In this document: piece after piece, positions 1 to 64,000 of the stretch | How the letters are laid out: each line of letters starts with the position of its first letter | Numbering within the stretch: position 1 is the first letter of the stretch | Assembly: GCA_035456125.1 (NCBI GenBank) | Contig: DATIDT010000029.1 | Location: 8,694-72,693 of the forward strand | Direction: 5' to 3' | From: Gaiellaceae bacterium | GTDB taxonomy: Bacteria; Actinomycetota; Thermoleophilia; Gaiellales; Gaiellaceae | Length of the DNA: 64,000 nt | Translations under genes and position numbers: made by a program | The notes under the pieces: model-generated | Told to the model about the DNA's origin: nothing | The model's input: the letters and a program-made list of their open reading frames with translations, nothing else | Databases searched by the model: none

Positions 1-1740
1 GCGGCTGCGCAGGCAGTGGTCGGCGACGGACAGCAGCGTGTTCGCATCCGGCGGCAGGTAGACGCGGATGATCTCGGCCTTCTTGTTGACGACGTGGTCG
101 ATGAAGCCGGGATCCTGATGCGAGAAGCCGTTGTGATCCTGTCGCCAGACATGCGAGCTGAGCAGGTAGTTCAGCGACGCGATCGGCCGGCGCCACGGAA
201 GCGCACGCGTCACCTTCAGCCACTTCGCATGCTGGTTGAACATCGAGTCCACGATGTGGATGAACGCCTCGTAGCAGTTGAAGAGGCCGTGCCGGCCGGT
301 CAGCAGGTAGCCCTCGAGCCAGCCCTGGCAGAGGTGCTCCGAAAGGACCTCCATGACGCGACCGTCCGATGCGAGGTCGGCGTCCGTCGGCTCTCGCTCC
401 GCGTCCCAGGCGCGAGCGGTCGCCTCGAAGACGTCACCGAGCCGGTTCGACGCCGTCTCATCGGGGCCGAACAGCCGGAAGTTGCCGGGATTCCGGCGGA
501 TCACGTCGCGCAAGAACGTGCCCAGGACGCGCGTCGACTCCGCGAGCGCACGTCCCGGCTCCTGCACATCGAACGCGTAGTCGCGGAAATCCGGAAGGTC
601 GAGGTCGCGCAGAAGCAGACCGCCGTTCGCCTGCGGGACGGCGCTCATGCGGCGTTCGCCGGTCGGAGGAAGCTTCATGAGCTCGGGCCGCAGGCGCCCG
701 TCCTCGTCGAACAGCTCGTCCGGGTGGTAGCTGCGCATCCACTCCTCCAGCAGGCGGAGGTGGTCGGCGTTCGTTCGCACATCCGTCATCGGCACCTGAT
801 GCGACCGCCACGTGCCTTCCATGGGCAAGCCGTCGACCTCGCGCGGCCCGGTCCAGCCTTTCGGCGAGCGCAGCACGATCATCGGCCACGTCGGTCGTTC
901 GACGGTGCCCTTCCCGCGCGCGCGCGTCTGGATCTCGGCAATGCGGTCGAGCGCTCGGCCGAGGACGTCGGCGAAGCGGCGATGCACGTCGAGGTGGTCG
1001 TCCTCTGCGTCGATCGAGACGAACAGCGGCTCGTGGCCGTAGCCGCGCATGAGCGCCGCAAGCTCCTGCTCCGGGATGCGCGCGAGGATCGTCGGGTTCG
1101 CGATCTTGTAGCCGTTCAGGTGCAGGATCGGGAGAACGGCCCCGTCGGCCTGGGGACTCAGCAGCTTGTTCGCGTGCCAGCTCGCTGCGAGCGGGCCCGT
1201 CTCTGCCTCACCGTCGCCGACGACACAGGCGACGAGCAGCTCGGGGTTGTCGAATGCCGCGCCGTACGCGTGCGTGAGCGCGTACCCGAGCTCCCCGCCC
1301 TCGTGAATCGAGCCGGGCGTCTCCGGAGCGACGTGGCTCGGTATGCCGCCGGGGAACGAGAACTGCCGGAACAGCTTCCGCAGCCCTTCCTCGTCTCGCC
1401 CGATGTGTGGATACACCTCGCTGTACGTCCCCTCGAGGTACGCGTTCGCGACGATGCCGGGCCCGCCGTGCCCGGGCCCGGTCACGTAGAGAACCCGGAG
1501 GTCGCGCTCTCTGATCGCCTGATTCAGGTGCGCGTAGATCAGGTTGAGACCGGGCGTCGTCCCGAAGTGACCGAGCAGCCGGGGCTTCACGTGCTCGGGC
1601 CGGAGCGGTTCGCGCAGCAACGGGTTGTCGAGCAGGTAGATCTGGCCGACGGACAGGTAGTTCGCCGCCCGCCAGTGGGCATCGAGCAGCTCGGCCTCGA
1701 CCGCCGTCAGGGGCTCGCTGCGCAGAGTCGTCTCGGCCAC
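1..1740 (-). CDS. xfp: Phosphoketolase (xylulose-5-P/fructose-6-P), N-terminal ~580 aa; 3' end leaves the window
   Basis: My minus-strand translation from GTG at 1738-1740 reads [46 protein letters not shown]...[10 protein letters not shown]...[10 protein letters not shown] and stays open to base 1. The track ORF 16..1755(+) is its antisense shadow. Confidence 0.85.
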
Positions 1741-2436
1741 TCAGTGGAACGCTAGTCGCTCACGGCCGGGACGAAACGTCTCCGGCACGATCTCCGCGAA
1801 CACCATCCAGACCATTGCGCCTCCCGCGAAGCCGAGGCCGACCGGCAGCGCGGCACTGAAGGCTTCGACGAACAGGAATGCCGGCAGCGCCAGCAGCGGC
1901 TGCGGAACGCTCGAGAAGATGCTCCAGAGAGCGGAGCGCCAGACCGTGACGCCGCGCGGCACGAGCACGAGGCTGATCGCGAGACCCTCGGGGATGTTGT
2001 GCACCGCGATGGCGGCTGCCGTCGCCAGGCCGACCGAGGAGCCACCACCGAACGAGACGCCGACCCCGATTCCTTCGGCCATGGAGTGAACCGTCATCAC
2101 GCCGACGATGATCAGCGCGCTGCGCGCGTGTGCGCCGCGGAGCGTGTCGAAACGCCAGTCGGCACGCGACCGCAGCCAGCGGGTCGAGAGCACGATCGCG
2201 ACAATGCCGGCGACCGCTCCGACAGACGTCTTCGGGAGCGACTTCACGACCCCCTCGTAGAACAGCAGGCCGCTCGCAAGCAGCATCAGCGCCGCAGCAG
2301 CCCCGTTCGCGCCGCGCAGCCACGTTTCGGTCTTGCCGTCCGCGAACGCGAGCGGAATCGCACCGAGACCGGTTGCGAGCGCGGTGACCAGAGCCGCCGC
2401 GGTGACCGTCAGCGCGGTTGCGTCCACGCGCGGCAC
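1741..2436 (-). CDS. ZIP (ZupT-like) divalent metal transporter
   Basis: 231 aa multi-TM protein with HSMAEGIGVG and HNIPEGLAI motifs. Its stop abuts the phosphoketolase start. Confidence 0.8.
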   Translation of the reverse strand: MPRVDATALTVTAAALVTALATGLGAIPLAFADGKTETWLRGANGAAAALMLLASGLLFYEGVVKSLPKTSVGAVAGIVAIVLSTRWLRSRADWRFDTLRGAHARSALIIVGVMTVHSMAEGIGVGVSFGGGSSVGLATAAAIAVHNIPEGLAISLVLVPRGVTVWRSALWSIFSSVPQPLLALPAFLFVEAFSAALPVGLGFAGGAMVWMVFAEIVPETFRPGRERLAFH

Positions 2437-2445
2437 ACCTTCCGA

Positions 2446-2925
2446 TCAGGCACGGATCTTCTCGGCAGCCCCCGTCCCGTTCTTCACCGCCGCGTCCTCA
2501 CCGCGGACGACGAGCACCGGGCAGTGTGCGTGGTGGAGGACACCGGTCGAGACGCTGCCGAAGAGCGTGCGTCGAACGATGCCCCAGCCGTGCGAGCCGA
2601 TGACGAGGAAGCGCGGGTCGAACGTCTGGGCCGCCGTGCAGAGCTCCTGCACGGTGATCCCTCGCAGGATGACCGTGCGTGTCTCGACACCCGCCTCCTC
2701 GGCGCGCGCCGCCGCCCCGGCAGCAACCTTTCGCGCGTCCTCCTCGCCCAGCTGAGCGAGCTCGCCGGTGACCGGCGCCGGTGCGAGCCCGACGGTGGTG
2801 TACGGGATCTCCCAGACGGTCACGACGACGAGATCCGTGCCGAGCGCCTTGGCGAGCTCGATCGCGGTCGCGGTCGCGTGCTCCGCCGTGGGCGATCCGT
2901 CCGTGGCAAGCATGATCGGCTTCAT
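2446..2925 (-). CDS. Universal stress protein (single USP domain)
   Basis: Internal start MKPIMLATDGS... preceded by GGGAGGAAACG. C-terminal GSHGWG...GSVS...HHAHCPVLVV USP signature. The upstream part of track ORF 2446..3075 is discarded. Confidence 0.85.
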   Translation of the reverse strand: MKPIMLATDGSPTAEHATATAIELAKALGTDLVVVTVWEIPYTTVGLAPAPVTGELAQLGEEDARKVAAGAAARAEEAGVETRTVILRGITVQELCTAAQTFDPRFLVIGSHGWGIVRRTLFGSVSTGVLHHAHCPVLVVRGEDAAVKNGTGAAEKIRA

Positions 2926-2938
2926 CGTTTCCTCCCTT

Positions 2939-3211
2939 CTAGACATCCTTGCCGAGCCGGTGCGCGAACTCGCGATGCGCCGCCTCGACATCGTCTCTCT
3001 CACGCGCGCCCTCGAGCCGCTCGCGCACGCTGACGAGGTACTCGGCCAGACCCGGCCGCTCGAGATCGACCGCAAGCCGTTCGAGCACGCAGGTGCCGGC
3101 GACGACGGCTCCGCCCGGCTCCCAGAACGCGCAGCGGTCGCCTGAGCACGACTCGGCGCAGCCGCGCGCCGCGAGCTGCAGCCTGCAGATCTTCGGCTCG
3201 TTCCCTGTCAC
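2939..3211 (-). CDS. Small Cys-rich hypothetical protein (90 aa)
   Basis: GTG start and high GC3. Cys pattern C-x8-C-x3-C-x4-C-x13-C (KICRLQLAARGCAESCSGDRCAFWE...GTC). Family not recognised. Confidence 0.5.
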   Translation of the reverse strand: MTGNEPKICRLQLAARGCAESCSGDRCAFWEPGGAVVAGTCVLERLAVDLERPGLAEYLVSVRERLEGARERDDVEAAHREFAHRLGKDV

Positions 3212-3289
3212 GTCTTAAGTGTCCGCGTGGCGCGAAGCGTGGACATCGGGCGCCGCACTGATTGCGGTGCGGCGTTCTACGGAGGGCGC

Positions 3290-4027
3290 CTATGCCGTTC
3301 GGCGGCGCAGCGTCGCGGCGCCCAGCGCGAGCGCCGCGCCGATCGCCGTCAAGACGAGCACGACGTCCAGGAGCCCCGCTGCGCCGAGGGTGCCGTCGTG
3401 CGTGATGCGGTCGAGTGCGTCGTACGCGTAGGTCAGCGGGAAGCAGTACGAGAGCAGCTCGAGCGGGCGCGCCATCGCCGCCCGCGGCGCCAGCAGGCCG
3501 CACAGGATCAACTGCGGGAAGACGACGGCCGGCATGAACTCGACCGCCTGGAACTCGGTGCGCGCAAAGGCGCTCAGGAGCAGGCCGAGCGACATCCCGA
3601 GCAGGGCGTTCGTCACGGCCAGCGCGCCGACAGCCCACGCCGGCCCAGCGACATGGAGGTCGAGCGCGCCCAGGGCGAGCGCCGAGACGACGGTTGCCTG
3701 CACCGCCCCGATCAGACCGAACGCCACGCCATATCCGATCAGCAGGTCGAGCTTGTGCAGCGGCAGGGTCATCAGCCGCTCGAGCGTGCCGCTCGTGCGC
3801 TCGCGCAGCATCGTGATCGACGCGACGAGGAACATCATGCTGAACGGAAAGAGGCCCAGCAGCGGCCCGCCGATGCGGTCGAAGATCGCCGGCTGCCCGA
3901 CGAACACGTACTTCAGCAGCGTCACGAGCAGGCACGGGACTGCGAGCAGCAGGGCGATCGTCCGCGGATCGCGCCGCAACTGCATGAGCACACGCACCGA
4001 CGTGCCGCCGGCAGCCGCGAGGCTCAT
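3290..4027 (-). CDS. ABC-2 type transporter permease
   Basis: 245 aa, six predicted TM segments, ...ERTSGTLERLMTLP... ABC-2 signature. ATGA overlap with the upstream ATPase. Confidence 0.8.
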   Translation of the reverse strand: MSLAAAGGTSVRVLMQLRRDPRTIALLLAVPCLLVTLLKYVFVGQPAIFDRIGGPLLGLFPFSMMFLVASITMLRERTSGTLERLMTLPLHKLDLLIGYGVAFGLIGAVQATVVSALALGALDLHVAGPAWAVGALAVTNALLGMSLGLLLSAFARTEFQAVEFMPAVVFPQLILCGLLAPRAAMARPLELLSYCFPLTYAYDALDRITHDGTLGAAGLLDVVLVLTAIGAALALGAATLRRRTA

Positions 4028-4737
4028 CGTCCGTCCACCGCCGACAGGGCCAGCAGCGCCGCGTCGAGGTCGTCCTCGCCGGTCTGGCGGCGCAACGCGC
4101 CGACGGTGGTGGCCGCGAGCAGGGCCCCTTCACGCAGGAGCACCAGGTCGTCGCAGCGCTCCGCCTCGTCCATGACATGGCTGGAGACGATCAGCGTCGC
4201 GCCTCGCGCGGCGAGTTCGGCCAGGTGCGCCCAGAGGTCGCGGCGCAGGACGGGGTCGAGGCCGACGGTCGGCTCGTCGAGCACGAGCACCTCGGGGCTC
4301 CCGATCAACGCGGTTGCGAGAGCCGCACGCGCACGCTGGCCGCCGGAGAGCCGGTTGACGACGCGGTCGGCATCCTCCGCGAGCCCGACCGTCTCGATCA
4401 CATCGTCGACCTGCGCGTCACCGGCGCGGAGCAGGCGCGCAAAGTACCTCAGGTTCTCGCGGACGGTCAGATCGCCGTAGACGGACGGCGCCTGTGTCGT
4501 GTACGCGACCCGCGAGCGGAGCTCCGGCGCGCCGGCGGGCAGCCCGAGGACGCTGACGGCGCCGCGCTCGATCCTTTGGACGCCGACGATCGACCGCATC
4601 AACGTGCTCTTGCCGCTGCCGTTCGGACCGAGCAAGCCGGTGATCGCGCCGCGGCGGACTTCGACGTCCAGGTCCGCAAGTGCGAGGCGGCCGCCGCGAA
4701 CGACTCGCAGCCGCTCGACGACGACGGCGCTCTGCAT
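4024..4737 (-). CDS. ABC transporter ATP-binding protein
   Basis: Walker A GPNGSGKST, signature LSGGQRAR, Walker B LVLDEPT. Confidence 0.9.
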   Translation of the reverse strand: MQSAVVVERLRVVRGGRLALADLDVEVRRGAITGLLGPNGSGKSTLMRSIVGVQRIERGAVSVLGLPAGAPELRSRVAYTTQAPSVYGDLTVRENLRYFARLLRAGDAQVDDVIETVGLAEDADRVVNRLSGGQRARAALATALIGSPEVLVLDEPTVGLDPVLRRDLWAHLAELAARGATLIVSSHVMDEAERCDDLVLLREGALLAATTVGALRRQTGEDDLDAALLALSAVDGR

Positions 4738-4741
4738 GGGA

Positions 4742-6130
4742 CTAGCCGGCGGCGGCGGCGGCTACGGCAGCGGCGACGCGGGGCGCAACGTCTCGGTTGA
4801 AGACGCTCGGGATGATGTAGTCGGCGCTCAGCTCGTCGAGCTGGATCGCGCCCGCGATGGCCTCGGCGGCCGCAACCTTCATCTCCTCCGTGATATCGGA
4901 GGCCCGCGCGTCCAGCGCGCCGCGGAAGATGCCGGGGAAGGCGAGGACGTTGTTGATCTGGTTCGGGTAGTCGGAGCGCCCGGTCGCGATGACGGCGGCG
5001 CGCCCCTGGATCTCCTCGGGCAAGACCTCGGGCGTCGGGTTGGCCATCGCGAAGACGATCGCGTCGCCGGCCATCCGCGCGATCCCGCGCGCGCTCACCG
5101 CGCCGGGCGCGGAGAGGCCGATGTACACATCCGCGCCTGCGAGCACGTCGTCGCCGGTGCCGCGCTCCCGGTTGGGATTCGTCTTCGCGGCGAATTCGGC
5201 CTTGATCCCGCTGAGGGCCGGATCGCCCGCCGAGAGCGCACCGTGCCGGTCGACGCCGACGATGTTGGTGACGCCGGCCGCGAGCAGAATGTTCGCCGTC
5301 GCGATGCCGGCGGCGCCGACGCCGGTGATGACGACCTTGACGTCCTCGGCGCCCTTGTCGACGACGCGCAAGGCGTTCAGGAACGCCGCGAGGACGACGA
5401 CTGCCGTCCCGTGCTGGTCGTCGTGGAAGACGGGGATGTCGAGCACATCGCGCAGCTCCCGCTCGATCGTGAAGCAGCGCGGCGCCGAGATGTCCTCGAG
5501 GTTGATCCCGCCGAACACAGGGGCGATCGCGCGGACGGCGGCGACGATCTCGGCCTCGTCTTTCGTCGCGAGGCAGAGCGGCCATGCGTCTACGCCGCCG
5601 AACTCCTTGAACAGCAGCGCCTTGCCCTCCATCACCGGCAGCGCCGCCTCCGGGCCGATGTCGCCCAGGCCGAGCACGGCGGTGCCGTCGGTGACGATCG
5701 CGACGGCGTTCCGCTTGACGGTCAGGTTCCAGACGAGCTCCGGGTCCTCTGCGATGGCCGAGCAGACCCGCGCAACGCCCGGCGTGTAGGCCATCGAGAG
5801 GTCGTCCCGCGTCTTCAGCGGCACCTTCCCGTTGACCTCGATCTTGCCGCCGAGGTGCATGAGGTACGTCCGGTCGGACACGTGCTCGACTTCCACGCCG
5901 GGAACGGAGCGCGCCGCGGCGACGATGCGCTCGAGATGGTCGGCATCCCCGGCGAACACCGTCACGTCGCGCACCTTCTTGCCGGTCTCGACGCGCACGA
6001 GGTCGATCGCCCCGAGCGAGCCGCCGGCGTCGCCGATCGCGCGCGCGAGGTCGGCGAACGCTCCCGGCCGGTCGTCGAGGTGCGCGCGCAGCGTCGCGCT
6101 GAACGAGGCGGATGGATGAATCGCAACCAT
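4742..6130 (-). CDS. NAD(P)-dependent malic enzyme with N-terminal ACT-like domain
   Basis: TPGVARVC, TDGTAVLGLGDIG, FGGINLEDI and VITGVGAAGIA motifs. Start placed at MVAIHP (6130); an ATG at 6181 is an alternative. Confidence 0.85.
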   Translation of the reverse strand: MVAIHPSASFSATLRAHLDDRPGAFADLARAIGDAGGSLGAIDLVRVETGKKVRDVTVFAGDADHLERIVAAARSVPGVEVEHVSDRTYLMHLGGKIEVNGKVPLKTRDDLSMAYTPGVARVCSAIAEDPELVWNLTVKRNAVAIVTDGTAVLGLGDIGPEAALPVMEGKALLFKEFGGVDAWPLCLATKDEAEIVAAVRAIAPVFGGINLEDISAPRCFTIERELRDVLDIPVFHDDQHGTAVVVLAAFLNALRVVDKGAEDVKVVITGVGAAGIATANILLAAGVTNIVGVDRHGALSAGDPALSGIKAEFAAKTNPNRERGTGDDVLAGADVYIGLSAPGAVSARGIARMAGDAIVFAMANPTPEVLPEEIQGRAAVIATGRSDYPNQINNVLAFPGIFRGALDARASDITEEMKVAAAEAIAGAIQLDELSADYIIPSVFNRDVAPRVAAAVAAAAAG

Positions 6131-6258
6131 GCTCCAACGATCGCGGTACGGGGTGCATGCGCCATCGGTGAGAAGCCGCACGTCCGCTCCGAGATTGCCC
6201 CGATGCCCGCGGGGCGCCGGAGCGACAAGCTCGAACCAAATACCCGAAGGAGGCGACC

Positions 6259-6951
6259 ATGGTCAAGCAAGTGGCGACACCACCTCGGGCTGCTCCCGGC
6301 GACGTGCTCGTGATCGCCGGACACCACGTCGGCGAGGCGCCGCAGCTCGCCGAGATCCTGGAGGTCATCGGCGAGCCCGGTCGCGGCGAGCACTTCCGCG
6401 TGCGGTGGGAAAGCGGGCGCGAGACGACGATCTACCCCGGCAGCGACGCCGTCGTGCGGCACGCGGGGTCGGCGAAAGGAGAGGCGATGATCACCGCGTT
6501 CGTCGACGAGCTGAGCGCGAAGCACGTCGACTACACCGTCGTGCCTCACCCGCGGACGGAGACCGCGCGGGCCGAGGCGAAAGCCGTCGGAGTCGCACCG
6601 CACGAGGTGGCGAAGACCGTCGTCGTCGTGACGGACGACGGGTTCATCCGTGCGGTGGTGCCGGCGTCACAGCGACTCGACCTGCACAAGCTCCGGATGG
6701 CGGTCGGCACGGTCGACAAGCCGCGGCTGGCCACCGAGGCCGAGCTGAGCGCCGCCTATCCGGGCTTCGAGCTCGGCGCGGTGCCGCCGTTCGGCGGCCC
6801 GTCCGGCGATCGCGTCGTCGTCGACAACCGCCTCGCCTGGGAAGACGAGGTCGTGCTGGAGGCCGGCACGCACTCCCAGTCGATCAAGCTGCACACGCGC
6901 GATCTGCTCGAGCTGTCAGGCGCTGACGTGGCGGACATCTCCGCCGACTGA
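6259..6951 (+). CDS. DUF1918-like N-terminal domain fused to a YbaK/aminoacyl-tRNA deacylase-like domain
   Basis: GAAGGAGG RBS before 6259. N-terminus GDVLVIAGHHVG...RVRWESGRETTIYPGSDAVV. There is no stop before the YbaK-like part, which has its own AAAGGAGAGG plus ATG at 6487. Confidence 0.7.
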   Translation: MVKQVATPPRAAPGDVLVIAGHHVGEAPQLAEILEVIGEPGRGEHFRVRWESGRETTIYPGSDAVVRHAGSAKGEAMITAFVDELSAKHVDYTVVPHPRTETARAEAKAVGVAPHEVAKTVVVVTDDGFIRAVVPASQRLDLHKLRMAVGTVDKPRLATEAELSAAYPGFELGAVPPFGGPSGDRVVVDNRLAWEDEVVLEAGTHSQSIKLHTRDLLELSGADVADISAD

Positions 6952-7788
6952 GCTCCCGCGAAGCCCGAGCCCGGCGGCGGCGTCGAGGTAGACGTCGCCG
7001 CCGGGCAGCGCATACCGCCCGTCGAACTCGGCGGCGCCGTTCAGTTCGATCACGGTGTAGGCATCCCCCTCCAACGGCAGCAGGTCGACCCCGACGAGAT
7101 CCATGCCGACCGCGGCAGCGGCGGCGAGTGCGAGCGCTCGTGCGGTGCGGTCGAGCTCGACGGGAGACAATTCGCCGCCGAGCGAGACGTTCGTCCGCCA
7201 CTCGCCGGTCGCAGCCCGGCGGCGGGCGGCGCCGACGATGCGCCCACCGCCGACGATCACGCGCACATCGTGGAAACGCGGCGGCACGAGCGCTTGCACC
7301 AGCGCACCGTCGCGCCTGAACCAGCGCCGCGCCCACACGTCCGCCAGGCACTCGTCCAGCTCGCTCGCGTCGCGGCACAGAAAGACGTCCCTCCCCCAGC
7401 TCCCGAAGCGGGGCTTCACGACGAGCGGCGGCGCGAGCGGGACGGGCTCGTGAGCCGTCCGCACGTGGAACGTCTGCGGATGGGGCACATGCGCTCGCCG
7501 CAACAGGTCCGCGGTCTCGAGCTTGTCATGAGCGGCGAGCAACGCCGCCCCCGGATTGAGGACACGGACGCCGCGCTTCGAGAGGAGGTCGAGCACGTGG
7601 ATGCCCGGCTCGACGCCGTCGAGCGTCGGGAGCACGTCGAGACGGCCGACCGCGACGTCACCCGCGTCGAGGAGGCGTGACGCTTCTTCGGGCGTGACGA
7701 CGAGCGCGTCGATTCCGGCGGCCCGCCACGCACGGGCGAGCGACCGACTCGTGACCTGCGCTTCCGATCCGATCACGCCGACGCGCAT
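6916..7788 (-). CDS. RimK-family ATP-grasp ligase
   Basis: 290 aa, ...VVKPRFGSWGRDV...RTNVSLGG...VGVDLLP...VIELNGA... ATP-grasp pattern. Starts 10 nt after the porB stop. 36-nt convergent overlap with 6259..6951. Confidence 0.75.
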   Translation of the reverse strand: MRVGVIGSEAQVTSRSLARAWRAAGIDALVVTPEEASRLLDAGDVAVGRLDVLPTLDGVEPGIHVLDLLSKRGVRVLNPGAALLAAHDKLETADLLRRAHVPHPQTFHVRTAHEPVPLAPPLVVKPRFGSWGRDVFLCRDASELDECLADVWARRWFRRDGALVQALVPPRFHDVRVIVGGGRIVGAARRRAATGEWRTNVSLGGELSPVELDRTARALALAAAAAVGMDLVGVDLLPLEGDAYTVIELNGAAEFDGRYALPGGDVYLDAAAGLGLRGSSVGGDVRHVSA

Positions 7789-7797
7789 GACCGCGCC

Positions 7798-8745
7798 TCA
7801 GCTCGCCGCGTCTGCCGCGCAACGACGTTGCAGCGCCTCCCAGTCGCCGGCGACCTGGTGCCTGACCTGTTCCAGCTGCCCCGCCGCCTCCGGCTTCAGC
7901 AGGTGGGCGAAGCGCTTCTGCGGCCCGAGCCAGTCCTCGAGCGGCCGGATCCGCTCGGGCACGTAGGTGAGGCGATAGCGTCCTTCCCTCACCTCGTACA
8001 GCGGCCAGAAGCAGCTGTCGACCGCAGCATTGAGGATGTCGAGCGTCTCGCGCGGCTCGTGGCCCCAGCCGACGGGGCAGTTGGTCAGCACGTTCAGGAA
8101 CGCCGGCCCGTCGGCAGCCGCCGCGTTTTGCGCCTTCAGGCTGAGGTCGTGCCAGTGGACCGAAGCCGCCTGTGCGACGTACGGGACGTGATGGGCGACC
8201 GCGATCGCCGTCATGTCCTTGCGCATCTGCGCCTTGCCGAAGCTGTCGACGCCGGCGGGTGTCGTCGTGGTGCTCGCGCCGAACGGGGTCGCACCGGAGC
8301 GCTGCACGCCGGTGTTCATGTAGGCCTCGTTGTCGTAGCAGACGAAGACGAACCGGTGGCCGCGCTCGAGCGCGCCCGACAGCGCCTGCAGTCCGATGTC
8401 GTATGTGCCGCCGTCGCCGGCGAAGACGAGGAATGTCAGCGGCTCGTCGTCCGGAAGCGCTCCGCGCTTCACCAGCGCGCGGTAGGCCGTCTCGACGCCG
8501 CTCGCGACCGCAGCCGCGTTCTCGAACGCGACGTGCAGCCACGGGACGTTCCACGCAGTCGTCGGGAACCTGGTGGTCGCGACCTCGAGACAGCCGGTCG
8601 CGCTGACGACGACGGTCGGCGTCTCGATGCTGTCGACGATCGTGCGGACGACCATCGGGACGCCGCAGCCCTGGCAGAGGGCGTGACCGCCTCGCAGCGG
8701 CGGCACGCCGCCCTCGTTGCGGACGAGTGTCTTCAGGCGGGCCAC
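7798..8745 (-). CDS. porB: 2-oxoacid (pyruvate):ferredoxin oxidoreductase beta subunit (TPP-binding)
   Basis: GTG start at 8745 behind GAGGAG. HALCQGCG and FAGDGGTYDIGLQALSGA...NEAYMNTG TPP motif. Confidence 0.85.
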   Translation of the reverse strand: MARLKTLVRNEGGVPPLRGGHALCQGCGVPMVVRTIVDSIETPTVVVSATGCLEVATTRFPTTAWNVPWLHVAFENAAAVASGVETAYRALVKRGALPDDEPLTFLVFAGDGGTYDIGLQALSGALERGHRFVFVCYDNEAYMNTGVQRSGATPFGASTTTTPAGVDSFGKAQMRKDMTAIAVAHHVPYVAQAASVHWHDLSLKAQNAAAADGPAFLNVLTNCPVGWGHEPRETLDILNAAVDSCFWPLYEVREGRYRLTYVPERIRPLEDWLGPQKRFAHLLKPEAAGQLEQVRHQVAGDWEALQRRCAADAAS

Positions 8746-9911
8746 GTCTCTCCTCTCAGGCCGACATAGGCGGGGGCGGCGTGGGGCTCCTGCAGCGCCG
8801 AGAACAGAGCCGGGACGTCCTCCGGATGAAGCTCGCGCCCCCCGAGCCCGTACACGAAGGAATGCAGGTGAACGTCGGTGTCCGCGAGAACCGCCGCAAC
8901 GTCCGCGTAGAGCGGCGGCCGGCCGCCGGGCGAGTCCGCCCGGTCGAGCACGGCGATGTCGGCGACGTCGCACAGCGCGTCGCGCAGGGCGTCGACCGGG
9001 AGCGGGCGGAACGAGCGGAGCTCCAGCAGCCCCACGCGCTCGCCGTTTGCCCGCATCGCGTCGATCGCGTCCTTGATCGTCCCCGCCGTCGAGCCGAGAC
9101 AGACGATCGCGCGATCCGCGTCCTCCAGCTCGTACGGCTCGACGGCGTGGTACGCCCGGCCGGAGAGCTCCGCATATGCATCGGCCACTTCGTCGAAGAC
9201 GGCGAGCGCCGCCGCCATCGCCGCCACCTGCTGGTAGCGGACCTCGTAGTAGTAGTCGGGCATCGCGAACGGTCCGTGCGTCGCCGGGGCCCGCACGTCG
9301 AGCAGCGGGAAGGGAATCGCGTAGCCGCGCACGAAGCGGCGCGCGCGCCGGTCTGGGACCAGCTCGACGGGCTCGGCCGAATGCGTGATCGTAAAGCCGT
9401 CCTGGCAGACGAGCACGGGCAGGAGCACGTCGGGGTGCTCCGCAATCCGCGGCGCCATCAGCGTGAGGTCGTATGCCTCCTGCGCGTTCTCCGCGAAGAG
9501 CTGGATCGCGCCGGAGTCTCGAACGAGCATGCTGTCCGAGTGGTCGCAGTGGATGTTGATCGGGCCGGACAGCGCACGGTTCCCGAGGGCCATGACGATC
9601 GGTGCGCGCATCGCGGCGGCGATGTAGACGACCTCCGCCATCAACGCCAGCCCCTGTGACGACGTCGCCGTCATCGTCCGGGCGCCGGCGAGCGCCGAGC
9701 CGATCGCAGCGCTCATGGCGGAGTGCTCCGACTCGACGTTGACGATCTCCGTGTGTGCGCGACCGTCGGCGACGAACTTCGAGAACGTCTGGATGATCGG
9801 CGTCTGCGGCGTGATCGGATACACGGGGACGACGTCCGGATCCACCTGGCGCATTGCCTCGGCGACCGCTTCGCCGCCCGTCAGCACCGCAAGCGTGGGC
9901 TCAGTCGCCAT
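8733..9911 (-). CDS. porA: 2-oxoacid:ferredoxin oxidoreductase alpha subunit
   Basis: Internal start MATEPTLAVLTGGEAVAEA...YPITPQTPI...ESEHSAMSA. The 5' part of track ORF 8733..10163 is discarded. Confidence 0.85.
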   Translation of the reverse strand: MATEPTLAVLTGGEAVAEAMRQVDPDVVPVYPITPQTPIIQTFSKFVADGRAHTEIVNVESEHSAMSAAIGSALAGARTMTATSSQGLALMAEVVYIAAAMRAPIVMALGNRALSGPINIHCDHSDSMLVRDSGAIQLFAENAQEAYDLTLMAPRIAEHPDVLLPVLVCQDGFTITHSAEPVELVPDRRARRFVRGYAIPFPLLDVRAPATHGPFAMPDYYYEVRYQQVAAMAAALAVFDEVADAYAELSGRAYHAVEPYELEDADRAIVCLGSTAGTIKDAIDAMRANGERVGLLELRSFRPLPVDALRDALCDVADIAVLDRADSPGGRPPLYADVAAVLADTDVHLHSFVYGLGGRELHPEDVPALFSALQEPHAAPAYVGLRGETWPA

Positions 9912-10185
9912 CGCGCACCATCCTGATCGCGCCGGTCGGGCACACCGCCGCGCAGAGCTCACAACCCTTGCAGTAGTCGTCGTCGAAGCCGAGGAAGGTG
10001 GCGTCGTCGACGCGCACGGCTGAGTCGGGGCAGTAGAGCCAGCACAGCAGGCAGTTGACACAGGCGGAGAGATCGACCTCCGGCTTGAGACCCGTTCGCC
10101 AGCTGCCGGTTCGCGGCTGAACGGCCTCGCCCGGCAGCACGGTGCCGCCGACGCGGAGGTCACGCCACGCGCTCAGCTCAGACAT
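9901..10185 (-). CDS. porD: 2-oxoacid:ferredoxin oxidoreductase delta subunit (2x[4Fe-4S] ferredoxin)
   Basis: CVNCLLCWLYCP and CKGCELCAAVCP cluster motifs. GAGGAGGGG RBS. Confidence 0.85.
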   Translation of the reverse strand: MSELSAWRDLRVGGTVLPGEAVQPRTGSWRTGLKPEVDLSACVNCLLCWLYCPDSAVRVDDATFLGFDDDYCKGCELCAAVCPTGAIRMVRDGD

Positions 10186-10700
10186 GCGTACCCCTCCTCG
10201 ACGGCGGCTCGCACCTTCGCCGCGGGCACCTTCTTGCCGAGCAGCTCGACAGCCGCGTCCGCGACGTCGCCGACGCCCGGCTCGCCGACGGCCGCTGCGA
10301 GCGCTCCGACCATGATCAGGTTCGCGAACTTGGAGCCGTGGCGCTCCGCCAACCGGGTGGCCGGGATGCAGATCACGTCCTCGCCGGCAAGCTCCTCGGG
10401 CACGGCATCCGCGTTCAGCAGCACGACACCGTCGCGCTCGAGCCCGTCCGTCACGTCGACCTCGTGGAGCAGCGACGGCTCGAGCACCACGACGACGTCG
10501 GGATGGGTGATCGCGTCGTGCCTGCGGATCCGGACGTCGTCGACGCGGGTGTACGCCCGCAACGGCGCGCCGCGCCGTTCAGGCCCGTACTCCGGGAACG
10601 CCTGGACGCTCTTGCCGGCACGCAGCGCAGCGGTCGCGTACAGCTGCGACGCAGTCTTCGCGCCTTGTCCCGCGCGGGCGTGCCAGCGAATCTCTCTCAC
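10173..10700 (-). CDS. porG: 2-oxoacid:ferredoxin oxidoreductase gamma subunit
   Basis: MREIRWHARAGQGAKTASQLY..., typical gamma N-terminus. 4-nt overlap with the upstream gene. Confidence 0.85.
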   Translation of the reverse strand: MREIRWHARAGQGAKTASQLYATAALRAGKSVQAFPEYGPERRGAPLRAYTRVDDVRIRRHDAITHPDVVVVLEPSLLHEVDVTDGLERDGVVLLNADAVPEELAGEDVICIPATRLAERHGSKFANLIMVGALAAAVGEPGVGDVADAAVELLGKKVPAAKVRAAVEEGYACLS

Positions 10701-12070
10701 GGCTCACGCCTCCCCACGAACGCGTCGACGCCCGCGGCCGCGATCTTCGCGGCGCGTACGGCCTCGACGACAGTCGCGCCGCCGTTCGCAACGTCCCCCG
10801 CGGCGAAGTACTTCGGATTTGTCGTCTGGCCCGTCTCGCGGTCGATCCTCGGCCGCCCGCGCTCGAGCTCGAGCCGATCGATCAGCTCGAAGAGCTCGGT
10901 GCGGTTGCGCTGACCGATCGCCTTCACGACCGTGTCCGCCGGAAGCACGAACTCGGTTCCGGGCAGCTCCTCGGGGCTGCGCCTGCCGCTCTCGTCGGGC
11001 TCGCCCAGGCGGCAGCGCCGGCACTCGACCCCGGTCAAGGACTCGCTGCCGAGGAAGCGCAACGGAACGGTCAACCACTCGATCTGGACGCCCTCGTCGA
11101 GCGCCTCTTCGATCTCGTGCGGATAGGCCGGCATCTCGGCTTGCGTGCGGCGGTAGAGCATCGTGACCGTGCCCGCGCCGAGGATCTGCGCCTCGCGCGC
11201 GACGTCGACGGCCGTGTTGCCGCCGCCGATCACCACGACCGACTCGCCGACGTCGGGCGGCGCGCCGTTCTTGATCGCGTCGATGAACGGCAGCGAGTTC
11301 CAAACCCCGGGAAGCGAGTCGCCGGGATACACAACGTCGGCGTCCGCGCCCATGCCGACCGCGAGCACGACGGCGTCGTTGAACGACTCGATGTACGCGA
11401 GAGCGTCGCGCGTGTCGATTGCGACGCCGAGCTCGAACTTCACGCCGAGATGCGTGAGCGCGCGGAGCTCCTCCGGCAGCGGCTCCTGCTGCAACCTGTA
11501 CGGGGCGATCGCGAACCGCGCCAGCCCGCCGCCCTCGACGCGCTCGTCGTACACGGTGACGTCGAAGCCGCGGGCCGCAAGCTCACCGGCGCAGACGAGG
11601 CCGGCCGGGCCTGCGCCGATGACAGCCACGCTGTACCAGTTGCGCGGACACGCGCGGCGCAGCGGCCTGTCGGCGTCGAGCGCGGCGTCGGTCGCGAACC
11701 GCTGCAGCCGTGCGATCTCGAGAGGTCGCCGCCCCTCGTGCGCAAGCAGGCACGCCGCTTCGCAGAGCGTCTCGACCGGGCAGACCCGCGCGCACGTGCC
11801 GCCGAGCAGGTTCTCCGCGAAGATCGTTGCCGCGGCCGCCTGGCGGTCGCCGCGCGCGAGCGCCCCGACGAATGCGGGAACGTCGACGTTCGCAGGGCAT
11901 GCCGTCACGCACGGCGCCGGTGCGTACGGGCCGCCGCACTCGAGGCAACGGTCGGCCTCGAGCAGCGCCTCGCCCTCGGTCAAGGGCGGGCGGAGCTCCT
12001 CGAAGACTGTTCGGTGGTCCGCGGTGGCGGTCATCGCTTCGAGTGTGGTCTCCGCGGAAGACCTGGACAT
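10697..12070 (-). CDS. GltD/SudA-like NAD(P)H-dependent FAD + Fe-S oxidoreductase
   Basis: N-terminal Cys clusters (CLECGGPYAPAPCVTACP; CARVCPVETLCEAAC), then VAVIGAGPAGL and VVVIGGGNTAVD dinucleotide folds. Start could instead be M13 (12034). Confidence 0.8.
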   Translation of the reverse strand: MSRSSAETTLEAMTATADHRTVFEELRPPLTEGEALLEADRCLECGGPYAPAPCVTACPANVDVPAFVGALARGDRQAAAATIFAENLLGGTCARVCPVETLCEAACLLAHEGRRPLEIARLQRFATDAALDADRPLRRACPRNWYSVAVIGAGPAGLVCAGELAARGFDVTVYDERVEGGGLARFAIAPYRLQQEPLPEELRALTHLGVKFELGVAIDTRDALAYIESFNDAVVLAVGMGADADVVYPGDSLPGVWNSLPFIDAIKNGAPPDVGESVVVIGGGNTAVDVAREAQILGAGTVTMLYRRTQAEMPAYPHEIEEALDEGVQIEWLTVPLRFLGSESLTGVECRRCRLGEPDESGRRSPEELPGTEFVLPADTVVKAIGQRNRTELFELIDRLELERGRPRIDRETGQTTNPKYFAAGDVANGGATVVEAVRAAKIAAAGVDAFVGRREP

Positions 12071-12088
12071 CGGTAGGGCTACGGAGGG

Positions 12089-12418
12089 CTATCCGTGGAA
12101 AGGCGCAAGCTTTTCGCGACTCTGCGCGGCCCAGGAATAAGCCACGCGTGCGATCCGCGGCTGCTCCTCGACGATGTCTCGCCAGTCCTCGAAGGCCGCG
12201 TGGAGGTCCCAGTGGAACGGCTCGTCGACGAGCCCGTCGACGGTCCACTCGACCTCGTCGCCCTCGAAGACGAAAACGACCTCGCCGGCGGAGAGGAAGA
12301 TCGTGTGGCGTCGCAATCCGATCGCTTCGGGATCGAACGGCGCGCCGCGTCCGATCAGCTCCGCGGCTCGTGGCTCCGCGCCCGGCTTCAAGCGGGCGAC
12401 GATTGCAAGCTGATCCAT
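12089..12418 (-). CDS. Small alpha+beta protein, TcmI/polyketide-cyclase-like family (paralog of 36792..37112)
   Basis: GAGGAGGAGC RBS. MDQLAIVARLKPG...VVFVFEGDEVEW...RVAYSW. Family call is from memory of the TcmI pattern. Confidence 0.6.
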   Translation of the reverse strand: MDQLAIVARLKPGAEPRAAELIGRGAPFDPEAIGLRRHTIFLSAGEVVFVFEGDEVEWTVDGLVDEPFHWDLHAAFEDWRDIVEEQPRIARVAYSWAAQSREKLAPFHG

Positions 12419-13212
12419 GAGCTCCTCCTCGCTCTGCTCTGACGTTGGGATGGGAGACGCAGGGGAATGAGCAGCACCGGCGTCCGGCCGCGTTCGAGCA
12501 GCTCGTGCACGATCGGCGCGCGTCCGGCCGCCAGCTTCTGCGCCCACCCGATTGCGATCAGATCGGCCTTGGCCTCGGCGGCCGCCCGGAGGATCTCCTC
12601 CTCGCGGCGCCCCACGCGCACGTCGACCCTGACGCTGCCGATGCCCCAGGGGCAGTAGCGCGCCACGAACTCCTCACGCCATGCATCGGCTTCGTGCTGG
12701 GGCTGGTCGGTGAACAAGGGCAAGGTCGCCTCGTCGTGGACGTGCAGAACGACGACCTCGATCTGCGCGTCGTCGGCGAGCTGGATGAGCGTCTTGGGCG
12801 CGAGCGAGGTCAGCGGCGTCCCCTCGAGCGGCACGAGCACCCGCTCGAGCCTGCCGGGCCGCTCCGCGTCGGGCGGAACGACGACGACCGGCTTCGGTTG
12901 CGACGTGATCACCTCCAGCGCGGTCGAGCCGAGCTCGCGCCCGCTGGGAAGACCTCGAGCGCCGACGACGAGCACGACCGCGTCCTCCTTCGCTGCCGCG
13001 CCGGCGAGCGCCGGGACGACGTCGCCCTCGAGTCGCCGCAGCTCCAATCCGGCGGCCGCGGCCGCTGCGGCCGCAATGCGGTCTCCGTCCTCTCCGACGT
13101 GAACCGCGTCGATCTCGGCACCGAAGACCGAGCCGAGCTTCTGCGCCGTCGCAAGCACGGTGGCCGCGGCGGCACTGTTGTCGAGCGCTGCAATCACCTT
13201 TTTCATGGTCAT
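12388..13212 (-). CDS. Tandem universal stress protein (two USP domains)
   Basis: ATGA coupling to the GH65 gene stop, AAGGGAG RBS. MTMKKVIAALDNS...VVVVP... then ...VLVPLEGT...IAIGW...TPVLLIP. Confidence 0.8.
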   Translation of the reverse strand: MTMKKVIAALDNSAAAATVLATAQKLGSVFGAEIDAVHVGEDGDRIAAAAAAAAGLELRRLEGDVVPALAGAAAKEDAVVLVVGARGLPSGRELGSTALEVITSQPKPVVVVPPDAERPGRLERVLVPLEGTPLTSLAPKTLIQLADDAQIEVVVLHVHDEATLPLFTDQPQHEADAWREEFVARYCPWGIGSVRVDVRVGRREEEILRAAAEAKADLIAIGWAQKLAAGRAPIVHELLERGRTPVLLIPLRLPSQRQSRARRSSWISLQSSPA

Positions 13213-16148
13213 GCTCCCTTCGAGAAGACTCTGTGCCGCGTGCCGAGGACCGACACCGGCACCTTCGGATCGGCGTCGACCGCGATCGCGTCGTGCTCGA
13301 TCCGGATGCGGACGGGGAAACCGCGAAAGCTGAGCCGGACTTCGAGCGCATCCCACGCGTCCGGCAAGACGGGATCGACGGTGAGGCGGCGCGGGGTCGC
13401 ACGCACGCCGGCGAAGCCGAAGACGAGCGCCTGCCAGACGCCGCCCATCGTCGCGAGGTGCACTCCACCCGACGTCGTGCCGGTCAGGTCGTCGACGTCG
13501 AGCCGGCACGAGAGCTTCAAAGCGTCGAGCGCGGCGCCCAGCCTGCGGGCGCGCGCGAACAGCGCAGCGTGAATCGCGGGCGAGAGCGAGCTCCCGTGCG
13601 CCGTCCGCGGCTCGTAGTGCGACAGGTTGGCCTCGAGCGACCCGGCTGCGACCTCCTCCGGCACGAGGTGGTGCAACATCAGCACGTCCGCCTGCTTCAC
13701 GACCTGTGCGCGGGCGACTCGCTCGTGACCGAGCAGCAAGTCGGCGGCAAACGGCCGCCTGGCGAGGTCGGCCACGACCAGCGGCTCCAGCCGATGAAAG
13801 CCCGCGAACTGCTCGTAGATCTGGGTCGCGGGGTCGAAGCCGTCGACAAGCCGATCCGCAAGCTCCTGCCACAGGCGCCGTTCGTCCTCCGCGACGGCTC
13901 CCGCAGCGACGGCGGCTGCATGACGGAGGTTCCAGCGGGCCATGACGTTCGTGAACGCATTGTCGTCGACGGGCTCGTGGTATTCGTCCGGGCCGATCAC
14001 GCGGTCGATGTGCGCGCGGCCGACGGCGTCCCGGCGAATCCTCGAGGCCCAGTAGCGAGCTGTCTCGACGAGGAGCTCCCGTCCAGGGCCGTGCGCAAAC
14101 GCAGAGTCGTCGGTCCAGTCGACGTAGAAGCTGGCCGCCCAGGCGACGTCCGCGACGATGTGCTCTTCGAGCTCGCCGGTGCGAATCGGCACGTCGCGGC
14201 CCGCCTGGTCGAAGGCATGAGACGGCGTCACGTCCGCCCCCGACGCCGCAGACTCCCACGGAAACCGCGCACCGGCACGACCGAGACGCGCCGCGTTCGC
14301 ACGCGCGGCATCGAGGCGACGCAGCCGGTACTCGAGCATCGCGCGTGCCGCCGGCGGGTGGGTCGCGGCCAGGAAAGGCAACACGAACACGTCGCTGTCC
14401 CAGAAGACATGCCCGCGGTACGCCGGGCCGCTCAACCCACGTGCGCCGACCGCGGCTTCGCCTGTGTCCGCCGCCGAGCTCATCAGGTGGAAGAGCGCGA
14501 AGCGCACGAGCCGCTGCAGCTCGTCGTCACCCTCGATGACGACATCGGCGGTGTGCCAGCGCTGTGCCCACCGCGCCCGGTGCTCGCCGAGCAGGCCGTC
14601 GAACCCAGCGAGTCGCGCGCCGGCGACGAGGTCGACTGCATCCTCGGGATCGGGAGCCGCCGTCGCGTCCACGACATATGCGGCAAACCTGTCGAGCACG
14701 CCGCCCTCCAGCCGATCGCGCGCCGCGGCGACGACGCCTCCGTCGCCGGCCTGCGCCCGCGCCCATTCGACACCGTCGACGACGCCGTCCTCGATCCCAC
14801 TCTCGACCGCGCTCAGCGGGCGGTCGGACTCGAGCAGCTCGGGCAGGCCGCGCGCTCGCAGGACGGGCGTGCCCGGACGCGCGAGCGACGAGAAGAGGAG
14901 CGCATCGACCTCGCCGTTCCGTCCGAGCCGCTGGCGCAGCGTCCCGGTTCGAAGGTCGAGGCGGCGCTCGAACCACAATGGCTCGGGCAGCTCGCCGTCG
15001 AGGCGCGTCCAGACGGGACAAAGCGGAAGCTCGCTCTCCGCCCCTGCACCGGCGTACACGCCGGCGGCGAGCACCCGCGGCCGCGCGGCCGCGTGCTCGC
15101 CGACGGGGCTGCCGCTCGTCCCGATGACGCCGTCGGCGAGGGTCAGCAGCGCTGCGTGCGCGCGCTCGCGCTCCGGATCGAAGCCCCGGACCGTCACCGA
15201 CCAGCGTTCGTCGTCGACGAGCTGCGGCAGCTCGCGCGCGCGCCGGCGAGCCAGCTGGTCCTCGAGGACGCCCGCGAAGGCGTCAGGGCCGCCGGGGAAA
15301 GCCACGACTCCCGGCGGCGTCCCGGTCGGCTCGCGACCGACCGAGAACGCGGTGGCGTCCCCGAGCAGCAGATACGAGTCACTGCCCGGGATCCCGCCCA
15401 GCGGCCCGAACTCGTCTCCCGCGACGAGCACCTGGGACGCAGCGACGCCGAGCCCCCAGAGCTCGGCGAGGACCCAGCGCGCGGAATCGGCCTTGTCCGT
15501 GAGTCCGATCTCGACGTGCTTCGCATCGCTCGTCACCTTGGCTGCAGGCAGGCCCGCCGCGGTTGCGGCGCCCTCTGCGATGGCGACAGCGTCCCGGAGA
15601 CCGTCGAGGCCGGCCTGCCGCAGCCGCCCCTCGACGGCCGCCAGCAGCTCTGCGATCCGCGCCTTCGGCGGATCCGCCCACTCCGGCTCGGGAATGAGAT
15701 CCACCTTCCGCCGGTTGAGCCGCTGCGAGACGACGGCCGCACGCACGCCTCGCGCGGCGAGCGCCGCGACCGTCGCCGCGGCGGCCGCGTCCAGCGCGGC
15801 GTCCTCTTCCGACGTCGCCTGACGGCGGAAGACGAGCTCCGCGCCATCGAGGCCGACGCGATACACCTCGGAGCCACGATTCAGGCACAGATAGAGCAGC
15901 CCAGGGCCGGAGGGCCTCGCCCTGAGCTGGCCGTCGACGTTGCCGACGTGCGTTCCCGTCACGACGGCGAGGTGGAGCCCCGCCCGCGAGAGCTGCTCGA
16001 CGAGGTCGCGCACCTGTGACGCGTCCGCTTTGCGGTCGGGGACGGCAGTGCCGTCCCAGTCGAACACGATCGCCTCGAAGCGCCGCGCGAGCTCCTCGGG
16101 CAGGTTTCGACCGGGCGGGACGAGCGGCGGCGACTCGGCGACGGTCAT
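13209..16148 (-). CDS. HAD-phosphatase-like domain fused to a GH65 glycoside phosphorylase/hydrolase (OtsB1-like architecture)
   Basis: 979 aa. N-terminus IVFDWDGTAV...VVTGT (HAD motifs I/II). C-terminal GH65 core ...GARGLSGPAYRGHVFWDSDVF...IGPDEYHEPVDDNAFTN...KQADVLML. Confidence 0.85.
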   Translation of the reverse strand: MTVAESPPLVPPGRNLPEELARRFEAIVFDWDGTAVPDRKADASQVRDLVEQLSRAGLHLAVVTGTHVGNVDGQLRARPSGPGLLYLCLNRGSEVYRVGLDGAELVFRRQATSEEDAALDAAAAATVAALAARGVRAAVVSQRLNRRKVDLIPEPEWADPPKARIAELLAAVEGRLRQAGLDGLRDAVAIAEGAATAAGLPAAKVTSDAKHVEIGLTDKADSARWVLAELWGLGVAASQVLVAGDEFGPLGGIPGSDSYLLLGDATAFSVGREPTGTPPGVVAFPGGPDAFAGVLEDQLARRRARELPQLVDDERWSVTVRGFDPERERAHAALLTLADGVIGTSGSPVGEHAAARPRVLAAGVYAGAGAESELPLCPVWTRLDGELPEPLWFERRLDLRTGTLRQRLGRNGEVDALLFSSLARPGTPVLRARGLPELLESDRPLSAVESGIEDGVVDGVEWARAQAGDGGVVAAARDRLEGGVLDRFAAYVVDATAAPDPEDAVDLVAGARLAGFDGLLGEHRARWAQRWHTADVVIEGDDELQRLVRFALFHLMSSAADTGEAAVGARGLSGPAYRGHVFWDSDVFVLPFLAATHPPAARAMLEYRLRRLDAARANAARLGRAGARFPWESAASGADVTPSHAFDQAGRDVPIRTGELEEHIVADVAWAASFYVDWTDDSAFAHGPGRELLVETARYWASRIRRDAVGRAHIDRVIGPDEYHEPVDDNAFTNVMARWNLRHAAAVAAGAVAEDERRLWQELADRLVDGFDPATQIYEQFAGFHRLEPLVVADLARRPFAADLLLGHERVARAQVVKQADVLMLHHLVPEEVAAGSLEANLSHYEPRTAHGSSLSPAIHAALFARARRLGAALDALKLSCRLDVDDLTGTTSGGVHLATMGGVWQALVFGFAGVRATPRRLTVDPVLPDAWDALEVRLSFRGFPVRIRIEHDAIAVDADPKVPVSVLGTRHRVFSKGA

Positions 16149-16149
16149 C

Positions 16150-16524
16150 TCAAGCCCTCGAGGACGCCGCCTCCACCAGATCGAGGACGGAGATCACGCC
16201 CAGCGGCCGATACAGGCGGTCGACGGCAACGGCATGCGTCGACGCCGTCTCGTGCATCCGCGCGAGCGCGTCGTCCACCGTGTCCGAAAGCCTGACGAGC
16301 GGCGCGCTGCCCGCGATATCCCTGGCGCGAAGCGAGTCGAGACCTTCCGTGTACAGCGCCGATGCGATGTCCGAATCCGTCACGAGCCGGGGCACGTCAC
16401 CGGCCGCGACGACGACGACGGCGTGAATCCGATGCGCGGCCATCATTCCCGCGACCTTCACCGCCGGCGTGTCCGGCGTGCAGGTGACGACGCCGCGATG
16501 CATCACGTCGCGAACGCGGTCCAT
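16150..16524 (-). CDS. CBS-domain pair protein
   Basis: GAGGAGG RBS then MDRVRDVMHRGVVTC.... Two CBS repeats. Stop is 1 nt from the GH65 start. Confidence 0.8.
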   Translation of the reverse strand: MDRVRDVMHRGVVTCTPDTPAVKVAGMMAAHRIHAVVVVAAGDVPRLVTDSDIASALYTEGLDSLRARDIAGSAPLVRLSDTVDDALARMHETASTHAVAVDRLYRPLGVISVLDLVEAASSRA

Positions 16525-16620
16525 GACTCCCACCTCCTCGCAGACGCTGTCGGCGCGATCATCGCTGCACACGTCGGATGCGCCATCCGCAGCGACGCGG
16601 AACCCGCGTGCGGCGAAGTA

Positions 16621-17436
16621 CTAGGCCACGAGCTCGCGGCGGTCGAATGCCACTGGACCGAGGGCCGCAGCAACGGCGGCGATCCCGACGAGCACGGCGA
16701 TGTGGCCGAGCGCGAGCCCGTGCCGGAGCGGATCGCTCGCCGTGTAGTGGTAGAAGGGCGACACCTTCTGCAGCGGCTCGAGCGCGTCGACCAGGGGCGC
16801 AAGGCCGTTCAGCACGTACGCCGCCACCGCGAGGGCGGCAGTGCCCGCGACCGCACGCGCGCGCCGCCCGGTGAGAGCGCCGAGCAGGAGCGCGATCGCC
16901 CCGAACCCCAGCGCAAGCACGACTGCGCTCGCGGTCGCGGCAGCGAGATGCGCAGCGGAGACGTCGAGACCGGCCGCGCGGCACCCGACCAGCAGCGCGA
17001 CGAACAGCACGGCTCCGAGCGCGACCACCTCGAGCAGGAGAGCGGCGAGCTTCTCGCCGGCAACGCGCCGGCGCGAAACGGGATTCGCCAGCAGAAGGTC
17101 GGCCGTTCCCGCCTCCTCCTCCCCTGCCAGCGCACGTGCTCCGGCGCCGATCGCCGCAACCAGCAGGAGGAGGGGAACCATCAGCGCGAAGAGCTCGCTG
17201 CCGAGATACCCGGCGCCCGACGTGTAGTCGAGCTCGCCGCCGAAGGCGACGAAGCCCTTCAGGGCCTGCGGGTAGTCGTGGACGAGCTTGTTCAGCGCCG
17301 GGTTCCCGTGGACGGACGGGTAGACGGAGACCATCAGCGCGACGAGCCCGATCAGGCCGAGCGACCACCAGATCAGCGCGCGCGTCGAGTCGCGCAGCGT
17401 CTTCAGGAGGACGTTACGCAGCACGCCGCTCGTCAC
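16621..17436 (-). CDS. ABC-2 family transporter permease
   Basis: 271 aa, six TM segments, GTG start overlapping the ATPase 3' end by 23 nt. Confidence 0.75.
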   Translation of the reverse strand: MTSGVLRNVLLKTLRDSTRALIWWSLGLIGLVALMVSVYPSVHGNPALNKLVHDYPQALKGFVAFGGELDYTSGAGYLGSELFALMVPLLLLVAAIGAGARALAGEEEAGTADLLLANPVSRRRVAGEKLAALLLEVVALGAVLFVALLVGCRAAGLDVSAAHLAAATASAVVLALGFGAIALLLGALTGRRARAVAGTAALAVAAYVLNGLAPLVDALEPLQKVSPFYHYTASDPLRHGLALGHIAVLVGIAAVAAALGPVAFDRRELVA

Positions 17437-18316
17437 CGCGGTAGAGGGACAAGAAGACGTCCTCGAGATCGGCCTCGTGGCTGTTCAGCGCCACGACTCG
17501 ATGCTGCGCGAGTGTCTTGACGAAGGCGTCGATCTCGCCGCGGACGTGAAACACGACCACCGCGCCGCGACGCTCGATTTCGCCAACGTGCTCGATGCCG
17601 TCGAAGGCCTGCAGCGGCGGCGGCGCCCCGAAGGTGACCTCGATGCGACTCAGCGCACGCGCGCGCAGACTGTCGACGTCGTCGACGAGCGCCAGGCGCC
17701 CGTCGCGGACGAGCGCGACGCGGTCGGCGACGTGCTGCACCTCCGACAGGACGTGCGACGAGAGAAAGACGGTTCGGCCGCTTGCGGCCGTCTCGCGCGC
17801 AAGGTCGTTGAACGTCTGCTGCACGAGCGGATCGAGGCCCGACGTCGGCTCGTCGAGGACGAGCAGGTCCGGCTCGTGCATGAACGCCTGCACCAGGCCG
17901 ACCTTCTGCCGCGTTCCGCGCGACAACGCTGCGATCGGCCGGTCGACCGGGAGCTCGAATCGCTCTGCAAGACGTTCCGCGCCGGCCAGCGAGCGCAGCC
18001 CGCGCAGCCCGCCGAAGTAGCGAAACAGCTCGCGCGGCGTCAGGCGGCCGTAGAGGCGAAGGTCGCCCGGAACGTAGCCGAGGCGCCGCCGGACCGCGAC
18101 GCCGTCACGCTGGGCGTCGAGGCCGAAGATCGTCACCCGCCCGGAGGTCGGGCGGATGAGGTCGAGCATCGTCCGGATCGTCGTCGTCTTCCCGGCCCCG
18201 TTCGGCCCGAGGAACCCGAAGACCTCCCCAGGCCGGACGGAGAGGTCGAGCTCGACGATGCCGCGCTCACGGCCGTACGACTTCGTCAGCTGCTCGAGCC
18301 GAACGACGTCCGTCAT
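17414..18316 (-). CDS. ABC transporter ATP-binding protein
   Basis: GPNGAGKTT Walker A, LSRGTRQKV signature, LVLDEPTSGLD Walker B. Confidence 0.9.
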   Translation of the reverse strand: MTDVVRLEQLTKSYGRERGIVELDLSVRPGEVFGFLGPNGAGKTTTIRTMLDLIRPTSGRVTIFGLDAQRDGVAVRRRLGYVPGDLRLYGRLTPRELFRYFGGLRGLRSLAGAERLAERFELPVDRPIAALSRGTRQKVGLVQAFMHEPDLLVLDEPTSGLDPLVQQTFNDLARETAASGRTVFLSSHVLSEVQHVADRVALVRDGRLALVDDVDSLRARALSRIEVTFGAPPPLQAFDGIEHVGEIERRGAVVVFHVRGEIDAFVKTLAQHRVVALNSHEADLEDVFLSLYRGDERRAA

Positions 18317-18328
18317 CAGACGCTGAGG

Positions 18329-18781
18329 CTAATCGCCCGCAGGAACGGGTGCTCGCACCGGCTGCACGACCAGCACGGGACGCCCGGCATGCGCGAGGAC
18401 CTCCCGCGACGTGCTGCCCAGGAAGACACCTTTGAGCCGACCCAGCCCACGCGAGCCGACGACGATCAGGTCCGCTCCGAGCTCGGACGCGAGACGAATG
18501 ATCTGCTTCGGCGGGTAGCCGACGAGCAGCTCGGACGTCGCCTCGACGCCGTGTGCGGCTGCGAGAGCGAGCGCATCCTGGAGAGCCGGATCGTCCTCCG
18601 CGCGCGGCAGGCGCTGCGGCCGCGCAGGCGCGCCTCCGTTCCCGTGCTCCGCGAAGTCGAGGATCGAGACGACGTGCACGACGACGATGCCGGCACCCTC
18701 GTCGGCCGCCAGCTCGACGCCGGCCTCTACCGCGGCCCGACCGGTGGGCGAGCCGTCGGTTGCGATCACGATCTTCCGCAT
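18329..18781 (-). CDS. Universal stress protein
   Basis: GGAAGGAGGTG RBS then MRKIVIATDGSPTG...VVGSRGLGRLKGVFLGSTS...HAGRPVLVV. Confidence 0.85.
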   Translation of the reverse strand: MRKIVIATDGSPTGRAAVEAGVELAADEGAGIVVVHVVSILDFAEHGNGGAPARPQRLPRAEDDPALQDALALAAAHGVEATSELLVGYPPKQIIRLASELGADLIVVGSRGLGRLKGVFLGSTSREVLAHAGRPVLVVQPVRAPVPAGD

Positions 18782-18844
18782 TTCACACCTCCTTCCCGCC
18801 CACTGTGTGACGCCGGAGCCGCACCCGCATCGGCAGAGACCACG

Positions 18845-18861
18845 AAGTACGATCAGTACTT
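18845..18861. promoter_or_regulatory. AT-rich inverted repeat AAGTAC-N5-GTACTT in a divergent promoter region
   Basis: Read directly. It is the most AT-rich patch of the 157-bp spacer between USP (minus) and the SQR-like gene (plus). Confidence 0.3.
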
Positions 18862-18880
18862 GTTCCGATGGCCGGGGCGT

Positions 18881-18930
18881 GGTGTGATGACACCATGAGG
18901 TCGGCTGCGGGAGGTGCAGGGACACGAGTC
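18881..18930. promoter_or_regulatory. Palindrome GGTGTGATGACACC (18881-18894) and a DosR-box-like core GGGAC-ACGA-GTCAC (18917-18930)
   Basis: Read directly. The second matches GGGAC-N4-GTCCC at 9 of 10 core positions. Confidence 0.25.
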
Positions 18931-18938
18931 ACGCCGCG

Positions 18939-20129
18939 TTGAAGGTCGTCGCCGCAGGAGCCGGCGTCGCGGGCCTCGAGCTCGCGCTGGCGCTTCGAGC
19001 GCTTGCTGAAGACGCCGTCACGGTCGAGCTCGTCGCCCCCGAGACCGAGTTCGTCTATCGGCCCCTGGCGGTGGCGGAGCCGTTCCGCACGGACGACGTC
19101 CGGCGGTTCGGGCTCGAGCGGCTCGTCGAGGCAGCGGGCGCTTCACTCCGACCGGGCCGCGTGACGCGTGTCGAACCCGAGCGGAAGCAGGCCGTTGTGG
19201 ACGACGGCGAGGCCGTCGACTACGACGCATTCGTCCTCGCCGTCGGGGCAGGGACGCACGACGCGATCGACGGCGCGCTCACGTTCCGCGGCCCGCAAGA
19301 CGACCCTGCGCTCGCAGGGCTGCTAGAGCGCGCGACCGACGGCGAGCTGCGGCGGATCGCGTTCGTCGTGCCTGCGGGCATCAGCTGGCCACTGCCGATG
19401 TACGAGCTCGCCCTCCAGACGGGCACGTACCTGAGCGACCACGTCACGCGCGGTGTCGAGCTCGTGCTAGTAACGGCGGAGGAGCATCCGCTCGGCGTGT
19501 TCGGCCGCGAGGCGAGCAGCGCGATCGCTGAGCTCCTCGAGATCCGCGGCATCGAGGTCGAGCCGGGGCTCGCGGCGATGGCCTGGCACGACGGCGTCCT
19601 CGCCGTGGCCGGCGACGTCTCGATCGAGGCGGACGCCGTCGTCGCGCTCCCGCAGCTCGTCGGCCCGGCGCTGCCGCGCCTGCCTCACGACCGACTCGGC
19701 TTCGTGCCGACAGACCTCGAAGGACGAGTTACCGGCTTGACGGATGTCTACGCCGCCGGCGACGCGACACAGTTCCGGCCGAAGCAGGGCGGCCTCGCGA
19801 CGCAGCAGGCGGACGCCGTCGCCGCCGCGATCGCCCGCGATGCGGGCGCCGATGTCGCGCCGATGCCGTTCCGGCCGGTCCTGCGCGGCGTCCTCCTCAC
19901 GGGCTTCGTCCCGCGGTTTCTGCGTGCGGACATTCGCGAGGGGACGTCCGTCGTGGACACCGAGGCGTTGTGGTGGCCGCCGGCCAAGATCGTCGGCCAC
20001 TATCTGGCGCCGTTCCTGGCGGCGGAGCTCGGTCTGAGCTCGGAGTTGCCGGAGAGCGCCCGCCGAGGAGCCGTCGAGATCGAGGTCGAGCTCGACCCGC
20101 ACAGCGCCTCCGCCCACACCGGCGTCTGA
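18939..20129 (+). CDS. FAD-dependent pyridine-nucleotide-disulfide oxidoreductase (SQR/NDH-2-like)
   Basis: TTG start. KVVAAGAGVAGLE Rossmann motif at the N-terminus, later VYAAGDAT. Confidence 0.7.
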   Translation: MKVVAAGAGVAGLELALALRALAEDAVTVELVAPETEFVYRPLAVAEPFRTDDVRRFGLERLVEAAGASLRPGRVTRVEPERKQAVVDDGEAVDYDAFVLAVGAGTHDAIDGALTFRGPQDDPALAGLLERATDGELRRIAFVVPAGISWPLPMYELALQTGTYLSDHVTRGVELVLVTAEEHPLGVFGREASSAIAELLEIRGIEVEPGLAAMAWHDGVLAVAGDVSIEADAVVALPQLVGPALPRLPHDRLGFVPTDLEGRVTGLTDVYAAGDATQFRPKQGGLATQQADAVAAAIARDAGADVAPMPFRPVLRGVLLTGFVPRFLRADIREGTSVVDTEALWWPPAKIVGHYLAPFLAAELGLSSELPESARRGAVEIEVELDPHSASAHTGV

Positions 20130-20171
20130 CACGAAAAGACCGCCCCGGTGCGAGCGGCCTTCGAAAGGAAG

Positions 20172-20212
20172 GGGGCCGGCGCGTTACGCGGAAACCACCG
20201 GGCGCCGGCCCC
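20172..20212. terminator. Bidirectional hairpin between convergent genes
   Basis: GGGGCCGGCGC (20172-82) pairs with GCGCCGGCCCC (20202-12). 11-bp GC stem, 19-nt loop, no clear T-tract. Confidence 0.45.
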
Positions 20213-20226
20213 GTGTCTCGACGCGA

Positions 20227-20907
20227 TTACGCCTGCGCCGCAACCCGCCTGCGATGCAGCACTGCGAACGCCAGGATCACGAACCCGATCCCGGTCAGCA
20301 GCAGCGCCACTCCGACGACGATGCCGAACAGCCCCAGCCTGTCCGCCATGTAGGACGTGTTCAGCGCGGTCGTCAGCGCGGTCTCGGTCACCCAAAGGTC
20401 ACGGGCGCCGTTTGCGACGGGCTGCCCAGTGGCCTTGTCGATCAGCGCCCACTGCGCGTTGTCCGTGCCTCCGCCGACGGCCAGCTGCGCCTTCGGCGCG
20501 TTGGGCTTCGCGGCGAAGCGGCCCATCTGCGCGTACGTGTAGCCACCCGTCGCCTCGAGGGCGTGGATGCGCATGTACCCAGCGAATGCGCGTGCCCGGT
20601 CGCCGCTGTTAATCGCCTTGCCGGCGACGGAAACGGTCGGCAGGCTGATCGCGTTCACGTCGAGCCCCGCCTTCTGCGCCTCGGTCTTGATCGTCGACGG
20701 CGTCATGTCGGAGCTGCCGACGATCTTCTCCTGCTTGAGGCTGTCGGACACGGTCGAGCGTCCCTGGAAGCCCATGAAGATCGCGACGACGCCGAAGGTG
20801 ATGAGAACGGCGCCTGCCACGAAGCCGCCCCATTCCAGCACCTTGCGGAATGTGTCGTTCTTGACGGGAGCGTCCGTCTCTACCCGGTTTGCTGCGATGG
20901 TGCTCAT
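20227..20907 (-). CDS. Bitopic/two-TM membrane protein with a ~150-aa extracytoplasmic domain, unknown function
   Basis: AAGGAGGATTC RBS then MSTIAANRV.... TM near the N-terminus (GGFVAGAVLITFGVVAIFMGF) and the C-terminus (LGLFGIVVGVALLLTGIGFVILAF). Confidence 0.7.
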   Translation of the reverse strand: MSTIAANRVETDAPVKNDTFRKVLEWGGFVAGAVLITFGVVAIFMGFQGRSTVSDSLKQEKIVGSSDMTPSTIKTEAQKAGLDVNAISLPTVSVAGKAINSGDRARAFAGYMRIHALEATGGYTYAQMGRFAAKPNAPKAQLAVGGGTDNAQWALIDKATGQPVANGARDLWVTETALTTALNTSYMADRLGLFGIVVGVALLLTGIGFVILAFAVLHRRRVAAQA

Positions 20908-21092
20908 CTTGAATCCTCCTTGGGTGGTGGTTCCGGGATTGCTCCGCAGTGAAGCCGCCGGCACGCGCGCCGCCATCCGCGAGCAGCCGCCGATCTGCTG
21001 GGGCTGAGCCGCGGAGTCGGTGCGGCTTTTCCGCAACGCCGTGCCGGGCAGAGACCGATGGCGGGCGGCCCGGGCGCGAGGAAGCTGAACGC

Positions 21093-22694
21093 ATGGGCGT
21101 CGCAACGGAGACCGCAATCCGGCCGATCGCGGCCGTCGCCGGCGACCTCGGCCTGGACGACGAGCACGTCGAGCCGCACGGCCGCTACACAGCGAAGATC
21201 AATCTCGCGGCGCTCGGCGCCGCACCGCGCGACGGCAAGCTCGTCTGCGTCACCGCGGTCACCCCGACGAAGGCCGGCGAGGGCAAGACGACCACTGCCA
21301 TCTCCCTGGCCGACGCGCTCGGACTGGGCGGCGACAACCCCGTCCTGTGCCTCCGGGAGCCGTCCCTCGGCCCGGTGTTCGGGCTGAAGGGCGGTGGGAC
21401 GGGCGGCGGCCGCGCGCAGGTCTTCCCGCCGGAGCTCGTGAACCTCCACTTCACCGGCGACATTCACGCCATCGGCGCGGCCAACAACCTGCTGGCCGCG
21501 CTCGTCGAAGCGCATCTGCTGCACGGCAACGAGCTGCGCATCGATCCTCTGTCGATCAGCTGGCGGCGCTGCCTCGACATGGACGACCGCGCCCTGCGTC
21601 GCATCGTCGTCGGGCTCGGAGGCCGTGCGAACGGAGCGCCGCGCGAGACGGGCTTCGACATCACCGCCGCCTCCGAGGTGATGGCGATCGTCGCAGTGTC
21701 GCAAGACTACGACGACCTCCGTGCGCGGCTCGGCGCAATCACCGTCGCGCGCGACGCCGCAGGCGAGCGGGTGACCGCGGAGCAGCTGCGCGCCGCCGGT
21801 GCGATGGCGGCGCTTCTGGTCGACGCCCTCAAGCCGAATCTCATCCAGACGCTCGAGGGCGTGCCGGCACTCGTCCACTGCGGACCGTTCGCGAACATCG
21901 CCCACGGCAACAACTCGATCGTCGCCGACATGCTCGGGCTCGAGCTCGGCGACTACGTCGTCACCGAGAGCGGCTTCGGCGCGGAGATGGGCTTCGAAAA
22001 GTTCGTCGACATCGTTTGCGGCCTCGGAGACATGCGCCCGGCGGCGGTCGTCGTCGTCGCGACGACGCAGGCGCTCGAGCATCACGGTGCCGACGGCGCG
22101 AACCTGGAAGCGAACCTGCGCATCGTCCGCGAGGTCGGGATCGAGCCGGTCGTGGCGATCAACCGCTTCCCGACTGACACGCGAAGCAAGACGAACGCGC
22201 TCAGGAAGGTGGCCCTCGAGCTCGGCGCGTACGCGGCCGAGGTCAACGACGGCTACGAGCACGGCGGCGCGGGCGCGGCGGCGCTGGCCGAGGCGGTGAA
22301 GGCGGCCGCCGCGCGGCCCGCGGAGGTCCGCCCGCTCTACGCCGGCGGCGACCCGTTGCGGCGCAAGCTCGAGGCGGTCGCACGGAAGGCCTACGGTGCC
22401 GCCGACGTCGAGCTGGCCCCGGCGGCCGTGAAGCAGCTGAGACAGCTCGAGGCGGACGGCCTCGACCACCTGCCGGTGTGCATCGCGAAAACGCATCTGT
22501 CGCTCTCGCACGACCCGAACGCCCTCGGCGCGCCGCGTGGTTTCACACTCCCCGTCAGAGAGCTCAGGCCGTATACGGGCGCCGGCTGGATCGTCGCGCT
22601 GTGCGGCGACATGCAGACGATGCCGGGCCTGCCCTCGAAGGCCGCTGCCTTCGAGATCGACGTCGACGGTGAGACGATTCGCGGCTTGCGTTGA
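21093..22694 (+). CDS. fhs: Formate--tetrahydrofolate ligase
   Basis: GAGGAAG RBS. VTAVTPTKAGEGKTTT P-loop, ...HCGPFANIAHGNNS..., ...ICIAKT.. pattern. Confidence 0.9.
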   Translation: MGVATETAIRPIAAVAGDLGLDDEHVEPHGRYTAKINLAALGAAPRDGKLVCVTAVTPTKAGEGKTTTAISLADALGLGGDNPVLCLREPSLGPVFGLKGGGTGGGRAQVFPPELVNLHFTGDIHAIGAANNLLAALVEAHLLHGNELRIDPLSISWRRCLDMDDRALRRIVVGLGGRANGAPRETGFDITAASEVMAIVAVSQDYDDLRARLGAITVARDAAGERVTAEQLRAAGAMAALLVDALKPNLIQTLEGVPALVHCGPFANIAHGNNSIVADMLGLELGDYVVTESGFGAEMGFEKFVDIVCGLGDMRPAAVVVVATTQALEHHGADGANLEANLRIVREVGIEPVVAINRFPTDTRSKTNALRKVALELGAYAAEVNDGYEHGGAGAAALAEAVKAAAARPAEVRPLYAGGDPLRRKLEAVARKAYGAADVELAPAAVKQLRQLEADGLDHLPVCIAKTHLSLSHDPNALGAPRGFTLPVRELRPYTGAGWIVALCGDMQTMPGLPSKAAAFEIDVDGETIRGLR

Positions 22695-23857
22695 GCGCCG
22701 CCAGCGCAAGCGGTAACGTCGAGCTGCTGAGTGAGCGCCCGGACTCCGCGCTTGTCATCCCGCTCGACGGGCTGGACGAGCTTGTCACGGTTCTGCGAGA
22801 GCGCGGCTACCGCGTGATCGGGCCGAAGGCCCGCGACGGCGCGATCGTCTACGACGACATCGCCGGCGCGGCCGACCTCCCGGCCGGCTGGGGCGACGAG
22901 CAGGACGCCGGCTCGTACCGGCTCGTCCGCCGCGCCGACGACGCGCGCTTCGGGTACGCCGTCGGTCCGCATTCGTGGAAGCAGTTCCTCCAGCCGCCGC
23001 ACGTCCGCCTCTGGCAGGCGGAGCACGACAGCGCGCTCGAGCAGGAACCGGAGCCCGACCGGCCGCTGGCGTTCGTCGGCGTGCGCGGGTGCGACCGGCA
23101 CGCGATCGCGATCCAGGATCGCGTACTGCTCGGAGGGCGCTACGCCGACGACGACTACGCCGCGCGCCGCGACGGCGCGTTCGTCGTCGCCGTCGACTGC
23201 GCGGAGCCCGCCGGCACGTGCTTCTGCGTCTCCATGGACACCGGCCCCGGCGTCGAGGACGGTTTCGACCTCGCGCTGACGGAGCTGCTGGACGGCGAGC
23301 ACCGCTTCCTCGTCCGCGTCGGCAGCGAACGGGGCGCCGACGTGCTGTCGGAGGTGTCCTCCCGCGCTGCCGAGCCCGACGAGCTCTCCGCGCGCGCGGG
23401 GATCGTCGAGCAGGCAGCCCAGCGGATGGGGCGCGAGCTGGACACGACAGGGCTGCGCGAGCTGCTGCAGGACGCGCTGGAGCATCCGCGCTGGGACGAG
23501 GTCGCCGAGCGCTGCCTCACGTGCGGGAACTGCACGATGGTCTGCCCCACCTGCTTCTGCACGACGGTCGAGGACGTGACGGATCTCGGCGGCGAGCACG
23601 CGGAGCGCTGGCGTTCGTGGGACACGTGCTTCTCGCTCGACCACTCGTACATGCACGGCGGCAGCGTGCGCGCGACCGGTCGCTCGCGTTACCGGCAGTG
23701 GCTGACGCACAAGCTCGGCACCTGGTGGGACCAGTTCGGGACGAGCGGCTGCGTCGGCTGCGGCCGGTGCATCGCGTGGTGCCCGGTCGGCATCGACATC
23801 ACGGAGGAGGCGGCGGCGCTGCGGGCGTCGCCGGCAGGCGATGGCGCGCGGGCTTGA
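22691..23857 (+). CDS. hyhB: Hydrogenase beta subunit, AsrA/HydB-like 2x[4Fe-4S] protein
   Basis: TTG start overlapping the fhs stop (TTGA). [16 protein letters not shown] and [12 protein letters not shown] motifs. Confidence 0.8.
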
Positions 23858-24305
23858 CGCGGTCGTCCTCGACGCGCCGGTCTTCTCCGGTATCGGCGAC
23901 GAGAATGCGGCGCAGCTCGCGGGTTGTGCCCGCACGACCGGCTGGGCCGACGGCGAGACGCTCTTCCGCGAGGGCGATTCCGCCGACACGTTCTACGTCG
24001 TCAGGCGCGGCCGCGTCGCGCTCGAGCTGTTCGTCCCGAACCGCGGGCCGCTGACGATCGAGACGATCGAGCCGGGCGAGGTGGTCGGCTGGTCGTGGTT
24101 GTTCCCGCCGTACCGCTGGCACTTCGACGGCCGCGCCGTCGGCGGGGTGCGAGCGATCCAGGTCGACGGCGCCTGCCTTCGGGACAAGTGCGACGCCGAC
24201 CCGGTGCTCGGCTACGAGCTGATGCGGCGCTTCTCCCAGGTGATGCTCGAACGGCTCCAGGCGACGCGCCTGCGGCTCGCCGACGTCTACGCGGTTCCGC
24301 GATGA
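23841..24305 (+). CDS. Stand-alone cyclic-nucleotide-binding (cNMP) domain protein, no HTH
   Basis: 154 aa. ...[22 protein letters not shown]...GEVVGWSWL... beta-roll pattern. Overlaps hyhB by 17 nt and is ATGA-coupled to hyhG. Confidence 0.75.
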
Positions 24306-25117
24306 GCGTCATGACGCCGAGCACCTATCTGGTCAGCGGCCGGCGGCGCGAGACGGCGGACACGTTCACGCTCGAGCTCGAGCCGCGGAACGGCGGCATC
24401 CCCGCGCCGCAGCCGGGTCAGTTCACGATGCTGTACGCGTGGGGCGTCGGCGAGGTGCCGATCTCCGTGAGTGCGGTCGAGAACGACGGGAGGCTCGTCC
24501 AGACGATTCGCGACGTCGGGGCCGTCACGCACACGCTCTGCGCGCTCGAGCAGGGAACGACGCTCGGAGTGCGCGGGCCGCTCGGCCGCGGCTGGCCGGT
24601 CGAGGAGCTCGCAGGCGCGGACGTCGTGGTCGTCGCGGGCGGGCTCGGTCTCGCGCCGCTGCGGCCGGCGGTGCACGCGCTGATCACGAAGCGCGACCTG
24701 TTCGAGCGGCTCGTGCTGCTGTACGGAGCGCGCACGCCGGGCGACCTGCTCTTCCTCGATGAGCTGGAGCGCTGGGCGGAGGGCGGCTTCGACGTGCAGC
24801 TGACCGTCGACGCAGCCGATGCGGACTGGGACGGCCCCGTGGGCGTGGTCGGCAAGCTCGTGGCCCGCGGCGAGTTCGACCCGGCATCCGCCGCCGCGTT
24901 GATGTGCGGGCCGGAGGTGATGATGCGGTTCACCGCAGCGGCGCTCGCGGAGCGCGGGGTCGCTCCGGAGCGGACGTACGTCTCGCTCGAGCGGTCGATG
25001 AAATGTGGCGTCGGGCAGTGCGGCCATTGCCAGATCGGCCCGACGCTCGTGTGTGTCGACGGGCCCGTGTACTCGTGGGCAGAGATGGCTCGATGGCTGT
25101 CGGTGCGGGAGCTCTAG
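24302..25117 (+). CDS. hyhG: Hydrogenase gamma subunit, FAD/NAD(P)-binding with C-terminal [2Fe-2S] (AsrB/PyrK-like)
   Basis: GQFTMLY...PISVS (FAD), [12 protein letters not shown] (NAD(P)), [14 protein letters not shown] cluster motif. Confidence 0.85.
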
Positions 25118-25872
25118 TGGGCGCGAAGCCGACGCTCGCCGTCTGGAAGTTCACGTCGTGCGACGGCTGCCAGCTCAGCCTGCTCGACCTCGAGGACGAG
25201 CTGCTCGCGATCGCCGGGGAGCTCGAGATCGCCCAGTTTCTCGAAGCGTCGAGCGCGACGGTCGCAGGGCCGTACGACGTGTCGCTCGTCGAGGGCTCGA
25301 TCACGACGCCCCACGACCGCGAGCGGATCCGCGAGATCCGCGACGCGTCCGGGTTCCTGATCTCGATCGGCGCGTGCGCCACTTCCGGCGGGATCCAGGC
25401 GCTCCGCAACTTCGCCGACGTCGAAGGCTTTCTCAGCGCTGTGTATGCAACGCCCGAGTACGTCGCGACGCTCGACACGTCGACGCCGATCTCCGATCAC
25501 GTCGCCGTCGACCTCGAGCTCCAGGGTTGCCCGATCAACAAGCGCCAGCTGCTCGAGGTGATCACCGCCTTCCTGCGCGGGCGACGGCCCAACGTCCCGG
25601 CGTACTCGGTGTGCGTCGAGTGCAAGCGCCGCGGGACGCCGTGCGTGATGGTGGCGCGGGGCGTCGCGTGCCTCGGGCCCGTCACGAACGCCGGCTGCGG
25701 CGCGCTCTGCCCGGCGTATGCCCGCGGCTGCTACGGCTGCTTCGGCCCGAAGGAGCAACCCAATCTCGCCTCCCTGACGGCGTGGTGGGTCGACGAGCTC
25801 GCCGTCGAGCCGCCGGCGGTCGATCGTGCGCTCCAGACGTTCAACGTCGAGAAGTTCAGGCGCACGGCATGA
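25117..25872 (+). CDS. hyhS: NiFe hydrogenase small (delta) subunit, group 3 type
   Basis: [45 protein letters not shown] Cys motifs. GTG at 25117 overlaps the hyhG stop; an ATG at 25093 is an alternative. Confidence 0.8.
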
Positions 25873-27164
25873 CCACCACGCGCCGGACGATCCAGACGGA
25901 CTATCTCGCGCGGGTCGAGGGCGAGGGCGCGATGACCGTCCGCCTGGTCGACGGCCAGGTGGAGGACGTCGAGCTCCGCATCTTCGAGCCGCCGAGGTTC
26001 TTCGAGGCGATGCTCCGCGGACGCTCGTTCCGCGAGGCTCCGGACATCACCGCGCGCATCTGCGGGATCTGCCCCGTCGCGTACCAGACGAGCGCCGTCA
26101 ACGCGATGGAGGACGTCTGCGGCGTGACGGTGCCCGAGCCGATCCGGATGCTGCGGCGGCTCCTCTACTGCGGCGAGTGGATCGAGAGCCACGCGCTGCA
26201 CGTCTACATGCTCCACGCACCCGACTTCCTGGGCTACGACGGCGCGGTGCAGATGGCACAGGAACATCCGCGCGAGGTGGAGCGCGGCCTCGCGCTGAAG
26301 AAAACGGGCAACGAGCTGATGGCTCTGATCGGAGGACGCGAGATCCATCCGATCAACGTCCGCGTCGGGGGCTTCTACCGCGCGCCGACGCAAGCCGAGC
26401 TCCGCACGCTCGTCGATCCGCTCGAGCGCGCGCGAGCGGCGGCGCTCGAGACCGTGCGCTGGACCGCGTCGTTCGGGTTCCCCGAGCGTGAGGTGCCCTG
26501 CGAGCTGGTCGCGCTCTCGGACCCGCGGGCCTACGCGATCGAGAACGGCCGCATCGTCTCCGACCGCGGCCTCGGAATCGGGCCCGGCGAGTACGACGGG
26601 CAGTTCGTCGAGGAGCACGTCGAGCGCTCGAACGCGCTCCATTCGCGGCGCACCGACGGGACGACGTACCTCTGCGGCCCGCTCGCGCGCTACACGCTCG
26701 GCTCCGACCGGCTGTCGCCGGCGGCGCGCGAGGCGGCACGCGCTGTCGGCCTCGGCGACGACTGCCGTGACGCCTTCCGCAGCATCGTCGTCCGCAGCGT
26801 CGAGCTCGTCTACGCGTGCGACGAAGCGCTGAGCCTGATCGCCGCCTACGAGGAGCCGGAGCAGCCCGCAGTCGACGTGGAGCCGGTGGCCGGCACCGGC
26901 TACGGCGTCAGCGAGGCACCGCGCGGGCTCCTGTACCACCGGTACCGCCTCGACGCCGACGGGACGATCCGCGATGCAAAGATCGTGCCGCCGACGTCGC
27001 AGAACCAGCTCGCGATCGAGGACGACCTGCGCGGCGTCGTCTCGAGCTACGCGGAGCTGCCGGACGACGACCTGCGGGACCTCTGCGAGCAGACGATCCG
27101 GAACTACGACCCGTGCATCTCGTGCGCGACGCACTTCCTCACGCTCGAGGTGGAGCGGCGGTGA
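25869..27164 (+). CDS. hyhL: NiFe hydrogenase large (alpha) subunit
   Basis: ATGA coupling. N-terminal [10 protein letters not shown] and C-terminal DPCISCATH Ni-Fe ligand motifs. Confidence 0.9.
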
Positions 27165-27625
27165 GCATCGTCGTGATCGGCGTAGGCAACCGCCTGCGCG
27201 GCGACGATGCGGCCGGCCCGGCGGTCGCCGACCGCGTCCGCGCACAGGCGCCCGGCAACGTCGACGTGCGCATCTGCGAGCAGGAGCCGTCGCGGCTGCT
27301 CGATGCGCTCGCGGGCGCCGACGTCGCCTTCGTCGTCGACGCCGTCTCGACCGGTGCCGCCCCGGGCACGCTCCACCGGTTCGACGCGAGCACCGCGCCG
27401 GTCCCGAGTCGCGAGCTGCGCTCGTCCACGCATGCGCTCGGCGTCGGGGAGTCCCTCGAGCTGGCACGGGCGCTCGGGCGCCTGCCCCGGCGAACCGTCG
27501 TCTTCGGCATCGAAGGCCGTGCCTTCCTCGCCGGCGGCGAGCTGAGCCGGGCAGTAGAAGAGAGCGTGGAGCGCGCCGCCGCGTCTGTCCTCGAGGAGGT
27601 GGCGCAGTGCACGAACGAGCCGTGA
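27161..27625 (+). CDS. Hydrogenase maturation endopeptidase (HycI/HyaD family)
   Basis: GTGA coupling. [19 protein letters not shown]..., ...VDAV...GTLHRF..., STHALG motif. Confidence 0.8.
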
Positions 27626-27876
27626 TGCGGCAGCTGGTGCGACGGGTGGTCGAAGTTGCGGGCGAGGAGAACGCCGACGCGGTGACAGCGATCCGGGTGC
27701 GCCTCGGAGCGCTGTCGCACTTCACGCCGGAGCATTTTCGCGAGCACTTCCTCGACGCAGCGCGCGGCACACCGGCGGAAGGCGCGGCCGTCGATGCCGT
27801 CGTCTCCACGGACCGAACTGCCGCGCACGCCGACGGCGTGGTGCTCGAGAACGTCGAACTGGAGGTGTCGCCCTGA
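27607..27876 (+). CDS. hypA: HypA-like nickel metallochaperone lacking the Zn(Cys)4 domain
   Basis: GTG start gives (M)HE N-terminus ([11 protein letters not shown]...). 89 aa with no CxxC pairs anywhere. Overlaps the protease gene by 19 nt. Confidence 0.6.
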   Translation: MHERAVMRQLVRRVVEVAGEENADAVTAIRVRLGALSHFTPEHFREHFLDAARGTPAEGAAVDAVVSTDRTAAHADGVVLENVELEVSP

Positions 27877-28091
27877 TGTGCATCGGATCGATCCAGGTGC
27901 TGGAGGACGCGTGGGAGGAGGGCGGCGCGCGCGTCGGTCGACTCGCAAACGGCACCCTCGTCACGCTCGCGTTCGTGCCTGCTGCAGAGCCCGGCGTGCA
28001 CGTCATCGTGCATCTGGGCATTCCCGTCGAGGTGCTCTCGGCCGAAGAGGCCGAGACCGCGCCCGACCTCCATGCAGGAGCGCAGCTGTGA
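27876..28091 (+). CDS. hypC: HypC/HupF hydrogenase assembly chaperone
   Basis: MCIGSIQVLE... N-terminal Cys2 motif, ...GVHVIVHLGIPVEVLSAEEA.... Confidence 0.8.
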   Translation: MCIGSIQVLEDAWEEGGARVGRLANGTLVTLAFVPAAEPGVHVIVHLGIPVEVLSAEEAETAPDLHAGAQL

Positions 28092-28984
28092 GCCGCCGCT
28101 CGACGGGAATCGCCATCGCGTTCGTGACCGCGTGCATCAGCGGCGTATCGATCTGGGTCAACTCCCACGCGGTCGCACGATTCGACGACGCCACCGTGTA
28201 TACGACGGCGAAGAACGCCGTCGCCGGCCTGCTCCTGCTCGCGCTCGCGCTTCCACTCCTCCGTCGCGCCGGTAACGGTGCTGCAGCCGTCCCCTCACGC
28301 CTCAGGCCGGCGCTGCTTGCCGTCGCCGTCGTCGGCGGCAGCGTGCCGTTCGTCCTCTTCTTCGAGGGGCTCGCCCGTGCCGAGGCGACGCAGGCGGCAT
28401 TCATCCAGAAGACACTCGTCGTCTGGGTGGCGTTGCTGGCGATCCCGCTGCGGCGCGAGCGGATCGGCATCGCCCACGTCGCCGCGATCGTGTTCGTGAT
28501 CGCCGGACAGGCCGTGCTGGCGGGCAGCGCGGGCACGGTCGTCTTCGGGACGGGCGAGGCCATGATCCTCGCGGCGACACTGCTCTGGGCAGTCGAGGTC
28601 ATGCTGGCGAAGCGACTGCTCGACGACGTCGCCGTACGCGTGTTGGCCGTGGCGCGGATGGTCCTGGGAACGGTCCTGCTGCTCGCGTGGCTCGTGGTGT
28701 CGGGGCGCGCGGACGACTTCGTCCGGCTCCCGGCGTCGCAATGGAGCTGGGCGCTGCTGACGGGCGTCCTGCTCGGCGCTTATGTCGCGACGTGGTACGC
28801 GGCGCTGGCGCGGGCTCAGTGCGTGGACGTGACCGCGGTGCTCGTCTTCGGGGCGGTCGTCACAGCGTTTCTCGCCCAGGCCGCCGACGGCGTGGCCTTC
28901 GACGCGCTCGGCGTCGTGCTCGTCACCGTCGGCGTCGCGCTCGCAGCCGTCGCCGGGAGCCGTCCGAGCTTGCGAACGGCATGA
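28088..28984 (+). CDS. EamA/DMT-family transporter (10 TM)
   Basis: GTGA coupling to hypC. Two EamA-like halves with about 10 hydrophobic helices. Confidence 0.8.
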   Translation: MSRRSTGIAIAFVTACISGVSIWVNSHAVARFDDATVYTTAKNAVAGLLLLALALPLLRRAGNGAAAVPSRLRPALLAVAVVGGSVPFVLFFEGLARAEATQAAFIQKTLVVWVALLAIPLRRERIGIAHVAAIVFVIAGQAVLAGSAGTVVFGTGEAMILAATLLWAVEVMLAKRLLDDVAVRVLAVARMVLGTVLLLAWLVVSGRADDFVRLPASQWSWALLTGVLLGAYVATWYAALARAQCVDVTAVLVFGAVVTAFLAQAADGVAFDALGVVLVTVGVALAAVAGSRPSLRTA

Positions 28985-29733
28985 CGCCCGGGCCGCTGCT
29001 CTTCGCGCGCTACGCGTACCCGCCGAACGCGCTCGGCCTTTGCGGCGCAGAGGAGTCCCGCACCCTGCTCGAGTACGGAACCGCCGGCGCTTCCGACGGC
29101 GGCCTCGCCGAGTTGGCGCAGGCCTTCGAGGGCGCCTGGCCGTACCTCACGCTCATCGCCGGCGCGAACGGCATCCACGACCCGCTCGACGCGCGCGTCG
29201 TCGAGGCGTACTGGGTCGGCAACGACCTGCTCGACCGCGTCTCCGGGCAGACGCTCGCGCGCCACATCGAGGACCGCTTCAGAGGGCGCGTAGGGCGCAC
29301 CTGGGAGCGCATCGTCGAGGCGGTGGCGGCAGGGGCGGTGCCGCACCACACGTTCCACGTCTTCGCCGTGTACCCGTGGCTCGGGCTGCTCCGGACCGGC
29401 GAAGCCGCGCAACCGCTGCTCGTGCTCGACCGTTGCCGCATCACGCCGGCCCTCGTCCAGAGCGTGGAGGGCGAAACCGTGAAGGTTCTGGCCCCGGCGC
29501 TCGACTGGGACGGCAGCCGGCTCTCACTCGGCTGGTGGAAGCAGCGGACCGCACGCTTCAGCGAAGACGGGCTCGGGTTCGTCACGCCGGCGCCCGGCGA
29601 CTGGGTATCGCTCCACTGGGATTTCGTCTGCGACCGCCTGACGCTCGCGCAGGCCACGAGCCTCTACCGGGCGACCGAGCGGGCGCTCGTGGCCGTGCAC
29701 GGCTCTGCCGGGACGAAGCTCGTGCTCGGTTAG
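28981..29733 (+). CDS. DUF6390-like protein with a C-terminal HypC-like domain
   Basis: ATGA coupling. N-terminus FARYAYPPNALGLCGAEE. C-terminus ...DRCRITPALVQSVEGETVKV...GDWVSLHWDFVCDRLTLAQA resembles HypC (MCxGxPxxV...GxWVLVHxGFA). Confidence 0.65.
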   Translation: MTPGPLLFARYAYPPNALGLCGAEESRTLLEYGTAGASDGGLAELAQAFEGAWPYLTLIAGANGIHDPLDARVVEAYWVGNDLLDRVSGQTLARHIEDRFRGRVGRTWERIVEAVAAGAVPHHTFHVFAVYPWLGLLRTGEAAQPLLVLDRCRITPALVQSVEGETVKVLAPALDWDGSRLSLGWWKQRTARFSEDGLGFVTPAPGDWVSLHWDFVCDRLTLAQATSLYRATERALVAVHGSAGTKLVLG

Positions 29734-29802
29734 CCGCAGTACTTCTCCGAATGGCGAATCCGGAGCCGCACCGATGCGCAGCGGGCGGGTTGCGGCGACG
29801 TT

Positions 29803-30222
29803 GTGCTCGTGAGCCTGACCGCGTCTGCCCATTCGATTGCCGGAACGTCGAGGCAGAGCGTGCTGATCGACGGCAGGCACCACCTGCTCACGGACGAGCC
29901 GGAGCATCTGGGCGGCACCGACCTGGGCCCGTCGCCGCACGAGCTACTGCCGGCCGCACTCGCGGCGTGCATCTCGCTCACGCTCGTGACGTACGCACGG
30001 ACGAAGAAATGGGACATCGGCGAGGTCACGGTCGACGTCGTGTACGACAGCAAGGCGGTGCCCCGCCGGTTCGACGTGGCGATCGACATCGAGCGGGACG
30101 TCGACGAAGCGCAGCTGGCGCGACTGGAGAAGGTGGCGGCGGCCTGCCCGTTGCGGCGCTCGCTCGAGACCGGCTTCGAGTTCCACGAGGTCGTCCGTCG
30201 CCGCGAGAGCATTGCGGCCTGA
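29803..30222 (+). CDS. OsmC/Ohr-family protein
   Basis: GTG start. ...GGTDLGPSPHELLPAALAACISLT...AACPLRRSL, two conserved Cys. Confidence 0.75.
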   Translation: MLVSLTASAHSIAGTSRQSVLIDGRHHLLTDEPEHLGGTDLGPSPHELLPAALAACISLTLVTYARTKKWDIGEVTVDVVYDSKAVPRRFDVAIDIERDVDEAQLARLEKVAAACPLRRSLETGFEFHEVVRRRESIAA

Positions 30223-30381
30223 GGCGGACATGCCGATCGACACCCGCGACCTGCGCGAGGCGAAGAGCTGCACTCGAAGCAGATCCGGATCCGCAGAAAC
30301 CCGCAGATCGTTCGCCGCCTCCCCCGATGTGGAACCGGAGCCGATGCGCGACGCTTCGTCTACCGAAACGGAGGTCCAGCG

Positions 30382-30891
30382 ATGAGCATCACCGAACGAC
30401 CACCGGCGAGCGCGCAGGCAGATGCGCTGCGCTCGGAGCACGAGCGCCTCGGCGAGCACGCAGAGGAGATTCGCGTCGCCGCGCTCGAGCTGCCCGTCCT
30501 GGCTCCGGAGGAGCGCCGCGTACTGGTCGATCGTATCGTCTCCTTCCTGAGCGGGCCTTTCGCGGCCTACGCCGAGAGCGAGGTGAGAGCCCTTTACCCG
30601 TATCTCGACCGCGTGCTGGACGATCCGCACGCCAGCGCGGGAATGCGCTACGACCTCGAGGCCGTCCGGCAGCTCACCGACCGCTTGCGTGAAGCCGACG
30701 TACGGAACACGCCGGGACTGCAGGAGCTCCTCTACGGGGTGCACGCGATCATCACGCTGCATCTCCGGAAGGAGGACGACCTGTACCTGCCGCGGCTGGC
30801 GCAGGAGCGGCCGGCACAGCTCGAGCACGTGCTGAGGGCGATGCGCGAGGTTCGGTTCGAGCACGACCATCCCGCGCGTGGCGACCTCTGA
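30382..30891 (+). CDS. Hemerythrin (HHE cation-binding)-like protein
   Basis: GGAGG RBS. ...LRSEHERLGEHAEEI... and ...HLRKEDDLYLP... His/Glu helices. Confidence 0.55.
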   Translation: MSITERPPASAQADALRSEHERLGEHAEEIRVAALELPVLAPEERRVLVDRIVSFLSGPFAAYAESEVRALYPYLDRVLDDPHASAGMRYDLEAVRQLTDRLREADVRNTPGLQELLYGVHAIITLHLRKEDDLYLPRLAQERPAQLEHVLRAMREVRFEHDHPARGDL

Positions 30892-30905
30892 AGGGAGGAG
30901 GAATC

Positions 30906-31070
30906 ATGCGCGACACACCTACGCACCCTCGTCGGCGAGTCGAGCACCTCATCGGGCGCGCGGATCGCCTCACGAGCTGGGCGCTCGCCCAGAGCTACCT
31001 GACAACACAGAAAGTCCCACCGAAACGACGGACACCGCCGTTCGTCGACGCTCGCGCACCGAGACGATGA
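30906..31070 (+). CDS. Unlisted 54-aa basic small ORF
   Basis: My translation reads MRDTPTHPRRRVEHLIGRADRLTSWALAQSYLTTQKVPPKRRTPPFVDARAPRR. GGGAGGAGG lies 5 nt before the ATG, and the stop overlaps the next gene start (ATGA). GC3 is only about 70%. Confidence 0.35.
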   Translation: MRDTPTHPRRRVEHLIGRADRLTSWALAQSYLTTQKVPPKRRTPPFVDARAPRR

Positions 31071-31681
31071 GAGCGCCGCCGGCTGCACCCGACCGGCGCC
31101 TGGTCGAGCTGCCGCCTGACGCACCCGTCTGGGAGCGCGTCTTCACCGTTGCGCCACTCGTGCTGATCGGGACGAAGGAGGGCGACGGGTACGACGTCGC
31201 CCCGAAGCATCTCGCGTCCCCATTCGGCTGGGAGAACTCGTTCGGCTTCGTCTGCACGCCGCGGCACGCGACGTACCGCAACGTGGTCGAGCACCGGGCA
31301 TTCACGGTGAGCTTCCCGCGCGCCGACCGCATCCTTCATGCGACGCTCGCCGCCGGCGGGAGACTGGACGACGGGTCGAAGCCGACGCTCGACGCGGTGC
31401 CGACGTTTCCGGCTCACCACATCGACGGTGTCTTCGTCGAAGGCTGTTACCTGTACCTCGAGTGCGAGCTCGACCGAGTCATCGGCGGGTTCGGCGACAA
31501 CGGTCTCATCGTCGGACGGATCGTCGCGAGCAGCGCATGCCAGGAGTTCGTGCGCCGCATCGATCAGGACGATGCCGACGTGCTCGAACGGCTGAATCCG
31601 ATCGTGTACGTCTCGCCCGGCCGATTCGGGATCGTGCGGGAGACGTATTCGTTCCCGTTCCCGATCGGCTTCAGCCGCTGA
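31067..31681 (+). CDS. Flavin reductase-like (FMN-binding split-barrel) protein
   Basis: Internal start MRAPPAAP.... ...VAPLVLIGTKEG.GYDVAPKH... pattern. Confidence 0.6.
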   Translation: MRAPPAAPDRRLVELPPDAPVWERVFTVAPLVLIGTKEGDGYDVAPKHLASPFGWENSFGFVCTPRHATYRNVVEHRAFTVSFPRADRILHATLAAGGRLDDGSKPTLDAVPTFPAHHIDGVFVEGCYLYLECELDRVIGGFGDNGLIVGRIVASSACQEFVRRIDQDDADVLERLNPIVYVSPGRFGIVRETYSFPFPIGFSR

Positions 31682-31683
31682 GC

Positions 31684-32892
31684 ATGCCCCGAGCGCGTGC
31701 GGCAGAGCTGCTCGCCTGGCTCGAGGAGCACGAGCTCGACTTCGTCCGCCTCGTCGAGCGGCTTGCGCGCACGGAGTCGCCCTCGCTCGACGCGTCTGCG
31801 CAGGCGGCCGTCTTCGCGGCGCTCGCGACCGAGCTCGAGAGTGTCGGCTACCGCGTCCGCCGCGTCGATCGGCCGCGCGCCGGCCCGCATCTGTACGCCC
31901 GACCCGCAAGCCGGTGCCGGCACGCCCCGTTCCAGCTCGTCGTCGGTCACATGGACACCGTCTGGCCGGTCGGAACGCTCCGGCAGATGCCCGTCTACCG
32001 GGAAGGCGACATCCTCTTCGGCCCCGGCACGTGCGACATGAAGGCCGGCCTGGCGCAGCTCGTCTTTGCCGTGAAGGCACTGGACGCGTGCCGCCTCGTC
32101 CCGACCGTCACGCCGATCGTCGTCATCAACGCCGACGAGGAGATCGGCAGCCCGACCTCGGAGCGGATGATCGAGCGCTTCGCGCGGCTCGCCGAGCGGG
32201 CGTTCGTGCTGGAGGCGGGCGACGGGCCGGACGGCCGCCTGAAGATCGCCCGCAAAGGCGTCGGCCGCTATGAGCTCAAGGTCCGCGGCCGCGCGTCGCA
32301 TGCCGGCACGAGCTTCGACGAGGGCGTCAGCGCGGTCCTCGAGCTCTCGCATCAGGTGCAGCGCCTGTTCGCGCTGAACGACCCGAGGCACGGTGTGACG
32401 GTCAACGTCGGGACTGTCGACGGCGGGATGCGTCCGAACGTCGTCGCGCCGGAAGCGAGCGCCGAGATCGGCGTTCGAGTGCCGACGGCTCGCGCCGCGC
32501 GCGACCTCGACCGCTCGCTGAGGAGCCTGCGGCCCGTCCTGCGCGGATCGATGCTCGAGCTGAGCGGCGGCATCGGGCGACCTCCGATGGAGGCAACGCC
32601 GCGAAATCGTGCGCTGTTCGCGGTCGCGCAGCGGCTCGGCCGCGACGTCGGGCTCTCGCTGGTCGACGCCGGGCTCGTCGGCGGCGGCTCCGATGCGAAC
32701 ACGACCAGCCGCTATACCGCGACGCTGGACGGCCTTGGCCCGATCGGCGACGGAGACCATGCGACGCACGAGCACATTCGGGTCCGCGCCACGACGCAGC
32801 GGACGGCGCTGCTCGCCCTGCTCCTGCTGGAGCCCGCCTTGCGCCCGGGGCGGCAGGCGCCGCCCCGGGCGGCAAGCGCTACGCCTTCGTGA
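31684..32892 (+). CDS. M20-family metallopeptidase (carboxypeptidase G2-like)
   Basis: VVGHMDTVWP, GTCDMKAG, NADEEIGS, ...GGGSDAN... metal-ligand motifs. Confidence 0.85.
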   Translation: MPRARAAELLAWLEEHELDFVRLVERLARTESPSLDASAQAAVFAALATELESVGYRVRRVDRPRAGPHLYARPASRCRHAPFQLVVGHMDTVWPVGTLRQMPVYREGDILFGPGTCDMKAGLAQLVFAVKALDACRLVPTVTPIVVINADEEIGSPTSERMIERFARLAERAFVLEAGDGPDGRLKIARKGVGRYELKVRGRASHAGTSFDEGVSAVLELSHQVQRLFALNDPRHGVTVNVGTVDGGMRPNVVAPEASAEIGVRVPTARAARDLDRSLRSLRPVLRGSMLELSGGIGRPPMEATPRNRALFAVAQRLGRDVGLSLVDAGLVGGGSDANTTSRYTATLDGLGPIGDGDHATHEHIRVRATTQRTALLALLLLEPALRPGRQAPPRAASATPS

Positions 32893-33301
32893 TCTCGACG
32901 GTCTTCGGCTCCAGGATCCTGGCCTTCGGCGCGTGCACCTCGAGCACGCCCTTCTCGAACGTGGCGCGCAGGTGCTCCGTGTCCGCCTCGGCCGGAAGCA
33001 CGAAGCGGCGCTCGAACTCGCGCGCGAGCCGCTCGTGCAGACGGAAGGCCTTCTCGCCCTGATCCTTCGCGTCGGTGCGCCGACCCTTGATGGTGAGCTG
33101 GTGATCCGACACTTCGATGCCGAGCTCCTCGCGCTCGAAGCCGGGCACCTCGAGCTCGACGACGTACTCGTCGCCGGTCTCGTAGATGTCGGTTGCCGGG
33201 AGCACGGCAGGCGGGACGGTCAGACCGTCCAGCAGTCGAAGCATGCGGCGCTCCATCGTGTCGAAGTCACGAAGAGGCGACCACAGCTGCAGCGTGGTCA
33301 T
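32879..33301 (-). CDS. Hsp20/alpha-crystallin small heat-shock protein
   Basis: AAGGGAGGTG RBS then MTTLQLWSPLRDFD...DIYETGDEYVVELEVPGF...GVLEVHAPK. Confidence 0.9.
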   Translation of the reverse strand: MTTLQLWSPLRDFDTMERRMLRLLDGLTVPPAVLPATDIYETGDEYVVELEVPGFEREELGIEVSDHQLTIKGRRTDAKDQGEKAFRLHERLAREFERRFVLPAEADTEHLRATFEKGVLEVHAPKARILEPKTVEITKA

Positions 33302-33342
33302 GTGTTCACCTCCCTTCGCGGACATGTTCATCCTCGCGCGCG

Positions 33343-33354
33343 CACACGCGTGTG
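33343..33354. promoter_or_regulatory. Perfect 12-bp palindrome CACACGCGTGTG in the hsp20 / CBS-BON divergent promoter
   Basis: Read directly from the sequence. Confidence 0.3.
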
Positions 33355-33501
33355 GCATCGGTTCGGCCACAGATCAGCTGTGTGGAGAAGTACGGAGGCA
33401 AAAAGCGAAGGCGCGCCGATGCCGATTCACGTCTCCGCCGGCACGATGAGGACGAAGCCGCCGGGCCCGGCTTCAGCATGTGCGAAAGGAGGGTGAACGT
33501 G

Positions 33502-34155
33502 ATGAGAGTCGAGGACGTGATGACCCGCGAGGTCGAGGTCGTCGAGAGGCGCACCGGCCTGAAGGACGTGGCGCATCTGCTGTCGATGCACGAGATCAGC
33601 GGCGTCCCCGTGGTCGAGCACGGCGTGCCCGTCGGCGTCGTCTCCGAGTCGGACCTCGTCGCCAAAGAGCAGGAGAGCGAGGCGGAGACGGTGCGGCAAC
33701 GACGGCGCTTGCTGCGGCAGCCCCCGCGCGCGGACGCCGTCGTCGCCGCCGACGTCATGACCGCGCCGCCGGTGACCGTCACGCCGCAGACCTCGGCGGT
33801 CGGAGCTGCGTGGCTGATGACGGAGCACGACATCGACCGCCTGCTCGTGGTGCAGAACGACCGCCTGGTCGGAATCGTCACGCGCAGCGATCTGGTGCGG
33901 GCATTCGGGCGCTCGGACGAGCAGATTCGAGCCGAGATCGTCGGCGACGTCCTGCCTGCGCTCGGCGTTTCGGCGAACAACGTGTCCGTCGCCGTCGACG
34001 ATGGAGTCGTGCTGCTCGCAGGAGAGGTCGAGGACGAGCTCGAGGCGCGCTGCCTGCCGCACGCGGTCCGCTCCGTGCTCGGCGTCGTCGAGGTGCGCTC
34101 CGAGCTGGCGGCGCGGCATCGGAAGCGGCCGCCGGTCGGCGTCTATACGTACTGA
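33502..34155 (+). CDS. CBS-pair + BON domain protein
   Basis: AAAGGAGGG RBS; a GTG at 33499 is also possible. MRVEDVMTREV..., second CBS ...VMTAPPVTV..., C-terminal VAVDDGVVLLAGEVED...VVEVRSEL BON-like. Confidence 0.8.
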   Translation: MRVEDVMTREVEVVERRTGLKDVAHLLSMHEISGVPVVEHGVPVGVVSESDLVAKEQESEAETVRQRRRLLRQPPRADAVVAADVMTAPPVTVTPQTSAVGAAWLMTEHDIDRLLVVQNDRLVGIVTRSDLVRAFGRSDEQIRAEIVGDVLPALGVSANNVSVAVDDGVVLLAGEVEDELEARCLPHAVRSVLGVVEVRSELAARHRKRPPVGVYTY

Positions 34156-34174
34156 TCCCGGCGCCGGCGACCGT

Positions 34175-34408
34175 TCAGTCGGCCGGCGGGCGCAGCACGA
34201 ACTCGCCGTCGCGGAGTGCCGTCGGGACGAGCGGCCTGCGCTGCTCGGCCAGCCATGCGGTCACCGTGGCGCCGACCACGCACCTGGTGTCGAGGATCTC
34301 GACTGCCGTTCCGCGGCGCTGAGCGTGCAGCCCGAGGCCTTCGACGAAACCCTCGAAGTCGACGGCGTCCGTCTCACGCGCAAGCTCGATGGTTGTGCTT
34401 GACGACAT
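34175..34408 (-). CDS. Hypothetical 77-aa protein
   Basis: GAGGAGG RBS, good GC3, no recognised motif. Confidence 0.5.
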   Translation of the reverse strand: MSSSTTIELARETDAVDFEGFVEGLGLHAQRRGTAVEILDTRCVVGATVTAWLAEQRRPLVPTALRDGEFVLRPPAD

Positions 34409-34534
34409 GCATGCCTCCTCTCGAGCGAACCCTGGCAGCGACAGGCGGGGTCGACATCGGGAGAAGCGCGGAACGTCGCTGCGGGTTTCGCGCGTCTCGC
34501 CCCCACCCCGTCCGATTCTGCGAACATCATCTCG

Positions 34535-36154
34535 ATGAACATGCTGCGGGAGACCGACCGTCTCCGAGCGCTGGTCGAGACCGGGATCGCAATCAACTCA
34601 GAGCTTTCGCTGGACGGCGTGCTCGAGCGCATCGTCGAGGCGGCGGCACGCGTGACCGGCGCCCGCTACGCGGCGCTCGGCGTGATCGACCCGACCGGAA
34701 GCGGGCTCGAGCGCTTCGTCACCTACGGCCTGACGCCCGACGTCGAGTCCCAGATCGGGCACCCCCCGCACGGCAGGGGCATCCTCGGCGTCCTCATCGA
34801 GGACGCGCGGCCGTTGCGGCTGCACGACCTGACGCAGGATCCGCGCTCGGTCGGGTTTCCGCCGGGCCATCCCGCGATGCACTCGTTCCTCGGCGTGCCG
34901 ATCAAGCTGCGCGGCGTCGCCTTCGGGAACCTGTACATGACGGAGAAGGAGGGTGGCGACTTCACCGACGAGGACGCTGACCTCGTCTCGCTCCTCGCCG
35001 CGCAAGCAGCCGTGGCCGTTGAGAATGCGCGGCTCTACGAGGCTGCGACGGCATGGTCGAAGCAGCTCGAGTCGCTGAACGAGGTCGGCGCGGCGCTCGT
35101 CGGCGAGCTGGAGCTCGAGCCCTTGCTCGATCTCGTCGCCACGCGTCTGCGCGAGCTGATCGCGGCGCGCGTGGTCGCGATTGCGCTGCCCGCCGCAGGC
35201 GGGCTCCGGATGGCCGCCGCAGTCGGCGACGACGGCGACGTGATGACGGCGATCGGCAACCTTGCGGAATCGTCGAAGACGCAGCGCGTCCTGGAACGCG
35301 GCCAGAGCGAGCGAGTCGACTCGCTGTTCGAGGATCCGGAGGTGAACCAGGTCATTGCGCGGCGTCTCGGAGCGACCACGGGCCTGTACGTGCCGCTCCG
35401 CTCGCGCGAGCGCGCGATCGGCGTGCTCATCGCGCACGACAAGATCGGGCGGGACCAGCGCTTCACCAGCGGCGACCTGCGGCTCGCAGAGCAGTTCGCG
35501 CTCCGCGCGTCGATCGCGGTCGACCTCTCCCAGCGCGTCGCGCGCGACTCGCTGCGCCGGGTCGTCGCCGGCCAGGAGGTGGAGCGCCGCCGTCTCGCAC
35601 GCGAGCTGCACGACGAGACCGGTCAGGCGCTCACGTCGATCCTGCTCGGCCTGCGCGCACTCGAGGAGGGCGGCGACTCGGGTGTCGACGCGCTCCGTGA
35701 GCTCGTCGTGTCGACGTTGCAGGACGTGCGACGCCTGGCCGTGCAGCTCAGGCCGAAGGCGCTCGACGACTTCGGCCTGGTGCCGGCACTCGAGCGCCTC
35801 GCACAGACGTTCTCCGAGTCGAGCGGCATCACGACCGATCTCGAGGCACGACTCGGCGAGGAGCGGCTCCCGGCCGACGTCGAGACGACCGTCTACCGCA
35901 TCGTCCAGGAAGCGCTGACGAACGTCGTCAAGCACGCAGAGGCGAAGAACGTCAGCATCTTGCTCGTGCGACGCGGCTCGGTCGTCACCGCCGTCGTCGA
36001 GGACGACGGGCTCGGGTTCGACGCCCATGCGGTTCGCGACGACAATCTCGGACTCGAGGGGATGCGCGAGCGCGTCGAGCTGCACGACGGCCGTATGACG
36101 GTCGAGACGTCACCCGGTTCGGGCACGACGCTTCGCGTCGAGGTGCCGCTGTGA
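34535..36154 (+). CDS. GAF-GAF sensor histidine kinase (HisKA_3 + HATPase), DosS/DevS-like
   Basis: GAF-A: ...ARYAALGV...IGHPPHGRGILGV...DPRSVGFPPGHPAMHSFLGVPI..FGNLYMTE. H-box RELHDETGQ. G-boxes DDGLGF and GSGTTL. Confidence 0.85.
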   Translation: MNMLRETDRLRALVETGIAINSELSLDGVLERIVEAAARVTGARYAALGVIDPTGSGLERFVTYGLTPDVESQIGHPPHGRGILGVLIEDARPLRLHDLTQDPRSVGFPPGHPAMHSFLGVPIKLRGVAFGNLYMTEKEGGDFTDEDADLVSLLAAQAAVAVENARLYEAATAWSKQLESLNEVGAALVGELELEPLLDLVATRLRELIAARVVAIALPAAGGLRMAAAVGDDGDVMTAIGNLAESSKTQRVLERGQSERVDSLFEDPEVNQVIARRLGATTGLYVPLRSRERAIGVLIAHDKIGRDQRFTSGDLRLAEQFALRASIAVDLSQRVARDSLRRVVAGQEVERRRLARELHDETGQALTSILLGLRALEEGGDSGVDALRELVVSTLQDVRRLAVQLRPKALDDFGLVPALERLAQTFSESSGITTDLEARLGEERLPADVETTVYRIVQEALTNVVKHAEAKNVSILLVRRGSVVTAVVEDDGLGFDAHAVRDDNLGLEGMRERVELHDGRMTVETSPGSGTTLRVEVPL

Positions 36155-36795
36155 CCAGCGTCGTGCTGGTCGACGACCACCACGTCGTGCGGTCCGGCCT
36201 GCGGCTGCTGCTCGACAGCCAGCAGGACATCGAGGTCGTGGGCGAGGCGGGGAATGCGAAGGACGCTGTGTTCCGCGCACGCTCGTTGAAGCCGGACGTG
36301 ATCCTCCTCGACGTCGTCATGCCGGGGGAGAGCGGCATCGAGGTGCTGCCCAGGCTGCTCAAGGAGTCGCCGAGCACGAAGGTGCTCGTGCTCTCGATGC
36401 AGGACGACCCCAGCTACGTCCGCGAGGCGTTCGCGGCCGGAGCGAGCGGCTACGTGCTGAAGGAAGCAGCCGACGAGGAGGTCGTGTCCGCGGTGCGCGA
36501 GGTTGCGGCCGGCGGAAACTACGTCCATCCCGCGCTCGGTGCGCGGATGGTCGCAGCGGAGGCGAGGGAGCGCGCCGACGCGGAGGCCGACCCGCTCTCA
36601 GAGCGTGAGCGTGAGGTACTGCGGCTGCTCGCGCTCGGTCACACGAACCAGGAGATCGCGCAGCAGCTCTACATCTCGGTGCGCACGGCCGAATCGCACC
36701 GGGCGCACATCATGCAGAAGCTTCGTCTGACGACGCGCGCGGAGCTCGTGCGCTACGCGTTGACGCACGGCCTTCTCGCCGAAGAGCCCGACTAG
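36151..36795 (+). CDS. NarL/LuxR-family response regulator, DosR/DevR-like
   Basis: GTGA coupling. VVLVDDHHVVR...DVILLDVVMPG receiver domain. C-terminal LSEREREVLRLLALGHTNQEIA...SVRTAESH HTH. Confidence 0.9.
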   Translation: MTSVVLVDDHHVVRSGLRLLLDSQQDIEVVGEAGNAKDAVFRARSLKPDVILLDVVMPGESGIEVLPRLLKESPSTKVLVLSMQDDPSYVREAFAAGASGYVLKEAADEEVVSAVREVAAGGNYVHPALGARMVAAEARERADAEADPLSEREREVLRLLALGHTNQEIAQQLYISVRTAESHRAHIMQKLRLTTRAELVRYALTHGLLAEEPD

Positions 36796-37112
36796 AGCCC
36801 GAGTCCCAGCCCCAGCTTCTCCTCGCCGCGCTTCCAATGGTAGTGCTCGTGTGCGAGCCGCGGCGTACCGTCGATCAGCTTCTCCCACGGCGCGAAGAAC
36901 ACGGCGACCGACGGATCGTCGATGAGCTCGTTCACCTTCCACTCCACCTCCGGGGCGTCGAACACGAACACCACCTCAGAGGCGGTCAGGTAGGCCGAGT
37001 GTGCCTCCAGTCCCACCTCCTCGGGGTCGAAGGGTGGCCCCTCGAGCACCAGCGTCTTCGCCTCGTCGTATGCGTCGTCGCGCAGCCTTGCCACGATCAT
37101 CAACCGGTCCAT
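36792..37112 (-). CDS. TcmI-like small protein, paralog of 12089..12418
   Basis: AAGGAGGAGCG RBS. MDRLMIVARLRDD...EVVFVFDAPEVEW...HYHW. Roughly 40-45% identity by eye to the other copy. Confidence 0.6.
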   Translation of the reverse strand: MDRLMIVARLRDDAYDEAKTLVLEGPPFDPEEVGLEAHSAYLTASEVVFVFDAPEVEWKVNELIDDPSVAVFFAPWEKLIDGTPRLAHEHYHWKRGEEKLGLGLGL

Positions 37113-37192
37113 CGCTCCTCCTTCGTCTCCGCCTTTCGCCAAAGCCTCACGCCGGATGCAGCACGCGGCATCGGTGGATGGGCGCGACGCGC

Positions 37193-37516
37193 CTACGGAT
37201 TTTCCGCAGGTTTGCGCTCGAAGATCACCAGCACGCTCAGGTGCTCGTACGCGGTGAAGCGGTGGTCGGCACCTGCCTCCACGAAGACCGCCGTTCCTTC
37301 CGCGACGGGGACGCTCGTGCCCTCGACCTCGAGCACACCGGTGCCCTCGAGCACGACGTAGATCTCGTCGTCCTCATGCGGTTGCTGGCGGTCGGGCTCC
37401 GGCGCGACCAGGACGTAGACACCGATCTCGAGACCTGCGGACTCGTGAACGACCTCATAGCCTCCGCCGACTTCGGCAAGCCGCTGCCTGACAGCGGCGA
37501 TCTCGAACGCGTGCAC
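37193..37516 (-). CDS. Cupin-domain protein
   Basis: ...HEDDEIYVVLEGTGVLEVEG....AGADHRF... two-motif cupin pattern. Confidence 0.75.
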   Translation of the reverse strand: MHAFEIAAVRQRLAEVGGGYEVVHESAGLEIGVYVLVAPEPDRQQPHEDDEIYVVLEGTGVLEVEGTSVPVAEGTAVFVEAGADHRFTAYEHLSVLVIFERKPAENP

Positions 37517-37525
37517 GCCCGGACG

Positions 37526-37945
37526 CTACTTCACGCGTACCGTCAGGTGCAGCACGTTGTCCTTTCCGATCGTCTTCGCCATCGACTTCATCCACGGGTA
37601 GTCCTCGCCCGCCCTCGTCACGAAGCGATACGTGCCGGCGTGGCCGAACTTCACTGCCCTCGACGCGGACATGCGGTTCATGCCGGCGTGCCTCAGCGTG
37701 AGCTTCGGCCCGGCCTGCTGGATCAGACGGTGGGGCATGATGTCGTTGTTCACGAAGCGCAAGGTCGCACCGGCTCTGAGGGCGACCGTCAAGTTGACCT
37801 TCGGGTTCCCGTCGTTCAGCTGCCACAGGTGGCAGCCCTTCGTCTCATGGGTGATGGTGATCGTCCGTGCGCCGCCGGCGGGCGCCGCCGGAACGGCGAT
37901 CGCTGCTGCAGCCGCGACGACCACGAGCGGGCTCTTGATCGACAT
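37526..37945 (-). CDS. Secreted hypothetical protein with signal peptide
   Basis: AAGGAGGGACC RBS. MSIKSPLVVVAAAAAIAVPAAPAGGA signal-like N-terminus, then a beta-rich ~110-aa domain. Confidence 0.6.
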   Translation of the reverse strand: MSIKSPLVVVAAAAAIAVPAAPAGGARTITITHETKGCHLWQLNDGNPKVNLTVALRAGATLRFVNNDIMPHRLIQQAGPKLTLRHAGMNRMSASRAVKFGHAGTYRFVTRAGEDYPWMKSMAKTIGKDNVLHLTVRVK

Positions 37946-38071
37946 GGTCCCTCCTTCGGACAGTGCGCGCAGTGTGGTCGCCCGCCGCTGGGGAGCCATC
38001 CGCGCGGCGCCCGATCGGGTGTGCGGCTTTCTTCGGATGCCGCCCTACCCGCAGGCAATCATTCTTTCCGC

Positions 38072-38332
38072 ATGCGCCAGAAGACCTATGCGGTGTGGTG
38101 GCAGGAGCCCGAGGGGCCCCGACATGCAGGGAAGCTGCAGCTCGGGAGCCTTCATCTCCTTCTTTCCGGCAACGGGTCGGGTCGCATCGCCCTGCCCCTC
38201 GACCAGATCGTCTCGGTGGACTACCGCCGCGGCGAGCTGCACATCGAGCGCAAAGATGGCGCAGACCTTCAGATCGGCAACCTCGACGGCCCGGGGGCCT
38301 TGCTCGAGCTGAGCGAGGCGCTCGCGGCCTAG
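38072..38332 (+). CDS. Hypothetical 86-aa protein
   Basis: Terminal part of composite track ORF 37001..38332. No clear RBS. Its stop overlaps the convergent gene stop (CTAG). Confidence 0.4.
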   Translation: MRQKTYAVWWQEPEGPRHAGKLQLGSLHLLLSGNGSGRIALPLDQIVSVDYRRGELHIERKDGADLQIGNLDGPGALLELSEALAA

Positions 38333-38532
38333 TCGTCCGAGCCTTCGTTCTCGACCGGGCCGCGCGTCGGCGGAACGACGTCGGCAGGGGCGGCCGGGAA
38401 GTGCACCACCGGCCGGAACTTGCCGACCGGATCGTTGCTGGACGAGCCGTAGCCGAGCAACGCGAGGTTCGCAGCGACCGCCGCGGCGGCCGCGAGCGCG
38501 ACCAGCACCACCGTCAACAGCACACGCGTCAC
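38329..38532 (-). CDS. Small bitopic membrane protein (67 aa)
   Basis: GTG start overlapping the FdR stop (GTGA). VTRVLLTVVLVALAAAAAVAANLALL TM, then a Pro-rich acidic tail. Confidence 0.5.
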   Translation of the reverse strand: MTRVLLTVVLVALAAAAAVAANLALLGYGSSSNDPVGKFRPVVHFPAAPADVVPPTRGPVENEGSDD

Positions 38533-39548
38533 GCCGCCAACGCTAGCTCGCGCCGGAAGACGGCGATGTCGGCGGCTCGGTTCGCAGCGAGCGCTGCGAC
38601 CAGCCTGTCCTCGCGACTGAGGTAGCGGGCGGTGAAGCTGTCGTCCGAGCCTTCGCATTCGACCCGTGCCGCTGCACGCGTGTCGCCGACGAGCTGGAGC
38701 CTCAAGCCGAACTGATCCGACCAGAAGAACGGCGGTTGCGCCGGAAGGGGATCGAGCCCGAGGATCCGACGGGCCGCGGCGACGCCGCCCGCGGCGGCGG
38801 ACGTCCAATGGCCGGGGCCGCCGGCAACATCGCCGCACGCGGTGAAGCCCGCGCGCACGAGCTCGCGCGCAGGCTCGGCTCCGACGGACAGCAGCACGGC
38901 GTCGCAGGAGACGGCTGTGCCGTCGGCGACCGCAACTCGTGTCGGAGCGAGCGCCACTGCGGGCGCACCGGTGCGCAAGTCGACGCCGTTCGCCCGATAG
39001 CGACGGGCGAGGACGTCGCCGACCTCCACGCCGAGCGTTCCGGCGAACGGCGCCGCCCCCGCCTCGAGCATCGTCACGTCCACGCCGAGACGCCGGGCCG
39101 TGGAGGCAACCTCCGCGCCCACGAAGCCGCCGCCGACAACGACGAGGCGCCGCCCCGGCCGGAGCTGTTCCCGAAGCGCGACGGCGTCCCCGAGTGACCG
39201 CAAGACGTACACCGCCTCCGCGCCCGGGACGGGAATGCGACGCGCACGTGCACCGGTGGCGATGACGACCGCTTCGCCGGCACGGCGGCGGATCGCTTCC
39301 ACGCGGCAGCCGAGCACGAGCTCGATCTCGTTCTCGTGCCAGTACTGCGGCGAGCGAAGGAGGAGCTCGCCGGCGGAACGCTCCCCGGCGAGGAACTCCT
39401 TCGAGAGCGCCGGACGTTCGTACGGGGCGGTCTGCTCCTCGCCGACCAGCCTGATCCGGCCGTCGTATCCCTCTGCGCGTAACGTCTCCGCGCACCGCGC
39501 ACCGGCGAGCCCGGCGCCGACGATCAGCACTGACCATGGCCGCTTCAT
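38529..39548 (-). CDS. NAD(P)H-dependent ferredoxin reductase (FAD, putidaredoxin-reductase type)
   Basis: ATGA coupling to the ferredoxin stop. VLIVGAGLAGARCAE, YERPALSK, LVVVGGGFVGAEVA, CGDVA motifs. Confidence 0.85.
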   Translation of the reverse strand: MKRPWSVLIVGAGLAGARCAETLRAEGYDGRIRLVGEEQTAPYERPALSKEFLAGERSAGELLLRSPQYWHENEIELVLGCRVEAIRRRAGEAVVIATGARARRIPVPGAEAVYVLRSLGDAVALREQLRPGRRLVVVGGGFVGAEVASTARRLGVDVTMLEAGAAPFAGTLGVEVGDVLARRYRANGVDLRTGAPAVALAPTRVAVADGTAVSCDAVLLSVGAEPARELVRAGFTACGDVAGGPGHWTSAAAGGVAAARRILGLDPLPAQPPFFWSDQFGLRLQLVGDTRAAARVECEGSDDSFTARYLSREDRLVAALAANRAADIAVFRRELALAA

Positions 39549-39742
39549 GCCGCCTGGATCTCGATCACGCTGATCGCTGCCATGGGACACGCCGCGGCTG
39601 CGTCGCGCACGCGCGGATCGCCGGACTCCCCGACGCGCACGGACGCTGTGCCGCCGGCGTCGAGCTCGAAGATCTCCGGTGCGAGGTCGGCGCAGGCGCC
39701 GAAGCCGCTACACAGGTTGCGGTCGATCTCGATTCGATACAT
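39545..39742 (-). CDS. Small single-cluster ferredoxin (3Fe-4S/4Fe-4S type)
   Basis: AAGGAGGAAG RBS. 65 aa, CSGFGAC...CP motif. Confidence 0.8.
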   Translation of the reverse strand: MYRIEIDRNLCSGFGACADLAPEIFELDAGGTASVRVGESGDPRVRDAAAACPMAAISVIEIQAA

Positions 39743-40292
39743 GACTTCCTCCTTGGAGTGCTGGACGAACGGGACGCATCAGAACGCGCCAGGCAGTTGC
39801 GAAGACGACTGCCGCGACGGCAGCGAGGTAGAGCGTGAAGACCCACGGCCGCGACGTATCCGTGCCGGCCGCGAGACCGTGCACCGTCACGGCGGCGAAG
39901 ACGACGTACGTGGCCCAGTGGAGGCGGCGCCAAAGGCGCGCACCGATTCGCCTGCGCAGGGAAAACGACAGGACGATGACGGCAGCGAGCTCGGCGGCGA
40001 GCACCCCGAGCGCCGTCGGGACCGGCCTGTACGGGCTCAGGCCTGGAACGAGCAACGCAGGCAGTCGGATCCGGACGGTCGAATCGAGCGTCAGCGCAAG
40101 CCCATGCACTGCGACCGCGCCGAGCGCAAGCACCGTCAGGAAGCGGTGGGTGTCGGTCGCGGCAGCCGCGCGGACGCGCGTTCCAAGCGGCCGCGACTTC
40201 ACGACGAGCCCCGCGAGCATCGACAGCGTCAGCAGGACGTACGCGGTGAGGCCGCTCGCCCGCGCGAGGATCCAGAACGTCGGATCCTTCAC
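39708..40292 (-). CDS. Ferric-reductase-like transmembrane (bis-heme b) protein without a dehydrogenase domain
   Basis: GTG start overlapping the upstream stop (GTGA). 5-6 TM. His pairs HRFLTVLALGAVAVH (H-x13-H) and HWATYVVFAAVTVH (H-x12-H) lie in hydrophobic helices. Confidence 0.75.
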   Translation of the reverse strand: MKDPTFWILARASGLTAYVLLTLSMLAGLVVKSRPLGTRVRAAAATDTHRFLTVLALGAVAVHGLALTLDSTVRIRLPALLVPGLSPYRPVPTALGVLAAELAAVIVLSFSLRRRIGARLWRRLHWATYVVFAAVTVHGLAAGTDTSRPWVFTLYLAAVAAVVFATAWRVLMRPVRPALQGGSHVSNRDRPQPV

Positions 40293-40609
40293 GACGTCCG
40301 CGTCACGGTCAGGGGCGGCAAGGTCACGAAGCGCACCGACGGTGCCGCCGCGGGCTGCGCCCGCCGGGCTGCGATCTGAGCGTGTCGCTTCTTCAGCTCG
40401 GCGCGGTAAACCGCCCAGCGCTTCTGCACGATTCGGTGGACGACGAGGCTCTCGTGCCTGATCCGCTGCTCTCTCGCGGCGAGGGCCGCAACCCGCGGAT
40501 CGGCCTTGGCGGCCGCCACCCAGGGGCGCGCGGCGAAGACGCTCCACGCGAGGAAGAAGACGAGCAGCGCGAGGGCGAGCGCGTAGAGCCGGCCGACGTG
40601 GCTAGTCAT
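40289..40609 (-). CDS. Small bitopic membrane protein B (106 aa)
   Basis: MTSHVGRLYALALALLVFFLAWSVF TM, basic helical region, Ala/Pro linker, terminal VRFVTLPPLTVT strand. 8-nt overlap with the upstream gene. Confidence 0.55.
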   Translation of the reverse strand: MTSHVGRLYALALALLVFFLAWSVFAARPWVAAAKADPRVAALAAREQRIRHESLVVHRIVQKRWAVYRAELKKRHAQIAARRAQPAAAPSVRFVTLPPLTVTRTS

Positions 40610-40943
40610 CGGACTCTCGCTCGTGCTCGGCTTCCGAGTTCGGGCGGTGCTTGACGACGACGAGCGGCGCGGGACGTCGATAGACGACCTGCGGCGGCGC
40701 TGGCGCCGCAGCACGCGCGGCCGGCAGCGCCGGCAGCGCAGGCGGCTTCGCGCGCAAGGCGTGGCGCAGCGACGCCTCGACGCGGTCGAGCCTGTGCGCA
40801 CGGGCGGTCAGGGCCGCGGAGGAGGCGGAGGCCGCGCTTGCGTTGCCCGACCGCAACCCTGCTGTCTTCGTCGCGGCCAGGAAGCCGAAGACCGCCGACA
40901 CGGCGAGGATCGCGGCGACTGTGAGTGCGTGGATCGTTTTCAT
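40602..40943 (-). CDS. Small bitopic membrane protein A (113 aa)
   Basis: MKTIHALTVAAILAVSAVFGFLAA TM/signal, helical region, Ala/Pro linker, VVYRRPAPLVVV strand, acidic tail. Same architecture as protein B. Confidence 0.55.
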   Translation of the reverse strand: MKTIHALTVAAILAVSAVFGFLAATKTAGLRSGNASAASASSAALTARAHRLDRVEASLRHALRAKPPALPALPAARAAAPAPPQVVYRRPAPLVVVKHRPNSEAEHERESDD

Positions 40944-41008
40944 GTTCCGACCGTACGACGTTCGCTGCCAGAGCCGGGACAGGCGCACGTAAGGCTTCGG
41001 AAGCCGAC

Positions 41009-41026
41009 GGCAAAGATTTGGCAAAG
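41009..41026. promoter_or_regulatory. Direct repeat GGCAAAG-N4-GGCAAAG (11-bp phasing) in a divergent promoter
   Basis: Read directly. AT-richer patch caaagatttggcaaag. The adjacent palindrome GGCTTCGGAAGCC is at about 40993-41005. Confidence 0.35.
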
Positions 41027-41066
41027 GCCGCGCTGCGCGGTCGTGCTCGTGCGTCAGGATGCGAAC

Positions 41067-41717
41067 GTGCGCGTGCTGATCGTCGAGGACGAGGACGCGA
41101 TTGCAGAGCCACTTGCAGAGGGGCTTCGTCGCGAGGGATTCGACGTCACCCGCGCCGCCACCGGTGCCGAGGCGCTCGCTGCGACGGCCGCCGACGTGGT
41201 GCTGCTCGATCTTCGGCTGCCGGACCGAGACGGTTTCGACGTCTGCCGCGAGCTTCGCTCGCGCTCCGCTGTGCCGATCATCGTCGTCACCGCGCGCGGC
41301 GAGGAGGCCGACCGAGTCGCCGGCCTCGAGCTCGGCGCCGACGACTACGTCGTCAAGCCGTTCGGGCTCCGCGAGCTGATCGCGCGCATCCGCGCCGTCA
41401 CGCGAAGGGCACGGGGTGACCACGCCGGCTCGACGACCCGCATCGGCGACCTCGAGGTCGACGTTCGCGCACGTCGCGCGACACTGGGCGGTCGCAGGCT
41501 CGAGCTGACGCAGAAAGAGTTCGACCTGCTTGCCGCGCTCGCGCGCGACCCGGGCGCAGTGCTGAGCCGCCGCCGGCTACTCGAGGACGTCTGGGACACG
41601 AGCTGGTACGGCTCGTCGAAGACGATCGACGTCCACGTCGCCGCGCTGCGCCGCAAGCTCGGCGACCCATCGTGGATCGAGACGGTGCGCGGCGTCGGCT
41701 TTCGCCTGCGAGCGTGA
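41067..41717 (+). CDS. OmpR/PhoB-family response regulator
   Basis: GTG start VRVLIVEDEDAI..., DVVLLDLRLPDRDG, winged-helix C-terminus ...TVRGVGFRL. Confidence 0.9.
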   Translation: MRVLIVEDEDAIAEPLAEGLRREGFDVTRAATGAEALAATAADVVLLDLRLPDRDGFDVCRELRSRSAVPIIVVTARGEEADRVAGLELGADDYVVKPFGLRELIARIRAVTRRARGDHAGSTTRIGDLEVDVRARRATLGGRRLELTQKEFDLLAALARDPGAVLSRRRLLEDVWDTSWYGSSKTIDVHVAALRRKLGDPSWIETVRGVGFRLRA

Positions 41718-43087
41718 GCCGACGCATTCTCCTCGGGTACCTCGGCCTCGTGATCGTCGTGCTCGTGGCGCTCGAGGTGCCGCTCGGGATCCAGAACGCG
41801 CGCACCGAACGGCGCGATCTCGAGGCGAAGGTCGAGCGGGATGCGACTGCGCTGGCGTCCGTCTCGCAGGATGCCCTCCGCTCGGGTGGCAACCGGAACC
41901 TTCGCGCACTCGGGGCCGTCGCGTACGGCTATGACCGTGCGACAGGCGGCCGGGTCGTGATCGTCAACCGTCGCGGGATCGCCGTCGTCGACACGCGCCC
42001 GCGCGGCAGCGGAGCGGAGAGCTTTGCCTCGCGGCCGGAGATTGCGGCGGCGCTTCGCGGGCGCGTGGCGGTCGGCACGCGTCACTCTGCAACCCTCGCC
42101 CGGACGCTGCTGTACGTCGCGGTTCCTGCCGCAGCCGCGGGACGTGTCGCCGGTGCGGTGCGAATCACCTATCCGACGTCGGCCGTCGACGCGCGCGTGC
42201 GGCGGTACTGGCTCGTGCTCGGAGCCATCGCGGCGATCGCCCTGGCGGGGGCGGCAGTCGTCGGGTTCCTGCTGGCCCGTTTCGTCTCGCGCCCGCTCGC
42301 CCGGCTCGAAGACGCCGCGGCCGCCGTCGGTCGCGGCGACCTCGGCGCCCGCGCGCCGGAGGACCTCGGGCCGCCGGAGGTGCGGTCGCTCGCAGCGGTC
42401 TTCAACGAGACCAACGCGAAGCTCGAGCAGCTGCTCAAGTCCCACGAAGAGTTCGTGGCCGATGCGTCGCACCAGCTGCGCACGCCGCTGACGGCAGTGC
42501 GCCTGCGGCTGGAGAACCTGGAGCGCGACGTCGACCCTGCCGGGCAGCGGGAGCTCGACGGCGCGATCGGGGAGGTCGAACGGCTCGGTGTGCTCGTCGA
42601 CGGGCTGCTCGCCCTCTCGCGCGCGGCCGCCGAAGCCGCGCCCGCGGAGGCCGTCGACGTCGAGAGCGCTGTCCGCGAGCGTGTGGAGGCGTGGTCGGCG
42701 CTCGCGCAGGAGCGCGGCCTGAAGCTCGTGACGACAATGGACGAAGGGGCGGGGCGTGTGCGCGCAGCGCCGGAACGTCTCCGGCAGGTTCTCGACAACC
42801 TGATCGAGAACGCGTTCGAGGTGTCGAGCACAGGCGGCAGCGTCACGGTCGCCGCGCGCACGGCGCCGCCGTGGATCGAGCTGCGCGTCCAGGACGAGGG
42901 GCCCGGGCTCGACGCCGAGGGCCGGCGGCGAGCCTTCGACCGTTTCTGGCGCGGGCGCACGGGCGAGGGAAGCGGTCTCGGCCTCGCAATCGCACGGCGT
43001 CTCGTCGAGGCCGACGCAGGAGAGATCGAGCTCGTGCCCTCACCGAACGGAGGGCTCGAAGCGGTCGTCCGGCTGCGGCCCGCTTAA
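41714..43087 (+). CDS. Sensor histidine kinase (2 TM, ~150-aa extracytoplasmic domain, HAMP, HisKA, HATPase)
   Basis: GTGA coupling. H-box FVADASHQLRTPL, N-box LDNLIENA, G-box DEGPGL...GSGLGLAI. Confidence 0.9.
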   Translation: MSRRILLGYLGLVIVVLVALEVPLGIQNARTERRDLEAKVERDATALASVSQDALRSGGNRNLRALGAVAYGYDRATGGRVVIVNRRGIAVVDTRPRGSGAESFASRPEIAAALRGRVAVGTRHSATLARTLLYVAVPAAAAGRVAGAVRITYPTSAVDARVRRYWLVLGAIAAIALAGAAVVGFLLARFVSRPLARLEDAAAAVGRGDLGARAPEDLGPPEVRSLAAVFNETNAKLEQLLKSHEEFVADASHQLRTPLTAVRLRLENLERDVDPAGQRELDGAIGEVERLGVLVDGLLALSRAAAEAAPAEAVDVESAVRERVEAWSALAQERGLKLVTTMDEGAGRVRAAPERLRQVLDNLIENAFEVSSTGGSVTVAARTAPPWIELRVQDEGPGLDAEGRRRAFDRFWRGRTGEGSGLGLAIARRLVEADAGEIELVPSPNGGLEAVVRLRPA

Positions 43088-43368
43088 GCCTGGCCCGACT
43101 TATTGGCCCAGTCGGCTTTCGCGTCTTCCTCCATCCGCTCGAGCCGCTCGTAGTAGTCCGGGAACTCCTTCATGTGCGCGAGCGCGATCTTGCCGGTGAC
43201 GATCGGATCGTCACCCGTCACGTCCGTCTGAGGATCGTGACTCCCGTGCTCGTACTCGATGTCCATGCCGGCGCGAAACTGCTCGAGATCGAACCTGCTC
43301 CAGTCGATGCCGATCGCGTCGCCGACGCGACGCGCTTCCTCCACGCTTGTCCGACGCGTCTCCGTCAT
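43084..43368 (-). CDS. DUF5661-like small protein
   Basis: TAGGAGG RBS. ...GMDIEYEHGSHDPQTDVTGDDPIVTGKIALAHMKEFPDYYERL. Family name is from memory. Confidence 0.55.
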   Translation of the reverse strand: MTETRRTSVEEARRVGDAIGIDWSRFDLEQFRAGMDIEYEHGSHDPQTDVTGDDPIVTGKIALAHMKEFPDYYERLERMEEDAKADWANKSGQA

Positions 43369-43377
43369 GCGGGCCTC

Positions 43378-43473
43378 CTAGTGGTCGATGTGGTGCGTGT
43401 ACAGAGCGAACGCGAGCAGGAGCAGCAGGCATGCAGCGAGGGCGACCATCAGGCTGAGAGGCACAACGTGCAT
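43378..43473 (-). CDS. Unlisted 31-aa hydrophobic peptide
   Basis: My translation reads MHVVPLSLMVALAACLLLLLAFALYTHHIDH. AAAGGAGGGATC lies directly before the ATG. Its TAG stop forms part of the RBS of the next gene. Confidence 0.45.
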   Translation of the reverse strand: MHVVPLSLMVALAACLLLLLAFALYTHHIDH

Positions 43474-43619
43474 GATCCCTCCTTTCGTCGAGCTCATGAT
43501 CGTGGACGTGCGCGTCCCGGCCATCGGCAATGTGACGCGATCCCCCGGTCGGTTTCCCGCAGCCCGTTTCAGTGCATCCGCGGATGTGCCTCGACCGGCT
43601 CGACGGAAGACTCGGAGCC

Positions 43620-44645
43620 ATGGATACCTCAATCGCAATCAACGGCTTCGGTCGCGTCGGACGCGCCGCCTTCCGCGCTGCGCACGAGCGCGGGCTCGAG
43701 CTCGAATGGGTGGGCATCAACGATCTCGCCGATGCGGAGACGCTCGCACACCTCCTGAAGTACGACTCTGTCTACGGCCGCTTCCCCGGCAGCGTTGTCG
43801 CCGGGCCCGACTACATCGACGTCGACGGCAAACGGATCCGCGTCTTCAACGAAGCGGAGCCGACGCGCCTCGACTGGGGCGACCCGGGTGTCGAGGTCGT
43901 GCTCGAGTCCACCGGGCGCTTTCGGACGCGCGCGGCGGCCGCAGGACACCTCGAGGCCGGGGCACGCAAGGTGATCGTGTCGGCGCCGATGAAGGATGCG
44001 GATGCGACCGTCGTCCTCGGCGTCAACTACGACGACGCGTACGACCCCGCGGAGCATCACGTCATCTCGAACGCGTCGTGCACGACCAACTGCCTGGCCC
44101 CCGTGGCGTCCCTCATCCACGAGGCGGTGGGGATCCGCCACGGGCTGATGACCACGATTCACGCGTACACGGCGGACCAGCGGCTGATCGACCTTCCGCA
44201 CAAGGACCTCAGGCGTGGGCGTGCGGCGGCGCTCAACCTCGTCCCCACCTCGACGGGCGCTGCGAAGGCCATCGGGCTCGTCATTCCGGAGCTGGCCGGG
44301 AAGCTGCACGGCTTCGCGGTGCGAGCTCCGATCCCGACGGGATCGATCGTCGACCTGACCCTCGAGACGGAACGCGCGACCGACGTGGAAGAGATCACCT
44401 CGCTCTTCCGGGAGCGTTGCGACGTCGACGAGCTCAGCGGGATCCTCGCGTACAGCGACGAGCCGCTCGTCTCGTCCGACATCGTCAAGTCGACGTACTC
44501 CGCCGTCTTCGACGCGCCTCTGACGAGCGTGGTGGACGGGACACAACTGAAGGTCGTCGCCTGGTACGACAACGAGTGGGGGTACTCGAACAGGCTGGTC
44601 GAGCTCGCCGCGCGTGTTGTGAGCGCCGAGCGCGTCCCGGCCTAG
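43620..44645 (+). CDS. gap: Glyceraldehyde-3-phosphate dehydrogenase
   Basis: INGFGRVGR, SNASCTTNCLAP active site, WYDNEWGYS. Confidence 0.9.
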   Translation: MDTSIAINGFGRVGRAAFRAAHERGLELEWVGINDLADAETLAHLLKYDSVYGRFPGSVVAGPDYIDVDGKRIRVFNEAEPTRLDWGDPGVEVVLESTGRFRTRAAAAGHLEAGARKVIVSAPMKDADATVVLGVNYDDAYDPAEHHVISNASCTTNCLAPVASLIHEAVGIRHGLMTTIHAYTADQRLIDLPHKDLRRGRAAALNLVPTSTGAAKAIGLVIPELAGKLHGFAVRAPIPTGSIVDLTLETERATDVEEITSLFRERCDVDELSGILAYSDEPLVSSDIVKSTYSAVFDAPLTSVVDGTQLKVVAWYDNEWGYSNRLVELAARVVSAERVPA

Positions 44646-44671
44646 GACGCGACAGCGCTCGCCGCTCGCCC

Positions 44672-44704
44672 GCAGCCCCGAGCTGCCCGTGCTCTCGGGG
44701 CTGC
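44672..44704 (+). terminator. Hairpin downstream of gap
   Basis: GCAGCCCCGAG (44672-82) pairs with CTCGGGGCTGC (44694-704). 11-bp stem, 11-nt loop, no T-tract. Confidence 0.45.
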
Positions 44705-44834
44705 TCGCACGTGCGGTGGAGCTTGCGCAGAGAGATCAGGGTGCGGGATCAGGGTTGCACCCCGATGTCGGCGCCGCCGTCGAGGAGCATGCTCCGTCGG
44801 CACAGCTCACGAGCAACGAGAAGAGGTGAGGAAG

Positions 44835-45068
44835 ATGTCGACGCGCGTCGCGGCAACCGGAAGCTTCGACACGCTTTACGGGCTCTGGGTCAGGAGCTGG
44901 GAAACGGCGCTCGCGGCCCTCGCAACGGCGACGCAGACGCGGATCCTCGCTCCGGGCACGGCAGCGGGACACGCGGCCGCGATCGCGTCCGAGCGCAAGC
45001 TCGTCGTCAACGAGCTCACGCTGCTTTCGGGTCAGGCCTTGGCCGTAGGGACAGAGGAACCGTCATGA
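44835..45068 (+). CDS. Hypothetical 77-aa protein
   Basis: AAGAGGTGAGGAAG before the ATG at 44835. No motif recognised. Confidence 0.4.
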   Translation: MSTRVAATGSFDTLYGLWVRSWETALAALATATQTRILAPGTAAGHAAAIASERKLVVNELTLLSGQALAVGTEEPS

Positions 45069-45093
45069 GCACGGTCACTCGGCCGTCGAAGGC

Positions 45094-46071
45094 CTAGCGC
45101 CGGCGGAACAAGCGGCGGCCGCCGTCCTCCGCGACCTCGGGCTCGTCGCCCTCGCCGACTTCCTCGGCCTCTGCCGTCACCGGCGCATCGAAGCCCCGCT
45201 CCCACGGGTCGCCGTCGCCCTGCGAGAGCACGCGCACGTGGCGCGGCGGCTCGGCGTCCGGTGACTCTGCCGTGTCCTCGTCGGGCTCGGAACCGCGGCG
45301 CCACCAGCGGCGCTTCGACTCCACCGCCGACTGCTCCTCGGCTGCGGGCGGCAACTCCGGCTCCGGCTCGCTCTCCGGCTCCGGCTCCGGCTCGGGCTCT
45401 TCGTGCTCGATCACGTCGGCGACGGGCTCGTCTTCTTCGCGCGGCGCGTCGCCGATCATCGTCATCGCGTCCGAGGGCTCCTGCGCCTCCTCGAACGCGG
45501 TCCAGCCGAGCGCGTCGTGCTCCTCCGTGTCCTCTGCCCGCTGCGCCTCCACGACGGGATGCGAGGGTGCGGTGGACGCGGGCTGCGCGAAGGTCAGCTC
45601 GTCGCGGCCTGCCGCCCATTCGATCGCGCAGACGATCAGAAGCGCCCCGGCCATCGCGAGCAGGATCGTCCACCACGCCAGGTTCGCGAGCCCGAGGGCG
45701 ACGGCGACGGCGATGAGGAACGCCACCTCGCCCGCGACGCGCCAGACGACCGGAGACACGCCCTCCCGCGGGCCGCGGGCACCGTAGCCGTATGCCGGCG
45801 GCGAGCTCGGCCACGACTGCTGCGTCCACCCGGCCGAGCGCAGGTGCCGCAGGTCGGCGCGGAGCGCCGCCGCGTGCCGGTGGAACGAATCGACCGACTC
45901 GAGCGTCCGCAGCGCGGCGTCGAGCTGCGCCGCATGGCGGTAGAACGCGTCGAACGCGGCTCGAACGCTCTCCTGCTCGTAGCCCTGGTCGGCGAGCGGC
46001 AGGTCCTCGACGCGCGGCAGCGGCTCGCGCGACGGAGTCTGCGGAGTGGGCCAGGCCTCGTTCTCCATCAC
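45094..46071 (-). CDS. Membrane protein with a DivIVA-motif-like N-terminus, 2 TM and an acidic Pro/Glu-repeat tail
   Basis: ...GYEQESVRAAFDAFY...; TMs VAGEVAFLIAVAVALGLANLAWWTILLAMAGALLIVCAI; tail EEPEPEPEPESEPEPE. Confidence 0.6.
   Translation of the reverse strand: MMENEAWPTPQTPSREPLPRVEDLPLADQGYEQESVRAAFDAFYRHAAQLDAALRTLESVDSFHRHAAALRADLRHLRSAGWTQQSWPSSPPAYGYGARGPREGVSPVVWRVAGEVAFLIAVAVALGLANLAWWTILLAMAGALLIVCAIEWAAGRDELTFAQPASTAPSHPVVEAQRAEDTEEHDALGWTAFEEAQEPSDAMTMIGDAPREEDEPVADVIEHEEPEPEPEPESEPEPELPPAAEEQSAVESKRRWWRRGSEPDEDTAESPDAEPPRHVRVLSQGDGDPWERGFDAPVTAEAEEVGEGDEPEVAEDGGRRLFRRR
45355..45396. repeat. Hexamer microsatellite (CTCCGG)n, 7 units with 2 variants, coding for the PE repeat
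   Basis: Read directly: ctccgg ctccgg ctcgct ctccgg ctccgg ctccgg ctcggg. Confidence 0.9.
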
Positions 46072-46114
46072 CGAATTATGCGCAGAGGCGTCGACTTTGG
46101 CGGCGCCGGAGAAA

Positions 46115-46141
46115 GGCCGCGCGAGCCTTGCTCGTGCGGCC
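46115..46141 (-). terminator. Hairpin plus U-rich tail after the ABC operon
   Basis: GGCCGCGCGAG / CTCGTGCGGCC arms (one mismatch), 5-nt loop. On the minus strand it is followed by TTTCTCC. Confidence 0.4.
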
Positions 46142-46205
46142 GTCTAACCCCGATTGCTTGGTGTCGTGCCAGATGAGCCCTCCGATGGCGCTCTGTCGAG
46201 TTCCT

Positions 46206-46976
46206 TCAGGCCGCAGCCTCGGCGCGCCAGAGGCCGCGGATCGCCCAGACGCCGAAGCAGATGAGCAGGAGGAACAGGATGGCAAATGCCAGCAGCGTCT
46301 TGTCCGGCGAGCCGGAGATCAATCCCCGTCCCTCCTCGAGCAGCGGGGTGATCGGGTTGACGCGGGCAACGGCGTGCAGCCAGCCCTGCAGCAGCCCGAG
46401 CGGGACGTAGACAGGGGCGAAGAAGAGCAGGATGAAGACCGGCATCTGGATGACCGGAAACGCCTGCTGCGTGCGGAGGCGCATGGCCACGCCTGCGGAC
46501 CACAACGTCCCGACGATGCTGAGCAGGAAGCCGAGCGCGTACAGCGCAAAGAGGTCGGCGCCGTCACCGCCGACTCTCATCTGCGCGGCGAAGGCGACTC
46601 CGGTGACGACGACGATCACGGTGATCCAGCGAACGAGGCCGGCGATCGCGTAGCCGATCACGATTCCGACGCGATTCGGCGCGGCGAGCATCAGCCGCCG
46701 CATGAAGCCCGTCTCCCAGTCGCGTGCGATCCCGAAGCCGGTGAAGACGCCGGAGAAGGCCGCCGACTGCAGCAGCACGAAGACGAACTGGAACGCCGTG
46801 TACCCCTGCGGGAAGTCGAACCCGGGCACCTCGGTGATCCGGGACAGCCCACCGACGAACGCCGTGAAGAAGAAGAGCGGGAACAGGAGCGACGGCAGCA
46901 GGAACGACGGGTTCGTGAAGAAGTTGTGCGCCTGCCGCCACGCCACGCCCTTCGCAACGTTGAACGTATCTGTCAC
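46206..46976 (-). CDS. ABC-2 type transporter permease
   Basis: 256 aa, six TM, GTG start. Confidence 0.8.
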   Translation of the reverse strand: MTDTFNVAKGVAWRQAHNFFTNPSFLLPSLLFPLFFFTAFVGGLSRITEVPGFDFPQGYTAFQFVFVLLQSAAFSGVFTGFGIARDWETGFMRRLMLAAPNRVGIVIGYAIAGLVRWITVIVVVTGVAFAAQMRVGGDGADLFALYALGFLLSIVGTLWSAGVAMRLRTQQAFPVIQMPVFILLFFAPVYVPLGLLQGWLHAVARVNPITPLLEEGRGLISGSPDKTLLAFAILFLLLICFGVWAIRGLWRAEAAA

Positions 46977-47082
46977 GAGGATGTCTTCTTCAATTCCAGC
47001 CTTGGCTCGCCCGACGGCGGGCGTCGGACGGCTCCACGAGCAAAGCTCGCAGAGCCTCTAGACGGCATCGCAGGACGATGCC

Positions 47083-47859
47083 TCAGGAACGGGCCATCCT
47101 CTGGATCAGCGCGTGCGCGGCAAGCGTGAAGCCGATCAGGCACATCGCGAGCGCGACCGCGAACCCGAGCAGGATCGGCTCCCAGTGCCAGTCGTAGATG
47201 ACGAGCGCGCGCACCGCCTCGATCAGGTACGAGACCGGGTTGACCGTCGCGACCCAGCGGAACCAGTCCGTCTCGATCAGGTTGCGCGGGATGTTCATCG
47301 AGGACAGGAACAGGAAGACGAAGAAGACGGGAAAGAGCCCCTGCACCGCCTCGGTCGAGCCCGTGCGCAACGCGGCCCACGTCCCGAACGACGCGAACGC
47401 GAGCGCGATCACGGCCTCGAGGACGAGCAGCATCACCGCACCGGGCGGGCCTGTCTCCAGACGCACGCCGAACGCGTAGCCGACGACGAGATAGAAGACC
47501 GCCTGTACGAGCGCGATGGTGAGAAGGCCGCCGAGCTGCCCGACCAGGAGGACCATGCCGCGCACCGGCGTCAGCGCGAGGCGATTGAGGAAGCCAGTCT
47601 GGATGTCGCGCGCGAACTCGACATTCGCATTCACCGTCGCGAGCAGCGCGCCCTGGATGAACGGCACCGCGATCGCGAAGGCGACGAACGAGTCGGTCGG
47701 GAACCCCGGCAGCTCCGTCTCGGATCGGAGCCCGCCCGAGTTCACCGCGAACAGCAGCATCGGGAAGATGAGCGGAAAGACGACGTTCGCCGGTTGACGG
47801 GCCGTGCGGATGACGGCACGGCGGCCGAGCGTGGCGGCTTGCAACACAGCCATCTCCAT
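47083..47859 (-). CDS. ABC-2 type transporter permease
   Basis: 258 aa, six TM. Its start overlaps the ATPase stop by 1 nt. Confidence 0.8.
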   Translation of the reverse strand: MEMAVLQAATLGRRAVIRTARQPANVVFPLIFPMLLFAVNSGGLRSETELPGFPTDSFVAFAIAVPFIQGALLATVNANVEFARDIQTGFLNRLALTPVRGMVLLVGQLGGLLTIALVQAVFYLVVGYAFGVRLETGPPGAVMLLVLEAVIALAFASFGTWAALRTGSTEAVQGLFPVFFVFLFLSSMNIPRNLIETDWFRWVATVNPVSYLIEAVRALVIYDWHWEPILLGFAVALAMCLIGFTLAAHALIQRMARS

Positions 47860-48848
47860 CAGCCGATCCCCGCCTCCTCTTGCTCGCGCTCACCGGCGCC
47901 TTCAAGGTGGCGCCCGGTCTTCGCGAGGAAGACGTCGTCGAGCGTCGGCTCGTGGATCTGCAGCTGCGAGATGCGGAGGTTCTCGGAGTCGAGCGCGCGG
48001 ACGATCTGCGCGACATCCCCGTCATTCGACGCGAGCTGCACCGCGACCCCCTGCGGGCCGAACCCGGGCGTCGGCGTGCCGAAGCGCTCGAGCACCGCGG
48101 CGACCGCCCCCTTCTGCCCGAGATCCGCTGGCACCGCCTCGATCGTCGAGCGCGAGATGTCGGCCTTGAGCTGCTCGGGCGTCCCCTCGGCGACGATGTG
48201 ACCGTGGTCGATGATGCCGACGCGATCGGCGAGAACGTCGGCCTCTTCCAAATACTGCGTCGTGAGGAAGACGGTGACGCCGTCCTCTTTCGCGAGGCGT
48301 CCGACCTCTTCCCACAGTGCGGTGCGGCTCTGGATGTCGAGGCCGGTCGTCGGCTCGTCCAGGAAGAGGATGCGAGGATGGTGGACGAGCGCCAGAGCGA
48401 GATCGAGGCGGCGCTTCATCCCGCCGGAGTAGGTGCGGATCTTCCGGTCGGCTGCCTCCGTGAGGCCGACCCGCTGCAGCAGCTCGGCGCTGCGCTCCGT
48501 GCGCTCCTCACCCGTGATGCCGTGCATCGTCGCCTGCAGCCGCAGGTGCTCGCGACCGGTCAGGTAGGGGTCGAGCGCGGCTTCCTGGAGCGCCGCGCCG
48601 ATCGTCTTGCGCACCTGCGGGCCTTCGTGGACGACGTCGTAGCCGCCGACGGTCGCCGTGCCGGCGGTCGGCGGGAGCAGCGTCGTGAGCATGTGCACCG
48701 TCGTCGACTTGCCGGCGCCGTTCGGGCCGAGGAAGCCGTAGATCTCGCCGGCGTCGACGTGCAGGTCGATGCCGTCGACGGCGCGCGGGCCTTTCTTGAA
48801 GTCACGGACGAGCCCGTGAGCTTCGATGCTGTTCTCGCGAGGGGCCAA
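47859..48848 (-). CDS. ABC transporter ATP-binding protein (DrrA-like, with C-terminal extension)
   Basis: GPNGAGKSTT, YSGGMKRRLDLA, LFLDEPTTGLD. Confidence 0.9.
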   Translation of the reverse strand: MAPRENSIEAHGLVRDFKKGPRAVDGIDLHVDAGEIYGFLGPNGAGKSTTVHMLTTLLPPTAGTATVGGYDVVHEGPQVRKTIGAALQEAALDPYLTGREHLRLQATMHGITGEERTERSAELLQRVGLTEAADRKIRTYSGGMKRRLDLALALVHHPRILFLDEPTTGLDIQSRTALWEEVGRLAKEDGVTVFLTTQYLEEADVLADRVGIIDHGHIVAEGTPEQLKADISRSTIEAVPADLGQKGAVAAVLERFGTPTPGFGPQGVAVQLASNDGDVAQIVRALDSENLRISQLQIHEPTLDDVFLAKTGRHLEGAGEREQEEAGIG

Positions 48849-48860
48849 CCCCCTCGGAGG

Positions 48861-49697
48861 CTACCCGTGCGGCGACTCGCGCCGAAGCACCGATGCGACG
48901 GCCGTCAACGCGACGCGCGTCTCGTGCAGCTCCGGCTCGCGCGTCGTGATGCGCTGCAGCCCGAGGCCCGGCAACAACACGATGCGGGCAAGCCGGCGCG
49001 AGCCCTGCACGAGCAGCCACAGCTCCATCGTCAGCGCGAGCGCAAGGACGGAGACGACGAGCGGTGTGAACGCCGTCGCCGGGAGCGGCCAGACGCGGCC
49101 GCCGAGCACGGCCACCGGCATCAGCAGCGCGGCGAAGTTGGTGCCGCAGCGGAGCGAGAAGCGCGACGGCCGCGCGAGGCCGTCCCACGTGTCGACCAGG
49201 CGCCGTTCCTCGGCCGCGGCGATGGCGCGGTGCTCGGCGCCGTGGAGGTACAGCGTGCGGCCGCGCAGGAGCCAGCCGAGCAAGGCGAACGTGATCACGA
49301 CTCCGACGGGGAGGCCGACCCAGTGCGGCGCGAAGACGAGCGCGAGCGGGGCGAAGATCGCGGCGAGCAGGAAGAGGCGCTCGCGACCGCGCGCGACGCC
49401 CGTGCGCCTGAAGAGCGGCGACAGCGACGCGGCGAGCCGAACGAGGCCGCGGGCAAACGGAACGGCGCGCAGCGCCCGCGGCGCCTGCGGCATCGTCCCT
49501 TCCCGCAGGCTGCCGTCCACGCCCGCGTACGCCCAGTAGCGCTGGCTGACGATCACGACGCCGTGCGAGCGGGCCATCCCGCCGAGGCGCGGCGAGGAGG
49601 TCGCATCGGCCAGCTCGAGCTGGCGGAGGACGGCGGCGTGGTCCACCCAGCCATGATTGCCGCACGACGGCCGCCCGGCAAGTGCCGGGCGGCCCAT
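48861..49697 (-). CDS. DUF1385-like membrane-associated protein
   Basis: ...LGGMARSHGVVIVS... N-terminal motif, HGAEHRAI motif, 4-5 TM. Family name is from memory. Confidence 0.6.
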   Translation of the reverse strand: MGRPALAGRPSCGNHGWVDHAAVLRQLELADATSSPRLGGMARSHGVVIVSQRYWAYAGVDGSLREGTMPQAPRALRAVPFARGLVRLAASLSPLFRRTGVARGRERLFLLAAIFAPLALVFAPHWVGLPVGVVITFALLGWLLRGRTLYLHGAEHRAIAAAEERRLVDTWDGLARPSRFSLRCGTNFAALLMPVAVLGGRVWPLPATAFTPLVVSVLALALTMELWLLVQGSRRLARIVLLPGLGLQRITTREPELHETRVALTAVASVLRRESPHG

Positions 49698-49714
49698 CCT
49701 GCAGAAGTTCCGGT

Positions 49715-49742
49715 CCTAGTGGGTTACCCCTAGTGGGTTACC
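49715..49742. repeat. Perfect tandem duplication 2 x 14 bp (CCTAGTGGGTTACC)
   Basis: Read directly. Unit 2 contains the TAA stop of the 25-aa ORF. It lies between that ORF and the DUF1385 start. Confidence 0.9.
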
Positions 49743-49815
49743 AGTAGCCGCGCGAGAAGAAGCCTAGGAGCGCGAGCACGAGGACCACGATGAGGATGAT
49801 CCAGAGAATGCCCAT
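49738..49815 (-). CDS. Unlisted 25-aa hydrophobic peptide
   Basis: My translation reads MGILWIILIVVLVLALLGFFSRGYW. GGGAGG lies 11 nt upstream. Confidence 0.45.
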   Translation of the reverse strand: MGILWIILIVVLVLALLGFFSRGYW

Positions 49816-49940
49816 GCGTTCTCTTGCCTCCCTTTAGGTTAGTCGACCTGGCGGAGTACGTCTCCGCACGGGTTGAACGGCGAACCCCGGGCTTTCGTTA
49901 CGGCCCACCCCCTGCGGGTGACGGCATCAGCTACCCCGGT

Positions 49941-49958
49941 CCGTCACAAGTCTGTAAC
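49941..49958 (+). promoter_or_regulatory. Pho-box-like pair CCGTCAC-N4-CTGTAAC (11-bp phasing) upstream of ppk
   Basis: Read directly. The same 7-mers occur as in the pstS array (CTGTCAC, CCGTCAC). Confidence 0.35.
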
Positions 49959-50004
49959 CCACATGCCCAAGTCCGTACGAGAAGATGGATCGGTGGCGCG
50001 CGCC

Positions 50005-52092
50005 ATGACGGCCTCCGTGACCGACGAGGCGCGACTGCTCAACCGGGAGTTGTCCTGGCTGGATTACGACGCACGCGTCCTGGCGCGGGCGGCGGATCCC
50101 TCGCTCCCGGTCCTCGAGCGGTCGCGCAGCTGCGCCTACTTCTCGTCCAACCTCGACGAGTTCTTCCAGGTGCGCGTGGCCGGCCTGATGGGCCAGGAGG
50201 AGTCGGGGCTGCTCGTGCGCTCGCCCGACGGACGAACGCCGCACGAGACGCTCGCGGCGATTCGCGAGCGAACACTCGAGCTCACCGCCGAGCAGGCGAA
50301 GCTCTGGAAGCGCGACCTTCGGCCCGCCCTCGAGGAGGCCGGCATCATCGTCGGCGACGTCGCCGATGCGACGAAGAAAGAGCTCGAGGAGCTCGAGGAC
50401 CGCTTCGAGCGCGACATCTTTCCGATCCTGACGCCGCTCGCCGTCGGCCCCGGCCAGCCCTTCCCGTACATCTCGCCGCTCTCGCTCAGCCTCGGCATCT
50501 TCGTTCGCGACCAGGAAACGGCGGAAGAGCGCTTCGCGCGGGTCAAGGTCCCGGAGCTGCTCCCGCGCTTCCTCTCCATCGGCGAGCGCGGCCTGTTTCT
50601 GCCGCTCGAGCGCGTCATCCGGCACTACCTGCCGCGCCTCTTCAACGGCATGGAGATCGCCGAGTGCTGCACGTTCCGTGTCACGCGCGACGCGGACTTC
50701 GAGGTTTCGGACGAGGCCGACGACCTGCTCGAGGCCGTGGAGGACGAGCTCCGCCGCCGCCGGTTCGGCGACGTCGTCCGCGTGGAAGTCTCCGGTTCCG
50801 TGTCGAACCGCATGCTCGACCGCCTCAAGCGCGGCCTGCGGGCGGCGGACGATCAGATCTATCTGATCGCGGGACTGCTCGACCTCGCGGAGCTGCAGGA
50901 GCTCGTACGGCTCGACCGCCCGGACCTCAAGGACGAGCCGTGGTATCCCGTCGTGCACCCGCGCTTCACGGCGGCCGCCGAGGCAGAGGATCTGTTCGCC
51001 GAGATCAAGCGCGGCGACATCCTCGTGCACCACCCGTTCGATTCGTTCGTCTCGAGCTTCGAGTCGTTCCTCAAAGCGACTGCCGCCGACCCCTCGGTGG
51101 TCGCGCTGAAGACAGCGCTCTACCGGACGAGCGAGGACTCGCCGGTCGTGCCGGCGCTCATCGACGCCGCCGAAGACGGCAAGCAGAGCGTGTCGCTGAT
51201 CGAGCTCAAGGCGCGCTTCGACGAGCGCCGCAACATCGGCTGGTCACGCTCGCTCGAGCAGTCGGGCGTCCACGTCGTCTACGGCTTCCCGCATCTCAAG
51301 ATTCACGCAAAGACGACACTCGTCGTGCGGCGCGAGGGCGACGAGCTACGCCGGTACGTCCACCTCGGCACCGGCAACTACAACATCCTGACCGCCCGCA
51401 CGTACGAGGACTACGGCCTGTTCACGGCCGACCCCGAGATCGGCGCCGACGTCGCCGACCTGTTCAACTTCCTCACGGGCTTCTCGCGCCCGCAGCCGTT
51501 CCGCAAGCTGCTCGTCGCCCCGTTCACGCTGCGCGAGGGTCTCGTGGAGCAGATCCGCGCCGTCCGGCGCGCGGCCGCCGCAGGCGAACAGGCACGCATC
51601 CGCATCAAGGTGAACAACCTCAACGACGAGGAGATCATCAGCGAGCTGTACCGCGCGTCTCAGGAAGGCGCAAAAATCGACATCGTCGCGCGCAGCATCT
51701 GCACGTTGCGACCCGGCGTGCCCGGTCTGAGCGAAGCGATCCGCGTCCGTAGCATCCTCGGACGGTTCCTGGAGCACAGCCGTCTGTTCGTCTTCGACGC
51801 AGGGAAGACGTCGACGTACTGGCTCGGGAGTGCCGACCTGATGCCGCGGAACCTCGACCACCGCATCGAGCTCGTCACACCCGTGGAGGACGCACGAGCG
51901 CAGAACGACATCGTGCGCGCGTTCGACGTCATGCTCGCCGACAACGCGACGGCGTGGGAGCTCAGTCCGGACGGCCGTTGGATGAAGATGCGGCCGCGAA
52001 AGGGCGATCGCGGACGCGCTGCGCAGCTGGTGTTCATGCGCAGCGCGAGGGCCCGCGCCAGCCGGCGCGCGTCGAACGTACGAACGCGCTGA
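50005..52092 (+). CDS. ppk: Polyphosphate kinase 1
   Basis: ...LLNRELSWLDYDARVL...YFSSNLDEFFQVRV...; 2 PLD-like C domains (HAKTTLV..., ...GSADLMPRNL..RIE). An ATG at 49963 is an alternative start. Confidence 0.9.
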   Translation: MTASVTDEARLLNRELSWLDYDARVLARAADPSLPVLERSRSCAYFSSNLDEFFQVRVAGLMGQEESGLLVRSPDGRTPHETLAAIRERTLELTAEQAKLWKRDLRPALEEAGIIVGDVADATKKELEELEDRFERDIFPILTPLAVGPGQPFPYISPLSLSLGIFVRDQETAEERFARVKVPELLPRFLSIGERGLFLPLERVIRHYLPRLFNGMEIAECCTFRVTRDADFEVSDEADDLLEAVEDELRRRRFGDVVRVEVSGSVSNRMLDRLKRGLRAADDQIYLIAGLLDLAELQELVRLDRPDLKDEPWYPVVHPRFTAAAEAEDLFAEIKRGDILVHHPFDSFVSSFESFLKATAADPSVVALKTALYRTSEDSPVVPALIDAAEDGKQSVSLIELKARFDERRNIGWSRSLEQSGVHVVYGFPHLKIHAKTTLVVRREGDELRRYVHLGTGNYNILTARTYEDYGLFTADPEIGADVADLFNFLTGFSRPQPFRKLLVAPFTLREGLVEQIRAVRRAAAAGEQARIRIKVNNLNDEEIISELYRASQEGAKIDIVARSICTLRPGVPGLSEAIRVRSILGRFLEHSRLFVFDAGKTSTYWLGSADLMPRNLDHRIELVTPVEDARAQNDIVRAFDVMLADNATAWELSPDGRWMKMRPRKGDRGRAAQLVFMRSARARASRRASNVRTR

Positions 52093-52111
52093 TCACCCGG
52101 ATCCTGCGACG

Positions 52112-52146
52112 CCTGACGGCGTCAGGTTTGACAACCGACGCGTCGG
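52112..52146 (+). other. Short hairpin CCTGAC-GGC-GTCAGG-TTT and 12-bp palindrome CCGACGCGTCGG between ppk and ppx
   Basis: Read directly. Possible attenuator or operator. Confidence 0.3.
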
Positions 52147-52160
52147 CCAGAATCGCTGGC

Positions 52161-53048
52161 GTGAGAGTGGGAATCGTCGACGTCGGCGCGAACACCGTGC
52201 GCCTCCTCGTGGCAACACACGACGACGCGCGCCTCGTTGCGGTGCGTGAGGAGCGAGCCCAGCTGGGTCTCGGCGAGGAGATCGAACGCAACGGCCGTAT
52301 CTCGGACGAGCAGCTCGACGAGGCCGCCGCCACCGCCGCGACCTGTGTGCGACGGGCGCGAAAGCTCGGCAGCGCGGCCGTCGAGATCCTCGTGACCTCT
52401 CCCGGCCGACAGGCGGACAACGGCGCCGAGCTCGTGTCGCGGCTCGCCGCCGCTACGCGTGCACCGACGCGCGTCCTCAGCGCCGAAGAAGAAGCCGAGC
52501 TGGCGTGGCGCGGGGCGGTCCGCGCCGCGGACGACACTCCCCCCACCGTCGCCGTTTGCGACGTCGGCGGCGGCTCCGCGCAGATCGCCGTCGGCTCGAA
52601 GGCGACTGGGCCGACGTGGGTTCGCTCGGTCGACATCGGCTCGCTCCGCTTGACCGAGCGCGCTCTTCGCGACGACCCGCCGACCCCCGGCGACATCGCG
52701 CGTGCCACGCGCGCGATCGCGGAGGCATTCGACGACGTCAGGCCGCCGCGTCCGGACGGCGCGCTCGCCGTCGGCGGAACTGCCCGCGCACTGCGGCGTG
52801 TCGCAGGCGAGCCGCTCTCCGAGCACGACCTCGCCGACGCGCTCGACGAGTTGAGCTTGCTGCCGTCACGGCAGATCGCGAAGACGTACAAGCTCGACCG
52901 CCGGCGCGCCCGCACGATCACGGCAGGAGCGCTCATTCTCGGCGAGATCCAGCGGCGTCTCGACGTGTCGCTCGAAGTCGGCCGCGGCGGCCTCAGGGAA
53001 GGCGCCGCTCTGCAGCTGCTCGACGCGAACGTCGCAGCGACCGCGTAG
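52161..53048 (+). CDS. ppx: Ppx/GppA-family exopolyphosphatase (N-terminal ASKHA domains only)
   Basis: GTG start VRVGIVDVGANTVRLLV..., ...VCDVGGGSAQI..., ...AVGGTARAL.... Confidence 0.8.
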   Translation: MRVGIVDVGANTVRLLVATHDDARLVAVREERAQLGLGEEIERNGRISDEQLDEAAATAATCVRRARKLGSAAVEILVTSPGRQADNGAELVSRLAAATRAPTRVLSAEEEAELAWRGAVRAADDTPPTVAVCDVGGGSAQIAVGSKATGPTWVRSVDIGSLRLTERALRDDPPTPGDIARATRAIAEAFDDVRPPRPDGALAVGGTARALRRVAGEPLSEHDLADALDELSLLPSRQIAKTYKLDRRRARTITAGALILGEIQRRLDVSLEVGRGGLREGAALQLLDANVAATA

Positions 53049-53537
53049 TCAGACGCGAAAGCGCCGCACAACGCGGCCGCCCGCGCCGACGACGAGCGTC
53101 TCTGCCTTCTTCAGCCGCTCGCCGAAGGCCACGTCGCTCAGGCCGCCGTGCACGCAGAGCACGACGGGGTCGCCCGCGAGCGAACGCGCGAGCTCGACAC
53201 CGTCGCCACGCCCTTCGCCGAGCTCGTCGCGCAGCTCGAGCTCGATTTCGCGGCTCGCCGCAAGCGGCTCGACCGTCTGCACGCACCGCACGTACGGGCT
53301 CGAGAGGATGCGCTCGATCGCGAACGGCTCGAGTGCCTCGAGGAGCGAGCGCGCTTGTGCCCGACCCCGTTTGTCGAGCGGCCGCAGGCGGTCGTCCCCA
53401 TGCCACGCGGATCTGTCGCCGGCCCGCGCATGGCGGACGACGAGCAGCTCAGCCCCAGATCTTCGTCGCGCGCCGCTCGAGGTGCTTCCACGCCTCCGGC
53501 AGGCCGGCACGCGCCTCCACGCGCCGTGCACGTTCAC
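53049..53537 (-). CDS. SixA-like histidine phosphatase; start uncertain
   Basis: LLVVRHARAGD catalytic RHx motif and a later ..VLCVHGG.. motif. The only canonical starts (53537/53531) overlap the CHAD gene by about 85 nt. Confidence 0.6.
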   Translation of the reverse strand: MNVHGAWRRVPACRRRGSTSSGARRRSGAELLVVRHARAGDRSAWHGDDRLRPLDKRGRAQARSLLEALEPFAIERILSSPYVRCVQTVEPLAASREIELELRDELGEGRGDGVELARSLAGDPVVLCVHGGLSDVAFGERLKKAETLVVGAGGRVVRRFRV

Positions 53538-54666
53538 GTTCGATCAGGCGGCCGGCGGCGATACCGGCGCCGACGCCGCGGCTACGGCGCACGGCATGAC
53601 GGATGTACTGCTCCGCGACGACTGCGTCCTGATGCGCGCCGACAACGTCCTGGAATGTCTTCGCCGCCGACACGACGCCGTCGCCCTTCTTGCCGAGCAA
53701 CTGAGACGACAGCTCGGTGGCATACCGCAGCCGCTTGGCCTGGATGCGTGCGCGGTGGAGCGCGTCGTTCGACGCGGTCGGACCGAGAGTGTCGACCTGA
53801 CGCTTCAGCTTCCTGAACTCGCGCCGGGTCAGGTCGGTGAGCGAGATGTCGCTCGTCGTCACCTGAGGCGTGTCCACGACCTGCCCGAGCAGCGCGAGCA
53901 CGTTCGCGTAGCGCTCCGACTCGAGCGTCTCGAGCAGCTCGCGCTGTGCAGCCTCACGCTCCTGCTCGAGCTGCGCGACGATCTTGGTCGCCGGCACGGC
54001 ATCCGGCCCGTCCAGCTCGGCGACCTCGCGGCGCAGGCGTGCGATCAGGACGTCGAGATCGCGCGCGGGGCCGAGCCGGCCGCCGAGCCACTCGAGCTCG
54101 TCTCGCAGCGTACGTCCCTGCTCGTCGCCGAGCAGCGCGCGCGCTTCGCGAAGCGCGGCTCGGGAGCGGCGGACGGCGACGCGCAGCTTGTGCAGGTCCT
54201 CGGCGTCCGAGCCGACGCGGACGGCCGGATCATGGCGCTCGATCGCCTCGAGCTGCGCCCGCAGGTAGGCGCGCAGATGCTCGACCGCAGGCGCACTCTT
54301 CGGCGGCGCCGCCTCCTGCGAGGGACGCTCGAGCGCCTCGGCGAGCGCCGCGTCCATGTCGTCGTAGCTCGCGAGCACGCGCTGGCCGTCGAGGAGCACG
54401 ACGTCGTCCTCGCCGCGGCGCAGCCGCGCAACCTGCACGACGTCGTCACCGCGCAGGAGCGCAGCGAGGACGCGTTGCAGCTCGGCGGGCGGCTTCGCCG
54501 GACCGCCGGGCGCCGACACCGTCGTGTCGCCGATCCGGGCTTCCCAGGTGCTCTTGCCCTTCTCGACGCGCCGGCGCAGCGGAATTCCTGCGCGGGTCAG
54601 GCGCCGGTCGGGCGTGTCGAGGTAGGTGGCGGTGAAGGTCGGCTCCGATCCGCTCTCGATCGCCAC
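53449..54666 (-). CDS. CHAD-domain protein with a truncated/degenerate CYTH-like N-terminus
   Basis: GTG start at 54666. ...YLDTPDRRLTRAGIPLRRR... (CYTH strands 2-3) but no ExExK. Then CHAD helices HKLRVAVRRSRAAL...HRARIQAKRLRYA. Confidence 0.8.
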   Translation of the reverse strand: MAIESGSEPTFTATYLDTPDRRLTRAGIPLRRRVEKGKSTWEARIGDTTVSAPGGPAKPPAELQRVLAALLRGDDVVQVARLRRGEDDVVLLDGQRVLASYDDMDAALAEALERPSQEAAPPKSAPAVEHLRAYLRAQLEAIERHDPAVRVGSDAEDLHKLRVAVRRSRAALREARALLGDEQGRTLRDELEWLGGRLGPARDLDVLIARLRREVAELDGPDAVPATKIVAQLEQEREAAQRELLETLESERYANVLALLGQVVDTPQVTTSDISLTDLTRREFRKLKRQVDTLGPTASNDALHRARIQAKRLRYATELSSQLLGKKGDGVVSAAKTFQDVVGAHQDAVVAEQYIRHAVRRSRGVGAGIAAGRLIERERARRVEARAGLPEAWKHLERRATKIWG

Positions 54667-54685
54667 GGTCCGGCGATCGTACCGG

Positions 54686-55681
54686 TCAGAAGATCGCTTG
54701 GATCGGCCAGTAGAACGCCGCTGCAACGAGTGCCGCCGCCGGGAGCGTGAGGATCCACGCGACGACGATGTTGCCCGCGACGCCCCAGCGCACAGCCGAC
54801 AGCCGGCGTGTCGCGCCGGCGCCCATCACGGCACCCGAGACGACATGTGTCGTCGACAGCGGATACCCCAACTTCGTCGCGAGGTAGATGGTCGTCCCCG
54901 CCGTGGCCTGCGCGGCGAAGCCGCTCTCGGGCTCCATCTGGAAGACGCGTTGTCCGAGCGTGCGGATGATTCGCCAACCACCGACGTAGGTGCCGAGGCC
55001 GATCGCGGCACCGGCTGACACCTTCACCCACGTCGGGATCGTGAGATCGGCGACGTCACCGTTGTCGTGGAGGACGAGCGCCAGGGCGATCACCCCCATC
55101 GTCTTCTGCGCGTCGTTCGCCCCATGGGTGAACGCGACCCACGTTCCGGTTCCGAGCTGGCCCAGACGGAAGCCGCGTGCCGCGAATCCCGGGTTGAGCC
55201 AGCGAAAGAGCCAGTAGAGGAAGAGCAGGAGCAGAAAGGCCCCGGCAAACGCGATCGCAGGTGCGAAGAGCGCGGGGATCACGACCTTGTGCGCGACGCT
55301 ATGCCACTCGACGCCCGCCTCGCCGGACTGAACGAGCGCGGCTCCGATGAGCCCGCCGATGAGCGCGTGCGACGAGCTCGACGGCAAGCCCAGCCGCCAC
55401 GTCAACAGGTTCCAGGCGATCGCGCCGATGAGCGCCGCGAACAGCGTTCCCAGCGTCGCGAGATTGCCGTCGATGATGCCGGTCGCGATGTTCTTGGCCA
55501 CCGCCGTCGTCACGAATGCGCCCGCGAGATTCGCGACCGCAGCGATCAGCACCGCCGCACGCGGCGAGAGCGCGCGCGTGCCCACCGACGTCGCGATCGC
55601 GTTGGCGGTGTCGTGAAAGCCGTTGGTGAAGTCGAACCCGAGCGCGATGACGACGACCAGGACGAACAGGACGTCGTTCAC
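54686..55681 (-). CDS. pitA: PiT-family inorganic phosphate transporter
   Basis: GFDFTNGFHDTANAIATSV and a second GANDAQKTMG motif. Confidence 0.9.
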   Translation of the reverse strand: MNDVLFVLVVVIALGFDFTNGFHDTANAIATSVGTRALSPRAAVLIAAVANLAGAFVTTAVAKNIATGIIDGNLATLGTLFAALIGAIAWNLLTWRLGLPSSSSHALIGGLIGAALVQSGEAGVEWHSVAHKVVIPALFAPAIAFAGAFLLLLFLYWLFRWLNPGFAARGFRLGQLGTGTWVAFTHGANDAQKTMGVIALALVLHDNGDVADLTIPTWVKVSAGAAIGLGTYVGGWRIIRTLGQRVFQMEPESGFAAQATAGTTIYLATKLGYPLSTTHVVSGAVMGAGATRRLSAVRWGVAGNIVVAWILTLPAAALVAAAFYWPIQAIF

Positions 55682-55687
55682 GCCCGC

Positions 55688-56308
55688 CTAACGGTTCTTG
55701 ACGAGGATCGCTTCGAGCACGTCGGCGGCGTTCTCGCAGGCGTCGACGGCTTCCTCGAGCTGCTCGTGGATGTCCTTCCAGCGGATGATGGTGATCGCAT
55801 CCGTTTCCGTCCTGAACAACTCCGACACGGCCTCGCGGTTCAGCCGGTCGCCCTCGTCCTCGAGATCGCGCAGCTCGTGCAGCTGGCGGTCGGCGTCCTT
55901 GAAGCCGTCGATCCGTTCGACGGCCTCGCAGAGCTTCTGCGTCGCGCGGAGGATGACGTGCGCCTGCTCCTTCGCCGCCGGTCGAATCTCAGCGATCCCG
56001 TAACCGGCGATCTTCCCGGCCGCCTCGTCGATGTGGTCACAGGTGTCGTCGAGCACGCTCGCAAGCTCGTACATGTCGTCGCGGTCGAACGGCGTGACGA
56101 ACGTGCGGTTGAGCAGGTCCACGACCTCGCGCGTCAGCCGATCGCCTTCGTGCTCCAGCTCTTTGATGTCGCGGAGCCGCCCCTCGCTCGGGGGGAAATC
56201 CTCGAGTAGCTCGACCAGGAGGCGCGCGATCTCGACGGCATTTCGTGCCGCACGGCTGTAGAGCACGAAGAACTCGCGCTTCTGCGGGACGAGCGAGAGC
56301 CGGGCCAC
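55688..56308 (-). CDS. DUF47 (PhoU-like) Pit accessory protein
   Basis: ...EHEGDRLTRE... and ...EDEGDRLNRE... repeated helical motifs. Immediately upstream of pitA. Confidence 0.85.
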   Translation of the reverse strand: MARLSLVPQKREFFVLYSRAARNAVEIARLLVELLEDFPPSEGRLRDIKELEHEGDRLTREVVDLLNRTFVTPFDRDDMYELASVLDDTCDHIDEAAGKIAGYGIAEIRPAAKEQAHVILRATQKLCEAVERIDGFKDADRQLHELRDLEDEGDRLNREAVSELFRTETDAITIIRWKDIHEQLEEAVDACENAADVLEAILVKNR

Positions 56309-56329
56309 CGGCGGCGGAGTCTCGCAGGT

Positions 56330-56542
56330 CTAGCCGGACGCGGCCAGACGAAGGTTCTCGCGGACGTGGCGATGCACCAGGACCGGCACGAAGTCCACGA
56401 CTCTCGCATTGCGCATCAGCTCGTCGGTCACGCGGACGAACTCGCGGTGCACCAGATCGCGATCCAACGCGACGAACTCGCGCGCAACCTCGGACTCGGC
56501 TTGCCGCATGCGCTGGTCGAAGTTCTCGTCGCGTTCAGTCAC
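56330..56542 (-). CDS. Small three-helix-bundle-type protein (70 aa)
   Basis: ...ARVVDFVPVLVHRHVRENL, a motif I recall from N-terminal dimerisation domains of actinobacterial phosphatase-family proteins. Tentative. Confidence 0.45.
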   Translation of the reverse strand: MTERDENFDQRMRQAESEVAREFVALDRDLVHREFVRVTDELMRNARVVDFVPVLVHRHVRENLRLAASG

Positions 56543-56555
56543 GAGGGACGCCGAT

Positions 56556-56583
56556 CTTGACTTCGGTCGCGGACGGAGTCAAG
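56556..56583 (-). terminator. Hairpin CTTGACT-N14-AGTCAAG spanning the phoU stop codon
   Basis: Read directly. 7-bp arms. Possible intercistronic attenuator. Confidence 0.3.
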
Positions 56584-57259
56584 ACCCGCGCGCCGGCGGG
56601 TGCGTTGCGTCCGTGAACTCACGAAACTCCGCAGTGAGCAGGTAGGCGACCTGCTCCCCGATGTCGACCGCGTGGTCGCCGATGCGCTCCAGCGAGCGCG
56701 AGACGAGCACCATCCGGAGACCGTACTCGCGCATCGCCGCCGCTTCGCCGAGCTCGAGGATCCGCTCGACGACACGGCGGTTGGCGCGGTCGACGAGCTC
56801 GTCGAGCGCGACAAGCGACTCCGCAGCCTCGAGGTCGCGATTCGCGAACGAGTCGAGCGCGATCTTGATCATCTCCTCGCAGCGCGCACCCATCTCTTCG
56901 AAGCCCTCGATGAAGCGAGGCGACGGCTCGACGTCCGGCACGAGCTTCGACAGCTTCGCGATCGTGACGCAGTAATCGGCCATGCGCTCGAGATGCAGGT
57001 TGACGTGGAGGATGGCGAGCACGAGGCGGAGGTCGCTCGCGACTGGCGTCTGCCGCGCCAGCAGCGTCTGGATCCCCTCTTCGATCGCGATGTACCGCTG
57101 GTCGACGTCGTCGTCGAACGCGATCACCTCGTCTGCGAGCTCGTGGTCGCGCTGCTCGAGCGCGTTGAGCGCGCCGCGGAGCGCCCGCAGGACGAGGTCG
57201 CCCTCCTCGTGGAGCGTCGCCTCGAGCACATCCAGCTCATCCTGAAACGTCGTCCTCAC
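56579..57259 (-). CDS. phoU: Phosphate signalling regulator PhoU
   Basis: GTG start behind GGAGGAC. Two PhoU repeats, ...DDDVDQRY... and ...ERIGDHAVDIGE.... Confidence 0.9.
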   Translation of the reverse strand: MRTTFQDELDVLEATLHEEGDLVLRALRGALNALEQRDHELADEVIAFDDDVDQRYIAIEEGIQTLLARQTPVASDLRLVLAILHVNLHLERMADYCVTIAKLSKLVPDVEPSPRFIEGFEEMGARCEEMIKIALDSFANRDLEAAESLVALDELVDRANRRVVERILELGEAAAMREYGLRMVLVSRSLERIGDHAVDIGEQVAYLLTAEFREFTDATHPPARGS

Positions 57260-57410
57260 GTCCTCCGCCGCCTTTCGCTCCCGCCCGGCGGAGCCGGGCT
57301 CCGCGAAAAGCTGCGGCCGCTGGCGCCGCGACCCTCTCCGGGCCCGTGCCGGTAAGCACTGTGCCCTCCGGGCTCCCGGCGCCCGCGGCCATTCGAGAAC
57401 GTGAGCAAGC

Positions 57411-58268
57411 TCATCCGAACCGGCCGGTGACGTAGTCCTCCGTGCGCTGGTCGGCAGGGTTCGTGAAGAGCTTGTCCGTCTTGTCGTACTCCACCAGGAT
57501 TCCCGAGCGCTTCCCGTCGTCGACCTGCAGCGAGAAGAACGCCGTCATGTCGGCGACGCGCGCGGCCTGCTGCATGTTGTGCGTGACGATCACGATCGTG
57601 TACTCGTTCTTGAGGTCGTGCATCAGCTCCTCGATCGCGGCCGTCGCGATCGGGTCGAGCGCCGACGCCGGCTCGTCGAGCAGCAGCACCTCCGGCTCGA
57701 TCGCGATCGCGCGCGCGATGCAAAGCCGCTGCTGCTGGCCGCCTGACAGCGAGAGGGCGCTCTTCTTCAGCCGGTCCTTGACCTCGTCCCACAATGCTGC
57801 GCCGGTCAGCGCCTTCTCGACGCGCTCGTCGAGGCCCTTCTTCATCCCGAGCACCCGCGGGCCCCACGCGACGTTGTCGTAGATCGACTTCGGGAACGGA
57901 TTCGCACGCTGGAACACCATCCCGATCCGCCGTCGCACCTCGACCGGATCGACGCCGTCGGCGTACATGTCCTGGCCGTGATAGAGCAGCTCCCCGTGGA
58001 CGCGAGCTCCGGGAACGAGGTCGTTCATGCGGTTCAGGCAGCGAATGAAGGTGCTCTTGCCGCACCCCGACGGGCCGATGAACGCAGTGATGAGGTTGCC
58101 GTAGATCTCGAGGTTGACGCCGCTGATGGCGGTGACCGGCCCGTAGGTGACGGCGAGATCGTTGATGTCGAAGACGATCTCGCGCTGCATCGGTGCGGCC
58201 GGCGCGCGTTCTTGGGCGATCTCCACGTGCGCCACGTCGACGGGGATCGTAACGTCGTCGGTCATCAT
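57411..58268 (-). CDS. pstB: Phosphate ABC transporter ATP-binding protein
   Basis: [45 protein letters not shown]. Confidence 0.95.
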
Positions 58269-59152
58269 CGTCCGAGCTTCCTCCTGGAGCGGGCGAGCAG
58301 GGCCTTCGCGAGCAGGCTCGACACGAGCACGAACACCATCAGCACGAGCGCGGCGCCCCACGCCTGCTCGTGCAGCGCCTGGTCGGGCTGCTCGGAGTAC
58401 GTGAAGATCAGGACGGGGATGTTCGGCATCGCCTTCGAGACGTCGGTCGTAACCGTGCCGAGCTGGAAGATCGAGCTCGTGAAGAGCAGCGGCGCGGTCT
58501 CGCCGGCGGCGCGCGCGACGGCGAGGACGGCGCCGGTGAGGATGCCGCCAACGGCAGTCGGCAGGATCACGCCCATGACGCTCCGCCAGCGGCTGACGCC
58601 GAGCGCGAGACTGGCCTCGCGCAGCGCCGACGGCACGAGCAGCAGCGTCTCCTGTGCCGCGCGGGCGACGAGCGGCAGCATCACGATCGCGAGTGCGAAT
58701 GCGCCCGCGTACGCGCTCTGCCCGTTGCCGATGACGAGCAGGCCGTACACGAAGATGCCGGTGATGATCGTGGGCAGCCCGTTGAGGACGTCGAGCACGA
58801 GCTGAACCGGCTGAGCGACGGAGCGCGGCGCGAACTCCGTGAGGTAGATCCCGATCAGGACGCCGACCGGCAGCGCCAGCGCCGTCGCCATCGCGACGAT
58901 GATCGCCGAGCCGACGATCGCGCTGGAGATGCCGCCGCCGGGCTGGCCGAAGAGCGCAGGGGGCTTCGTGAGGAAGTTCCAGCTCAGCGCCGGCCAGGCG
59001 CGCAGGAGCACGGAGACGATGACGACGAAGAGCACAGCGACCGCCGCCAGCGCTGCAGCCCAGCCGATGAACTCCATGATCTTGTTGACGATCTTCCGCC
59101 GCCGCAGACCGCCGGAGGCTTTGAGCGTGACGGCAGGAGTGACGGCCGACAT
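58265..59152 (-). CDS. pstA: Phosphate ABC transporter permease PstA
   Basis: Internal start MSAVTPAV..., 1-nt overlap with the pstC stop. ...[12 protein letters not shown]... EAA loop. Confidence 0.9.
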
Positions 59153-60120
59153 CAATGGGCTCCCTTGAGCGGATCGAAGACGCGCACGATGACCTGCGCG
59201 GCAAGGTTCGTCAGCAGCCCGATCACCATCAGGATCGCGGCGAGGTAGAGCAGGGACGCCGCCTCGAGGCCTGAGGCCGCTCCCTGGTAGCTCGCGGCGA
59301 TCTTGCTCGCGAGCGTATCGATCGGCCCGAAGACGTTCGCGGAGATCGTCGTCCCGCCGCCGATCACCTGCGTCACGGCGATGGCCTCTCCGAGCGCGCG
59401 ACCCAGGCCGAGGATGATCGCTGCGGCGATCCCCGTCCTCGTCGACGGGATGATGACGCCGCGCACCATCTCCCAGCGCGTGGCGCCAAGGGCAAGCGCT
59501 CCTTCCTCGAGCTCGTTCGGGACCTGCAGGAACAGCTCGCGGCAGATGCTGGCGATGATCGGGACGATCATGATCGTCAGGATCAGGCCGGCGGTGAACA
59601 GCCCGGTTCCGGTCGCGGAAGGTGGGCCGAACAGCGGGATGAAGCCGAGATGGTCGTGCAGCCACGGTTCGAGGTGGTCCGCGAGGAACGGGCCGAGCAC
59701 GAGGATCCCCCAGAGCCCGAGGACGACGCTCGGGATGGCAGCGAGCATCTCGACGAGCGACCCCACGACGCCGCGGACGCCGCCGGGCGCCAGCTCGCTC
59801 AACCAGAGCGCGATCGCGATCGAGAGGGGCGTCGCGATGACGAGTGCGATCAGCGAGCTCATCGCGGTGCCGTAGATGAACGGGAGCGCGCCGAAGACAC
59901 CCTTGACGGGGTCCCACGTCTTGCCTGTGACGAAGCTCAGCCCGTAGTGCTGGATGGCCGGCCACGCCAGGTGGATGACCTTCCAGACGATCGCGCCGAG
60001 CAGGACCAGGGCCGCGAGCGCGGCGAGAGCCGTCACGACCCTGAGGGCGACGTCGCCGATCCGGTCGGTGAGTCGGCGGGTGCTGCTGCGGAGGGAGTAC
60101 CCGGACGGCACGGCGCTCAT
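59152..60120 (-). CDS. pstC: Phosphate ABC transporter permease PstC
   Basis: 322 aa. ...[12 protein letters not shown]... EAA loop, six TM. Confidence 0.9.
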
Positions 60121-60162
60121 CGGACGGCAACCCTAAACCGGAAGCCGCGCGACCAGACACCC

Positions 60163-60206
60163 GTTTACCAGCCTGTCACCACACCGTCACCTCGCGTCTG
60201 CCCACC
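60163..60206 (+). promoter_or_regulatory. Array of four 11-bp-phased direct repeats (Pho-box-like)
   Basis: GTTTACCagcc TGTCACCacac CGTCACCtcgc GTCTGCCcacc, read directly in the pstC/pstS divergent spacer. Confidence 0.55.
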
Positions 60207-60272
60207 CCTGCTCCGACGGGCGGCATGCTCGCCGCGATCGACTCCACGCCGACATACGGGAAGGAGGGCGAC

Positions 60273-61313
60273 TTGAGCAGGAAAACCATCACGCTGCTGA
60301 CGGGCGTCCTTGCGGCGCTCGCGGCAACTGCGATCGCCGGCTCCGCAGGAACGGCACAGGCTCGGCCGCAGGCGACCGAGTTGACGGGCGCCGGGAGCAC
60401 GTTCGTCGCTCCGCTCGTCGCCGTCTGGACGCAGAAGGTCGACTCGCTCGGCCTCAAGGTCACGTACGGGCCGATCGGATCCGGCGGCGGGATCAACGCC
60501 GTCACGAGCCGGACCGTCGATTTCGGCGCGAGCGACGCGCCGCTGACCCCGGATCAGTTCGCCGCCTGCAAGGGTTGCGTGCAGATCCCCTGGGCGCTCT
60601 CCGCAACGGCGATCGCGTACAAGGGCGACGCGCTGCCGAACCATGTCCACCTGACAGGTCAGGTGCTCGCGAGCATCTTCGCCGGCCGGATCACGAGCTG
60701 GACCGACCCGGCGATCAAGAAGCTGAACAAGGGCAAGTCGCTCCCGAACCTGAAGATCACCGTGATCCACCGCTCCGACAACAGCGGCACGACCTACAAC
60801 CTCACCGACTATCTGTCGCACGTCAGCCCGTCGTGGAAGAGCGCCCAGGGCAAGGGCGTCGCCGTCAACTGGCCGACCGGCATCGGCGCCCGCGGCAGCT
60901 CCGGCGTTGCGGCCGCGCTCAGCTCGACCGACGGCGGCATCACCTACGTCGACGTCGCGTACACGCTCAAGAACCACCTCAAGTTCGCGACCGTGAGGAA
61001 CAGGGCCGGGACGTACGCGCTCCCCGGGCTGACGGGAATCAAATCGGCGGCCGCAACCATCAACCGCGTTGCCCCCGACAACGGCGGGATCTCGATCGTG
61101 AACCCGGCGAGAACGCAGAAGCTCGCCTACCCGATCTGCACGTTCACGTACGTGATCGTCCCCAAGCAGACGTCGAAGGCAGCCGACCTGAAGAAGTTCG
61201 TGAACTGGGCGTTGACGAAGGGCCAGGCCGACGCGCCGAAGCTGCTCTTCGTGCCGATCCCAAAGGTCGTGCTCAGGGCGTCACTCAAGACGACCGCTCT
61301 GATCCACGGCTAG
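60273..61313 (+). CDS. pstS: Phosphate-binding protein PstS (Sec-type signal peptide, AQA cleavage site)
   Basis: GGAAGGAGGG RBS then a TTG start. GAGSTFVAP, YGPIGSGGG, FGASDAPL, RSDNSGTT motifs. Confidence 0.9.
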   Translation: MSRKTITLLTGVLAALAATAIAGSAGTAQARPQATELTGAGSTFVAPLVAVWTQKVDSLGLKVTYGPIGSGGGINAVTSRTVDFGASDAPLTPDQFAACKGCVQIPWALSATAIAYKGDALPNHVHLTGQVLASIFAGRITSWTDPAIKKLNKGKSLPNLKITVIHRSDNSGTTYNLTDYLSHVSPSWKSAQGKGVAVNWPTGIGARGSSGVAAALSSTDGGITYVDVAYTLKNHLKFATVRNRAGTYALPGLTGIKSAAATINRVAPDNGGISIVNPARTQKLAYPICTFTYVIVPKQTSKAADLKKFVNWALTKGQADAPKLLFVPIPKVVLRASLKTTALIHG

Positions 61314-61326
61314 CTTCGACGAGGCC

Positions 61327-62001
61327 CTACGGGGCGGGGAAGCTGCACACGACGCGCAGCCCCCGCCCCGGGCCGCCCGTCGCTTCCACCTGACCCCCCG
61401 CGGAGGCCACGACGTGCTTGACGATCGCGAGACCCAGCCCCGTCCCGCGCGAAGCACGCGCGCGGTCGCTGCGGTAGAACCGCTCGAACAACCGCGGCAG
61501 CTCCTCCTCGTCGACTCCGCGGCCGTCGTCCGAGACCTCGAGCAAGCCCGGCCGCGCAACGAGACGGAGGCTCGTGCCGGGGCCTGCGTACCGGATGGAG
61601 TTCAGCGCCAGGTTCTCGACGACGATCTGCAGCATGCGGCGGCGGAGCGGGATGACGACGTCAGGCGACGTGTCGATGAGGATCTCGACATCGGCACGCT
61701 CCGCGCTGTCCGCGAGCCGGTCACGTGTCTCCTCGAGTACCGGCAGCGCCGGCGTGCCCCCGAGCGAGACGACGAGGCGGCCGCTCTCGAGCTCGGACAG
61801 AAACAGCACGTCGTCGATCAGCTCGCGCATCTCCTCGACCTGCTCGCGCGCCTCGGCAAGCAGGGCGTCGCGGTCTGCTCCGGGCAGGTCGGCCGAGTCC
61901 AGGAGTGCCAGCAACCGCGCCAGCGGCGTCCGCAGCTCGTGCGAGACCGCAGCTGTAAAACCCACCCGGAGCTCCTCGTACGCCCGCGCGTCCTCCATCA
62001 T
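61327..62001 (-). CDS. Histidine kinase core only (HisKA + HATPase), no sensor or TM region
   Basis: 224 aa. The H-box AAVSHELRTPL begins at residue 17. N-box VENLALNSIRY, G-box DDGRGV...GTGLGLAI. The ORF cannot extend upstream. Confidence 0.8.
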   Translation of the reverse strand: MMEDARAYEELRVGFTAAVSHELRTPLARLLALLDSADLPGADRDALLAEAREQVEEMRELIDDVLFLSELESGRLVVSLGGTPALPVLEETRDRLADSAERADVEILIDTSPDVVIPLRRRMLQIVVENLALNSIRYAGPGTSLRLVARPGLLEVSDDGRGVDEEELPRLFERFYRSDRARASRGTGLGLAIVKHVVASAGGQVEATGGPGRGLRVVCSFPAP

Positions 62002-62012
62002 TCGGAGCGAGT

Positions 62013-62717
62013 ATGGCCAAAGTCCTGATCGTCGAAGACGACCGCGTCATCGCAGAGGGCATGGCGCGACACCTCTCCACCGCCGGCTTCGACCCGGTGG
62101 TCGTCGGCAAAGGCGAGCAGGGGCTTGCGCGCCTGCGCTTCGAGCGCCCGGACGTCGTCGTGCTCGACTTGATGCTTCCCGAGCGCGACGGCTGGAGCGT
62201 CATCCAGGAGGCACGGTCCGAGGGCATTGCGACGCCGATCGTCGTCGTCTCCGCGCGCGGCACCGAGCACGACCGCGTGCACGCGCTCGAGATCGGCGCG
62301 GACGACTACCTCGTCAAGCCGTTCTCGATGAAGGAGCTCGTTGCACGCGTCCGTGCGGCGACGCGCCGCGCGAACCGCCGCGACGACGCGCCACGCGGCG
62401 AGCCGATCGAAATCGAGGAGCTGCGCATCGACCCACGCGAAGTGCAGGCGTTCGTCGACGGCGAGAGCGCGGAGCTGACGCCGACCGAGTTCCGGCTCCT
62501 GTATCAGCTCGCGCTGGAGCGGGGCCGTGTCGTCACCCGTGACGAGCTGTTGCAGAAGATCTGGGGGCGCCGCGAGACGCATCGCGACCGCACCGTCGAC
62601 GTGTTCGTGCGGCGGCTGCGCGACAAGATCGACCGTCGCGCCTCGCGGCACACGTTCATCCAGACGCGGTACGGCGTCGGTTACCGACTCGAACCAGCGG
62701 ACAAAGACGGGGCGTGA
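62013..62717 (+). CDS. OmpR/PhoB-family response regulator (PhoP/RegX3-like by context)
   Basis: MAKVLIVEDD..., DVVVLDLMLPERDG, ...TRYGVGYRL. Confidence 0.9.
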   Translation: MAKVLIVEDDRVIAEGMARHLSTAGFDPVVVGKGEQGLARLRFERPDVVVLDLMLPERDGWSVIQEARSEGIATPIVVVSARGTEHDRVHALEIGADDYLVKPFSMKELVARVRAATRRANRRDDAPRGEPIEIEELRIDPREVQAFVDGESAELTPTEFRLLYQLALERGRVVTRDELLQKIWGRRETHRDRTVDVFVRRLRDKIDRRASRHTFIQTRYGVGYRLEPADKDGA

Positions 62718-63739
62718 GACCGCTCGTGCTCGTCGCCGGCGTCCTGCTGCTTGCAGGCTGCGGCGGCAAGGGCAAGAGCAGCGACTCGAGCTCCGGCGGC
62801 GCCCTCGTCGGCGCCGGCTCGACACTCGTCTTCCCTCTCGTCGCGAAGTGGATTCCGGACTATGCGAAGACGCACGGCGTCGCGATCACGTACGGGCCGA
62901 TCGGCAGCGGCGGCGGCATTCGGCAACTGACGAACCGCGCCGTCGACTTCGGGGCGAGCGATGCACCACTGACGGCGAATGAGCAGAGCGCGTGCAAGGG
63001 CTGCGTCGAGATCCCCTGGGCGCTCGCCGGTACCGCGATCACGTACAACGTGCCGGGCGCGCCGAAGCACCTCAGGCTGACGGGCCCCGTCATCGCCGAC
63101 ATGTTCCTCGGGAAGATCACGTCATGGAACGACGCGGCGATTGCCAAGCTGAACCCCGGCGCCAAGCTCTCGACCATCCCGGTGACCCCGATCTTCCGGA
63201 GGGACTCGAGCGGCACGACGTACACCTTCACCGACTTCCTGTCGCGCGTGAGCCCGACGTGGAAGCGCCGTCTGGGTACGGGCACGTCCGTCGAGTTCCC
63301 GACGGGCGCGGGCGGCGAAGGAAGCTCCGGAGTCGCGGCCGCGCTCTCCCGTGCGCGCGGGGCGATCGGCTATCTCGACGCGGCCTACGCGATCGAGAAC
63401 GGCCTCTCGTCCGCGGCCGTCCGGAACCGCGCCGGGAACTACGTCCTCCCGGTCCGCCGCGCGGTGAGCGCAGCTGCAGCGACCGTCACGAGCGTACGGC
63501 CCGGGAAGGCGGTCTCGATCGTCGACCCCCCTGCGTCGGCCGCAGCCGCCTACCCGATCTCGACGTTCACCTACGCCGTCGTCCCGCAGAAGTCGGCGAA
63601 GGCGAATCTGCTCAGTCCGTTCCTGACGTACGCCATCGGCCCCGGCCAGCGATTCGCCGCCGCGCTGCAGTTCGCGGTGCTCCCGCCGAAGATCCTCGCC
63701 GCCGACAAGGCGACGATCGCGAAGCTTCGAACGTCTTGA
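62714..63739 (+). CDS. pstS: Phosphate-binding lipoprotein PstS paralog
   Basis: GTGA coupling to the regulator. Lipobox LLLAGC. GAGSTLVFP, YGPIGSGGG, FGASDAPL, RRDSSGTT. Confidence 0.9.
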   Translation: MRPLVLVAGVLLLAGCGGKGKSSDSSSGGALVGAGSTLVFPLVAKWIPDYAKTHGVAITYGPIGSGGGIRQLTNRAVDFGASDAPLTANEQSACKGCVEIPWALAGTAITYNVPGAPKHLRLTGPVIADMFLGKITSWNDAAIAKLNPGAKLSTIPVTPIFRRDSSGTTYTFTDFLSRVSPTWKRRLGTGTSVEFPTGAGGEGSSGVAAALSRARGAIGYLDAAYAIENGLSSAAVRNRAGNYVLPVRRAVSAAAATVTSVRPGKAVSIVDPPASAAAAYPISTFTYAVVPQKSAKANLLSPFLTYAIGPGQRFAAALQFAVLPPKILAADKATIAKLRTS

Positions 63740-63747
63740 AGGCTGGG

Positions 63748-64000
63748 TCAGACCCCTGCGGGGTCAGACCCCGGGGTAAGCGTCGCGACGGTCCGTCGGC
63801 CGTTGAGCTCGTAGATCACGTCGACGTTCTCATGCTTCCGGTAGGTGCCAGCGATACCGAGCAGCATCGACAGCCAGCGGATCGGGCCGAGCCGCCCCTC
63901 CTGCGCGAGCGGCCGCCGGAAGACGAGCTCGTCCCCGAGGCGGTCGAAGTCGCGGCCGGGCTGCTGCGGGACGCCGTTCACGTACACCTCGTAACGATCT
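63748..64000 (-). CDS. Hypothetical protein, 5' end probably outside the window
   Basis: The reading frame stays open from 63748 to base 64000. C-terminal 79+ aa, no motif recognised. Confidence 0.35.
   Translation of the reverse strand, partial: DRYEVYVNGVPQQPGRDFDRLGDELVFRRPLAQEGRLGPIRWLSMLLGIAGTYRKHENVDVIYELNGRRTVATLTPGSDPAGV

Follow-up and report, generated by a model that had tools for sequence, protein, structure and literature searches.

A conserved Gaiellaceae operon links a ferric-reductase-domain membrane protein to a ferredoxin, a ferredoxin reductase and three single-pass proteins: a putative split transmembrane electron-transfer complex

We analysed a 64-kb stretch of DNA (hereafter the window) from a soil actinobacterium of the family Gaiellaceae. 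Six minus-strand genes are chained between positions 38329 and 40943 (Table 1). They encode the small proteins A and B, a membrane protein with a ferric-reductase domain (FRD), a ferredoxin (Fdx), a ferredoxin reductase (FdR) and a third small protein, S67. The original prediction, made from the letters of this DNA, had read these ORFs and their five overlaps as one coupled unit, and all the junctions were confirmed: 8 nt between A and B (ATGACTAG), GTGA between B and FRD (40289-40292), 35 nt between FRD and Fdx, with AGGAGG 6 nt upstream of the Fdx ATG, ATGA between Fdx and FdR, and GTGA between FdR and S67. The interval first proposed, 38329-41066, holds for the operon genes, but its upper limit takes in the 123-bp promoter region, since A starts at 40943.

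Table 1. Features of the operon and of the adjoining regulatory genes, in window coordinates
Feature	Position	Strand	Size	Description
S67	38329..38532	-	67 aa	One TM helix
FdR	38529..39548	-	339 aa	FAD/NAD(P)H ferredoxin reductase, putidaredoxin-reductase type
Fdx	39545..39742	-	65 aa	Single-cluster ferredoxin
FRD	39708..40292	-	194 aa	Ferric-reductase-domain membrane protein
Gene B	40289..40609	-	106 aa	From ORF and sequence
Gene A	40602..40943	-	113 aa	From ORF and sequence
Divergent promoter region	40944..41066	.	123 bp	Between A and response-regulator gene
Response regulator	41067..41717	+		OmpR/PhoB family; divergent from operon
Sensor histidine kinase	41714..43087	+		Pfam HAMP, HisKA, HATPase_c

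The overlaps recur across about 80 Gaiellaceae genomes, and the junctions are thus beyond chance. The 8-nt A/B overlap is present in 74 of 78 orthologous loci, and the 4-nt overlaps of Fdx/FdR and FdR/S67 in 42 of 60 and 23 of 29, respectively. FRD and Fdx overlap by 35 nt in 37 of 75 loci and by 1 or 4 nt in 32 more. The order of the block, A-B-[ApbE]-FRD-Fdx-[FdR]-[S67], is conserved across loci. When the two nearest orthologous loci were compared with the window, substitutions in all six genes fell mostly at third codon positions, showing that the small ORFs are real genes. S67 differs from its counterpart in locus L004 by 16 synonymous and 4 non-synonymous codon changes, and B by 25 and 10 in the nearest-locus comparison. 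Judging from these sequence comparisons, all six genes are under purifying selection and form one operon, whose layout and translational coupling are kept across Gaiellaceae.

FRD scores 27.1 bits against Pfam PF01794, 0.9 bits short of the cutoff of 28 bits. Among eight FRD relatives that were scanned, four are above this cutoff (28.5-34.5 bits) and four score 22.4-27.7 bits. A profile search of the PDB matched FRD to the NOX of S. pneumoniae (SpNOX), with both histidine motifs aligned. The AlphaFold2 model of FRD (mean pLDDT 91.6) consists of five long helices; FRD has no dehydrogenase domain, as had been predicted. The best Foldseek matches of the model, DUOX1, NOX5, SpNOX and STEAP1, all belong to the FRD superfamily. 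On the strength of the sequence matches and the model, FRD is assigned to this superfamily, in agreement with the original prediction. Its H-x13-H and H-x12-H motifs correspond to H49/H63 and H125/H138. The four histidines are invariant or at least 90% conserved among 34 relatives, down to 33% identity, and all lie inside predicted TM helices of the model (residues 42-69 and 118-142), bearing out their proposed location in hydrophobic helices. They are predicted to form two bis-His heme b sites, an inner one at H49/H125 and an outer one at H63/H138. The predicted cytoplasmic segments carry 14 K/R against 2 D/E, in line with the positive-inside rule. Some relatives have a signal peptide and a domain of about 200 residues ahead of helix 1, a further pointer to the topology proposed below.

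Many homologues of FRD are named 'methionine sulfoxide reductase heme-binding subunit' or YedZ by JGI, and the original prediction had proposed a NOX/MsrQ-type reductase. In an alignment to E. coli MsrQ, however, H49 and R50 of FRD occupy the positions of Arg77 and Arg78. A heme-ligand histidine is found at the Arg77 position in NOX and DUOX (PMC12525009). We therefore rejected the MsrQ-type assignment, as His replaces the flavin-binding Arg77, and retained the two-heme NOX/FRE type: with a NOX-like His/Arg pair at these positions, FRD should bind two hemes.

The electron-transfer genes directly downstream of FRD are those first proposed. Fdx matches Pfam Fer4_15 (2.7e-13) and Fer4_13 (9.8e-11). 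Its motif, C-x2-F-x2-C...CP, contains three cysteines, which points to the [3Fe-4S] type, and is kept in 70 of 72 distinct orthologues. It belongs to the ferredoxin class CXX?XXC(X)nCP, in which Phe occupies the variable position in M. marinum Fdx6 (PMC6237146). The protein is acidic (10 D/E and 5 K/R). FdR matches Pyr_redox_2 (2.6e-42), Pyr_redox and Reductase_C (1.3e-12), contains two GxGxxG motifs, and has its best NCBIfam matches among the ferredoxin-NAD+ reductase subunits of dioxygenases. It is 339 residues long against a family median of 360; the 339-residue form is also found in loci L004 and L005. Fdx, and usually FdR too, is translationally coupled to the FRD gene in about 80 genomes. 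The P450 heme signature is absent from the 64-kb window and from the 83 loci, both as claimed for this locus and as regards a nearby P450 partner of the pair elsewhere. FdR is missing in about 20 of 83 orthologous operons, about a fifth, and the more distant ApbE-FRD-S67 clusters contain neither Fdx nor FdR; FRD can thus evidently work with another electron entry.

The three small proteins are conserved across loci, as the original prediction required. A (78 of 83 loci) has a single hydrophobic segment (residues 6-24) forming an N-terminal TM helix, followed by a helix, a PPALP-type linker, a 'VVYRRPAPLVVVKH' strand motif and an acidic/His tail. This tail is 62% G/D/H/E across the family and ends in DD in 58 of 73 sequences; A has no match in Pfam or NCBIfam. 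In B (81 of 83 loci), a conserved MTSHVGRLY start is followed by a single TM helix, the residues ARPW and a basic helix. A variable Ala/Gln linker then leads to the conserved end VR(V/F)VTLPPLT(V/I)TRTS, whose TRTS terminus is present in 67 of 79 sequences. A profile search with B retrieved more than 2,300 metagenomic relatives, none with a Pfam domain; nearly all are nameless or 'hypothetical protein', and five bear unrelated JGI names. The single TM helix of S67 carries an invariant Asn (AANLALLGY); the protein also has an NDPVGK motif, and its acidic tail closes with DD in 38 of 38 distinct orthologues. Acidic/His tails are present in distant relatives as well.

S67 probably acts as an extra TM subunit of FRD, as suggested by its genomic context. 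An S67-like gene directly follows FRD in the distant relatives L084, L087 and L088, and in the distant protein P0128 an S67-like segment is fused to the FRD C-terminus, within a locus (L086) arranged as response regulator, A, B, ApbE and FRD::S67. The match between S67 and P0128 is weak (hhalign pairwise E 3.5e-4, probability 37%), and the fused helix has a pLDDT of 52-54 in AlphaFold2, so that its placement is not confident.

On its minus strand, the divergent promoter region carries two direct repeats, TTTGCC-N5-TTTGCC (41009-41025), and a third one of degenerate sequence (40988-40993). A -10-like element on this strand, TACGGT (40950-40955), ends 6 nt ahead of the ATG of A. The 17-bp repeat pattern occurs once in the window against 0.03 expected, and the repeats and the TAC/GGT box are kept in most of 49 intergenic regions. 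The response regulator matches CreB, MtrA and CseB in NCBIfam, all under the equivalog cutoffs, and adjoins the operon in most loci, either divergently or directly upstream on the same strand. The histidine kinase, kept beside the regulator across loci, combines two TM helices and an extracytoplasmic loop (about 150 residues) with HAMP, HisKA and HATPase. The L002 kinase matches the window by tblastn from 41714 onward, and the kinase start probably overlaps the regulator stop as GTGA. This OmpR-type two-component system probably controls the operon via the three direct repeats upstream of A, to which the response regulator would bind.

In most relatives, an ApbE flavin transferase lies between B and FRD; it is absent from the window. 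ApbE in relatives has no signal peptide, and no conserved [ST]GA[ST] flavinylation motif was found in any operon protein. ApbE is the constant partner of FRD in the distant relatives that lack Fdx and FdR. In relatives, the constant core consists of a signal-less ApbE, FRD and an S67-like protein. Fdx/FdR was inserted between FRD and S67 in Gaiellaceae, and ApbE was lost afterwards in the clade of the window. ApbE in relatives, the Fdx/FdR insertion and the divergent two-component system had been overlooked in the original prediction. It was right that no MsrP-like client lies by the operon: in the 83 loci, the 8 kb around it hold no conserved MsrP-like, FMN_bind or other client gene, and no metal transporter is a conserved neighbour.

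None of the three checks by which the original prediction could have failed, on the His pairs and family membership, on the Fdx/FdR linkage and on the small ORFs, went against it. We consider it rather probable that the products of the operon assemble into a NOX/ferric-reductase-like transmembrane electron-transfer complex of several subunits, whose cytoplasmic dehydrogenase is split into separate proteins. NAD(P)H would reduce FdR, which would pass the electron to the acidic Fdx. Fdx would dock on the strongly basic cytoplasmic face of FRD and reduce the inner heme, from which the electron would move to the outer heme and on to an extracytoplasmic acceptor. In the proposed topology, the FRD core would begin outside the cell and end inside it. 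S67, A and B would each span the membrane from inside to outside, a topology that the charges flanking their N-termini fit, and complete the complex; S67 may supply the additional helix found in the same chain of six-helix relatives. More speculatively, the Gly/Asp/His/Glu-rich outer tails of A and S67 could bind the substrate, most plausibly Fe(III), Cu(II) or another metal cation, the acidic, His-rich composition of the tails being a hint of metal ions as acceptor. We infer the electron donor, the direction of flow, heme binding and the outside acceptor.

FRD shares the TM-domain fold of the NOX/FRE proteins (SpNOX, 8qt6/8qta; the Cylindrospermum NOX5 TM domain, 5o0t; DUOX1), as well as the arrangement in which H-x13-H and H-x12-H on a pair of helices ligate the two b hemes; the implied direction of flow, with cytoplasmic NAD(P)H as the source and the acceptor outside, is likewise common to both. 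In NOX/FRE proteins, an FAD/NADPH dehydrogenase domain is fused to a membrane part of six helices. FRD has five helices and no such domain; its electrons would come from separate proteins, a [3Fe-4S] ferredoxin and a ferredoxin reductase of the glutathione-reductase fold, and the operon adds three single-pass proteins. A precedent for a split system is the 'two-component NOX-like' MsrQ (YedZ)/Fre of E. coli, in which an FRD-only membrane protein is fed by a distinct, soluble NAD(P)H oxidoreductase of the cytoplasm (PMC12525009). MsrQ, however, holds one heme and an FMN through Arg77/Arg78, where FRD has His/Arg, receives electrons from one protein rather than two (FdR and Fdx), and feeds periplasmic MsrP, for which the operon has no gene. 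STEAP metalloreductases (Foldseek matches 8ucd, 6y9b) share the fold and reduce extracellular Fe(III)/Cu(II), a possible function of the operon; they contain one heme, FAD and a fused F420-type NADPH domain, in contrast to the two predicted hemes and unfused architecture of FRD. Meheust et al. (2021, PMC8238504) described 'MsrQ-like' flavinylation clusters of Actinobacteria in which a PF01794 protein lies beside apbE, as in most relatives, and NAD(P)H is the proposed cytosolic donor. These clusters, chosen by the presence of a signal peptide on either ApbE or its targets, usually have a fused NAD-binding domain or NuoF and an FMN_bind gene, whereas the operon has Fdx/FdR and no FMN_bind, and the relatives have a signal-less ApbE and no flavinylation motif. 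Fdx, with its Phe at the variable position, and FdR belong to the ferredoxin class and the reductase family that serve in actinobacterial class I P450 chains (PMC6237146). Those chains end in a soluble P450; in the operon, a membrane di-heme protein would take its place.

Could the operon encode a true NADPH-oxidase analogue that makes superoxide for signalling or defence by reducing O2 at its outer heme, so that neither a metal nor a protein would be the acceptor? In both sequence and fold, the nearest relatives of solved structure are NOX enzymes (SpNOX, csNOX5, DUOX1), which would fit, as would the NOX-like spacing of the histidines. We nevertheless find this improbable: FRE ferric reductases have the same heme arrangement (PMC3591440), and the conserved acidic/His-rich extracytoplasmic tails and three accessory proteins would be left without a role. 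We likewise doubt that FRD feeds an MsrP-like or flavinylated soluble extracytoplasmic enzyme encoded elsewhere, with A, B and S67 as docking subunits. The JGI names and the apbE gene of most relatives (PMC8238504) favour such a scheme, against which stand the lack of a conserved neighbouring client, the His at the position of FMN-binding Arg77, the missing export signal of ApbE and its absence from the window, and the lack of a conserved canonical flavinylation motif.

It is very unlikely that Fdx and FdR serve an unrelated cytoplasmic P450 or dioxygenase encoded elsewhere, the membrane proteins being non-redox or quinone-linked. This ferredoxin class and such reductases do normally support P450s and dioxygenases (PMC6237146; FdR NCBIfam matches), and about a fifth of loci do without FdR. 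Yet Fdx starts inside the 3' end of FRD, or overlaps it by 1-4 nt, in most loci, always sits between FRD and S67, and complements the charge of the FRD inner face, as fits direct docking; the P450 signature is absent throughout. Least probable of all is a redox or metal sensor, formed by FRD and the small proteins, that modulates the adjacent kinase rather than transferring electrons in bulk. In most loci the regulator/kinase pair is linked to the operon, in some of them directly upstream in the same orientation, and the shared promoter region holds the conserved repeats. Both could be read in this way, but they are also the expected look of a regulated target operon, and no kinase lies within 8 kb of the operon in L007, L011 and L013-L016.

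The original prediction knew of no described system of this composition, which was too strong a statement: FRD-only bacterial proteins, MsrQ/Fre and ApbE-linked 'MsrQ-like' clusters are already in the literature (PMC3591440, PMC12525009, PMC8238504). Within our favoured reading of a split electron-transfer complex, the operon would represent an undescribed split variant of the NOX/ferric-reductase machinery, most likely one that delivers electrons of NAD(P)H to the outside of the cell.

The window is part of a Gaiellaceae genome of high G+C content (Thermoleophilia, Actinomycetota) and carries six reading frames on its minus strand, in the order A, B, FRD, Fdx, FdR and S67. FRD is a 194-aa membrane protein with a ferric-reductase domain, Fdx a 65-aa ferredoxin and FdR a 339-aa ferredoxin reductase; A (113 aa), B (106 aa) and S67 (67 aa) are small proteins with a single transmembrane (TM) helix. 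Re-reading the frames and their overlaps returned the ORFs and junctions of the original prediction: successive genes overlap by 8 (A/B), 4 (B/FRD), 35 (FRD/Fdx), 4 (Fdx/FdR) and 4 nt (FdR/S67), and an AGGAGG stands 6 nt 5' of the Fdx start, within the FRD reading frame. The FRD and B of the window are 99-100% identical to VLB89_03030 / VLB89_03035 of a Gaiellaceae MAG (NCBI), both annotated as 'hypothetical protein'.

Coordinates of the operon genes, of neighbouring features and of features in related loci (L numbers), with occurrence of the operon genes among the 83 loci analysed
Feature	Location	Coordinates	Strand	Type	Present in
A	window	40602-40943	minus	ORF	78/83
B	window	40289-40609	minus	ORF	81/83
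FRD	window	39708-40292	minus	ORF	
Fdx	window	39545-39742	minus	ORF	75/83
FdR	window	38529-39548	minus	ORF	61/83
S67	window	38329-38532	minus	ORF	at least 39/83 (tblastn is insensitive for 67 aa)
Stretch from TACGGT to the start of A	window	40943-40955		-10-like element	
Convergent ORF	window	38072-38332	plus	ORF, 86 aa	
157-aa protein	window	37526-37999	minus		
DUF5661 gene	window	43084-43368	minus		
Kinase and LuxR/GerE-type regulator	window	34535-36795	plus		
ApbE	L002	7150-8004			
ApbE	L084	456-1412			
ApbE	L088	412-1305			
Paralogous module	L009	2986-4771	minus		
Paralogous module	L043	~9100-10870			
Distant ApbE-FRD locus	L090	4117-5978			

In Pfam searches the window FRD matched PF01794 (Ferric_reduct) with 27.1 bits (E 4.7e-6) against a cutoff of 28. 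Eight FRD relatives fell on both sides of this value, four above (28.5-34.5 bits) and four below (22.4-27.7 bits), and PF01794 is annotated on a near-identical database entry. Judged by sequence, the window FRD is clearly homologous to this superfamily, though formally just under the cutoff. Among 34 FRD relatives, down to 33% identity, H63 and H138 are invariant and H49 and H125 are kept in at least 90%; these predicted heme-ligand histidines, spaced by 13 (H49/H63) and 12 (H125/H138), are carried by two TM helices, h3 and h5 in the NOX numbering. The AlphaFold2 model of FRD (pLDDT 91.6) contains five long helices, and both pairs lie within helices 42-69 and 118-142, the second and fourth of the model. 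A PDB profile search with the alignment of the 34 relatives returned the Streptococcus pneumoniae NADPH oxidase (SpNOX) as its sole match, with both His motifs aligned, and the best Foldseek matches of the model were DUOX1, the TM domain of NOX5 (csNOX5), SpNOX and STEAP1 (probability 0.97-1.0, TM-score 0.5-0.6). These results agree with the ferric-reductase protein proposed originally, with H-x13-H and H-x12-H inside helices. Neither an FAD_binding nor a NAD_binding domain was found in FRD by Pfam, and the chain stops 23 residues past the last helix.

Many FRD homologues are named MsrQ or YedZ at JGI. FRD was aligned (hhalign, profile to sequence) with an E. coli MsrQ sequence whose numbering agrees with every residue named in PMC12525009. 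In this alignment, H49, R50, H63, H125 and H138 pair with Arg77, Arg78, His91, His151 and His164, respectively. In E. coli MsrQ a single heme is accompanied by an FMN, which Arg77 and Arg78 bind, and the inner-heme histidine of NOX/DUOX stands at the position of Arg77 (PMC12525009). H49 opposite Arg77, together with the other aligned histidines, argues that the window FRD is a bearer of the two-heme (heme b) signature of the NOX/FRE type. MsrQ/YedZ proteins combine an FMN site formed with Arg77/Arg78 and an msrP partner; the window FRD lacks the former. No msrP or molybdoenzyme gene was found by Pfam and NCBIfam among the operon and the neighbouring genes scanned, and no MsrP-like partner is conserved across the 83 loci. 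The 'NOX/MsrQ-type' label used before is thus kept for its NOX/FRE part and abandoned for MsrQ, since H49 replaces Arg77. NOX/FRE proteins in turn have a fused C-terminal FAD and NAD(P)H dehydrogenase domain and six TM helices, whereas FRD is without any such domain and has five long helices, h1 being missing. The window FRD resembles NOX in mechanism and, by its architecture, stands outside the NOX/FRE flavocytochromes.

The genes directly after FRD had been taken for a ferredoxin and an FAD enzyme of the putidaredoxin-reductase type, and their Pfam domains agree. Fdx matches Fer4_15 and Fer4_13. Its motif C-x2-F-x2-C...CP (CSGFGAC...CP in the window) has three cysteines and a non-Cys residue at the second position; of 72 distinct orthologues, 70 share this three-Cys motif, and nearly all of these have Phe as the variable residue. 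The pattern CXX?XXC(X)nCP is that of the three-Cys [3Fe-4S] class of actinobacterial P450 ferredoxins (PMC6237146), and by this motif Fdx is a predicted member of the single-cluster [3Fe-4S] class. FdR contains Pyr_redox_2 (2.6e-42), Pyr_redox and Reductase_C (1.3e-12) domains, and both dinucleotide-binding GxGxxG motifs are visible in its sequence. Its closest named relatives are ferredoxin-NAD+ reductases (NCBIfam) and its length is about 20 aa below the family median; on its domains it is of the putidaredoxin-reductase type. A search for the P450 heme signature found none in the window and none in the 83 loci, in line with the earlier remark that no P450 client is nearby.

A scan of GTDB with one genome per species gave 355 places with FRD relatives; a narrower FRD alignment was used because the broad one was too diverse for a locus scan. 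The best 80 of the 355 places, together with three metagenome loci, make up the 83 loci analysed. Among the best 80, all those named to family or genus are Gaiellaceae or Gaiella, the others being labelled to class or phylum only. The 83 loci share the gene order A-B-[ApbE]-FRD-Fdx-[FdR]-[S67], and the junction overlaps are also conserved among related loci. In all six genes, including the small ORFs whose conservation was checked (table), the substitutions relative to the nearest loci fall mostly at third codon positions. The three tests on which the original prediction had been staked, namely the histidines and family of FRD, the linkage of Fdx/FdR and the conservation of the small ORFs, left the reading standing. 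Near the main operon, about 18 loci also hold a paralogous module consisting of a small TM protein, ApbE2 and FRD2, the last sharing about 40% identity with the main FRD. This ApbE2-FRD2 module is absent from the window; in loci of the L043 type, the Fdx/FdR pair is located 3' of FRD2 and not of the main FRD.

In most loci the operon has a two-component system linked to it, made up of an OmpR-type regulator and a sensor kinase. A shared promoter region with TTTGCC-N5-TTTGCC, a third repeat two helical turns on and a -10-like TACGGT is conserved in most of 49 loci, and the 17-bp repeat pattern is found a single time in the window, where 0.03 occurrences would be expected. TACGGT ends 6-7 nt 5' of the ATG of A both in the window and in the two relatives nearest to it, so that A of the window may be translated from a leaderless mRNA; the A leader of other loci is about 25 nt long with a GGAGG. 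No intrinsic terminator was found after S67, including between S67 and a convergent ORF (MRQKTYAVWW...) whose stop overlaps that of S67 by 4 nt. This ORF matches no family and is conserved in the loci L004, L005 and L045. On the same strand as S67 and 330 bp 3' of it lies the gene of a 157-aa protein that has a signal-like segment at its N-terminus and matches no Pfam family; it is conserved in the three nearest loci only and so is not a core part. The DUF5661 gene abuts the 3' end of the kinase gene and is near the operon, on either side, in seven loci. A histidine kinase with two GAF domains (GAF-GAF, HisKA_3) overlaps a response regulator of the LuxR/GerE type by 4 nt. Both are conserved in some relatives only, and their architecture is reminiscent of the DosS/DosT-DosR redox or hypoxia sensors.

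In 68 of the 83 loci, a gene for an ApbE-family FAD:protein FMN transferase lies between B and FRD, with a 4-nt overlap with each neighbour. It is absent from the window and from the loci nearest to it (L004, L005 and others), where the stop of B is joined straight to the start of FRD, and tblastn with the ApbE of locus L002 as query gave no match in the 64 kb. The relatives' ApbE starts MMERRTFRAMGT and has no signal peptide; no in-frame start codon was found upstream in L002. This signal-less ApbE is translationally coupled to FRD throughout the subfamily. No FMN_bind domain was detected by Pfam in the operon proteins, and the [ST]GA[ST] flavinylation motif occurs in at most 7 members of each operon protein family (39-83 members, ApbE included) and is conserved in none. 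Its presence in A at a single locus, entered twice (L002 and L017), was therefore put down to chance. The inner face of FRD, B or something else are candidates for the ApbE target. Among the ApbE-less operons 14 of 15 retain Fdx and FdR, and all FdR-less operons but one retain ApbE, a weak and phylogenetically confounded pattern. The 329-aa FRD relative P0173 has a sixth helix, and its outer domain, rich in beta structure, contains FGSGATRN, which is similar to the flavinylation motif; some branches of the family may therefore contain a fused extracytoplasmic flavinylated domain.

The 'MsrQ-like' flavinylation clusters of Actinobacteria were chosen because ApbE or its targets bear an export signal, and they usually combine an FMN_bind gene with a fused NAD-binding domain (PMC8238504). 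Here the window has no apbE, no flavinylation target was found among the operon proteins, and the ApbE of the relatives bears no export signal. Because its ApbE is signal-less and FMN_bind is lacking, the Gaiellaceae cluster type would not have been selected, by the criteria and text of that study. No mention of Gaiella, Thermoleophilia or Fer4_15 was found in the supplement text of PMC8238504 that was searched, which by itself does not establish that the cluster type is absent there.

Fdx and FdR are absent from five distant loci (L084, L086, L087, L088 and L090; 35-50% identity), which retain the signal-less ApbE followed by FRD. As an S67-like gene comes directly after FRD in distant relatives devoid of Fdx/FdR, we read this pair as a Gaiellaceae insertion between FRD and S67. 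The S67-like gene is directly 3' of FRD in L084, L087 and L088, and its product shares the conserved Asn of S67 within a TM helix; the acidic/His tail ends in DDD in L084 and L088, the loci with the full protein. In L086 the order is response regulator, A, B, ApbE and FRD::S67-like, the S67-like part being fused to the FRD C-terminus (protein P0128). S67 matches this fused part weakly in sequence, and the extra helix of P0128 was predicted by AlphaFold2 at pLDDT 52-54, which is uninformative on packing. Gene order, the Asn motif and the DDD terminus agree, and S67 is therefore read as an FRD subunit. Distant locus L090 has as neighbours a PCYCGC-motif protein and a HAD/P-type-ATPase-like gene, which, in this single case, possibly hints at a connection with metal handling.

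Neither Pfam nor NCBIfam gave a family match for A, B or S67, and each contains one hydrophobic segment, which is N-terminal. More than 2,300 metagenome relatives of B were found. The profile comparison of A and B is weak (pairwise E 3.4e-4, probability 38%): the one design attributed to both in the original prediction is plausible, their common ancestry not demonstrated. The A tail is made of 23% Gly, 15% Asp, 13% His and 11% Glu, A and S67 both end in DD, and similar stretches (DEHEDDEHE, HEGEHEGAGDDD and HDHD...HEEHDDDD) are found in the outer parts of distant relatives. A fusion of A as the N-terminal ectodomain of longer FRD relatives was considered and is not claimed, since only a low-complexity acidic/His stretch aligns. 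A nearly invariant His is found family-wide at residue 5 of A (M-x-K-x-H) and residue 4 of B (MTSHVGRLY), in an N-terminal stub predicted on the cytoplasmic side at the membrane, where this residue might act in docking or as a ligand.

In FRD, the segments predicted to be cytoplasmic hold 14 K/R against 2 D/E, and the outer segments 5 against 3. In one group of FRD relatives a signal peptide and a domain of about 200 aa precede helix 1, which places the FRD N-terminus outside the cell; the five helices would thus correspond to h2-h6 of NOX. In this arrangement, the inner heme site is predicted at H49/H125 and the outer one at H63/H138. The N-flank of A, B and S67 is more positive than the C-flank, weakly for A and B and clearly for S67, and the B-like protein of L084 is strongly N-in; all three would thus run outwards through the membrane, as the missing h1 does. 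We infer that S67, A or B may supply this helix in trans. Electrons would then enter when NAD(P)H reduces FdR, which would pass them to the acidic Fdx; Fdx would dock at the basic inner face of FRD, and the electrons would pass its two hemes to an acceptor outside. This route, NAD(P)H to FdR, Fdx, heme b/b and an outside acceptor, is that of the original prediction in a refined form, and is the best supported: the identity, order, coupling and conservation of its parts are read from the genomes, and from these we infer the electron flow, its direction and the subunit contacts.

As for the acceptor, the acidic/His outer tails of A, S67 and the distant relatives, rich in Gly, Asp, His and Glu, hint at cation binding, hence at the reduction of Fe(III) or Cu(II). 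O2 may also be the acceptor, as it is in NOX, or a secreted protein partner may take the electrons. Secreted or neighbouring candidates, namely the 157-aa protein, a cupin, DUF5661 and cupredoxin plus Haem_bd (L001, L002), were rejected, being conserved in the nearest relatives only. Metal reduction enters a more ambitious proposal, that the operon encodes a new class of multi-subunit transmembrane reductase. Here S67 would be the missing helix of a five-helix two-heme FRD, with A and B as further dedicated single-pass subunits in trans; a [3Fe-4S] ferredoxin would drive the reductase instead of a fused flavin domain, and metal ions would be captured by the acidic, His-rich outer tails and then reduced. 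In the ancestral form, that of most relatives, a cytoplasmic ApbE would install a covalent flavin for electron entry at the inner face, and this entry would have been swapped for Fdx/FdR in the clade of the window. Taken jointly, these elements make a proposal that we consider rather unlikely to hold as a whole.

FRD-only bacterial proteins (PMC3591440), the two-component MsrQ/Fre system (PMC12525009) and ApbE-linked MsrQ-like clusters (PMC8238504) were already known, so that the earlier claim of no described system needs narrowing to the present composition, which we did not find in the literature searched. This applies to the split donor chain of FdR and a [3Fe-4S] ferredoxin, to the five-helix two-heme core with three dedicated single-pass partners and, in the relatives, to the tight dyad of a cytoplasmic ApbE and FRD. 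The operon is conserved and unannotated, occurs abundantly in soil metagenomes and lends itself to direct testing; Gaiellaceae are nearly all uncultured, and FRD and B are 'hypothetical' at NCBI, FRD being 'MsrQ' at JGI. The signal-less ApbE coupled to FRD, with no recognisable target, raises a testable question on cytoplasmic flavinylation. If true, our reading would mean that the transmembrane wire of NOX and ferric reductases can take electrons from a ferredoxin and assemble from separate small subunits. It would add to the known routes by which cytoplasmic reducing power crosses the membrane, and would bear on the origin of six-helix flavocytochromes such as NOX from simpler parts. In soil actinobacteria, the operon may serve the extracellular reduction of iron or copper.

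What the first reader, a model, noticed from the sequence alone, without database searches (positions are those of the whole stretch)
61327..62717. Sensor-less histidine kinase head-to-head with its regulator, start codons 11 bp apart, nested between two pstS genes
The kinase ORF is only 224 aa. The phospho-acceptor His (SHELRTPL) is at residue 21, so there is no TM, HAMP or PAS region. An in-frame extension is impossible because the RR gene starts 11 nt away on the other strand (62001 vs 62013).

Each promoter must therefore lie inside the other gene, or the kinase mRNA is leaderless. No SD precedes its ATG.

PhoR-type kinases normally sense the Pst/PhoU state through a PAS domain. This one may be a rearrangement remnant, may be constitutively active, or may be controlled purely by protein partners such as PhoU, PstB or the small three-helix protein.
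Basis: partly seen in the sequence, partly recalled or inferred. Interest (0 to 1): 0.6.

Follow-up and report, generated by a model that had tools for sequence, protein, structure and literature searches.

The report
Phosphate sensor kinase without its sensor
A soil actinobacterium (reported as family Gaiellaceae) keeps a phosphate-regulon kinase that consists only of its 223-residue catalytic core, placed start-to-start with its regulator gene; it is a conserved natural equivalent of a laboratory truncation that made the mycobacterial kinase unresponsive to phosphate.

Summary
The ORF at 61327..62001(-) encodes only HisKA + HATPase_c. An AlphaFold2 model (pLDDT 89) shows a DHp hairpin plus a CA domain and nothing else.

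The conserved start is the second ATG (61998), giving 223 aa and a 14-nt gap to the regulator's ATG at 62013. No N-terminal extension is possible.

It is not a decaying remnant:
- 17 same-genus genomes carry full-length orthologs (75-94% identity, dN/dS 0.16).
- All 17 are start-to-start with the regulator.
- At least 120 clusters of 223/224-aa orthologs occur in soil metagenomes.

Relatives form a series. More distant relatives have TM + PAS (about 400 aa). The sister genus has a soluble form with a shortened PAS (311 aa) and a normal 150-nt divergent spacer. This genus has neither PAS nor spacer. A second family also lacks PAS, and there the gene sits between pstB/phoU and phoU.

The best reading is an intact PhoR/SenX3-lineage kinase/phosphatase core that receives its phosphate signal in trans, probably from PhoU and possibly PstB. 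The main rival is a constitutive kinase.

Transcript starts could not be mapped. The scan's earlier unchecked notes record similar PAS-less phosphate kinases on other DNA. This is a new variant of a known kind, of moderate interest.

The parts
61327..61998 (-). Sensor-less PhoR/SenX3-lineage histidine kinase, 223 aa from the conserved ATG at 61998. It consists of a DHp hairpin plus a CA domain only.
   Evidence: ORF and Pfam domains. Genus alignment and conserved start. dN/dS 0.16. AF2 model with pLDDT 89: helices 2-36 and 43-71, then an alpha/beta domain at 84-219. Fold matches to engineered kinase cores.
61999..62001 (-). Extra upstream ATG (M1), present in 9 of 17 orthologs. It is a possible alternative start.
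61939..61941 (-). Codon of the phospho-acceptor His, within SHELRTPL. The HExxT phosphatase motif is intact.
   Evidence: invariant in alignment A3
62002..62012 (.). The 11-nt spacer between the two start codons (14 nt counted from M2). CGAGT before the regulator's ATG is invariant in 17 genomes.
62010..62015 (-). CATACT, a candidate -10 element for the kinase that overlaps the regulator's ATG. It lies 8 nt before the first kinase ATG in 15 of 17 genomes (11 nt in L004 and L006). This is inference only.
   Evidence: Reading. RR codons 2-10 show suppressed synonymous variation. The sigma-70 scan found nothing.
62013..62717 (+). OmpR/PhoB-type response regulator, 234 aa. D9/D10, D52, S80 and K102 are present.
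62714..63739 (+). pstS2, whose start overlaps the regulator's stop (GTGA).
60225..61313 (+). pstS1, convergent with the kinase. The two stop codons are 13 nt apart. The true start may lie downstream of 60225.
61317..61382 (+). Strong GC hairpin right after the pstS1 stop and inside the kinase's 3' end. It may be a pstS1 terminator, or it may be a by-product of the conserved G/P/R codons.
   Evidence: -50.2 kcal/mol, z -3.2. Conserved in 5 of 6 genomes aligned.
59152..60120 (-). pstC, divergent from pstS1.
58265..59158 (-). pstA (start approximate).
   Evidence: reading of the merged ORF
57411..58270 (-). pstB (start approximate).
56579..57259 (-). phoU. It is the only PhoU gene found in this genome and in three genus genomes that are 90-93% complete.

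Best explanation
The gene encodes an intact, soluble histidine kinase/phosphatase core of the PhoR/SenX3 lineage. It works with the adjacent PhoB/RegX3-type regulator on the pst genes.

Origin: in the ancestor of this genus, the divergent promoter spacer (about 150 nt) and the roughly 88 codons of an already shortened, membrane-free PAS domain were lost. The DHp helix then began 14 nt from the regulator's start codon.

Mechanism: the protein has no input domain, so the phosphate signal must reach it in trans. The most likely route is PhoU, possibly with PstB, acting directly on the DHp/CA core and shifting it between kinase and phosphatase modes.

Shown here: the anatomy, the conservation, the evolutionary series and the linkage to pstB/phoU.

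Inferred: catalytic activity, pairing with the neighbouring regulator, trans control by PhoU/PstB, and expression from promoters inside the neighbouring coding sequences or as a near-leaderless mRNA.
For: Anatomy:
- Only HisKA + HATPase_c are present, with H, N, G1, F and G2 boxes and HExxT intact.
- The AF2 model is DHp + CA and nothing else. It matches HK853cp, CusS, YycG and DivL core constructs end to end, with TM up to 0.87.

Conservation:
- 17 same-genus orthologs are full length, without stops, and start-to-start with the regulator at an 11- or 8-nt spacer counted from the codon-1 position, i.e. 11 or 14 nt from the conserved ATG.
- dN/dS is 0.16 overall and 0.07 for codons 2-14.
- At least 120 90%-identity clusters are 223/224 aa.

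Lineage:
- The best family models are PhoR and PnpS.
- In the tree, a 100/98 clade of PAS-less and mini-PAS forms is sister to TM-PAS forms.
- The mini N-domain is homologous to the PAS region (hhalign 96.3%, E 1.8e-9).
- The sister genus G263 has RR, a 150-nt spacer, then a 311-aa kinase followed by pstB-phoU-pstS-pstC.

Linkage to PhoU/PstB in several layouts:
- Family f3: pstB-(phoU)-kinase-phoU.
- G017: kinase-?-pstB-phoU.
- P0001 contig: kinase-pstSCAB-phoU.
- One phoU per genus genome, always in the kinase locus.

No second PhoR-like kinase scored E<=1e-30 in the genus (the two rows for G021 are pieces of one frameshifted copy), and no free-standing PAS piece was found.

Literature:
- PhoU + Pi alone switches soluble SenX3 to phosphatase mode in vitro.
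- The docking model for E. coli places PhoU between PAS and CA (PMC12301784).
- Small proteins can control a kinase through its DHp domain, as in the KinB-Sda structure 3d36, which appears among the fold matches.
Against: - In the only systems tested, the PAS domain is required for PhoU control. M. smegmatis SenX3 lacking TM + PAS (residues 127-384 or 151-384) leaves phoA and pstS derepressed at high Pi (PMC12301784).
- Linkage to pst and phoU may reflect only a shared regulon.
- No interaction, activity or transcript was tested here.
- In this genus the kinase is separated from phoU by four genes.
- G014, which is 92% complete, lacks both the kinase and the regulator at the thresholds used.
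- The NCBIfam PhoR and PhoB scores are well below the equivalog cut-offs.
Confidence: 0.5

Rival explanations
1. The kinase is constitutive. Without PAS the core stays in its default kinase mode, as engineered SenX3 truncations do. The Pho regulon is then permanently on, or is tuned only by how much kinase and regulator are made. Possible tuning routes are interference between the two overlapping divergent promoters, or read-through from the Pho-box-driven pstS1 across the antisense kinase gene into RR-pstS2. PhoU would only restrain the transporter.
For: - SenX3 truncations lacking PAS are derepressed at high Pi (PMC12301784).
- The deletion also removed the spacer, which in the sister genus holds Pho-box-like repeats.
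- No Pho-box pair was found in 61000-63000.
- pstS1 carries a Pho-box array and points towards RR-pstS2 through the kinase's antisense strand.
- Genomes in this group are small (about 2-4 Mb).
Against: - A constitutive input makes a two-component pair redundant, yet both genes are strongly conserved.
- The phosphatase motif HExxT is invariant.
- A strong hairpin follows pstS1.
- In family f3 the kinase sits inside pst-phoU operons, away from any regulator gene.
Confidence: 0.3
2. The bare core senses a small molecule itself, for example the ADP/ATP balance or Pi at the CA or DHp domain, and needs no partner.
For: - An intracellular signal of unknown identity controls PhoR in Salmonella (PMC11389368).
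- The whole core, including the ATP-lid region, is under purifying selection.
Against: No extra pocket or insertion appears in the AF2 model relative to ordinary cores. No precedent was found in the literature searches.
Confidence: 0.1
3. The kinase is unrelated to phosphate control: a generic orphan-like kinase that happens to lie in the locus, or one that serves another regulator.
For: NCBIfam scores are below the PhoR cut-off (147 vs 334 bits). Many bare HisKA+HATPase_c clusters exist in metagenomes.
Against: PhoR and PnpS are the best models. The protein nests with TM-PAS PhoR-like kinases, and every relative examined lies in a pst/phoU locus.
Confidence: 0.06
4. The gene is a decaying remnant or pseudogene of a truncated PhoR.
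For: It arose by loss of 5' sequence. Copies in G021 and G005 show frame breaks.
Against: - dN/dS is 0.16 and 17 orthologs are intact.
- There are hundreds of metagenomic orthologs of identical length.
- In G021 and G005 the neighbouring pstC, pstB and RR genes are also frame-broken, which points to noisy assemblies.
Confidence: 0.02

Closest known systems
Mycobacterial SenX3-RegX3 with PhoU1/PhoU2 (Seung et al. 2025, PMC12301784)
   Same: - It is an actinobacterial PhoR-type kinase with an OmpR-type regulator that controls pst genes.
- The membrane anchor is dispensable.
- PhoU + Pi acts directly on the soluble kinase.
- The engineered SenX3 151-384 (234 aa) has the same extent as this natural protein.
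   Different: - SenX3 has TM + PAS, and PAS is required for Pi control.
- Here PAS is naturally absent and the protein is conserved.
- The gene order differs: divergent, with start codons 11-14 nt apart, instead of senX3-regX3 in tandem.
E. coli/Salmonella PhoR-PhoB with PstSCAB-PhoU (seven-component Pi signalling)
   Same: The kinase has no ligand-binding sensor of its own and is thought to be set by PhoU/PstB. It is a bifunctional kinase/phosphatase of the HisKA class.
   Different: PhoR is membrane-anchored and contacts PhoU through its PAS domain. This protein has neither.
Soluble mini-PAS kinases of the sister genus (G263/G289; P0001, P0002)
   Same: - They are 62-64% identical in the core and fall in the same clade.
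- They lie divergent from the regulator gene (14-24 nt on the metagenome contigs of P0001 and P0002, 150 nt in G263).
- They have the same pst/phoU neighbourhood.
   Different: They keep an N-domain of about 80 residues that is homologous to PAS, and in G263 a 150-nt divergent spacer with Pho-box-like repeats.
Kinases controlled in trans through the core or by a transporter: KinA/KinB-Sda and BceS-BceAB
   Same: They work in a similar way. A partner protein, not an input domain, sets kinase activity. Sda binds the DHp domain, and BceS depends wholly on its ABC transporter.
   Different: They belong to unrelated families. BceS is membrane-embedded, and Sda is an inhibitor of autophosphorylation rather than a Pi signal.
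PhoU-kinase fusions without TM/PAS in Acidimicrobiia
   Same: If real, they are also PAS-less PhoR-type cores, with PhoU placed directly before the DHp domain. That would support direct control of the core by PhoU.
   Different: Here PhoU is a separate gene. I could not find such fusions among the 13 loci with long PhoU frames that I fetched.

Membership tests
HisKA-class histidine kinase (DHp + CA) | HisKA and HATPase_c domains score above the Pfam cut-offs | tested here: met
   47 bits vs 26.9 and 82.7 bits vs 26.4
HisKA-class histidine kinase (DHp + CA) | H box His, N, G1, F and G2 boxes, and the HExxT phosphatase motif | tested here: met
   SHELRTPL 20-27, ENLALNSIRY 129-138, DDGRGV 158-163, FERFYR 172-177, GTGLGL 186-191. 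These are invariant in A3.
HisKA-class histidine kinase (DHp + CA) | Four-helix-bundle hairpin plus alpha/beta ATP-binding fold | tested here: met
   AF2 pLDDT 89, pTM 0.83. Foldseek E 4e-18 to HK853, CusS, YycG and DivL cores.
HisKA-class histidine kinase (DHp + CA) | Autophosphorylation and phosphotransfer | not testable with these tools
   Needs biochemistry.
PhoR/SenX3 phosphate-regulon sensor kinase | Score above the curated equivalog cut-off (TIGR02966, NF008235, PnpS) | tested here: not met
   These are the best hits, but 146.9 bits vs 334.2, 106.2 vs 390 and 135.8 vs 400. Only the C-terminal two thirds of the models are matched.
PhoR/SenX3 phosphate-regulon sensor kinase | Cytoplasmic PAS domain between the anchor and DHp | tested here: not met
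   There is no room for one: His is at residue 20 and helix alpha-1 starts at residue 2.
PhoR/SenX3 phosphate-regulon sensor kinase | N-terminal membrane anchor | tested here: not met
   Maximum 19-residue hydropathy is 1.08.
PhoR/SenX3 phosphate-regulon sensor kinase | Descent from PhoR-type kinases | tested here: met
   The clade is sister to TM-PAS forms, with 100/99 support for the joint group. The PAS remnant in nearest relatives is homologous to their PAS.
PhoR/SenX3 phosphate-regulon sensor kinase | Gene linked to a PhoB-type regulator and to pstSCAB-phoU | tested here: met
PhoR/SenX3 phosphate-regulon sensor kinase | Pi-dependent control of the Pho regulon | not testable with these tools
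   Needs genetics or biochemistry.
PhoB/RegX3-type response regulator (the neighbour) | Receiver domain with acidic pocket, phospho-Asp, S/T and Lys, plus a winged-helix output | tested here: met
   Response_reg 95.5 bits, Trans_reg_C 87.3 bits. D9/D10, D52, S80 and K102 are present.
PhoB/RegX3-type response regulator (the neighbour) | Score above the PhoB equivalog cut-off | tested here: not met
   TIGR02154 is the best hit, but 205.7 bits vs 296.2. MtrA is nearly as good at 200.1 bits.
Leaderless or intragenic-promoter transcription unit | Transcript 5' end at or within a few nt of the start codon, or inside the neighbouring gene | tested here: inconclusive
   The RNA runs hold only short contigs of relatives at 90-93% identity. 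One undirected 156-nt contig spans the junction. There is no sigma-70-like match. Synonymous variation is suppressed in RR codons 2-10.

The most novel reading that the evidence does not exclude
Phosphate signalling here does not use PAS. PhoU, with or without PstB, binds the DHp/CA core of a 223-residue kinase directly. The soluble set of kinase, regulator and PhoU would then be a minimal natural Pi-sensing module. PAS loss occurred at least twice, in this genus and in family f3, because it had become dispensable in this lineage.
Probability: 0.35. Interest if true: 0.7.

Novelty: new variant of a known kind. Interest (0 to 1): 0.5.

Why it matters
How PhoR-type kinases perceive phosphate is still debated: transporter state, PhoU, or an intracellular signal. 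In both E. coli and M. smegmatis the PAS domain is held to be the site where PhoU acts.

A widespread soil lineage keeps, under purifying selection, a PhoR-lineage kinase with no PAS, no anchor and no promoter spacer. One of two things follows:
- PhoU or Pi can act on the catalytic core alone. That would give a small, fully soluble system for in vitro reconstitution.
- A two-component pair can be maintained with a constitutive kinase. That would also be instructive.

The graded natural series (TM-PAS, mini-PAS, none) parallels the published deletion series and provides ready-made comparison proteins. The 11-14-nt start-to-start junction is also a compact case for studying overlapping divergent promoters or leaderless expression.

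Tried and rejected
- **RNA evidence.** The best RNA runs held at most 11% of sampled words. When laid on the window, they gave only short contigs at 90-93% identity from relatives, with no strand information. No transcript ends were obtained.
- **Sigma-70 promoter and intrinsic terminator scan of 61200-62800.** No hits.
- **Pho-box search.** A PWM from the 60163-60202 array found nothing in 61000-63000. The PWM rests on four units and is weak.
- **Free-standing PAS piece (split kinase).** P0001:1-102 found nothing better than E 0.003, inside large ORFs, in five genus genomes. Rejected.
- **Small DUF3562 three-helix protein (56330-56542) as the kinase's partner.** Present in only 3 of 24 genus genomes. 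Rejected as a general partner.
- **Pseudogene reading from G021 and G005.** Their neighbouring genes are also frame-broken, so these are noisy assemblies.
- **PhoU-kinase fusions suggested by earlier notes.** The 13 loci I fetched, chosen for long PhoU open frames in a 300-genome phylum sample, hold separate genes that are merely adjacent or share a frame. Not verified.
- **Pfam PAS assignment of the mini N-domain.** Sub-threshold, and in only 1 of 8 members. Homology was instead shown by profile-profile comparison.
- **Literature search with 'sensorless'.** It returned only engineering papers.
- **Hairpin after pstS1.** It cannot be separated from the coding constraint on the G/P/R-rich C-terminus.
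Full report
**What is there.** The minus-strand ORF 61327..62001 encodes 224 aa.
- Pfam finds only HisKA (residues 14-74) and HATPase_c (122-223).
- The phospho-acceptor His in SHELRTPL is residue 21. The N, G1, F and G2 boxes and the HExxT phosphatase motif are all present.
- No stretch is hydrophobic enough for a membrane helix.
- An in-frame stop lies 15 codons upstream, with no start codon in between.
- The plus-strand ORF 62013..62717 is an OmpR/PhoB-type regulator with all receiver residues. Its stop overlaps the start of pstS2.
- pstS1 ends 13 nt from the kinase's stop. pstCAB-phoU lie beyond it on the minus strand.
- The window belongs to a soil metagenome-assembled genome of 1.9 Mb, 57% complete. 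An earlier agent placed it in family Gaiellaceae. I did not check that placement.
- The same DNA is present in at least 20 soil runs from 9 studies.

**Start codon and extent.** Seventeen same-genus genomes carry orthologs at 75-94% identity, full length and without stops. In all of them the kinase is start-to-start with the regulator, with 11 or 8 nt between the aligned codon positions.
- The first ATG of the window's ORF is replaced by ATC, CGG, CTG or CCG in eight genomes. The second ATG (61998) is conserved in 16 of 17. The real protein is therefore most likely 223 aa and the gap 14 nt.
- In seven genomes a TGA lies immediately before the start.
- An eighteenth genome (G015) has a variant with 13 extra, unrelated N-terminal residues and a 24-nt gap. 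It also has no PAS.
- An AlphaFold2 model built on a 20-sequence alignment (pLDDT 89, pTM 0.83) shows helix 2-36, helix 43-71 and an alpha/beta domain at 84-219, and nothing else.
- The model superposes nearly end to end on engineered catalytic-core constructs of HK853, CusS, YycG/WalK and DivL.

**Not a remnant in decay.**
- Pairwise dN/dS across the genus is 0.16. It is 0.07 for codons 2-14, so the extreme N-terminus is translated and constrained.
- A search of 5.8 billion proteins returned at least 120 clusters at 85-96% identity. Of these, 119 are 223 or 224 aa and one is 229 aa. JGI mostly labels them 'PhoR'.
- Two genus genomes (G021, G005) show frame breaks in the kinase. Their pstC, pstB and regulator genes are broken as well, which points to error-prone assemblies.
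- One 92%-complete genus genome (G014) lacks both the kinase and the regulator at the thresholds used.

**Lineage and origin.** The best NCBIfam models are PhoR (TIGR02966) and PnpS for the kinase and PhoB for the regulator. All score far below the equivalog cut-offs, because only the core is present or the sequence is divergent.

Relatives form a series:
- Kinases at 40-45% identity, from other families of the order and class, are about 375-450 aa with an anchor and a PAS region.
- The sister genus of the same family (G263 and G289, 97-100% complete) and many metagenome proteins (P0001, P0002 and others) are about 305-325 aa and soluble. They carry an N-domain of about 80 residues.
- That N-domain is homologous to the PAS region of the long forms, with an internal deletion of about 24 residues (hhalign 96.3%, E 1.8e-9). 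Pfam PAS models see it only weakly.
- In a maximum-likelihood tree of the cores, PAS-less and mini-PAS forms make one clade (100/98) that is sister to TM-PAS forms. The branching inside that clade is unresolved.

In G263 the layout is: regulator, a 150-nt spacer with Pho-box-like GTTACC/GGTAAC/GTTGAC repeats, then the 311-aa kinase followed by pstB-phoU-pstS-pstC. The state in the window's genus is therefore best explained by loss of the spacer together with the roughly 88 PAS codons.

A second family (f3) also has PAS-less kinases at 58% identity, with about 21-23 residues before the His. The window's own family contains both mini-PAS and PAS-less genera. PAS was therefore probably lost twice, but this is inference.

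**Linkage.** Every member of the reduced clade that I examined lies in a pst/phoU locus, in differing layouts:
- kinase-pstSCAB-phoU (P0001 contig);
- regulator, then kinase-pstS (P0002);
- kinase-pstB-phoU-pstS-pstC (G263);
- kinase-?-pstB-phoU (G017);
- pstB-kinase-phoU or pstCAB-phoU-kinase-phoU in f3, with no regulator gene within 7 kb;
- pstS1 convergent with the kinase in most of this genus.

Each genus genome checked has a single phoU, always in this locus. No second PhoR-like kinase scores E<=1e-30 in any genus genome. No free-standing PAS piece was found. The 70-aa DUF3562 protein after phoU is found in only 3 of 24 genus genomes, so it is not a general partner.

**How it most likely works.** The published analogue is direct. 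In M. smegmatis, SenX3 without its anchor still senses Pi. SenX3 without anchor and PAS (residues 127-384 or 151-384) leaves phoA and pstS derepressed at high Pi. Purified PhoU1 plus Pi switches soluble SenX3 towards phosphatase (PMC12301784). The protein here is a natural counterpart of the 151-384 construct.

Two readings follow:
- **(a) Trans control, about 0.5.** The signal arrives in trans and PhoU, possibly with PstB, acts on the core itself. The evidence is persistent linkage to pstB and phoU in several independent layouts, strong conservation of a bifunctional core, and precedents for partner proteins that act on DHp (the KinB-Sda structure among the fold matches; BceS-BceAB).
- **(b) Constitutive kinase, about 0.3.** The kinase is always on and regulation, if any, is at the level of expression. 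This fits the truncation phenotype and the loss of the Pho-box-bearing spacer.

Direct small-molecule sensing by the core, an unrelated role, and decay are less likely.

**Expression.** With 11-14 nt between the start codons there is no room for promoters.
- No sigma-70-like promoter or intrinsic terminator is detected.
- No Pho-box pair is detected in 61000-63000.
- CGAGT before the regulator's ATG is invariant.
- At four-fold codons, the regulator's codons 2-10 show almost no synonymous variation (0-0.12, against 0.4-0.7 further on). Kinase codons 4-45 vary normally. This fits a kinase promoter or 5' end laid over the regulator's first codons. It could equally reflect constraints on the regulator's own translation start.
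- CATACT on the minus strand (62015-62010) lies 8 nt before the first kinase ATG in 15 of the 17 genomes, covering both spacer variants, and 11 nt before it in L004 and L006 (reading). It is a weak candidate -10 for a near-leaderless mRNA.
- A strong hairpin (61317-61382, -50 kcal/mol, z -3.2) follows the pstS1 stop inside the kinase's 3' end. It is conserved in 5 of 6 genomes aligned but is confounded with conserved G/P/R codons.
- The RNA libraries were uninformative.

**Novelty.**
- Bare HisKA+HATPase_c proteins of about 215-235 aa are common in metagenomes. They make up 53 of the 100 nearest named Atlas clusters. A sensor-less kinase is therefore not new in itself.
- Full-text searches found no description of a natural PAS-less PhoR/SenX3.
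- This scan's earlier, unchecked notes record another sensor-less kinase divergent from a PhoP-like regulator, and PhoU-kinase fusions lacking TM and PAS in Acidimicrobiia. I could not verify the fusions in the 13 loci with long PhoU frames that I fetched.
- No claim here rests on the genomes flagged as unpublished.

**Verdict.** This is a new variant of a known kind. Interest is moderate: it offers a minimal natural system for an open question, but its mechanism is untested.

Noticed in passing
window 60163-60202: Four 7-nt units (GTTTACC, TGTCACC, CGTCACC, GTCTGCC) at 11-bp phasing lie between the divergent pstS1 and pstC. This is the top-scoring Pho-box-like site in the whole window with a PWM built from these units themselves. 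A weaker pair lies at 49942-49959.
   Followed up: partly
window 56330-56542 (-): A 70-aa DUF3562 / MSMEG_6209_Nter three-helix protein gene lies 36 nt after phoU. It was found in only 3 of 24 same-genus genomes, each time in the same locus.
   Followed up: yes
L035 (G015:C51) 1-340: A genus variant. The kinase has 13 extra Arg/Pro/Thr-rich N-terminal residues, the gap to the regulator is 24 nt, and the regulator starts with GTG.
   Followed up: partly
L041-L044 (family f25 of the phylum sample): The layout is pstCAB-phoU followed directly by an OmpR-type regulator gene. No kinase hit appears in the fetched 6-7 kb.
   Followed up: no
L045-L047 (family f17): The phoU stop is followed 3-4 nt later, in the same frame, by the start of a 408-aa kinase with a PAS-like N-region and no obvious membrane anchor. 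The pair is divergent from a regulator gene.
   Followed up: partly
L032 (G032:C6): This PhoR-like copy has in-frame PAS remnants upstream but only one possible start, 25 residues before the His. It may be a truncated or frameshifted copy in family f5.
   Followed up: no
window 61922-62074: A 156-nt contig from a root metatranscriptome library (X25, 90% identity, undirected) spans the kinase/regulator junction of a relative. It is compatible with transcription across the junction or with DNA carry-over.
   Followed up: no
L053 1738-1887 (G263): The sister genus's 150-nt divergent spacer holds CCGTTACCATCCGGTAACACGTTGACGG. It reads both as Pho-box-like repeats and as an inverted repeat.
   Followed up: no
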